Below, in pieces: positions 1 to 32,000 of a stretch of DNA of 32,000 bases. The DNA comes from Candidatus Nanopusillus acidilobi. GTDB taxonomy: Archaea > Nanobdellota > Nanobdellia > Nanobdellales > Nanobdellaceae. Made by a program: the position numbers and the translations under genes. The stretch is taken from positions 570,001 to 602,000 of the forward strand of contig CP010514.1 of the NCBI GenBank assembly GCA_001552015.1, written 5' to 3'. A model generated the notes under the pieces. It had not been told where the DNA came from. It was given only the letters and a program-made list of their open reading frames with translations, and searched no databases. Numbering within the stretch: the first letter of the stretch is position 1; each line of letters opens with the position of its first letter.

Positions 1-2405
1 GTCAAGCCAGCTTTTGGCCTTGTCCTCTACGGCGGATTCCTGACCCGCCTGAGCTGACCTTATGGACCCTGCCGATACCTTTTCGGCAGGGTGCCGCCCC
101 AGCCAAACCGCCCACCTGCTGCTGTCCCCCTTCGGGTTAGCCCTGAAGAACCTAGAGGCGGGTGTTTCATCGTCGCATCCTTCCTACCTAGCGGCAGGAA
201 TTCATTGCTCCCCGCTACCCTACACACCAGGTTCTTCAGAGCAACAACAGGCTACGGTTAAGCTTCACGGGGTCCTTCTTACCCATCGGAAGTCCCTGGC
301 CTTCTCACCAGGATAGCTTTTCAGGGGGCGCCGGCCCGGGACAGTGACGGGCTAGTTACGTCGTTCGCAGAGCCAGCATTTAACTGGCAAGGCATTACGC
401 TACCTTAAGAGGGTCAGAGTTACCCCCGCCGTTTACCGGTCCTTACCCCCCTTGAACGGGGGATTCAGATACCGGTGCTGAGCAGACGTCACCCCCAGTA
501 CAAACCCTTTCGGGCTTGCTGGGAGCTATGTTTTTGGTAAACAGTCCGCCCGCCCTTGTCACTGCGACCTGCGGTCCACACCGCAGGCATCCCTTCTCCC
601 GAAGTTACGGGACCAATTTGCCAAGTTCCCTAGACCGGCTTGACCCCCACGGCCTTAGGCTGCTCACCCAGGGGACCTATTCTGGACTTCGGTACGATCG
701 CCCCGAATCGCATCCTTTCCCTTTTCATTGCCGGAAGGCCTCAGCATAACCCTTTCGGGCCCATCAGGGTTTAGACCGGTTCTCGCCATGACGGCACTCC
801 CCGGTCTTATCCCCCTTAGCACAGTAAGTGGGTTTTACCCCACCCCCGTGTATGCCTAGCCTTCCAGGTCGGGAAAGGATGTTGCGTTACCGCATCTATC
901 GGGGCGGTAGGGGAATATTAACCCCTTTCCCTTTCTCCAGACTCCTCTCGGAGCCTGGATTAGGATCGACTAACCCCAGGCTGATCTTCATTGCCTGGGA
1001 AACCTTTCCCCCTTCGGCCGACGGGATTCTCACCCGTCTGATTCTTACTACCGCGGGGATCTGCATTCCCAACGGCTCCAGGCTTCCTTTCGGGAACCCT
1101 TCTAGGCCATCGGGACGCCCGCCTACCTCACGCTGGCAATGCCAGCGGACCGAGGTCTCGGCGGCTGGCTTAGACCCGTCCGTTTTCGGAGCCTATCCCC
1201 TCGTCGGGTGAGTTGTTACACACTCCTTAGATGATAGCCACTATTAGGCCCACATCCCCGATGTCTTAGGGGACAGACTCCTTCAACGTCGTTCAGCCAG
1301 CACTTTGGGGCCTTAACCTCGGTCTCGGTTGTTCCCGTCTCGGAATTGCGGCTTTCCCGCAATTCCCGTTTCCCGGGCTACGGACCCTATGGCTTCGGAG
1401 TTGGACTCCATACGGAAACCCGTACAGAATCCGTCTCTCTACACCATAGGGATCCTAACCCGAGACCTGGCTAGGGTCAGTTTCGGCGGGGACCGGCTAT
1501 GACCGGGCCCGAGTGGCTTTTCACCTCTACCCCGAGGTCATGAGAGAGGTAAGCCCCACCTCTTCGGGCCTCCACGGGAAACCCCGCTTCGCCCTGCCCC
1601 GGGATAGATCGCCCGGTTTCCGGTCATACCCGAGTGACTAAACCGCCCTTATGGGACGGTGCCCCTCACCTGGAAACCAGGTTACGGGCTTTCGGTTTCC
1701 CTATGGCTTCGGTATAAACCTTAACCTCGCCACTCGGGTATACTCCCCCGCAAGTTCTTCAAAACTCACGGTAGAACTAGCTAGCACCTTATCTGGTACT
1801 CACCCGTCACCAGATTTTCCCAGATAAGGTGCTTAACTAGCCCTACCAGACAATCCCCGCCCGGTTTCAGGCTCTTTTCACCCCCTACCAAGGGTTCTTT
1901 TCACCTTTCGGTCGCCCTACTAATACGCTATCGGACTCGGAAAGTATTTAGCCTTGGTGACTAGTTTCCCCCAAATTCCCGACGGAAATTCAACCGCCGG
2001 TACTCCGGAAGCGAGAAATCCCGTTATTATATTCCCATACGGGACTGTCACCCTCTACGGCCCCGGACTTTCACCGGAGTTCTGAGAATATAATAACGGG
2101 AAGCTCCCGCTCCTTTACCCCACATCTCCTCTAAATTACTTTAGAGGATTCGGTTTGGGCTTCTTCCCTTTCGGTCGCCCCTACTCGGGAAATCACGATT
2201 TGTTTTTTATTCCTGCGGGTACTAAGATGCTTCCCTTCCCCGCGTTCCCCTCCCTTACGGGATGCCTTTCGGCAGGATATCCCATTCGGGAATCTGGAGA
2301 TCAGCGGTTGCATGCACCTCCCTCCAGCTTTTCGCAGCTTGCCACGCCCTTCTTCGGCTTCCGAGCCGAGGCATCCACCGAGCGGGTTCCTGAGACTATA
2401 TATTC
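1..2405 (-). rRNA. rrl: 23S (LSU) rRNA, 5' ~2.4 kb; the gene runs past the window start, so its 3' part is missing. The 5' boundary is approximate
   Basis: Revcomp of ~2330-2380 reads GGTGGATGCCTCGGCTCGGAAGCCGAAGAAGGGCGTGGCAAGCTGCGAAAAGC, the canonical LSU 5' domain. Revcomp of 391-439 reads CCGGTAAACGGCGGGGGTAACTCTGACCCTCTTAAGGTAGCGTAATGCC, a conserved domain IV motif. It is a continuous GC-rich island in AT-rich DNA. Confidence 0.95.
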
Positions 2406-2492
2406 CCTCTCATCCCCCTCATCTTTATCATCAGGCTCACTTCTCTACCTTAAGTAGAGAAGATCATATACATAATATTAAATAATATAATA

Positions 2493-2500
2493 TTTAAAAA
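2493..2500 (+). promoter_or_regulatory. TATA-box-like element (TTTAAAAA) 24-31 nt upstream of the proS ATG; suggests a leaderless or near-leaderless mRNA
   Basis: Position and sequence fit the archaeal TATA consensus. No Shine-Dalgarno-like purine run lies before the ATG at 2524. The region is AT-rich, so chance matches are common. Confidence 0.3.
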
Positions 2501-2523
2501 TGTATCATTAGATTTTTTCTACT

Positions 2524-4209
2524 ATGAAAGAAAGCAATTTAGATAAGAATTCTAATTTTTCTGATTGGTATAACAATATAATAAGAATTTCTAAGATTAT
2601 TGATGATAGATATCCTGTAAAAGGAATGCCTGTTTATTATTCAAATGGATATTTCGCAATTAGAAAGATATTGAGTATCTTAGAAAATGAATTAGAAAAA
2701 AATGAATTTGAGCCTTATTGGTTTCCAATATTAATTCCATATGAAATATTTAAAAGGGAAAGCGAACATATAAAAGGTTTTGAATCTGAAGTATTTTATG
2801 TTACTCCATCAAAACCTGTAGAAGAAGAAAAAGAAATAAAATATATATTAAGACCAACATCAGAAACTGAAATGTATTATATGTTTTCTTTATGGATAAA
2901 ATCTTATAGAGACTTACCTTTGTTAACTTATATGACAAATACAGTATATAGATATGAAACAAAAGCAACAAAGCCATTAATTAGAGGAAGAGAAATTTTA
3001 TGGAATGAAGCACATACTGCACATAAAGATTTAGATGATGCAGAAAAAATGATAAAAAAATCTATGGAAATATATTCAAAAATATTTTGGGATCATTTAT
3101 CAATACCACATATATGGGTAAAGAGACCAGATTGGGATAAATTTGCTGGAGCAGATTATACTTTAGCTGCAGATACTATATTACCTGACGGAAGATTTTT
3201 ACAAATTGGAACTACACATTTATTAGGAAGAAACTTCTCTAAAGCATTTAATATAATTTTTGAAGACGAACATCCATTTATAAAAATAGATAAAAATAAA
3301 TTTGAAGCATTTAATGAAGATAATTATAGATATGAAATAGAAATTATTGAAAATAAAATAAAAATAAGATTATATAATAATAAAGGAGAATTAATTAAAT
3401 CATATGAAGAAAATATTGAGTTTAATGGAGAGATATCTGAAGATAATAAAGATTTAATAAATAAAATAAATAATATAATTAAAGATAAATTTAATGAAAA
3501 TAAATTGGTTAATAAGAAATTTGCTTGGCAAACATCTTTTGGAATATCAATGAGAACATTAAGTGCAATAATTTCTATACATGGGGATAATAAAGGTTTA
3601 ATATTACCCTTTGAAATATCCAATATTCAAATAATAATTATACCAATATATTATTCGGAAGATGAAAAAAATAAAATATTAGAATATTGCGAAAATATAT
3701 ATAACTTATTAAAGGAAAAATATAGAGTAAAAATTGATAAAGATGAAACAAAAAGTCCTGGATGGAAATTTAATCAATATGAACTAATGGGAGTACCATT
3801 TAGAATATCTATTGGAAAAAAGGAATTAGAAAAAAATACGCTTACAATATCTATAAGACAATATAATAATAAAGCAAAAAACTATGAAGTAAAATTAGAA
3901 AATTTATTAAATGAATTAGATAGATTAATTATTGAATATGACAAAGAATTGAAAGAAAGAGCAAGAAAATATTTTGAGAATAAAATATTAAAATTAGATA
4001 ATTTAAAAGATCTAGAAAATAATTTAGATAAAAATGTAGCATTTAAAGTTCCTTTCTGTATGAGAGAAGAATGCGCAAAAAATATTAAAGAAAAATATTC
4101 ATTAGAAGTAAGAGGAACTGATATTATACCAGAAGATTCGAAAAATAAAAAATGTATATTTTGTAATAATGATGCAAAATATTATGTATATATAGGAAAA
4201 AGCTATTAG
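2524..4209 (+). CDS. proS: Prolyl-tRNA synthetase, archaeal/eukaryal type, with an ~80-aa low-complexity insertion in the catalytic core
   Basis: 561-aa ORF. Class II core motifs RPTSETEMYYMF, IGTTHLLGRNFSKAF and SIHGDNKGLILP. Cys-rich C-terminal domain (FCMREEC...CIFCNN) ending in ...YIGKSY, the C-terminal Tyr typical of this ProRS type. Confidence 0.9.
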   Translation: MKESNLDKNSNFSDWYNNIIRISKIIDDRYPVKGMPVYYSNGYFAIRKILSILENELEKNEFEPYWFPILIPYEIFKRESEHIKGFESEVFYVTPSKPVEEEKEIKYILRPTSETEMYYMFSLWIKSYRDLPLLTYMTNTVYRYETKATKPLIRGREILWNEAHTAHKDLDDAEKMIKKSMEIYSKIFWDHLSIPHIWVKRPDWDKFAGADYTLAADTILPDGRFLQIGTTHLLGRNFSKAFNIIFEDEHPFIKIDKNKFEAFNEDNYRYEIEIIENKIKIRLYNNKGELIKSYEENIEFNGEISEDNKDLINKINNIIKDKFNENKLVNKKFAWQTSFGISMRTLSAIISIHGDNKGLILPFEISNIQIIIIPIYYSEDEKNKILEYCENIYNLLKEKYRVKIDKDETKSPGWKFNQYELMGVPFRISIGKKELEKNTLTISIRQYNNKAKNYEVKLENLLNELDRLIIEYDKELKERARKYFENKILKLDNLKDLENNLDKNVAFKVPFCMREECAKNIKEKYSLEVRGTDIIPEDSKNKKCIFCNNDAKYYVYIGKSY

Positions 4210-4210
4210 T

Positions 4211-4441
4211 GTGGCCGTAGGCTGCTTTTAGTATATATTCTTCTAAGCGGACAAGCCTTGTACCGCCAGGACATACTTCTCAAGGTGCATATACCCTCTC
4301 CAAGTTTACCCGGAGTTGCCTCCAGGTATTAACCATTCATCTTCATCGGATATATGTCCGTGATTTCTAGTTATGTAGCCAGGGGTTTCCCCCTCCAATT
4401 CCTCGGTGGCTTTATCGGTAAGCAGACCTTCCTACGGCCAC
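4211..4441 (-). ncRNA. Structured GC-rich RNA, best guess a reduced (S-domain-poor) RNase P RNA; identity unresolved
   Basis: GC island with no ORF. An 11-bp terminal helix (GTGGCCGTAGG/CCTACGGCCAC) is followed by a 6-bp second helix. The minus-strand reading gives GAAA- and GCAA-capped hairpins, one with a U.G pair that would be C.A on the plus strand. It also gives segments resembling RNase P CR-I/CR-V (CUAGAAAUCACGGAC ... GUCCGCUUAG, with CGGAC/GUCCG able to pair) and AGAUGAAUGG. Confidence 0.55.
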
Positions 4442-4468
4442 TTTTCTTTTTTATATATTTCTTATAAC

Positions 4469-4476
4469 TATATAAA
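4469..4476 (-). promoter_or_regulatory. TATA box (TTTATATA on the minus strand) 28-35 nt upstream of the 5' end of the 4211-4441 RNA
   Basis: Exact archaeal TATA consensus on the strand favoured for the ncRNA. A T5 run (4197-4201, minus strand) lies 10-14 nt past its 3' end. Confidence 0.35.
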
Positions 4477-4478
4477 TT

Positions 4479-4637
4479 ATGCCTGACCAAATGCCTCTAT
4501 TTACATACCTTGGATTATATAAGTTTGGAAAGGAAAAATCAAAAATAAAATTAAATAGAAATAAAATAATAATATTTATAATTATTTTCGCGGCTCTAGT
4601 ATATATTGCAAATATTTATATATCATGTCTAATTTAG
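4479..4637 (+). CDS. Possible 52-aa single-pass membrane protein (hypothetical)
   Basis: ATG-to-TAG ORF below the ORF-track cutoff: MPDQMPLFTYLGLYKFGKEKSKIKLNRNKIIIFIIIFAALVYIANIYISCLI. It has a basic stretch followed by one hydrophobic helix, and overlaps the next ORF start by 13 nt. No homology recognised. Confidence 0.25.
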   Translation: MPDQMPLFTYLGLYKFGKEKSKIKLNRNKIIIFIIIFAALVYIANIYISCLI

Positions 4638-5077
4638 AAGAAGATTTAGAATATAATAGAAGATATAAGGAAGTCTTACATATATTTAATGTTTCATTAA
4701 AAAATAATAAAGGATTAGAGACTGTTAGAAGTTTTATAAAAGCAGTTATTGAATATTATGATTATGCAATTGAATTATATTTTAAGAAATTATATGAAAA
4801 TAAAATGATTGATGAAATTCCAGACAGTCCAATTAAAAGATATAGAAAAATAATTGAAATTACAAAGGATAAAGAACTTGAAGAATCATTAAAATATTAT
4901 AAACTATTAAAAATTGCTTTAAATTCTGATGCAAGGATAATGAATGAATATAGAAAAAGTATGGTTATAAAATTTAGGACATTGAGCGGGGAAGAATTTG
5001 AAATAAATATAAAAACATTAAAAGATATTGCAGAATCTGTTAAAAAATTTTCTACAATTATTAGTAAATATATATAA
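4625..5077 (+). CDS. Hypothetical protein, predicted all-helical, translationally coupled to the downstream MinD/ParA ATPase
   Basis: 150-aa ORF. Its stop overlaps the next start (TAATG). No recognisable motifs. Confidence 0.6.
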   Translation: MSNLEEDLEYNRRYKEVLHIFNVSLKNNKGLETVRSFIKAVIEYYDYAIELYFKKLYENKMIDEIPDSPIKRYRKIIEITKDKELEESLKYYKLLKIALNSDARIMNEYRKSMVIKFRTLSGEEFEINIKTLKDIAESVKKFSTIISKYI

Positions 5078-5832
5078 TGGCAAAGGTATATACAATATCT
5101 TCTGGAAAAGGAGGTGTGGGAAAAACTTTCTTTTCTATAAACTTATCAAGAGCTCTCTCATTATTAAATTTTAAAACATTGTTAATTGATTTTAACTTAA
5201 GTACACCAAATGTATCAATAAATCTTGGATTAGGTAATGAAAATAACAATATACATAAATTTTTAAGAGGAGAAATTGATATAAAAGACTGTATAAAGGA
5301 ATATAAAGAAAATTTTTATATAATTCCTGGAAGTTTAGATATAAAAGATCTAATATATATTTCTACAGAAAAATTACATAATGGAATAATGGAAATATAT
5401 GATGATTTTGATTATATTATTATAGATTCTGCTGCTGGAATTGGTAAAGAAGCAGTAGAAGCATTAAAGGCTTCTGAAGAGGCAATAGTAATAACAAATG
5501 TTGAAAAATCATCATTAATAGATGCATATAGAGTTACAAAAGTATTAGATAGCTTGGATATAAAAACTTTTGGAATTGTTTTAAATAAAGTTAGAAGAAG
5601 AATAAATTATGTAAGAATTGAAAGATTTTTTAAAAAGCAAATAATCGGTATAATTCATTATGATGAAAATGTACAAATTTCAATGGACAATGGTATACCT
5701 TTAATAGATTATGATATAAATTCTATAGCTTCTAAAGATATAATAGAAATTGTAGAAAAAATGACTGGAAAAGAATTAAAAGTTAAAAATAGATTTATAG
5801 ACAATATATTAAAAATATTCGGATGGAAATAG
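5077..5832 (+). CDS. minD: MinD/ParA-family P-loop ATPase
   Basis: Deviant Walker A SGKGGVGKT near the N-terminus, Walker B-like IIIDSAAG, and a ~250-aa length typical of archaeal MinD-like proteins. Confidence 0.85.
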   Translation: MAKVYTISSGKGGVGKTFFSINLSRALSLLNFKTLLIDFNLSTPNVSINLGLGNENNNIHKFLRGEIDIKDCIKEYKENFYIIPGSLDIKDLIYISTEKLHNGIMEIYDDFDYIIIDSAAGIGKEAVEALKASEEAIVITNVEKSSLIDAYRVTKVLDSLDIKTFGIVLNKVRRRINYVRIERFFKKQIIGIIHYDENVQISMDNGIPLIDYDINSIASKDIIEIVEKMTGKELKVKNRFIDNILKIFGWK

Positions 5833-6095
5833 ATTTTGAATTAGATAAAATATTTGAAACATTGGATAGAAAAAAATATAAAAAAATATTATTGCAATTT
5901 CCTGATGGATTAAAACCATATTCTAAAGAAATATACGATAAAATAAAGGAAAAATATAAAGATATAGAAATATATATTTGGTTTGGATCTGATTTCGGTG
6001 GATGTGATATACCAATATATTTAGATAAATATGGATTTGATTTAATAATTCATTTTGGCCATTCAAAATTTTATAAATTAAAATTGGATGAATAA
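5823..6095 (+). CDS. dph2: Diphthamide synthase Dph2 (2-(3-amino-3-carboxypropyl)histidine synthase), N-terminal fragment only (90 aa versus ~340 aa normally); split gene or remnant
   Basis: KKILLQFPDGLKPY...FGGCDIP...DLIIHFGHS aligns with the first ~85 residues of archaeal Dph2 (..vliQsPEGL...YGACD...alIHlGHS). The ORF then stops, and no other frame continues it. Confidence 0.7.
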   Translation: MEIDFELDKIFETLDRKKYKKILLQFPDGLKPYSKEIYDKIKEKYKDIEIYIWFGSDFGGCDIPIYLDKYGFDLIIHFGHSKFYKLKLDE

Positions 6096-6324
6096 TAACT
6101 TACTTTTAATTTTATCAATTATTTTTCTATTTATTTCAATAATTTTATTACTTATTTTCTCATTATCCAATTCTTCTAATACAAAATTTGCTGGATTAAT
6201 ATTAATAGGTCCAATACCAATATTAATATCAAATTCTTATCAACTATCAATTATATTATTAATTATTTTATTGATTATTATTTTGATTATTCTTATTATC
6301 TTCTTCTACAAGATAATCATATAA
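6088..6324 (+). CDS. Small two-TM membrane protein, DUF131/TIGR00304-like
   Basis: 78 aa with two hydrophobic segments flanking GLILIGPIPIL. This resembles the GGvifIGPIPIvfG core I recall for that archaeal family. It overlaps the dph2 fragment by 8 nt and the convergent HAD gene by 57 nt. Confidence 0.5.
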   Translation: MNNNLLLILSIIFLFISIILLLIFSLSNSSNTKFAGLILIGPIPILISNSYQLSIILLIILLIIILIILIIFFYKIII

Positions 6325-6957
6325 TTCCTTTAAATTTCTAAATACCATTGTAGCACCAGCAGAAATCAATTCTCTCTTTTTATTTACACCACTAGCAACA
6401 CCTATTACATTTATTCCAGCTCTCTTTGCAGCAATAATACCATATATAGAATCTTCTATTGCTAATATTTCATTTGGTAATAGAGAAAATCCTTTTACTA
6501 TTTTAATATAACCCTCTGGGTCTGGTTTTGGTTGTTTTACATCATCAGAAGTTATTATAACATCAAATAAATTATCTACATGTAAATGCTTTAATACCTC
6601 CATTGTTAATCTTCTAGTATTTGAAGTAAAAATTGCTATTTTATATTTTTTATCCTTAAAATAATTTAATATTTGTTTTGCCCCGGGATTAAATTTTATT
6701 TTTTCTATATATTCATTTAACAACATATTTTCAAATTCTTTCCTTATATCTTCAATTGATATATTTAAATTATATTTCCTTATTATATTATATATTATAT
6801 CTTCTATAGGCATTCCAGAATTATCTAAAGAACCTTCTATCTTTACATTATATCTTTCTAATATCTTTTTATGGACCTCATCATAAACTTTTAAGCTATT
6901 TATAAGTGTCCCATCCAGATCAAGTATTACTCCCTTTAAATTGTAAAATATGACCAT
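6268..6957 (-). CDS. HAD-superfamily phosphatase (beta-phosphoglucomutase-like subfamily)
   Basis: Motif I ILDLDGTLINS, motif II IFTSN, and motifs III/IV KPDPEGY...EDSIYGIIAAKRAGI. The C-terminal tail is low-complexity and N/Q-rich. Confidence 0.85.
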   Translation of the reverse strand: MVIFYNLKGVILDLDGTLINSLKVYDEVHKKILERYNVKIEGSLDNSGMPIEDIIYNIIRKYNLNISIEDIRKEFENMLLNEYIEKIKFNPGAKQILNYFKDKKYKIAIFTSNTRRLTMEVLKHLHVDNLFDVIITSDDVKQPKPDPEGYIKIVKGFSLLPNEILAIEDSIYGIIAAKRAGINVIGVASGVNKKRELISAGATMVFRNLKELYDYLVEEDNKNNQNNNQ

Positions 6958-6995
6958 AATTATAATATTTTAAAGAAAGATATAAAATAATTAAT

Positions 6996-8036
6996 ATGAT
7001 CAAAATAAGAGAACAGATAAAGGATATAATAATTAATAATTATATTAAAGAAGGTAAAGATCCATTTGATTCTATAATTGGACAAGAAAATGCAAAGAGA
7101 CAAATATTATCTTCATTAATTTCTGGAAGAAATATATTAATAATAGGGCCTCCAGGTACTGGAAAAACAACTTTAGCAAAAAATATAGCAAAATTACTAC
7201 CAGAAATTGATTTTCCAGATGGAATTCCATTATGGGCTTATGAAGAATTTCCTTTTGTATCTGAAGAATATAGAAAAAAATGGAAAGAAGGTCCTTTTAT
7301 AAAAATAAAGGGAGAAGATAGATTTATTAGAATACAGGGTTCTTATGATCTATCTGTAGAAGATCTGATTGGAGATATTGATCCTTCAAAAGCATTAAAA
7401 TATGGTATACATTCTTTAGAATCTTTTATACCTGGAAAAATATTTAGAGCACACCATGGTGTATTATTTTTTGATGAAATAAATAGAGCACCTCCAAAGG
7501 TTCAAAATAGTTTATTAGAATTATTAGAAGAAAAGAAAATAACAATTGGGACATATGAATTTCAAATACCATTAGATATAATATTTATTGCTACAATGAA
7601 TCCTGAAAGTTATTACGGAACTGAAAAAATATCAGATGTATTATTAGATAGATTTGATATAATAAATTTAGATTATCCAAAAGATATTGAAGAAGAAAAG
7701 AAGATTATATTAAAATATGGAAAAAATTTGAATGTTAATTTTCCTGAAAAATTATTGGAATTAACAATTGAATTTATACAAAAATTGAGAAAAGATGATA
7801 AATTAGAAAAGAAACCATCGGTTAGGTCTTCAATTGGTATTTATGAAAAAGCTCAGGCTTTGGCAATAATAGATAAAAAAGAAAATGTTGAAATTCAACA
7901 TATATTTGAGGCTTTACTATCAATATTACCACATAGGATAAGATTAAAACCATCATATAAAATGGAAATAAATGAAGAAGAATATATAAAAAAGGAGTGG
8001 AATTCTTTTATAATAGGGAAAGACTTTCGGAGTTGA
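6996..8036 (+). CDS. AAA+ ATPase, Mg-chelatase subunit I (ChlI/BchI)/MoxR-like
   Basis: Walker A GPPGTGKTT, Walker B VLFFDEINRA, and DLIGDIDPSKALKYG...FIPGKIF...ATMNPE...LLDRF, which resembles ChlI-type ATPases. Confidence 0.8.
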   Translation: MIKIREQIKDIIINNYIKEGKDPFDSIIGQENAKRQILSSLISGRNILIIGPPGTGKTTLAKNIAKLLPEIDFPDGIPLWAYEEFPFVSEEYRKKWKEGPFIKIKGEDRFIRIQGSYDLSVEDLIGDIDPSKALKYGIHSLESFIPGKIFRAHHGVLFFDEINRAPPKVQNSLLELLEEKKITIGTYEFQIPLDIIFIATMNPESYYGTEKISDVLLDRFDIINLDYPKDIEEEKKIILKYGKNLNVNFPEKLLELTIEFIQKLRKDDKLEKKPSVRSSIGIYEKAQALAIIDKKENVEIQHIFEALLSILPHRIRLKPSYKMEINEEEYIKKEWNSFIIGKDFRS

Positions 8037-8124
8037 TTCAGAAAATTTAATAAGAAGACCTGGAGAATCATTTAAATATAGTTCAAAGGAAATTAAGAAA
8101 AATATAAATGAATTAATTGAAAAA

Positions 8125-9108
8125 ATGATAAAAGAAGGATATCCAATATTTGATATAGATAAAATTATGGAAAATAAAAAAGAATATTCTGAGATATTAT
8201 CAAAGCTAACTGAATATGATGAAAAAAGAATAAGAGAGGATAAGGATTATAGATTTAATAAAGAATTTAAGAAATCATTGAATAAATTAAAGGAAATATT
8301 AACTAGTGAAGGATATATAGATGAAAATGGAGAATTAACTGAGAAATCTTTAATTGAATATTCTAAATATTTAATAGGAAATATAGAAAAGGAAATCGAA
8401 GGGATATTTGAATATGGAAAATATTTATCAAATTATATTGGAAATGATGAGGAATTTTATAATAAATATTTTAGTATAGGAGATAAATATAATAAAATTG
8501 ATATAAAAGAAACAATAAGAAATTATATAAAGAATAAAGAAGTTACAAGATTTGTTGTTAATGTTAAAAGAGAAAATAAAGGTGGTAAATATATAATTCT
8601 ATTAGATGTATCTGGAAGTATGATTGGGGAAAAAATATTTGAAGCAAAAAAAGCTTTAATATTATTAATATCAAAGATATTAGAAGATAATAATCTTTTA
8701 GATATAATATTATTTAATGATAAGATTGTTAAAGAATATGATAATGTTAGAGGATTAAAGGATATAATAGATATATTAAAAATTATACCAAATGGAAGCA
8801 CAGATATTGCCTTAGCATTTAATTATTTATTAAATAAAGAAGAAAATGGACATATAATATTAATAACCGATGCATTACCAACAAAGGGAAAAAATCCTGT
8901 AGAAAGAACTTTAAAGTTAGCTAAAGAATTAAGCCAATATTATTATATATCAATAATTGGAATACAATTAAATGATGAAGGAGAAAAAATTGCAAAGGAA
9001 ATAGTAAAATATGGAAGAGGAAGATTATTTATTTCTAAAGATATAAAAGATTTGAAAAAACTATTATTATTAGAATACGAAATATCTAGACAACAGATGA
9101 TAAAATAA
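8125..9108 (+). CDS. von Willebrand factor A (vWA) domain protein, partner of the upstream AAA+ ATPase
   Basis: MIDAS-like motifs LLDVSGSM, NGSTDIALAF and LITDALPT in the C-terminal half. The N-terminal half is a K/E-rich helical region. Confidence 0.75.
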   Translation: MIKEGYPIFDIDKIMENKKEYSEILSKLTEYDEKRIREDKDYRFNKEFKKSLNKLKEILTSEGYIDENGELTEKSLIEYSKYLIGNIEKEIEGIFEYGKYLSNYIGNDEEFYNKYFSIGDKYNKIDIKETIRNYIKNKEVTRFVVNVKRENKGGKYIILLDVSGSMIGEKIFEAKKALILLISKILEDNNLLDIILFNDKIVKEYDNVRGLKDIIDILKIIPNGSTDIALAFNYLLNKEENGHIILITDALPTKGKNPVERTLKLAKELSQYYYISIIGIQLNDEGEKIAKEIVKYGRGRLFISKDIKDLKKLLLLEYEISRQQMIK

Positions 9109-9643
9109 TTTCTTCAGGTTTATTTTCCCCTATATATTTCTTATATTTTCCTGATAATTTCTTTCTTGCAATATCTAGATAGAAACTTATTCTGTTTGTA
9201 AATTCTGGTTTATTGTAATATATTGATAAAATAATATCTTTATAGAATACTTGAGCAGCTCTTGTATATGGTTTTCCAAATGCATGTCTCATTCCTTGTG
9301 AAATTCTATCTGCACCTGCACCATATACCAATGCATGTTCTCTTACAACATGATGAGGGTATTTTCTTACAATAAATAAAAATTCTTTTACTTCATTTTC
9401 TAAATATTTTAATATATTGGTTCTTACAGCTTCTAAGGAATAATCAGATACCTGAACATTATGTAATGCAATTAAATGAGCAGCATATTTCCATTGATCC
9501 TTTGGTATGTTTATCATTCCCATAATCTGCATCCTTAATTTTGGTACTGGAGCACCTGGAATTTTATTATATGATTTACTATATGAAAATCTTGTATATG
9601 GTCTTTCTATTTCCTTAAATATTCTCCAGGGTCTCTTTGCCAT
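9086..9643 (-). CDS. rpl10e: Ribosomal protein uL16 (L10e)
   Basis: MAKRPWRIFKEIERPYTR...YPHHVVREHALVYGAGADRISQGMRHAFGKP is diagnostic for L10e. Its 3' end overlaps the convergent vWA gene by 23 nt. Confidence 0.9.
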   Translation of the reverse strand: MAKRPWRIFKEIERPYTRFSYSKSYNKIPGAPVPKLRMQIMGMINIPKDQWKYAAHLIALHNVQVSDYSLEAVRTNILKYLENEVKEFLFIVRKYPHHVVREHALVYGAGADRISQGMRHAFGKPYTRAAQVFYKDIILSIYYNKPEFTNRISFYLDIARKKLSGKYKKYIGENKPEEIILSSVV

Positions 9644-9644
9644 T

Positions 9645-10124
9645 TTATATCATTTTCTTTAATAATATATTTATATCTTTTCCATAGTACCCATATGCAC
9701 CACCCTGACTATATGGAACTTTTATACCTCTTCTTGGATAACCCTTTGATGGAGTTTTTAGTCTAAATATATTTTTTATTTTTGGTATTGAATCTAAATC
9801 TATTTCATTATTTAATAATTTTTCAACAAATGTATCAATATCCATATTTAATGTTTGCTTAATATAATCTTCAGTTAATCTTTTATTTCCTTCCAATCTT
9901 CCTCTCTTTAATAATAATTCCTTTAATGTTTCCTTATCTATTTCCCCCCATGCAACCCATGGTTCTACTTTTTTTATCATTCCTCTTATATCTTTTGTAT
10001 CCTTCATTATTACTGCATAATTATTTCTTCTTAATCTTAACAAATATAATGTATCTTTTATTTCTTTATTTGCCTTAACAGTTCCTTTTATCCTTACAAT
10101 TGCTAATAATCCCATTTTATACAA
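9645..10124 (-). CDS. rpl30: Ribosomal protein uL30 (L30P/L7 type)
   Basis: LAIVRIKGTVKANKEIKDTLYLLRLRRNNYAVI is the typical uL30 N-terminus, at archaeal length (~155 aa). It is adjacent to uS5, as in spc operons. Confidence 0.85.
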   Translation of the reverse strand: MYKMGLLAIVRIKGTVKANKEIKDTLYLLRLRRNNYAVIMKDTKDIRGMIKKVEPWVAWGEIDKETLKELLLKRGRLEGNKRLTEDYIKQTLNMDIDTFVEKLLNNEIDLDSIPKIKNIFRLKTPSKGYPRRGIKVPYSQGGAYGYYGKDINILLKKMI

Positions 10125-10875
10125 ATCCTATCTTTAATCCTGAATATTTGGCATATTCCTCTTTAATTCTATATCCTACTGTTTTTCTTAATGCATTATA
10201 AACTGCCATTGCAAAATTATATCTTTTTCTAGTTTGTCCAAAAGATTTCATCCATAGATCTTTTATACCAGCTAATCTAAATATCTTTTTCATTTCTTCA
10301 GGTGCTACCAATCCAACTCCTCTTGGAGCTGGTAATAATACAACTCTTACAGAACCAAAAGATCCTTCAACTTTAAATGGTAAAGAATGGGGAGTTTTAA
10401 ATGCACATTCCCATGATCCACAACCTCTTGCAATCGGTATAATATTCAATTTTGCATTTCTTAACGCTTTTTCCATACATAAAGCAATATCAGAAGACTT
10501 TCCAATCCCTACTCCAACATATCCATTTTCATTTCCAACAACAGCAACAGAAACCCATGATGTTTTATTACCTTCAGCAGTTTTTCTTTGAACCATTTTT
10601 ACAAATTTTGGCCTTCTATATTTACCTTTAGACAATGATAATCTAATATATTCATATTTTAAATCTGGTATTAATGCATCTACAATTTCTGGTTCTAATA
10701 TTTTATATCCATTTTTAAATACTTGCTCAATTGAATTTATTTTTCCTTCCTTTACCAATTTACCAAGATTTGTTTTTGGATTCCAAGATTCTATATTAAA
10801 CTTTTGCGATCCTATTTTTTCTAAAGCCTCCTGTTCCTTTTTTACTTCTTCAGCTTCTTTTTGTTCTTCTACCAT
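10117..10875 (-). CDS. rps5: Ribosomal protein uS5
   Basis: W.PKT.LGKLVKEGKI, VVGNENGYVGVGIGKS and LPAPRGVGLVA are typical of archaeal S5. It overlaps uL30 by 8 nt. Confidence 0.9.
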   Translation of the reverse strand: MVEEQKEAEEVKKEQEALEKIGSQKFNIESWNPKTNLGKLVKEGKINSIEQVFKNGYKILEPEIVDALIPDLKYEYIRLSLSKGKYRRPKFVKMVQRKTAEGNKTSWVSVAVVGNENGYVGVGIGKSSDIALCMEKALRNAKLNIIPIARGCGSWECAFKTPHSLPFKVEGSFGSVRVVLLPAPRGVGLVAPEEMKKIFRLAGIKDLWMKSFGQTRKRYNFAMAVYNALRKTVGYRIKEEYAKYSGLKIGFV

Positions 10876-11033
10876 TTTCTTTTAAATTTATATGACCATA
10901 CATAGGCCCTTATTTTACTACTTCTTCCAAATCCACAATGTGAGCAATATCCCTTATCAGGATTATATGTTTTTCTACCACATCTTCTGCATATAACATG
11001 ATTTACTTTGTTTGTACCACCCAATCTTGTCAT
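10869..11033 (-). CDS. rpl37e: Ribosomal protein eL37 (L37e), 54 aa; below the ORF-track cutoff
   Basis: Minus-strand translation is MTRLGGTNKVNHVICRRCGRKTYNPDKGYCSHCGFGRSSKIRAYVWSYKFKRKW. It carries the CRRCG...C..CG zinc ribbon and the R.Y.W tail of L37e. Its stop overlaps the uS5 ATG (ATGGTAG). Confidence 0.8.
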   Translation of the reverse strand: MTRLGGTNKVNHVICRRCGRKTYNPDKGYCSHCGFGRSSKIRAYVWSYKFKRKW

Positions 11034-11088
11034 TTAATGATAATATAAAGAAATATTTTTAAAGTAAATAAGGAAGTTAGAATAATCA

Positions 11089-12147
11089 ATGAATATAGAT
11101 ATATCAATAATAATACCAACATTAAATGAAAAAGAAAATATTAATGAATTAGTAAAAAGAATAAGAGAAAGCTTAAATGATATAAATTATGAAATAATTT
11201 TTGTAGATGATGGATCAAAAGATGGAACAATTGAAGAAATAGAAAAATTAAAAAAGGAATATAAAAATATAAAACTTGTTGAAAGAGGATATAAAAAAGG
11301 TTTATCATCTGCTTTTTTAGATGGAGTAAAATATTCTAATGGAAAATATGTTGTATTAATGGATGCTGATCTACAACATCCTCCAGAATTATTAAAAACA
11401 ATGTATGAAAAGGCTTTGGAGAGTTATGATTTAGTTATTGCATCTAGATATATTAAAGGAGGAAAAATAGAGAATTGGAATATTTTAAGAGAATTTATAT
11501 CAAAAACAGCAATATTTATTGCATATATTTTTCTACCAGAAACATTAAAAGTAAAGGATCCATTAAGTGGATATTTTTTAATAAAGAAAGATCTGTTAAA
11601 TAATTTTAATGTTTCTGATCCATTTAGTTATAAGGTTCTATTAGATATATTAGTAAAAGTAAATTATAATAAATTAATAGAAATTCCATATACATTTGAA
11701 GAAAGAAAACATGGAAAATCTAAATTGGGCAAAAAAGTAATTTTTTCATATTTAAAGCAGGTTTTCTTATTATTTAATATTTCTCAATTTATAAAGTTCT
11801 ATTTAGTAGGATTATCTGGAATTTTTATTAACCTATTAACTTTATACTTATTGATCTCTTATCTTCCATTTTATATTTCTTCTTTTTTAGCAATTTTAGT
11901 TTCAATTATATGGAATTTCATCCTAAATGATTTGTTTGTATTTAAAATTAAGAAGAAAAAACTTTGGAAAAGATTTTTATTATTTGTTGGAGGAAGAGGC
12001 TTATTATCAAAACCTGTTCAATATTTATCGGCCTTATTATTTTATTATGTATTTGAAATAAACTACTTGATATCACAACTTCTTGCAATATTTATTGCTT
12101 CTATAATTAATTGGGTCTTTACAAAAGGTATTGTTTATGAAAAGTAA
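11089..12147 (+). CDS. GT2 glycosyltransferase (dolichyl-phosphate mannose/glucose synthase-like) fused to a GtrA-like membrane domain
   Basis: ISIIIPTLNEKENI, FVDDGSKDGT and MDADLQHPP form the GT-A core. The C-terminal ~130 aa has four hydrophobic helices (FIKFYLVGLSGIFINL...). Confidence 0.85.
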   Translation: MNIDISIIIPTLNEKENINELVKRIRESLNDINYEIIFVDDGSKDGTIEEIEKLKKEYKNIKLVERGYKKGLSSAFLDGVKYSNGKYVVLMDADLQHPPELLKTMYEKALESYDLVIASRYIKGGKIENWNILREFISKTAIFIAYIFLPETLKVKDPLSGYFLIKKDLLNNFNVSDPFSYKVLLDILVKVNYNKLIEIPYTFEERKHGKSKLGKKVIFSYLKQVFLLFNISQFIKFYLVGLSGIFINLLTLYLLISYLPFYISSFLAILVSIIWNFILNDLFVFKIKKKKLWKRFLLFVGGRGLLSKPVQYLSALLFYYVFEINYLISQLLAIFIASIINWVFTKGIVYEK

Positions 12148-12313
12148 ATTTATAAATTCCAGAGAGTAATATATAGGTTACTTTTATGGAAAGATAAAAA
12201 GAGATTATAATACGCCTTTGAAAAATATAAACTTTACTTTAATTAAATTTTATAAATGGATTTTTAAGATTTATTTTATCATAATAAAAAATATTTATAA
12301 TATTGATAACCTG

Positions 12314-13603
12314 TCAATAACTATTTTTTATCTTATTTTTTACTATTCTGTAGATATCTTCCAAATTATTGATTGATATTTTAATTCTTTCTTTTGTATA
12401 CCTATCCTGTAATAAAACACTTTTCTCTGATAGTTCCTTTTTTCCAATAATTAATAAGAACCTTATATCCTTATCAACTGCATATTTTATTTGCTTATCA
12501 AAATCTCTTTTCATCAAATCAATATAACAATTTAATCCGATTTCCCTTAATTTATTACATATATTCCATGCATCTTTAAATGTATCTTCAAAATATATTA
12601 CACATATTTCTGTATAAGTTTTTTTATCAATCTTAAATATTCCTAATTCTATTCCAGCATCAATCAGTCTTTCTACTCCAATACTTCCACCTACAGCAGG
12701 TATTTCTTCATTTGTAAATAATTTTAACAAATTATCATATCTTCCTCCTCCAGATAGTGATCCAATTTTTGGTTTTTCAACAATTGCTTCATATATCATT
12801 CCAGTGTAATAATCCAAACCCCTTACTAAAGATAAATTTATTTCTATTTTACTTTTATCATCTAATAGATCTAAAATGTTATTAAAATAATTTATCTCTT
12901 TTGATATTTCTTCATATTTTGATAAATAATCAATTACTTCTTGATTCCTTAATGATATTATTTCAACAATTTTATCAGATAAATCTCCAACAACATTATT
13001 TAATTCTTTTCTTATATTTTCTATTCCAATTTTATCTAACTTATCAATTATTGTATATACCTTTTTTATTTTTTCTTCACTTATATTTAAATTTTTCTCA
13101 AAAATAAATCTTAAGAATTCTCTATTATTTATTATAATTTTATAATTCGAAAAATTAAATTCTTTAAATATAAAATTTACAATATTTAATATCTCTGCAT
13201 CAGATTCTGGTTTTCTTGATCCAATTATATCAAAATCTGCCTGATAAAATTCTCTATACCTTCCTTTTTGTGGATTCTCATATCTATAAGATTTATCTAT
13301 TACATATCTCTTAAATGGTAAATTTGGTCTATGATTTGAAAAAAACCTTGCCAAAGGTACTGTTTGATCATATCTTAATGCATATTCTTTTTCAGAATAT
13401 GGTAATTTAAATCTCCATATTAATTTATTTTCAGCTTCTTCTCCATATTTTCCTTTCAATGTATCCCAATATTCTATTGTTGGAGTCTCTATAGGATCAA
13501 ATCCAAATCTTTGAAATATCTCTTCTATTTTGCTAAATATTTTATTTCTTAATATTTTTATTTCAGTAGGAAAATCCCTTAATCCTGATGGCAAATTATA
13601 CAT
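12314..13603 (-). CDS. hisS: Histidyl-tRNA synthetase
   Basis: GLRDFPT, RYDQTVPLARF, YRYENPQKGRYREFYQADFDIIG and SGGGRYDNL are the class IIa HisRS signature motifs. An anticodon-binding domain sits at the C-terminus. Confidence 0.9.
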   Translation of the reverse strand: MYNLPSGLRDFPTEIKILRNKIFSKIEEIFQRFGFDPIETPTIEYWDTLKGKYGEEAENKLIWRFKLPYSEKEYALRYDQTVPLARFFSNHRPNLPFKRYVIDKSYRYENPQKGRYREFYQADFDIIGSRKPESDAEILNIVNFIFKEFNFSNYKIIINNREFLRFIFEKNLNISEEKIKKVYTIIDKLDKIGIENIRKELNNVVGDLSDKIVEIISLRNQEVIDYLSKYEEISKEINYFNNILDLLDDKSKIEINLSLVRGLDYYTGMIYEAIVEKPKIGSLSGGGRYDNLLKLFTNEEIPAVGGSIGVERLIDAGIELGIFKIDKKTYTEICVIYFEDTFKDAWNICNKLREIGLNCYIDLMKRDFDKQIKYAVDKDIRFLLIIGKKELSEKSVLLQDRYTKERIKISINNLEDIYRIVKNKIKNSY

Positions 13604-13646
13604 TATATTAAATTTAAAAATTGTTTAATAAAATATTTGGTTATCT

Positions 13647-14093
13647 ATGGTCGCTCATAGAAAGAAAAAATATAGGAAATATCTTGGACAAAGATATGCT
13701 AGAAGGGGATATAATGATAGAAATAGAGGTAGAGGAAATAAGGGTGGTGCAGGTTTCTCTGGATGGAGATTTAAGAAACAAAAATACATTAAATTAATTA
13801 AGGAATATCCGGAAAAATTTGAAGATAAAAAAGGATTTACAAGTATTAAATATAATGTTGAAAAATCTATAATTAATTTGGGAGATATAGAAGAATATTT
13901 TGATTATTTATTATCAGAAGGAATAATAAAAAATGAGGGAGAATATTATACAATAGATTTAGATGAAATAGGCGTTGATAAATTATTAGGAGCTGGAAGA
14001 ATTAGCAAAAAAATGAAAATATATGTAAGAGAAGCTTCAGAAGGAGCAATAGAAAAGGTTAAAAACATCGGTGGGGAGGTTATAATTAAATAA
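13647..14093 (+). CDS. rpl15: Ribosomal protein uL15
   Basis: Basic Gly-rich N-terminus (GRGNKGGAGFSGW), KLLGAGRI, and a C-terminal AIEKVKNIGGEVI. Confidence 0.85.
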   Translation: MVAHRKKKYRKYLGQRYARRGYNDRNRGRGNKGGAGFSGWRFKKQKYIKLIKEYPEKFEDKKGFTSIKYNVEKSIINLGDIEEYFDYLLSEGIIKNEGEYYTIDLDEIGVDKLLGAGRISKKMKIYVREASEGAIEKVKNIGGEVIIK

Positions 14094-14563
14094 TGGACCT
14101 ATCATTACAAAAAAGATTAGCATCTGAAATCCTTGGTGTTGGAAAAGATAGAATATGGATAGATCCGAATAAAATACAGGATGTATCTAAAGCTTTAAGT
14201 AGATCTGATATTTTAGATTTAATTGATAAAGGAATAATAAGAGTAAAAAATGTTAAAGGTCAATCTAGAACATGGGCAAATTATATTAAGGAACAGAAGA
14301 AAAAGGGAAGAAGAAGAGGAGCAGGATCTAGAAAAGGAGGTAGAAAAGCTAGATTAGACAAAAAAGAAAATTGGATGAAAAGAATAAGAGCAATAAGAAA
14401 GTTATTAAGAGAATTGAAAGAGAAAAATATAATTGATAAAAAGTTATATAGGGAGTTATATAAAAAAGCTAAAAGTAATGAGTTTAAGAGCAAAAGAGCT
14501 ATTTTAATTTATCTTAAGGATTTAGGAATATTAAAGAATGAAAAAGAAGTTTTAAATAAATAG
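14093..14563 (+). CDS. rpl19e: Ribosomal protein eL19 (L19e)
   Basis: LQKRLASEILGVGKDRIWIDPNKIQDV...GRRRGAGSRKG is diagnostic. Its start overlaps the uL15 stop (TAATG). Confidence 0.9.
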   Translation: MDLSLQKRLASEILGVGKDRIWIDPNKIQDVSKALSRSDILDLIDKGIIRVKNVKGQSRTWANYIKEQKKKGRRRGAGSRKGGRKARLDKKENWMKRIRAIRKLLRELKEKNIIDKKLYRELYKKAKSNEFKSKRAILIYLKDLGILKNEKEVLNK

Positions 14564-14615
14564 TTTATAAGATTTTTTATTTAAAGTTTATAATAATTTC
14601 ACCTATATATTTTTT

Positions 14616-14819
14616 ATGGCAACACCATCCCAATTAAGAACAGAAATAGAATCTGCATTTAAAAAGGGTGTATCAAAGGAAGAAATAGATAAATTAGCAC
14701 AACAAATAGCAAGTAAATTAGGAAAGAAACCAGCAGTTGTAAAAGCATTAATTACAAGATACATGAATAAAGGAATGATAAAGGAACAAGGAGGAAAATA
14801 TGTTTGGGCTGGTCAGTAA
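14616..14819 (+). CDS. Small (67 aa) hypothetical protein, possibly winged-helix-like
   Basis: ORF with somewhat higher GC than its neighbours. It is helical and basic, with a C-terminal ...NKGMIKEQGGKYVW wing-like end. No family recognised. A T-run terminator (GTTTTTTCTTC) follows. Confidence 0.5.
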   Translation: MATPSQLRTEIESAFKKGVSKEEIDKLAQQIASKLGKKPAVVKALITRYMNKGMIKEQGGKYVWAGQ

Positions 14820-14925
14820 AGTTTTTTCTTCATTTATATTTTATAAAAAAGATAATAATTTTTAATTTAACAATATTTTAATGAAAATTTATTATTTCAA
14901 AAAATAATTGAAAATATTCTTCAAG

Positions 14926-15000
14926 TGCCCCCACCGGGATTTGAACCCGGGTCTCGGGGATGAGGACCCCGTATCCTGGACCTGACTAGACGACGGGGGC
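14926..15000 (-). tRNA. tRNA-Glu (anticodon CUC)
   Basis: Revcomp: GCCCCCG-TC-GTCT..GGAT-A-CGGGG-TC[CTC]AT-CCCCG-AGAC-CCGGG-TTCAAAT-CCCGG-TGGGGGC-A. Full cloverleaf, no encoded CCA. The stop codon of the upstream ORF shares nt 15000. Confidence 0.9.
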
Positions 15001-15284
15001 TATGGATTATTTAATATATATTCAGAATTTTGAGTTATAACTATTATATTTGTTCCATTATCATAACATATCATATTCTCTTCTAAACAAATATTGTAAT
15101 ATGTTTGATTTATAGTAGAAGAATAATTTGGATATAATAATAATTTAACATAAAAATCTTCTGCAATATATTTACCAATATTTGGTTGATAATAGAAATT
15201 ATTTTGTAAATTTGAAATAAAAAATAATGTAATAAATAATATTAAAACTAAATATAATAAAATAAATTGGGATTTCATTTCCAA
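15000..15284 (-). CDS. Small secreted/pilin-like protein (hypothetical), third of a three-gene cluster
   Basis: 94 aa. N-terminus is MEMKS-QFILLYLVLILFITLFFI, with K-S before a ~20-aa hydrophobic segment, compatible with a class III/prepilin-type signal. The Asn/Tyr-rich ectodomain has N-x-S/T sequons and 2 Cys. It overlaps the upstream ORF by 10 nt. Confidence 0.5.
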   Translation of the reverse strand: MEMKSQFILLYLVLILFITLFFISNLQNNFYYQPNIGKYIAEDFYVKLLLYPNYSSTINQTYYNICLEENMICYDNGTNIIVITQNSEYILNNP

Positions 15285-15619
15285 TATATATCTACATAAT
15301 CTACTGAGCCATTAATAATATAAAAAGTTTCAATTCCCTGTTCAGATTCATTTAAATTCGTATTATTAAATGCAACTTGTCCATTTATTTCAACATAATA
15401 ATATGGTAAAATATTTGTAACAATTTGATATAAACTACTGTTTAGCTGTTGTGTATTATTTAGATACATATAATTTATTGATATTAATGATGCATATAGA
15501 TCTTCTTTATTATACCCTCTAATATAGAAATTACTATAATATGTTGAAGTTAAAATAAAATATAAAACAATTATTACAACTACTAATTCAATAAATATTG
15601 ATATACTAAAAGATTTCAT
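15275..15619 (-). CDS. Small secreted/pilin-like protein (hypothetical), second of the cluster
   Basis: 114 aa. N-terminus is MKS-FSISIFIELVVVIIVLYFIL (K-S, then a hydrophobic helix with Glu). The ectodomain has several N-x-S/T sequons. It overlaps the upstream ORF by 4 nt (ATGA). Confidence 0.5.
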   Translation of the reverse strand: MKSFSISIFIELVVVIIVLYFILTSTYYSNFYIRGYNKEDLYASLISINYMYLNNTQQLNSSLYQIVTNILPYYYVEINGQVAFNNTNLNESEQGIETFYIINGSVDYVDIYWK

Positions 15620-16011
15620 TGAACTAATACACTAACCAAATATAATGAGCCATTATAATAGCAAACTCTATTAAATTCTATATAATTATTTTGCATATTT
15701 GTTATATTATCATTACTAAATATATATTCTTGACTAGTATTACTTAAATTTTCATATATTATTTCATATGGAAAACTTGCTAAATTATCCATTATACTTG
15801 GATTAAAATTATTTGATGTTAAATTACAAATATTGTCAGTATACTGTTCTGTAATTTCTTTAATCAAAACTCTTCCATCCATAAATTGATTATATATAAT
15901 TTGATATTTTTCATTAATATTATAAATATAAGAAACTTTCTCCATTAATAATAATGTAATAAAAAATATTACTAAAACAATTACAAATAGCTCAAAAAAC
16001 CTATCTAGCAT
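15616..16011 (-). CDS. Small membrane-anchored/secreted protein (hypothetical), first of the cluster
   Basis: 131 aa. N-terminus is MLDRFFELFVIVLVIFFITLLL. The ectodomain has sequons (NLT, NLS, NTS, NIT, NGS) and 2 Cys. Confidence 0.5.
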   Translation of the reverse strand: MLDRFFELFVIVLVIFFITLLLMEKVSYIYNINEKYQIIYNQFMDGRVLIKEITEQYTDNICNLTSNNFNPSIMDNLASFPYEIIYENLSNTSQEYIFSNDNITNMQNNYIEFNRVCYYNGSLYLVSVLVQ

Positions 16012-16053
16012 ATATTATATATTTTATAAACATTTTTATATATAGATGTCTAA

Positions 16054-16629
16054 ATGGATTCAAAACTGGTATCATTATTAAAAGAAAATAAAAAAATTGT
16101 TACTGTATCGTCTAATAATTTACCAATATCTAGAAAAGATTCTGAAATGGTTGGTAGATTTATTAAATATTTAACAATACCATATGCAAAGAAATATTTA
16201 GAAATGGTTATTGAAAAGAAAGTTGCAGTTCCATATTATAGGTATCATAAAAAACAAGCGCATCATAAAAATGTAATGGGAAATGTTCCATATGGAAGAT
16301 ATCCAATTAAGGTTTCAAAATATTTTATTAAGCTATTAAATTCTTTAGAAAATAATGCAAAAAATATAGGATTAGATCCTAACAAGGTTGTAATTGTTTC
16401 TGTTAATGTTTCTAAGGGAAATAGGTTTCCTGGAAGGTTAAGGGTAGTAAAGATAAAAACAGGTCCTGGTGGAGTAAAGAGAACATTAATTGTTGCTCAT
16501 AAGAAAACATCCCATATTAAAATATATGGATTATATTTAGAATCTCTAGATACATCTAAAAAATTGAAAAGAAAAAGCTTAAAACAAATTGTTAAACAAA
16601 TATTAGAAGAATGGCGTCAAAAAATATAG
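16054..16629 (+). CDS. rpl22: Ribosomal protein uL22, with a basic C-terminal extension
   Basis: ISRKDSEMVGRFIKYLTIPYAKKYLEMVIEKKVAVPYYRY...GRYPIKVSKYFIKLLNSLENNAKNIGLD is the typical archaeal L22 core. Confidence 0.85.
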   Translation: MDSKLVSLLKENKKIVTVSSNNLPISRKDSEMVGRFIKYLTIPYAKKYLEMVIEKKVAVPYYRYHKKQAHHKNVMGNVPYGRYPIKVSKYFIKLLNSLENNAKNIGLDPNKVVIVSVNVSKGNRFPGRLRVVKIKTGPGGVKRTLIVAHKKTSHIKIYGLYLESLDTSKKLKRKSLKQIVKQILEEWRQKI

Positions 16630-17288
16630 AAGAACTTATAAAAGAACAAAAAATACAGGCAATATTAGATAAAACTTTAAAAAATAGATTTAAAGGTAAA
16701 TTAATTAGTAAAGTTGAATATTTCAAGGTTTCAATGGGTACAAAGGTTATTATATATTGCGCAAGACCCAGATTAGTTCTGGGAAGAGCAAATGAAAATT
16801 TAGATGAAATTAAGAGAATTGTAGAAAATATTGCAAATGTTAAAGATCCAAATATAGAAGTTGTAGGAGTTGAAAATCCATTATTAGATTCTGAAATTGT
16901 TGCAGATTTAATTGCATCTCAAATTGAAAGATATGGAAACAGAGCAATAAGAAGAATTATGCAAAGAGTAATGGAACAGGTAATGCAAGCTGGAGCTTTA
17001 GGTATTGAAGTAAGAGTTACTGGAAAAATAATTGGAGATAGAACATCTACAATAAGAGAACAAAAGGGATATATTAAAAAATCTGGAGAAGTAAACAAAA
17101 TAATTGGAAAAAGTATAAGACATGCAAAATTACCTTCCGGAGTAATTGGAGTACAGGTTAGAATATTAAGACCAACAGACAAGTTACCTGATAGAATAAA
17201 AATAAAAGATTTATCAGAAATAAAACCTGATGAATTAGAAAAGATAGACCCTTCTTTATTAGAAAAATTAACTAAACAAGGTCAATAA
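16611..17288 (+). CDS. rps3: Ribosomal protein uS3
   Basis: KH-domain N-terminus, then IASQIERYGNRAIRRIMQRVMEQVMQAGALGIEVRVTGKI. It follows uL22 as in S10 operons and overlaps it by 19 nt. Confidence 0.9.
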   Translation: MASKNIEELIKEQKIQAILDKTLKNRFKGKLISKVEYFKVSMGTKVIIYCARPRLVLGRANENLDEIKRIVENIANVKDPNIEVVGVENPLLDSEIVADLIASQIERYGNRAIRRIMQRVMEQVMQAGALGIEVRVTGKIIGDRTSTIREQKGYIKKSGEVNKIIGKSIRHAKLPSGVIGVQVRILRPTDKLPDRIKIKDLSEIKPDELEKIDPSLLEKLTKQGQ

Positions 17289-18233
17289 TTATTTTAATCT
17301 ATCAATAAATATTTTTATAATATCTTTTGAATTCAATATTCCCAAAGTTCCTTTTATACATTTTCTTTCAGAGAAATTTTTTACAAATCCATATCTTGAA
17401 TATTTTGAATATATCATAACTGGTACAGGATCTGAAATATGTCTTCCTTTAATTGATGATGTAGAATGATCTCCAGTAATTAATATTGCATCAAAGTATT
17501 CTTTTATTCTTTTTACTAAATATTCATCAATTTCTTCAATTACCTTTTTCTTTTTAAATGGTTCTTTTAAGTGAGATAAAATATCTGGAGTCCTTATATG
17601 AATAAATATTATATCATATTTATTTCTATTTGCTATTGCATATTCTGAAAATGAAAATAAATTTTCATCAATCTTTCCAGTAGTTCCTAAAGGTTTTTCA
17701 TAATCAATTTTCAAATATTTTGCAATTGATAAATAAATAGGACTTGAAGATAAATATAATGCCTTTATTTTATATTTATTTTCAAAAAAATTCTTTTTAT
17801 TTAAATCTTTATATATTGTTTTATTTTTTATCTTATATTTCTTTAATTTTTCAATTATTTCCTTATCATAATTATCAAAAATTAATATATAATCATTATC
17901 TTTATATTTTATTATATCATATTCTTCTTTTATTTTTGGATCTTCTTTTGATTCTATTTCAATTAAAAACTGATTTTCTTTTAATTCTTTATATATTAAT
18001 GCTTTAAATATTAATTCATTATATTTAAAATCATAACCTAGTAATGATAGATTTGATTCAATACATTTTGGAACATGCCCTCTTTCTTTTGTATATAATA
18101 ATCCGCATTCAGAATATCTTACCAACTTATCAATATTTTGTTTTTTAGCATCTTCCAATGGTGTTTTATATCTTAATTCTTTAATTAAATTATCACCTAA
18201 TCCATCTAATATAATAAATACCCCCTTATCCAT
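17289..18233 (-). CDS. apgM: Metalloenzyme-superfamily phosphomutase, resembling cofactor-independent phosphoglycerate mutase (ApgM type) but short (314 aa)
   Basis: N-terminal VFIILDGLGDN, then IFIHIRTPDILSH and ITGDHSTSS...HISDPVPVMIY, match the ApgM/alkaline-phosphatase-fold metal ligands. It is ~90 aa shorter than typical ApgM. Confidence 0.6.
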   Translation of the reverse strand: MDKGVFIILDGLGDNLIKELRYKTPLEDAKKQNIDKLVRYSECGLLYTKERGHVPKCIESNLSLLGYDFKYNELIFKALIYKELKENQFLIEIESKEDPKIKEEYDIIKYKDNDYILIFDNYDKEIIEKLKKYKIKNKTIYKDLNKKNFFENKYKIKALYLSSSPIYLSIAKYLKIDYEKPLGTTGKIDENLFSFSEYAIANRNKYDIIFIHIRTPDILSHLKEPFKKKKVIEEIDEYLVKRIKEYFDAILITGDHSTSSIKGRHISDPVPVMIYSKYSRYGFVKNFSERKCIKGTLGILNSKDIIKIFIDRLK

Positions 18234-18272
18234 ATTATTTAAATTATTAAAATTTCTAAATATAATTATTAA

Positions 18273-18356
18273 GCGGCGGTGCCCGAGCGGACAAAGGGGC
18301 TGGGCTCAAGACCCAGTGGAGTAGATCCGTCAGGGGTTCAAATCCCCTCCGCCGCA
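18273..18356 (+). tRNA. tRNA-Leu (anticodon CAA), class II with a long variable arm
   Basis: GCGGCGG-TG-CCC..GGG-G-CTGGG-CT[CAA]GA-CCCAG-variable arm-AGGGG-TTCAAAT-CCCCT-CCGCCGC-A. No encoded CCA. Confidence 0.9.
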
Positions 18357-18482
18357 TAGATTGTTTTTATAATTTTAGATAATGTTATTAAAACGATATT
18401 CCCCACTTCTTTCTTCTACCATGATATTTTATCATAACCCTGAAACAAATTTATATATATAAATATAAGAAATTTAATAATC

Positions 18483-18554
18483 GGGCCCGTAGTCTAGTCG
18501 TAGGATGTCGGCCTTGCAAGCCGGAGATCCCGGGTTCAAATCCCGGCGGGTCCA
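18483..18554 (+). tRNA. tRNA-Ala (anticodon UGC)
   Basis: Acceptor GGGCCCG/CGGGTCC carries the G3.U70 Ala identity pair. The anticodon loop is CT[TGC]AA and the T arm is CCGGG-TTCAAAT-CCCGG. No encoded CCA. Confidence 0.9.
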
Positions 18555-18576
18555 CTTTTATAAAAATTATAAAAAA

Positions 18577-21384
18577 TTAAGCAATTATACATTCCGACCA
18601 TCCACAATCCATACATACAACACAACCAGCTTCATGTTTTAATCTTGTAGATCCACATACAGGACATTTTTCAACTTTATTATTTCCATTTTCTTCAACT
18701 TTTAATGTATTATCTTCAGCTCTTAATGTATTATTGATGTTTGCATTTAATTTTACTTTTGGTACTTCAACATTAGTAGTTAATTCATAATACCAATTTG
18801 GTAACTTTATTCCATATTGCTTTAATATTTCAATCGTTCTATTATTTATTTTACCTTCTTTAATTAATCTAAAGTAATCCATAAATCTTGCTTTACTCGC
18901 CTCTGCAGGAGCTACATATACTTGTACAGATTTTGATCCATCTCTATATATTGTAATTCCTTTGCATCCCATCTTATATGCCAATAAATATGAATAATAT
19001 ACATCATCTGGTTGAACCCAATTTGGCATATTTATTGTCTTTGATATTGATGTAGTTATCCATATTTGAGCAACTGCCTGTGCTCTTATATGATCCCACC
19101 ATGGTATATCTAATGCTGTTAAGAATATTGCTTTCAAATCATCTGGTATTTCTTTTATTCCCAATAAACTTCCCCCATTATCGGATATTTTCTTTAATAT
19201 ATCATTATTATATAATCCTCTTTCCCTTAATTGTCTTTCCAATTCCTGATCTACATAATAATATACGCCAGCAGTTACTCTTTTTTCATATACTAAAGAA
19301 TATTGTGGTTCAATACCTGAAGATGTATCTGCTAACATGGATATAGAACCTGTTGGAGCAATTGATGTTACTTCAACATTTCTTATTCCATATTTTATTA
19401 TTTGTTCTTTCAAATATTCCCAATCTAATGTCCATAATTCTTTATGATAATATCCTTCTACAGGTAATTCTCCATCTTTATATGTTGTTTGATCATATCT
19501 ATCAAATTTACCCCTTGTTTTTGCTCTTTCAACAGATTCTAACATTGAATAATATGTTAAATATTCTGTTATTTTCATTAATAATTTATATCCTTCTTCA
19601 GATGTATATGGAATTCCCAATGCATAGAATAAATCTGCTAATCCCATAAATCCAAGACCAACTCTTCTTACCAATTTTGAAGCTTCTTCAATTTCCTTTA
19701 TTGGATATTTATTTACGTCTATTACATTATCTAAGAATCTATATGCCCATTTTATTGTTTCAATATATTTATTCCAATTAAATTCTGCTTTTCCATCTTT
19801 AAATTCAACCAAAGCATATAGATTAATTGATCCCAAATTACATGATTCATAAGGATATAGAGGCTGTTCTCCGCAAGGGTTACTGGCCCTAATTGGTCCT
19901 CTATATTTATATTGAACATTTCTTCTATTTATATTATCCATAAATAAACATCCTGGATCTCCTTTTTCCCATGCAACATATGAAGCTTCCTGTAATATTC
20001 TTTCGGGATTTACATATCCTGTAATTGTTTCTTTTGGTATTTTATTTATATCAAAATTTAGATCCCCTGGCAAAGGCAAATTATATTTCCTTAATAATCT
20101 TGGATTAATTAATGGATATTCTTTTTTATTTTCGAAATATTCCCAAAAAGATGGCTCGAACATTATAGATATATTGAAGTTTTCTAATACACCTTCTTTT
20201 TCCTTTAAATGAATAAATTTAAATATTTCTGGATGCCAGGATTCCAAAATTCCCATGTTTGCCCCTCTTCTCTTTCCTCCTTGTTTTACTACATCTGTAA
20301 CTGTATCTATAATTTTCATAAATGAAACTGGACCTGAAGCAACACCCCCAGTAGATGCAACAACATCACCTTCAGGTCTTAGTTTTGAATAATTTATTCC
20401 AATTCCACCTCCAGATTTAAATATTAAAGCTGCTTCTGTTGCAGATTTCATTATAGATTCCATACTATCATCAATATCTAATACAAAACATGCAGATAAT
20501 TGTCCTAAAACAGCACCAGCATTAAATAATGTAGGAGAATTTGGCATAAATCTTTTACTTGCCATTAGATCATAATATTGATAGAAATCTTCGTAATATT
20601 TGTCAAATTCGCCATTTTCTAGCATTTTTATAAATTCTGACCATGAAACCTTCATATGACCTCTTTCATTTAAATAATCATACAAATATTTCATTCTTTC
20701 TAAATGATATCTATTCCATCTAAATTTAGGATCTTTTATTGGTAATCCATATTTATTTTCGTTTTTTACAAAATCAAATTCTTCTTTTGTATGTACTTTT
20801 TGTTTTCCATCTTTATCATATATTCTTTCATCATATAATAAATCTGGTATTACAATTAATGCAGCAACCCTTTCAAACATTTGCTTTGGACCTTCTATTA
20901 GTTCCTTATATTCATTTCTTAATAAATATCTATTTACCATTAATCTAATTGAATTAACAGAAAATCTTTTTGCAACTTCTTCCTCATAGAATTTTCCCAA
21001 TAAATTTTTCTTTTCTTCTCTTATTTTTTCTTTTTCCTTTCTATAGGAAATATATGCCTTAGCAACATCATATAAATCAAATTTCAATAAGGATAATTCG
21101 ACAATATCTTGAATCTCTTCAACAGTTGGATATTTTATATCATCATATTTTTCTTCTAATACTTTTATTATATAGCCAACAACTTTTTCTAATTTTTCTT
21201 TATCATAAGCTCCAACAGCTTTCATTGCCCTTTCTATAGCATATTTTATTCTTTCTGGATCAAAGTCAACAATTCTTCCATCTCTTTTAATAACTTTTTT
21301 TATTTTATAATTATTTTGTCCCAAAACAACTTCTTTTTCTTTTTTTTCATGAGAATAGCTATTTATAAACTCTTCATCACCCAT
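18577..21384 (-). CDS. nrdJ: Class II (adenosylcobalamin-dependent) ribonucleotide reductase
   Basis: 935 aa. N-terminal ATP-cone (VIKRDGRIVDFDPERIKYAIERA). Active-site region SNPCGEQPLYPYESCNLGSINL. C-terminal zinc-ribbon CPVCGS...CVVCMDCGWSEC. Confidence 0.9.
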   Translation of the reverse strand: MGDEEFINSYSHEKKEKEVVLGQNNYKIKKVIKRDGRIVDFDPERIKYAIERAMKAVGAYDKEKLEKVVGYIIKVLEEKYDDIKYPTVEEIQDIVELSLLKFDLYDVAKAYISYRKEKEKIREEKKNLLGKFYEEEVAKRFSVNSIRLMVNRYLLRNEYKELIEGPKQMFERVAALIVIPDLLYDERIYDKDGKQKVHTKEEFDFVKNENKYGLPIKDPKFRWNRYHLERMKYLYDYLNERGHMKVSWSEFIKMLENGEFDKYYEDFYQYYDLMASKRFMPNSPTLFNAGAVLGQLSACFVLDIDDSMESIMKSATEAALIFKSGGGIGINYSKLRPEGDVVASTGGVASGPVSFMKIIDTVTDVVKQGGKRRGANMGILESWHPEIFKFIHLKEKEGVLENFNISIMFEPSFWEYFENKKEYPLINPRLLRKYNLPLPGDLNFDINKIPKETITGYVNPERILQEASYVAWEKGDPGCLFMDNINRRNVQYKYRGPIRASNPCGEQPLYPYESCNLGSINLYALVEFKDGKAEFNWNKYIETIKWAYRFLDNVIDVNKYPIKEIEEASKLVRRVGLGFMGLADLFYALGIPYTSEEGYKLLMKITEYLTYYSMLESVERAKTRGKFDRYDQTTYKDGELPVEGYYHKELWTLDWEYLKEQIIKYGIRNVEVTSIAPTGSISMLADTSSGIEPQYSLVYEKRVTAGVYYYVDQELERQLRERGLYNNDILKKISDNGGSLLGIKEIPDDLKAIFLTALDIPWWDHIRAQAVAQIWITTSISKTINMPNWVQPDDVYYSYLLAYKMGCKGITIYRDGSKSVQVYVAPAEASKARFMDYFRLIKEGKINNRTIEILKQYGIKLPNWYYELTTNVEVPKVKLNANINNTLRAEDNTLKVEENGNNKVEKCPVCGSTRLKHEAGCVVCMDCGWSECIIA

Positions 21385-21547
21385 TTAAATTTTTTATAAA
21401 AAATTTTAAAATCTTTTTCTATGAGATGTTTAAAAATATTGGTTATAAATATTTATTTCATCGATAATCAATAACATATCTTTATAAATATAATATCATT
21501 GTGTCCTTTCTTTTATTTTCTCTTCTTAATAATTAATTACTTATTTT

Positions 21548-22171
21548 TCACTTTATTTTTGCCTTTTTATCATATATTTCAATTAATTTTACTTCTCTTG
21601 CAACATTTAGAACTTTTGCTTTATTTATTATATCCTCTAAACCTCCGGCTTCATGTATATGTCCATGTATATTTAAAATAACTCTATCATTATTTTCAAT
21701 GAATTTTCTTAATTCATAACTACCAGAAATACCTAAAGATGACATAGAATCTTTTGGAGGAATATGGGTGAATAAAATAATATATTTATCATTGAATTTC
21801 TCTTTTAATTCATTTAAAAAGCTTTCAAATTCTTTTTCATCAATTATATTAAACAATACATCGGATCCTCCAAATCCGACTAATACAAAATTATCCTTTA
21901 TTATATATTTTTTATCTAAATTTCTTATTTTATATATTTTTTCTAATAATTTTATATCTTCAGATGTTTCATGGTTTCCTGGTATTATTAAAATTTTGTT
22001 TGGATCTATATATTCTGTTAACTTTTTTATTAGTCCTCTTTCTATTTCTCCTAATTCTGCTATATCTCCCAAAATTACTATATAATCTGGTCTTTCCTTT
22101 TTATATAATTCTATTATTTTATATACCATTTCGAAATCATTATGTATATCAGATGAAACTATTAGCTTCAT
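21548..22171 (-). CDS. Calcineurin-like metallophosphoesterase
   Basis: Motifs SSDIHND, ILGDIAE, PGNHE, FTHIPP and HGHIHE appear in the canonical order. Confidence 0.8.
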   Translation of the reverse strand: MKLIVSSDIHNDFEMVYKIIELYKKERPDYIVILGDIAELGEIERGLIKKLTEYIDPNKILIIPGNHETSEDIKLLEKIYKIRNLDKKYIIKDNFVLVGFGGSDVLFNIIDEKEFESFLNELKEKFNDKYIILFTHIPPKDSMSSLGISGSYELRKFIENNDRVILNIHGHIHEAGGLEDIINKAKVLNVAREVKLIEIYDKKAKIK

Positions 22172-22178
22172 AATATAT

Positions 22179-23138
22179 TTATATATACCATTCTTTTTTA
22201 TTTTTTATATAGGATATCAAAAATTCTTTTAATTTATTATAATCATAAAAAATATTCATATTATTATAATTATAATTTTTAATAAATTCATTAAGTATTT
22301 TTTCTTCTCTTTCTGTAAAAAGATCTTTTTTAGAGAAATATAATATTATTTCTTTATTAAATATCTTTTTTATCATATTTAATAGATTTACCTGTTCTTC
22401 AATACTATATCCACATGTTTCAGTCAAATCAAAAATATATATAATCAAATTTGCAAGATAATTTAATGCCAATATTGATTTTTTCTCTATTTCATTCATT
22501 TCTTCTATTGGTCTATCTAAAATTCCTGGTGTATCAATTACCTGTATATCAAAATATGGTGTTTTAATATATCCTATCATTAAATCTTTTGTTGTAAATG
22601 GATATGGCTCAATTTTAACATTTGATCCTGTCAAATTTTTTAATAATGTACTTTTTCCAACATTTGGTAAACCTGAAATAACAACTGTAGGCAAATTTTT
22701 AATATTCGGAATTTTTCTTCTTCTATTTAAATAAATATTATAATATTTAAATATTATCCAATTTCTTCTTAATATACTAGATATTCTTCCATAAAATTCC
22801 CTTCTATATTTTTCTATTAATTTTTTATCTTTTGTTAACTTTATATCATCTTTATACTTTAAATAAACTTGTTTTATTATTTTTCTTATATATTTTATCC
22901 TTTCTCTTAATTTCTTTATATTTATATCTGCAAATAACAATTTATATAATTCTTTATAGAATTTGTTTTCAGGTAAAAATATATCATTATATATTTTTTC
23001 TAATTTATCATCAATATATTGATATATTGTTTGTAATTTTACAATATTTCTTTCTTTTATATCATAAAATTGATTACCATTATTCTTTGCTCTTTTAAAT
23101 GCAGATGATAATAATTCTTCTACAAATTTATATTTCAT
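22179..23138 (-). CDS. NOG1/Obg-class GTP-binding protein (archaeal Nog1-like)
   Basis: Helical N-terminal domain followed by G1 GLPNVGKST, G2 PFTTKD and G3 DTPGILDRP. Confidence 0.8.
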   Translation of the reverse strand: MKYKFVEELLSSAFKRAKNNGNQFYDIKERNIVKLQTIYQYIDDKLEKIYNDIFLPENKFYKELYKLLFADINIKKLRERIKYIRKIIKQVYLKYKDDIKLTKDKKLIEKYRREFYGRISSILRRNWIIFKYYNIYLNRRRKIPNIKNLPTVVISGLPNVGKSTLLKNLTGSNVKIEPYPFTTKDLMIGYIKTPYFDIQVIDTPGILDRPIEEMNEIEKKSILALNYLANLIIYIFDLTETCGYSIEEQVNLLNMIKKIFNKEIILYFSKKDLFTEREEKILNEFIKNYNYNNMNIFYDYNKLKEFLISYIKNKKEWYI

Positions 23139-23167
23139 AAAAATTTATATTATAAAAAATTAAAAAA

Positions 23168-23611
23168 CTATTCTAAATTAATTTTCTTTCCTTCATGGCC
23201 TGGTTTTTTCCCTATTTCAATCCTTAATACTCCATTTTCATATTTTGCCTTTATAGAATTCTCATCTGCATCTTCTGGTAATGGAATTATCCTTCTATAT
23301 CCTGAAAATACTCTTTCCGACATTATATAGTTCTCATCTTTTTCTTCCTTTTCAATTTTTCTTGATGCTACAATTTTTAGATGATGATCTACTAAGGTAA
23401 CATCTATATCCTTCTTATCAACTCCAGGTAAATCAATTTCTACTAAATATTTATCTCCTTTATCTACTACATCTACTGCAGGTACTTCATATTCAAAGTT
23501 AAATCTTAATCCCTTTCTTGCTCTATTGAATATTTTTCTCCATAATCTCATCTGTCTAGCAAATTCTCTCCTAATTTCGTCATATATGTCATTAAAGTCA
23601 TCTGTGTCCAT
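23168..23611 (-). CDS. hsp20: Small heat-shock protein, Hsp20/alpha-crystallin family
   Basis: PAVDVVDKGDKYLVEIDLPGVDKKDIDVTLVDHHLKIVA...AKYENGVLRIEI is the canonical alpha-crystallin domain. Confidence 0.9.
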   Translation of the reverse strand: MDTDDFNDIYDEIRREFARQMRLWRKIFNRARKGLRFNFEYEVPAVDVVDKGDKYLVEIDLPGVDKKDIDVTLVDHHLKIVASRKIEKEEKDENYIMSERVFSGYRRIIPLPEDADENSIKAKYENGVLRIEIGKKPGHEGKKINLE

Positions 23612-23615
23612 AATA

Positions 23616-24497
23616 TTATTTTTTCTTTAATGGTTTATAAGATAATAAAGACGCATAATCAACAACATTCTTTTCATCATTATTTATTTCAGATGATAAA
23701 ATATGATTTATTAGATCTATCTTTCCTTTATATAATTTTGTATATTCTATAAAGAATAAAAATGGATATTTTCCGCAAAATATTTTACTATCTACTTCCA
23801 ATTTATATAATTTTTCAGAATCTAAATTTAATGTATATTTTATTATTTTTTCAGATTCTTTTTTTACATTTTTAGATATATTCTCTTTATATATAATATT
23901 TCCATAAAATTCTCCATGATGATATAAATTTCCAGTGGATATTAATATTATTTTTCTATCTAATTCTTTTGATAATTCTTTTAATAATTTAACAAAATCT
24001 TTTATCATTTCTAATTCAATATCTTTTACAATTATTGGAACAATCTTTACTTTATCTTTAAATAAATATCTTAATATGGGTAATTGAACTTCAATTGAAT
24101 ATTCATATCTAGATAATATTGGATTTTCATATGAATCATAATTATTTAATATTTTTCTAGCAAATTCTACATCTGTTCTAATTATACCAAAAGGAGTATA
24201 CCAATCGTCAATTATCAAATTTATTTTTTGACCAATATTATAATGATTTGGACCAATAATTATTATTGTATCAAAATCAAAATTCTCATATAATTCTTTA
24301 TATAATTTTATAGAAACTGGTAAAAAGTATTCATAACTTGCATGTGGAACAATACCAGAAATTATATTTTTTTCCTTTTTTATATTTTTTGGAATATACC
24401 CAGGTCCATATCTTTTATCCATAAAGTATTGTTCGATTTGAGAAAGTAAATCAGAAGAATCAAATGAATAAAATCCCTTTGCTTTCATAAATTGCAT
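23616..24497 (-). CDS. MEMO1-like protein (AmmeMemoRadiSam system protein B family)
   Basis: GIVPHASYEY and IIIIGPNH match the family's G.i.PHAGy / iilGPnH motifs. The length (~290 aa) is appropriate. Confidence 0.7.
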   Translation of the reverse strand: MQFMKAKGFYSFDSSDLLSQIEQYFMDKRYGPGYIPKNIKKEKNIISGIVPHASYEYFLPVSIKLYKELYENFDFDTIIIIGPNHYNIGQKINLIIDDWYTPFGIIRTDVEFARKILNNYDSYENPILSRYEYSIEVQLPILRYLFKDKVKIVPIIVKDIELEMIKDFVKLLKELSKELDRKIILISTGNLYHHGEFYGNIIYKENISKNVKKESEKIIKYTLNLDSEKLYKLEVDSKIFCGKYPFLFFIEYTKLYKGKIDLINHILSSEINNDEKNVVDYASLLSYKPLKKK

Positions 24498-24548
24498 AAT
24501 TTTATTTTGAAATTATAATTTATTAATTTTTTTAGCATTTTTATTGTT

Positions 24549-25364
24549 ATGATTGCTGGATTAGAGATACATCAACAAATTGATACAAAAGAAAAACTAT
24601 TTTGTAATTGTCCTACGAACTTAAGTGATAAATATGATTATAGAATTGAAAGAAAATTGAGAGCAACATTGAGTGAAATTGGGAAAAAGGATATTGCTGC
24701 AGAATATGAGACTATGAAGGATAAAAAATATATATATGAATATTCTAAAGATTATTCTTGTTTAGTTGAACTTGATGAAGAACCTCCACATTTAATTAAT
24801 ATTGAAGCACTAAAATTTGGAATATTAATTTCAACTTTTTTTAATATGTATATTCCAAAGGTTTTACAGGTTATGAGAAAAATTGTTGTAGATGGATCAA
24901 ATACATCTGGTTTTCAAAGAACATTATTATTATCATTAAATGGAGAATTAAAATATAAAGATAAAAAAATAAGTATTGGAACAATTTGTATTGAAGAAGA
25001 TGCTGCAAGAAAAAATGAAGAAGGAGAAGATTACATAATTTATAGATTGGATAGATTGGGAATACCATTAATAGAAATATCTACAGGTCCTGATTTAAAA
25101 GATCCAAAAGAAGTAAAGGAAGTAGCTGAATATATTGGATTAATATTAAGATTAACTGAAAAAGTAAAAAGAGGATTGGGAACTATTAGACAGGATGTAA
25201 ATATATCAATAGAAGGAGGAGAAAAAATTGAAATAAAGGGCGTACAGAATTTAAAAATAATAGATAAAGTTTGCGAACTTGAAGTAAAAAGACAAGAAAG
25301 AATGATAGAATGGAAAAAAATTATGAATGAAAGAGGTATTGAAGGATACGAATTAATAGAATAG
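24549..25364 (+). CDS. gatE: Glu-tRNA(Gln) amidotransferase subunit E, N-terminal fragment (271 aa versus ~620 aa normally); split gene or truncation
   Basis: GLEIHQQIDTKEKLFCNCPT, CLVELDEEPPH, MRKIVVDGSNTSGFQRT, YRLDRLGIPLIEIST and KRGLGTIRQDVNISIEGGEKIEIKGVQNL are GatE-specific. The ORF stops after the cradle domain, and an unrelated gene follows. Confidence 0.8.
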   Translation: MIAGLEIHQQIDTKEKLFCNCPTNLSDKYDYRIERKLRATLSEIGKKDIAAEYETMKDKKYIYEYSKDYSCLVELDEEPPHLINIEALKFGILISTFFNMYIPKVLQVMRKIVVDGSNTSGFQRTLLLSLNGELKYKDKKISIGTICIEEDAARKNEEGEDYIIYRLDRLGIPLIEISTGPDLKDPKEVKEVAEYIGLILRLTEKVKRGLGTIRQDVNISIEGGEKIEIKGVQNLKIIDKVCELEVKRQERMIEWKKIMNERGIEGYELIE

Positions 25365-25395
25365 ATTTATATTTTTTAATAGATCATAATTCTTA

Positions 25396-25877
25396 ATGAA
25401 AACTCAATTTGGAACAATTCTTGTAGAAATTATATTATTTATAGTTGCTGGTATTGCTGCTTATATATTTGTTTCTACTGCATATAATAATTTAAATGGA
25501 ATAAGCAATGCTGCAGTTGCAAATTCTAAATCATTACAAAATCAATTAAATACATATATTACATTAGATTCATGTGCATATAATAGTACTACAAATTTAT
25601 TATATTTCTATGTAACAAATAGAGGAAGTGTTTGTATTAAATCAAAATCTAACATTATTATTTATTAATGGAGAACTAATAAATAATACTCAAAATATAT
25701 ATTGCAAATAGTTATACTGGTACTTCTGCTTGGGGTCCATATGATACAATTGCAATTGTTACAAATATTTCTATAGTAACAAACTTTTATCAAGTAAGAA
25801 TTGTAGCATCTACTGGGGCATATACAGAGAATACAATATATATTAATACAACTGCAAGTACATGTACAATAGAATGA
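25396..25877 (+). pseudogene. FlaF/FlaG-like (archaellum/pilus accessory, archaellin-fold) gene interrupted by two +1 frameshifts
   Basis: Frame 1 (25396-25668) gives MKTQFGTILVEIILFIVAGIAAYIF...YFYVTNRGSV. The reading continues in frame 2 (..INGELINNTQNIY, stop at 25709) and then frame 0 (IANSYTGTSAWGPYDTIAIVTN...STCTIE, stop 25875-25877). The last piece has no start codon of its own, yet its TGA overlaps the next ATG (ATGA). Confidence 0.55.
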
Positions 25878-26321
25878 GATCTGATTTAGGATCAATTATT
25901 GGAGCAATTATTGGATTCGTTATTTTTATTGTTTCTTCATCAGTTTTATATTTAATTTTAAATAATTATTATAAAAAACTTTTATTATACGGCAAATTCA
26001 ATAGATAATCAAATAAAAAATATTGTTGGAGAAAGTATAAAATTTTTAAATAATCAAACAAACTATTCAAATCCTTATTTAATTATATATAATAATGGAA
26101 ATAAGGCATTGGATTTATCATGTTTTCAATTATATGTTAATGGATATTTCTCTCCATTTAATTATTCTATAAATTATTTATATTCATCAAATTTATTATT
26201 GCCTGGAGAAAATGCAACAATATATTTTAATAATAATTATTTAGTAAATAATTCATGGAATTATATAATATTGGTATCTTGTTATGGGGTTAAGTTTCAA
26301 ACTTTAATATATGCTAATTAA
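25874..26321 (+). pseudogene. Second FlaF/FlaG-like gene, interrupted by one +1 frameshift at or near an A6 run (25973-25978)
   Basis: ATG at 25874 gives MRSDLGSIIGAIIGFVIFIVSSSVLYLILNNYYKK..., with a stop at 26006. Frame 0 is open from 25962 and reads ..FYYTANSIDNQIKNIVGESIKFLNN...LIIYNNGNKALDLSCFQLYVNGYF...LIYAN (stop 26321). That is the v.N.G...vnG pattern of FlaF/FlaG beta-sandwich domains. Confidence 0.55.
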
Positions 26322-26331
26322 TTAATATAAT

Positions 26332-27942
26332 ATGAGATTACAATCTGAAATGATTATAGCATTAATATTGTTAATAGTAGGAGCTCTTGCTACTGTAATA
26401 ATATACAATATAATATCTCCAAATTTAAATATAATAAATCCTTCTGGACAGGAAATTTCAAGATCTTTAGAATTAAATTTCCAATTATTAGATTATTTTA
26501 TAGTAAATAATACATTATATGCATATGTAAAACCCTCAGAACCAGTTAATTATTCTCAAGTATTTGCAATTTTAAATGATAGATTAGTTAATGTTTATCC
26601 TTATAATTCAAATGGATCAATTGTAAATCCATATAATAATGGTTTATTAATTGTTGTTGCAAATTTATCTCAAATTCCTCCAGATCAAAATGGAAATTAT
26701 AAATTAGAAGTTGGATTAGAAAATGATATAATTGGAGTATTTGATATAAAATATATTTCTAATTCATTAATTAATTATTTTCAACCTCCAATTGTTTTTA
26801 ATATATCGGTCATATCAACCTCCCTTACATGTCAATTACCATATTTACCTTTAATATTATACAATAGTCAATCTATTCCAACTCCTTCTCCTTTTCAACA
26901 GGATATTGCAATATGTAATGGAACAATTAATATTGGTAATAGTTTTGCATATGTAAATAATGCAACATTATTTAATGAAATAAATAGAAATGGATCTAAT
27001 GTATACTTTACAACAACCTGTAATAGTACCCCAAATATATATTCATGGTATGAAGGTCAATTAATTAATGGAAGTACATATTGTGATGTTTGGTGGATAA
27101 ATTTATCTAATGGAATTCCTGCTAATTCAAATATTACAATATATATGTATATAGGAAATAGTAGTGATAATTATTATTCCCAATATTATCCATATGTTGG
27201 TACTTCTCCTCAAGTAATTTCAGGATATGATAATGGTCAAGATGTATTTATAGCATATGGATATTTTAACAATACATTTGATGGATGGAGTAGATATGTT
27301 TATTCAGGATCATTTTCTCCAACAGCAACTTCAAATGGTATTGAAATGATAAATAATAATGGTGGTGAAGGTACATATATTTTACCTCCAAATAATGAAA
27401 ATATTCCAGAAATACCTTTAATTGTTGAAGAAGCCTGGTATCATACTCAAAGTGCAGATGCAAATACTATATCCTTATTTGGAAATACAAATAGTCAGGT
27501 AGATGTAACTAATATAGGAGGTACAGACGGTGGTTCCACACCAGCATCTAGTTCATCTACATTTGTACAATTTGAATATTATGGTGGACAACCATATGTT
27601 ATGTTAAAATCTGCAGTAACAGATCAATATTTAAGTTATACATCTTTCCCAACATCTGGTGGAACTGTTTATTCATATTTAATAGTTAATTCTACATATG
27701 CACAAACAGGATATTATATTTATAATTCTAATCAAGTATGGGCTCCTTTAACATTATTAGATACATATAATATAAATTATAATGGATATACATATTATAA
27801 TTTAAATTATAATCCTTTCCAATATGGTACATTAGAAATTGGTGCAGGAACTGGTGGAGCTGCTTCATACCAATATGAAGAATGGGTTGTTGCTAGAGCA
27901 TATCCTCCAAATGGTGTAATGCCTTCAATTTATATTGGTTAA
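26332..27942 (+). CDS. Large surface protein: FlaF/FlaG-like N-terminal anchor and domain fused to a DUF2341/LamG-like (concanavalin-fold) module; putative adhesin
   Basis: 536 aa. N-terminus is MRLQSEMIIALILLIVGALATVI. The middle region (...SWYEGQLINGSTYCDVWWINLSNGIPANSNITIYMYIGNSS) matches the DUF2341 signature (..vWVkvp.ipa...tiymYYGN). The tail EWVVARAYPPNGVMPSIYIG is also typical. Many N-x-S/T sequons. Confidence 0.7.
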   Translation: MRLQSEMIIALILLIVGALATVIIYNIISPNLNIINPSGQEISRSLELNFQLLDYFIVNNTLYAYVKPSEPVNYSQVFAILNDRLVNVYPYNSNGSIVNPYNNGLLIVVANLSQIPPDQNGNYKLEVGLENDIIGVFDIKYISNSLINYFQPPIVFNISVISTSLTCQLPYLPLILYNSQSIPTPSPFQQDIAICNGTINIGNSFAYVNNATLFNEINRNGSNVYFTTTCNSTPNIYSWYEGQLINGSTYCDVWWINLSNGIPANSNITIYMYIGNSSDNYYSQYYPYVGTSPQVISGYDNGQDVFIAYGYFNNTFDGWSRYVYSGSFSPTATSNGIEMINNNGGEGTYILPPNNENIPEIPLIVEEAWYHTQSADANTISLFGNTNSQVDVTNIGGTDGGSTPASSSSTFVQFEYYGGQPYVMLKSAVTDQYLSYTSFPTSGGTVYSYLIVNSTYAQTGYYIYNSNQVWAPLTLLDTYNINYNGYTYYNLNYNPFQYGTLEIGAGTGGAASYQYEEWVVARAYPPNGVMPSIYIG

Positions 27943-27968
27943 AAATATAAATGATAAATAATTTTTAT

Positions 27969-28041
27969 GGTCCGGGTAGCCTAGTGGTAAGGCGTCGGGC
28001 TGTGGACCCGAAGATCGCGGGTTCGAATCCCGCCCCGGACC
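27969..28041 (+). tRNA. tRNA-His (anticodon GUG) with genomically encoded G-1
   Basis: G(-1)-GTCCGGG-TA-GCCT..AGGC-G-TCGGG-CT[GTG]GA-CCCGA-AGATC-GCGGG-TTCGAAT-CCCGC-CCCGGAC-C. G-1 can pair with discriminator C73. No CCA. It abuts the stop codon of the NurA-like gene. Confidence 0.9.
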
Positions 28042-28974
28042 CTAATGAGTTTCCCAGCCAACAGTTTTTTCAAATCCTAAAATTTTCTTAATATAACTTT
28101 CTAACAATAATTTTTCTTTATTTGTTATTTTACATAAATTATGGGCCATTTTTAATCCTCTTGGATAAGATTTCTGATCATAAATAACTTCTTTTATTAT
28201 TTCTTTAAATTTTTCTTTTCCAATTTTTTCCATTCCTTCTAATCTATATATATGATCATTATATCTTGCCCTAAAGTATATTAAATATAAATTTTTGTTA
28301 CAAAATGGACAATTTGGAATTTTTGAACCTAAAAATTCTTTTATTTGTTTTTCTTTAATATCTGTATAAAATATTTCTGATGGAAAAATTCTCATCAATG
28401 TTAGTAAATCTGATCTACCTGTTTTTATTATATCTAAATTTAATATTCTCTTTGCAACTGCCAATAAATTTCCATTATTTATTAAATATTCAAAGTTTTC
28501 TAAAAATTCTTTTCTTCTATTTTCAACATTCTCATCATAAAAATTATACAGAAATTTTGAATATAATATGGAATCTGATATTATTGATCCATCTATAAAT
28601 ATATATCTATCAGAATATTTTCTTGCCAATCTATATTCTAAATTTTTTGATAATAATTCTGAAATATCTTGAATGTCGAAATTTTCATTATTCATCGATC
28701 TTATAAAAGATGTTTCGAAAAATTCTATATCTTCTATACTTTCATATATATCATCAGAAACAATTACTGCTCTTGAATATACATAACTATAAGGTCCGAC
28801 AATACCATTTACAAGAGAAGAGTCTATAAATCCATATTTTTTCTTTTCTTTTATCTCAATATTATCCAAATCTAATTTTTCAATATTAATTTTTTCTTCC
28901 TTATTATTTTCTTCATCTTTTTTTATTTGATTGATTTTTTGATTTATCTTTTCTAATAAATTTTTTGTTAACAT
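28042..28974 (-). CDS. nurA: NurA-like 5'-3' nuclease (tentative)
   Basis: YGFIDSS and RYIFIDGSIISD resemble the two NurA DGS-type catalytic motifs. The C-terminal SYPRGLKMAHNLCKI resembles the NurA gYPy.L..AH..a.i motif. No herA, mre11 or rad50 lies nearby. Confidence 0.5.
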   Translation of the reverse strand: MLTKNLLEKINQKINQIKKDEENNKEEKINIEKLDLDNIEIKEKKKYGFIDSSLVNGIVGPYSYVYSRAVIVSDDIYESIEDIEFFETSFIRSMNNENFDIQDISELLSKNLEYRLARKYSDRYIFIDGSIISDSILYSKFLYNFYDENVENRRKEFLENFEYLINNGNLLAVAKRILNLDIIKTGRSDLLTLMRIFPSEIFYTDIKEKQIKEFLGSKIPNCPFCNKNLYLIYFRARYNDHIYRLEGMEKIGKEKFKEIIKEVIYDQKSYPRGLKMAHNLCKITNKEKLLLESYIKKILGFEKTVGWETH

Positions 28975-28983
28975 AAAAATATT

Positions 28984-28991
28984 TTTATATT
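28984..28991 (+). promoter_or_regulatory. TATA-box-like element (TTTATATT) 20-27 nt upstream of the 29011 hairpin RNA/tRNA-Ser unit
   Basis: Archaeal TATA-like sequence at appropriate spacing. The region is AT-rich, so specificity is limited. Confidence 0.3.
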
Positions 28992-29010
28992 AAATTATAT
29001 TAAATATGTA

Positions 29011-29070
29011 TCCCCCGCTTAGACGAACCAATATGAAAAGATGAGTATTGGTAACGATGGGCGGGGGACA
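29011..29070 (+). ncRNA. Candidate single-hairpin H/ACA-type guide sRNA (tentative)
   Basis: 8-9 bp GC lower stem (TCCCCCGC/GCGGGGGA). A symmetric ~8+8 nt internal loop forms the pocket (TAGACGAA / TAACGATG). The 6-bp upper stem (CCAATA/TATTGG) is capped by the purine-rich loop TGAAAAGATGAG, whose GA steps could form a K-loop. ACA lies at 29068-29070, at the foot of the stem, 5 nt upstream of tRNA-Ser. Confidence 0.4.
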
Positions 29071-29075
29071 TTTAT

Positions 29076-29159
29076 GCCGCGGTGCCCGAGCGGACCAAGG
29101 GGTATGGCTGGAGACCATATCCCCGAAAGGGGACGTGGGTTCAAATCCCACCCGCGGCG
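29076..29159 (+). tRNA. tRNA-Ser (anticodon GGA), class II
   Basis: GCCGCGG-TG-CCC..GGG-G-TATGG-CT[GGA]GA-CCATA-long variable arm (TCCCCGAAAGGGGAC)-GTGGG-TTCAAAT-CCCAC-CCGCGGC-G. No encoded CCA. Confidence 0.9.
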
Positions 29160-29295
29160 GATTTTGCTTAAACTATTTTCATCTGTAAGTAAATTATTAA
29201 TTACGTAAATCTTTAGTTAAAACCATACACTATAGGCAATCTATCTTAAAGGTGATAAAGTAAAATTTATAAATGTTTACTATTATTATTATTAT

Positions 29296-30102
29296 ATGGT
29301 CATGACAACAATAAAAGATACATTTCAAAAGGCTACGAATCCATTTCGTAAAGCAATAGATGATAGATGGCAGTATCTTTCAGATGACGATAGAAGAGAA
29401 ATAGCAAGATATCTAGCAGATAAGAAAGATATAATAGAACGTTACTTTTATACTATCAATAAGAATAATAGTGATAAAGTACTAGATTCTATTGAACAAT
29501 TTGCACGTCTTAAAGGATCTTCTATAGATCTACCTACTATATCTCAGTATTTTGATATGCTAGAAAACCTTGATAAAATAATAGAAGAAATAGATAAAGG
29601 TTTCTTCAATTCTTTACCCAAATATAATAATGTAGTAAAACCAAACAACTATTATATGGAAATCGCATTTGACATAGATGGAAATCCAAAAGATCAAAAA
29701 GGAACTTTAGTTGATATATTAAAAAAGCTAATAGGAAACGTCGGAGCTAGAGGTTATCCTATATCTTATTATAACGGAACTGACAACTTTCCAATACAAT
29801 ATTATATGGAATTCTATCCAGATCGAACTCACATAAGAATTTTCATTCATACATCCTATATACCCCCAGCTATAGTAGGTTATTTACTTTATGAGCTAAA
29901 CAATATTAAAGGAAAAGAATCAATAATACCTCCAAGCGGACAACAATATCATATTATTAATAATGTAGCAGGAATTATTAATAATCGCATAGGAATAGAC
30001 ATAGATCAACGTATAGCTTCTTATGCCGGCCAAGCTCTTTGGCAATATAGTTTCTTATATAGATTTTTTAGGGTAGAAGAAATTCCGTATTGGATTACTT
30101 AA
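29296..30102 (+). CDS. Hypothetical protein with atypical codon usage (possibly horizontally acquired)
   Basis: 268-aa ORF with no recognised motifs. 6 of its 14 Arg codons are CGN (cgt x4, cga, cgc) and CTN Leu codons are frequent. Neighbouring genes use almost only AGA/AGG and TTA. A TATA-like AAATTTATAAA lies ~25 nt upstream. Confidence 0.65.
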   Translation: MVMTTIKDTFQKATNPFRKAIDDRWQYLSDDDRREIARYLADKKDIIERYFYTINKNNSDKVLDSIEQFARLKGSSIDLPTISQYFDMLENLDKIIEEIDKGFFNSLPKYNNVVKPNNYYMEIAFDIDGNPKDQKGTLVDILKKLIGNVGARGYPISYYNGTDNFPIQYYMEFYPDRTHIRIFIHTSYIPPAIVGYLLYELNNIKGKESIIPPSGQQYHIINNVAGIINNRIGIDIDQRIASYAGQALWQYSFLYRFFRVEEIPYWIT

Positions 30103-30283
30103 AATATCATAAAGAATTTTAGAAATCAGAAACAACTTTTTCAGTATTTCAGATAAAAATTTTTTAATTTCTTAAAATATTGTCAGAACTTATATCTTCT
30201 TCTTTAATTAAATCTAAATTGTTTTATTAAATACTTTGCTATAATTTTTATTTTTTAATAATTTTATAGATTATATATATTTT

Positions 30284-32000
30284 ATGACAGATCATTTTAA
30301 AGCAATATTTAAAACAGATCTTAATAGAAATCTCAATTTTACTGAAGAAACTATTGAAATTTTAGATAATAAAATTTCCATATATGATGATAATAAAAAC
30401 AAAATATTAGAAATCGATAATGTAGAAGAACTAAATATAGAATATGGAATAAGTATATGTAAATTAATTGCAATAGACAAAGATGGAAAAATATTTGAAG
30501 TTGCATATTTTACAAAGAAAAAAGCGGATAATATACAAAAAATTGTAGATGAATTTAATTTAAAAGTAAAAACGGAAATAATTGAAAAAGAAGAAAAGAA
30601 AAGATCTAAAAAAGAAATATATGGATTTTTAATACAAATTATTAAAAAATATAAGAAAGAACTTATCTTAATTACTATTATCTTTATTATAGGTACTATA
30701 ATAAGTCTAATTCCTCCTTATTTAACAGCTTTATTAATAAACGAGGTTCTTATATCAAAAATACCATCACTGGAAGTATTTCTTACAATAATTTTCTTAA
30801 TGCTAATATCTTCTATTATTTCTAGATTTTCATATTTAATAGGTAATTCTTTATTAAATATTACACAGACAAAAATCAGAAAGGGAATAAGAGAGTTATT
30901 ATTAGAACATATAATTTTTAATGATGTTTCTTTTATAGAAAAATACTCTCCTTCTACATTAATAGCAAGATATCAAACGGATATAGAGGAAATAGATGGT
31001 TTTATTGCATTTGATCTGCCTTTTATAATTATAGATACTTTAATGCTTGTTGGGACCCTTATTATACTTTTTTTATTATTACCATTTTTAGCAATACCTA
31101 TAATAATTGCAGCATTTGTTATTTTTGTTCTTTTCATAATTTATGAAAGAAAAATTAGAAGAATTGATAAAAAAGCAAGAATAAAGTCTGTAGATGCCGA
31201 AACTCAAGTAAATAATGTTCTAAGGAACTTTTATAGCATTAAGTTATTCTCAAAAGAAAAAGAAGAATATGAAAAAACAAAAAATATAATAAACTCTTGG
31301 TATTCGACAGATACTCAGGTAGGAAAACTTATTACAATAAGAGGTGAACTATTATTTTTAATAATAGATTTGATTACTGTTTTTATATGGTATATGGGTG
31401 GAATTTTTGTAATTAATAATCTAATTAAATTGGGTATATTGGTTGCTTTTGTAACTTATATTTTATATATTTATAGCCCACTCCAGACATATGAAAGGTT
31501 TTTTGGGGATATTCCAAAAGCTTTAGTTTCTGCTGAAAGAATATTAGAATTATTAGAAGATAAGCCAAAAATATTAAATAAAGAAAATGCTTTAAAACCA
31601 AATATGATTGATGAAATAAAATTTGTTAATGTTACTTTTGGATATGAACCAGGTTTTCCTGTATTAAAAAATATTTCTTTTACAATAAAACCTAAAGAAA
31701 AGGTTGCAATTGTTGGAAAAAATGGAGCTGGAAAGACAACAATTGCTAAATTATTATTAAGATTTTATGACATAAATGATGGAGAAATATTAATTGGAAA
31801 TACAAATATAAAAGATATAGATTTAAAATATCTTAGGGAAAAAATTTCATATTTATCACAAGAACCTGAAATTTTTAATAATACTATTAGATACAATATA
31901 TCTTATGGAAATCAAAATGCAAATGAAATAGAAATAATTAGAGTTTGCAAAATTGTAAATATACATGATGATATAATTAAATTACCTTTTGCATATGATA
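30284..32000 (+). CDS. ABC exporter, fused TMD-NBD half-transporter (MsbA/multidrug type) with a ~100-aa N-terminal cytosolic extension; 3' end beyond the window
   Basis: Open frame from the ATG at 30284 to the window end; it is absent from the ORF track because it has no stop. Six hydrophobic helices are followed by a Walker A motif, VGKNGAGKTT (~31720). The Q-loop region reads YLSQEPEIFNNTIRYNI. Confidence 0.85.
   Translation, partial: MTDHFKAIFKTDLNRNLNFTEETIEILDNKISIYDDNKNKILEIDNVEELNIEYGISICKLIAIDKDGKIFEVAYFTKKKADNIQKIVDEFNLKVKTEIIEKEEKKRSKKEIYGFLIQIIKKYKKELILITIIFIIGTIISLIPPYLTALLINEVLISKIPSLEVFLTIIFLMLISSIISRFSYLIGNSLLNITQTKIRKGIRELLLEHIIFNDVSFIEKYSPSTLIARYQTDIEEIDGFIAFDLPFIIIDTLMLVGTLIILFLLLPFLAIPIIIAAFVIFVLFIIYERKIRRIDKKARIKSVDAETQVNNVLRNFYSIKLFSKEKEEYEKTKNIINSWYSTDTQVGKLITIRGELLFLIIDLITVFIWYMGGIFVINNLIKLGILVAFVTYILYIYSPLQTYERFFGDIPKALVSAERILELLEDKPKILNKENALKPNMIDEIKFVNVTFGYEPGFPVLKNISFTIKPKEKVAIVGKNGAGKTTIAKLLLRFYDINDGEILIGNTNIKDIDLKYLREKISYLSQEPEIFNNTIRYNISYGNQNANEIEIIRVCKIVNIHDDIIKLPFAYD

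Follow-up and report, generated by a model that had tools for sequence, protein, structure and literature searches.

A reduced archaeal type A RNase P RNA without P2 and P3 beside proS in a nanoarchaeote

RNase P is the enzyme that trims the 5′ ends of tRNAs. The 32,000-nucleotide stretch of DNA analyzed here (the window) raises the question of whether a 231-nt GC-rich island behind the prolyl-tRNA synthetase gene (proS) encodes the RNA subunit of this enzyme and, if so, from which strand and in what form. A first-pass annotation, made from the sequence alone, had proposed a minimal RNase P RNA on the minus strand and had added that such a gene would matter in a nanoarchaeal host, as Nanoarchaeum equitans had been reported to lack RNase P. 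The host is indeed nanoarchaeal: the ProRS encoded in the window shares 90-93% identity with its counterparts in Candidatus Nanopusillus and Ca. Nanobsidianus stetteri genomes, 66-74% with those in other Nanopusillaceae, in strain YN1 and in Nanobdella aerobiophila, and 47% with that of N. equitans. The angle itself is not new: the matter was settled in 2013, when Nst1, closely related to the host, was reported to retain RNase P (PMC3655853). The locus is very probably a minus-strand gene for the RNase P RNA subunit of a terrestrial nanoarchaeote of the Nanopusillaceae, with a TATA box at 4476-4469 and a transcript predicted to begin around 4445 and to end shortly beyond 4211.

The island matches the archaeal RNase P RNA model over its full length

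The island (4211-4441) has a GC content of 0.485, against 0.225 in proS and 0.216 in 4442-6000, and no ORF of at least 50 aa was found inside it in the ORF listing. Upstream lies proS (2524-4209, stop codon 4207-4209), whose 561-aa product is a prolyl-tRNA synthetase of the archaeal type (Pfam tRNA-synt_2b, HGTP_anticodon and ProRS-C_1). The ORF-less GC island described between the proS stop and the next genes is thus borne out by composition and ORF data alike. Its termini are perfectly complementary over 11 bp (GUGGCCGUAGG/CCUACGGCCAC), followed by CUGCUU/AAGCAG. The GNRA-capped hairpins of the minus strand (GGGG-GAAA-CCCC and CCUGGAG-GCAA-CUCCGGG, the latter with a U.G pair) and the tandem-G.A region GAUGAAGAUGAA//GGAGA are all located where the first-pass annotation had placed them.

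At gathering thresholds, Rfam reports nothing at the locus and finds in the window only the 23S rRNA and five tRNAs. A permissive scan of 4150-4520 (cmscan, E-value mode), in contrast, matched the archaeal RNase P family RF00373 on the minus strand only, at 4445-4207, with 68.2 bits and an E-value of 5e-19, and the match spans model positions 1-288 of 288. Default settings miss the locus because 68.2 bits fall below the 84-bit gathering score of this family (clan CL00002). The shortfall stems from deleted model positions, namely 23 in P2/P3, 6 in the 3′ strand of P2 and 36 in P15-P17, so that the sub-cut-off score marks a deletion variant and not a non-homolog. Neither SRP RNA nor any other family gave a credible match in the permissive scan, the runners-up being a thermometer element (E 0.26) and a snoRNA (E 5.8). 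The proposed identity as an RNase P RNA is therefore upheld by the covariance model, with the SRP alternative set aside. One practical consequence is that an RNase P RNA gene of the Nanopusillaceae scoring below the Rfam cut-off is left unlabelled by standard annotation.

Complete specificity domain, trimmed catalytic domain

The alignment to the model assigns the following features, all read on the minus strand.

4207-4445, minus strand: RNase P RNA gene (Rfam RF00373 match); its core from P1 to P1′, 4441-4211, is 231 nt
4434-4441, minus strand: 5′ strand of P1 (GUGGCCGU), pairing with 4211-4218; 8 pairs, 100% paired, 4 compensatory
4420-4433, minus strand: CR-I, made up of J1/4 (AGGA) and the 5′ strand of P4 (AGGUCUGCUU); aligns to AGGAAAgUCC of the model
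4417-4419, minus strand: 5′ strand of P5 (ACC), pairing with 4262-4264; A-U becomes G-C in YN1 and Nanobdella
4407-4410, minus strand: 5′ strand of P7 (GCCA), pairing with 4265-4268; 4 of 4 pairs compensatory
4395-4406, minus strand: P8 hairpin CCGA-GGAA-UUGG; 2 of 4 pairs compensatory
4381-4394, minus strand: P9 hairpin AGGGG-GAAA-CCCCU; 4 of 5 pairs compensatory, GNRA loop conserved
4372-4380, minus strand: 5′ strand of P10/11, pairing with 4269-4275 by model alignment and covariation
4360-4371, minus strand: CR-II (ACUAGAAAUCAC), J11/12, half of the predicted T-loop anchor for the tRNA elbow; aligns to AC.AGAAACGAcAC
4284-4359, minus strand: P12, with a basal stem, K-turn region, upper stem and GCAA-capped tip (loop 4319-4316)
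4336-4347 and 4297-4301, minus strand: K-turn region of P12, GAUGAAGAUGAA (4347-4336) opposite GGAGA (4301-4297)
4276-4283, minus strand: CR-III (UUGAGAAG); aligns to UGAAACG of the model, conserved
4258-4261, minus strand: J5/15 (ACAA); aligns to GCAAG of the model, conserved
4249-4257, minus strand: putative P15 remnant, GG/CC around a variable 4-5 nt loop, replacing the 41-nt P15-P17 region of the model
4228-4248, minus strand: CR-IV (GCUUAGAAGAAU) and an AU-rich linker (AUAUACUAA); the 3′ strand of P2 is absent
4211-4227, minus strand: 3′ strands of P4 (AAGCAGCCU, 4227-4219) and P1 (ACGGCCAC, 4218-4211), forming CR-V

In this family, P4 is a bulged-U helix built from CR-I (AGGAAAGUC) and CR-V (ACAGAA..GGCUUA). 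Here AGGAAGGUCUGCUU pairs with AAGCAGCCU over nine pairs, four of them compensatory; the helix is 99-100% paired, and the bulged U lies at window position 4426. The helix CUGCUU/AAGCAG, initially read as P2, is consequently part of P4, bulged U included, which has CR-I (UAGGAAGGUC) and CR-V (ACUAAAAGCAGCCUAC) on its flanks and shows covariation at 4 of 9 pairs. In the model alignment, P1 (GUGGCCG) directly abuts CR-I (UAGGAAGGUC); 23 model positions, comprising the 5′ strand of P2 and the entire P3 hairpin, are deleted, as are six bases of the 3′ strand of P2 between CR-IV and CR-V (ACUAAAAGCAGCCUAC). No bases are left in the RNA for either the P2 pseudoknot or the P3 hairpin. The catalytic domain also lacks P6, P16 and P17, while P15 is cut to a putative stub of two G-C pairs: 41 P15-P17 positions of the model correspond to a 5-nt loop between GG and CC in the window copy.

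The specificity domain, on the other hand, is complete, with P7, P8, P9, P10/11, CR-II, CR-III and P12 all present. AGAAAU within CR-II is nearly invariant, and CR-III reads UGAGAAG in the model alignment. Two further assignments of the first-pass annotation shift as a result: CUAGAAAUCAC, proposed as CR-I, is CR-II in the model alignment, and AGAUGAAUGG, likened to a conserved RNase P segment, belongs to the K-turn region of P12 and is not CR-IV. By analogy with the linker that stacks on tRNA pair 1-72 (PMC6565675), J5/15 ACAA would be the equivalent of the “A anchor.”

Covariation supports the model-derived helices across 31 distinct homologs

Homologous RNAs were collected from 34 loci, 13 in genomes and 21 added by a pattern scan of metagenomes; a profile-HMM search recovered all homologs. 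They comprise 31 distinct sequences whose identity to the window copy ranges from 97.5% down to 66%; the genome copies extend from Nanobsidianus stetteri Nst1 (L012, 95%) to Nanobdella aerobiophila (71%). In the 13 genome loci, the RNA directly follows proS on the opposite strand, so that the two genes are convergent. Neither nhmmer nor cmscan found an RNase P RNA behind proS in N. equitans (L014) or in a more distant relative (L013), and for N. equitans the empty site is consistent with the literature, according to which this species has no RNase P.

To evaluate the helices, we transferred them from the Rfam alignment onto two MAFFT alignments, A1 with 14 sequences and A2 with all 31. In A1, 99.2% of the cells are paired and 37 of the 66 pairs changed on both sides; in A2, the corresponding values are 98.8% and 40 of 66. 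None of 500 shuffles reached any of these measures in either alignment, and sliding the partners by 1-3 columns reduced pairing to 33-42% in A1 and 33-43% in A2. Compensatory pairs occur in each of P1, P4, P5, P7, P8, P9, P10/11 and all three segments of P12. P7, for instance, appears as GCCA/UGGC, ACCA/UGGU, GGCA/UGCC and GUUA/UAAC, and by eye also as ACUA/UAGU in Nanobdella and AACG/CGUU in one further homolog (L010). In P12, 15 (A1) to 17 (A2) of the 24 pairs are compensatory, and its core GAUGAAGAUGA is invariant in 11 of the 14 A1 sequences, with substitutions in four sequences across A1 and A2. GG and CC of the P15 stub are both invariant, so no covariation signal is possible there. AUAUAUAC in the CR-IV segment is invariant in 31 of 31 sequences. 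Compensatory changes in P1 and P4, which the first-pass annotation had named as a check, are thus found both in an 8-bp P1 and in the true P4.

Two candidate helices were rejected on the same alignments. The terminal complementarity of 11 bp is real, but covariation backs only its outer 8 bp as P1: the ninth position (A1 column 13) faces an invariant U and varies among all four bases. On the aligned sequences P1 is accordingly limited to 8 bp, and the CCU that follows it pairs with the AGG of P4 instead of the adjacent AGG. A helix proposed by RNAalifold (A1 columns 181-185/198-202) that would replace P5 and P7 is mostly invariant with breaks; it was dismissed because P5 and P7 are compensatory at 5 of 7 pairs, while the RNAalifold helix shows no covariation. 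A few homologs deviate from the consensus. The most divergent one (L089, 8755-8993 on the plus strand; 66% identical) is GC-richer, has an 11-bp P1 and carries an A in place of the otherwise invariant bulged U of P4 (GGACCGCC), and three related metagenomic copies (L081, L083 and L097) share an uncompensated U-to-C change in P4 that yields a C.A mismatch (A2 columns 23/228).

Given the trimmed catalytic domain, one may wonder whether the gene is a decaying, non-functional relic on its way to the loss seen in N. equitans. This reading goes back to the wording “partial degradation” in the 2013 paper (PMC3655853), and the large deletions in the catalytic domain, the failure to detect POP5 in Nst1 (PMC4919917) and the complete loss of the gene in the sister lineage N. 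equitans would all suit it. A decaying gene, however, does not account for some 99% of the pairs being kept by compensatory change down to 66% identity, nor for the retention of all five conserved regions and the promoter (see below), and yeast mitochondrial RNase P RNA, which likewise lacks P2 and P3, is reported to be active (PMC12974513 supplement). Since pairs, conserved regions and promoter persist at 66% identity, we conclude that purifying selection acts on the structure, and we regard decay as highly unlikely.

Even less probable is the specific form that had been suggested for the RNA, a type-T-like minimal molecule with terminal P1 and P2, a P4 formed by CGGAC and GUCCG and a largely missing specificity domain. 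The RNA is short (231 nt) and CGGAC is complementary to GUCCG when the window sequence is taken by itself, but the putative helix (4355-4359 with 4248-4252) shows 0 compensatory changes, its flanking and outer pairs are broken in 4-5 of the 14 sequences and it performs no better than shuffles. Moreover, CR-I is UAGGAAGGUC and CUAGAAAUCAC is CR-II in the model alignment, and P7-P12 are present with abundant covariation, the deletions being located in the catalytic domain. On this sequence comparison, the type-T-like model is already refuted. What stands of the original proposal is a shortened minus-strand RNase P RNA in a nanoarchaeote; how the helices were assigned and which type of reduction was assumed proved wrong.

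Strand, promoter and predicted transcript ends

The minus strand is fixed by three lines of evidence, namely the one-strand Rfam match, the many G.U pairs and the fold statistics, in agreement with the strand that had been favored initially. The minus-strand fold has an MFE of -86.9 kcal/mol and a z-score of -6.13, with 0 of 200 shuffles as good, while the plus strand reaches -70.2 and -3.10. A plus-strand element, be it a structured 3′ UTR of proS or its terminator, is therefore the least credible reading and already disfavored: it would explain the position directly after the proS stop, the plus-strand T-runs at 4442-4452 and the terminator-like hairpins called on that strand, but not the much weaker fold, the many G.U pairs that turn into C.A mismatches or the confinement of the Rfam match to the minus strand.

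Two signals flank the gene, both of which the first-pass annotation had noted.

4469-4476, minus strand: TATA box TTTATATA in front of the RNase P RNA gene, after a CATAA BRE-like stretch; read directly
4197-4201, minus strand: U5 run, putative archaeal terminator, 10 nt after P1′ and within the last codons of convergent proS; read directly

The TATA box, conserved as (T/C)TTATATA in 14 of 14 relatives inspected, probably acts as the promoter of the RNase P RNA gene. Its distance to the first G of P1 is 22 nt in most relatives, a spacing typical of archaeal transcripts that begin at this G or next to it. In the window, the distance is 26 nt, with four extra bases (GAAA) between TATA box and P1 (4442-4468, minus strand) compared with most relatives. 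Given these extra bases, initiation is predicted near 4445, and the primary transcript should either be slightly extended at its 5′ end or begin with another base. The U5 run is likely an archaeal terminator; it is present in most relatives and missing in L006, L008 and L011.

Proposed mechanism and protein partners

How could so reduced an RNA work? In the cryo-EM study of the M. jannaschii enzyme, the parts used for catalysis and measurement are P4 with CR-I, CR-IV and CR-V, the “A anchor” of J5/15 and the T-loop anchor of CR-II and CR-III, while P1 and P9 bridge the two domains and the K-turn of P12 serves L7Ae (PMC6565675). By its sequence, the RNA described here retains all the parts that would be required for measuring and cleaving pre-tRNA. 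The active site would consist of P4, bulged U included, together with CR-I, CR-IV and CR-V on its flanks, the adenosines of J5/15 would stack on the first acceptor pair, the predicted T-loops of CR-II and CR-III would bind the tRNA elbow and the K-turn sequences of P12 would serve L7Ae, whose binding to P12 we infer by analogy (PMC6565675). With P2 and P3 lost, P4 would stack directly on P1, turning the active-site helix into an ordinary nested helix without a pseudoknot.

No RNase P protein gene was found by Pfam within the 32-kb window, so the protein partners rest on the literature for relatives. For Nst1, an RNase P RNA plus p21, p29 and p30 was reported (PMC3655853), published surveys list RPP21, RPP29, RPP30 and L7Ae (PMC3655853, PMC4919917), and POP5 was not found (PMC4919917). 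By analogy, the RNA is most likely part of a protein-dependent ribozyme with RPP21, RPP29, RPP30 and L7Ae, and we infer its activity in this setting. In the M. jannaschii enzyme, the P2/P3 junction is the seat of Pop5, and Rpp30 touches P2-P3 in both RNAs and organizes a dimer (PMC6565675). That P2 and P3 are missing here is in line with the report that POP5 could not be found in Nst1, and the simplest reading would be that the scaffold of the catalytic domain was trimmed together with its protein platform. It is tempting to speculate that the loss of P2 and P3 is coupled with a genuine loss of POP5, giving a monomeric archaeal RNase P with four proteins and a non-pseudoknotted active-site helix; published papers hint at such a co-loss, yet we consider it rather doubtful at present. 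If true, structural studies would gain a minimal catalytic domain that occurs in nature.

Other features of the window

Several observations concern the neighborhood. A 52-aa ORF (MPDQMPLFTY..., 4479-4637, plus strand) is divergent from the RNase P RNA gene, and its ATG lies 3 nt from the TATA box; its start region is kept in relatives (GGTCAGGCAT upstream of the TATA box), and it has no credible Pfam match, the sole one listed having an E-value of 8.3. The large-subunit rRNA gene (1-2402, minus strand, 57% GC), truncated by the window start, is bordered on its 5′ flank by a GC-rich inverted repeat (CTCTACTTAAGGTAGAG) that may form a processing stem. A 90-aa ORF (5823-6095, plus strand) matches just the first 58 of 302 positions of the diphthamide synthase profile and is a split diphthamide synthase gene; a split DPH2 is listed for Nst1 (Nst 222-440) by Podar et al. 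2013 (PMC3655853). A 271-aa ORF (24549-25364, plus strand) covers only the N-terminal catalytic domain of GatB/GatE and may be a split or shortened gene. Three successive ORFs of 94, 114 and 131 aa (15000-16011, minus strand) adjoin the tRNA-Glu and L22/S3 genes and have no Pfam match even at E 10, and no Pfam family was found for ORFs 26332-27942 (536 aa) and 29296-30102 (268 aa), both on the plus strand. Finally, tRNA-Ser (29015-29075, plus strand) is preceded by a GC-rich stretch (GATGGGCGGGGGAC), and there is no TATA-like box within 60 nt of it, unlike tRNA-Ala and tRNA-His. This suggests a long leader or cotranscription and would thus make this tRNA a real RNase P substrate.

Comparison with known RNase P RNAs

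Compared with type A (RF00373), P1, P4, P5, P7, P8, P9, P10/11, P12 and CR-I to CR-V all align, while the RNA lacks P2, P3, P6, P16 and P17, has a putative P15 of 2 bp and a P4 that forms no pseudoknot, and scores 16 bits under the cut-off. Among the archaeal forms, it counts as a deletion variant of type A. Type M, found in Methanococcales and Archaeoglobus, also lacks P6, P16 and P17 and has a P15 that ends in a hairpin loop (PMC6565675, PMC7191817). Its P12 K-turn is bound by L7Ae (PMC6565675), and P12 of the window RNA likewise carries K-turn sequences. Type M, however, lacks P8 and keeps P2 and P3, and a type M assignment is ruled out here by the presence of P8 (2 of 4 pairs compensatory) and the missing P2 and P3. 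Type T (also called type P) of the Thermoproteaceae and Pyrobaculum is likewise a shortened archaeal RNase P RNA, but its reduction is the opposite one: P11, CR-II, CR-III and P12 are absent from it and its catalytic domain is retained (PMC7191817), while the window RNA has an intact specificity domain and a trimmed catalytic domain.

Yeast mitochondrial RNase P RNA differs from the window RNA in lacking most of the specificity domain. This RNA (RPM1) shares with ours the lack of P2 and P3 (PMC12974513 supplement).

The closest counterpart is the reduced RNase P RNA of Nst1, which is the same gene, 95% identical, at the same site by proS and likewise devoid of P2 and P3. It was found with Infernal by Podar et al. 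2013 (PMC3655853), and a remodelled catalytic domain was suggested by Samanta et al. 2016 (PMC4919917). A PNAS paper of 2026 described the deletion of P3 and P2 in Nanoarchaeales (Nanopusillaceae), revised the secondary structure of the Ca. Nanobsidianus stetteri RNA in SI Fig. S12 and called the P2 pseudoknot “important but not essential” (PMC12974513). The RNA described here, with a host in that family and both P2 and P3 missing, does not differ in kind from the Nst1 form; it comes from another strain or species, with a ProRS 90-93% identical to those of the nearest genomes. As the reduced form is already known (2013, 2026), the window establishes nothing new in kind. Our analysis is an independent reproduction of the P2/P3-less form with added covariation statistics. 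Taken together, it confirms that terrestrial nanoarchaeotes have an RNA-based RNase P, unlike N. equitans, and that this RNA can do without the P2 pseudoknot and P3; both statements have been published before.
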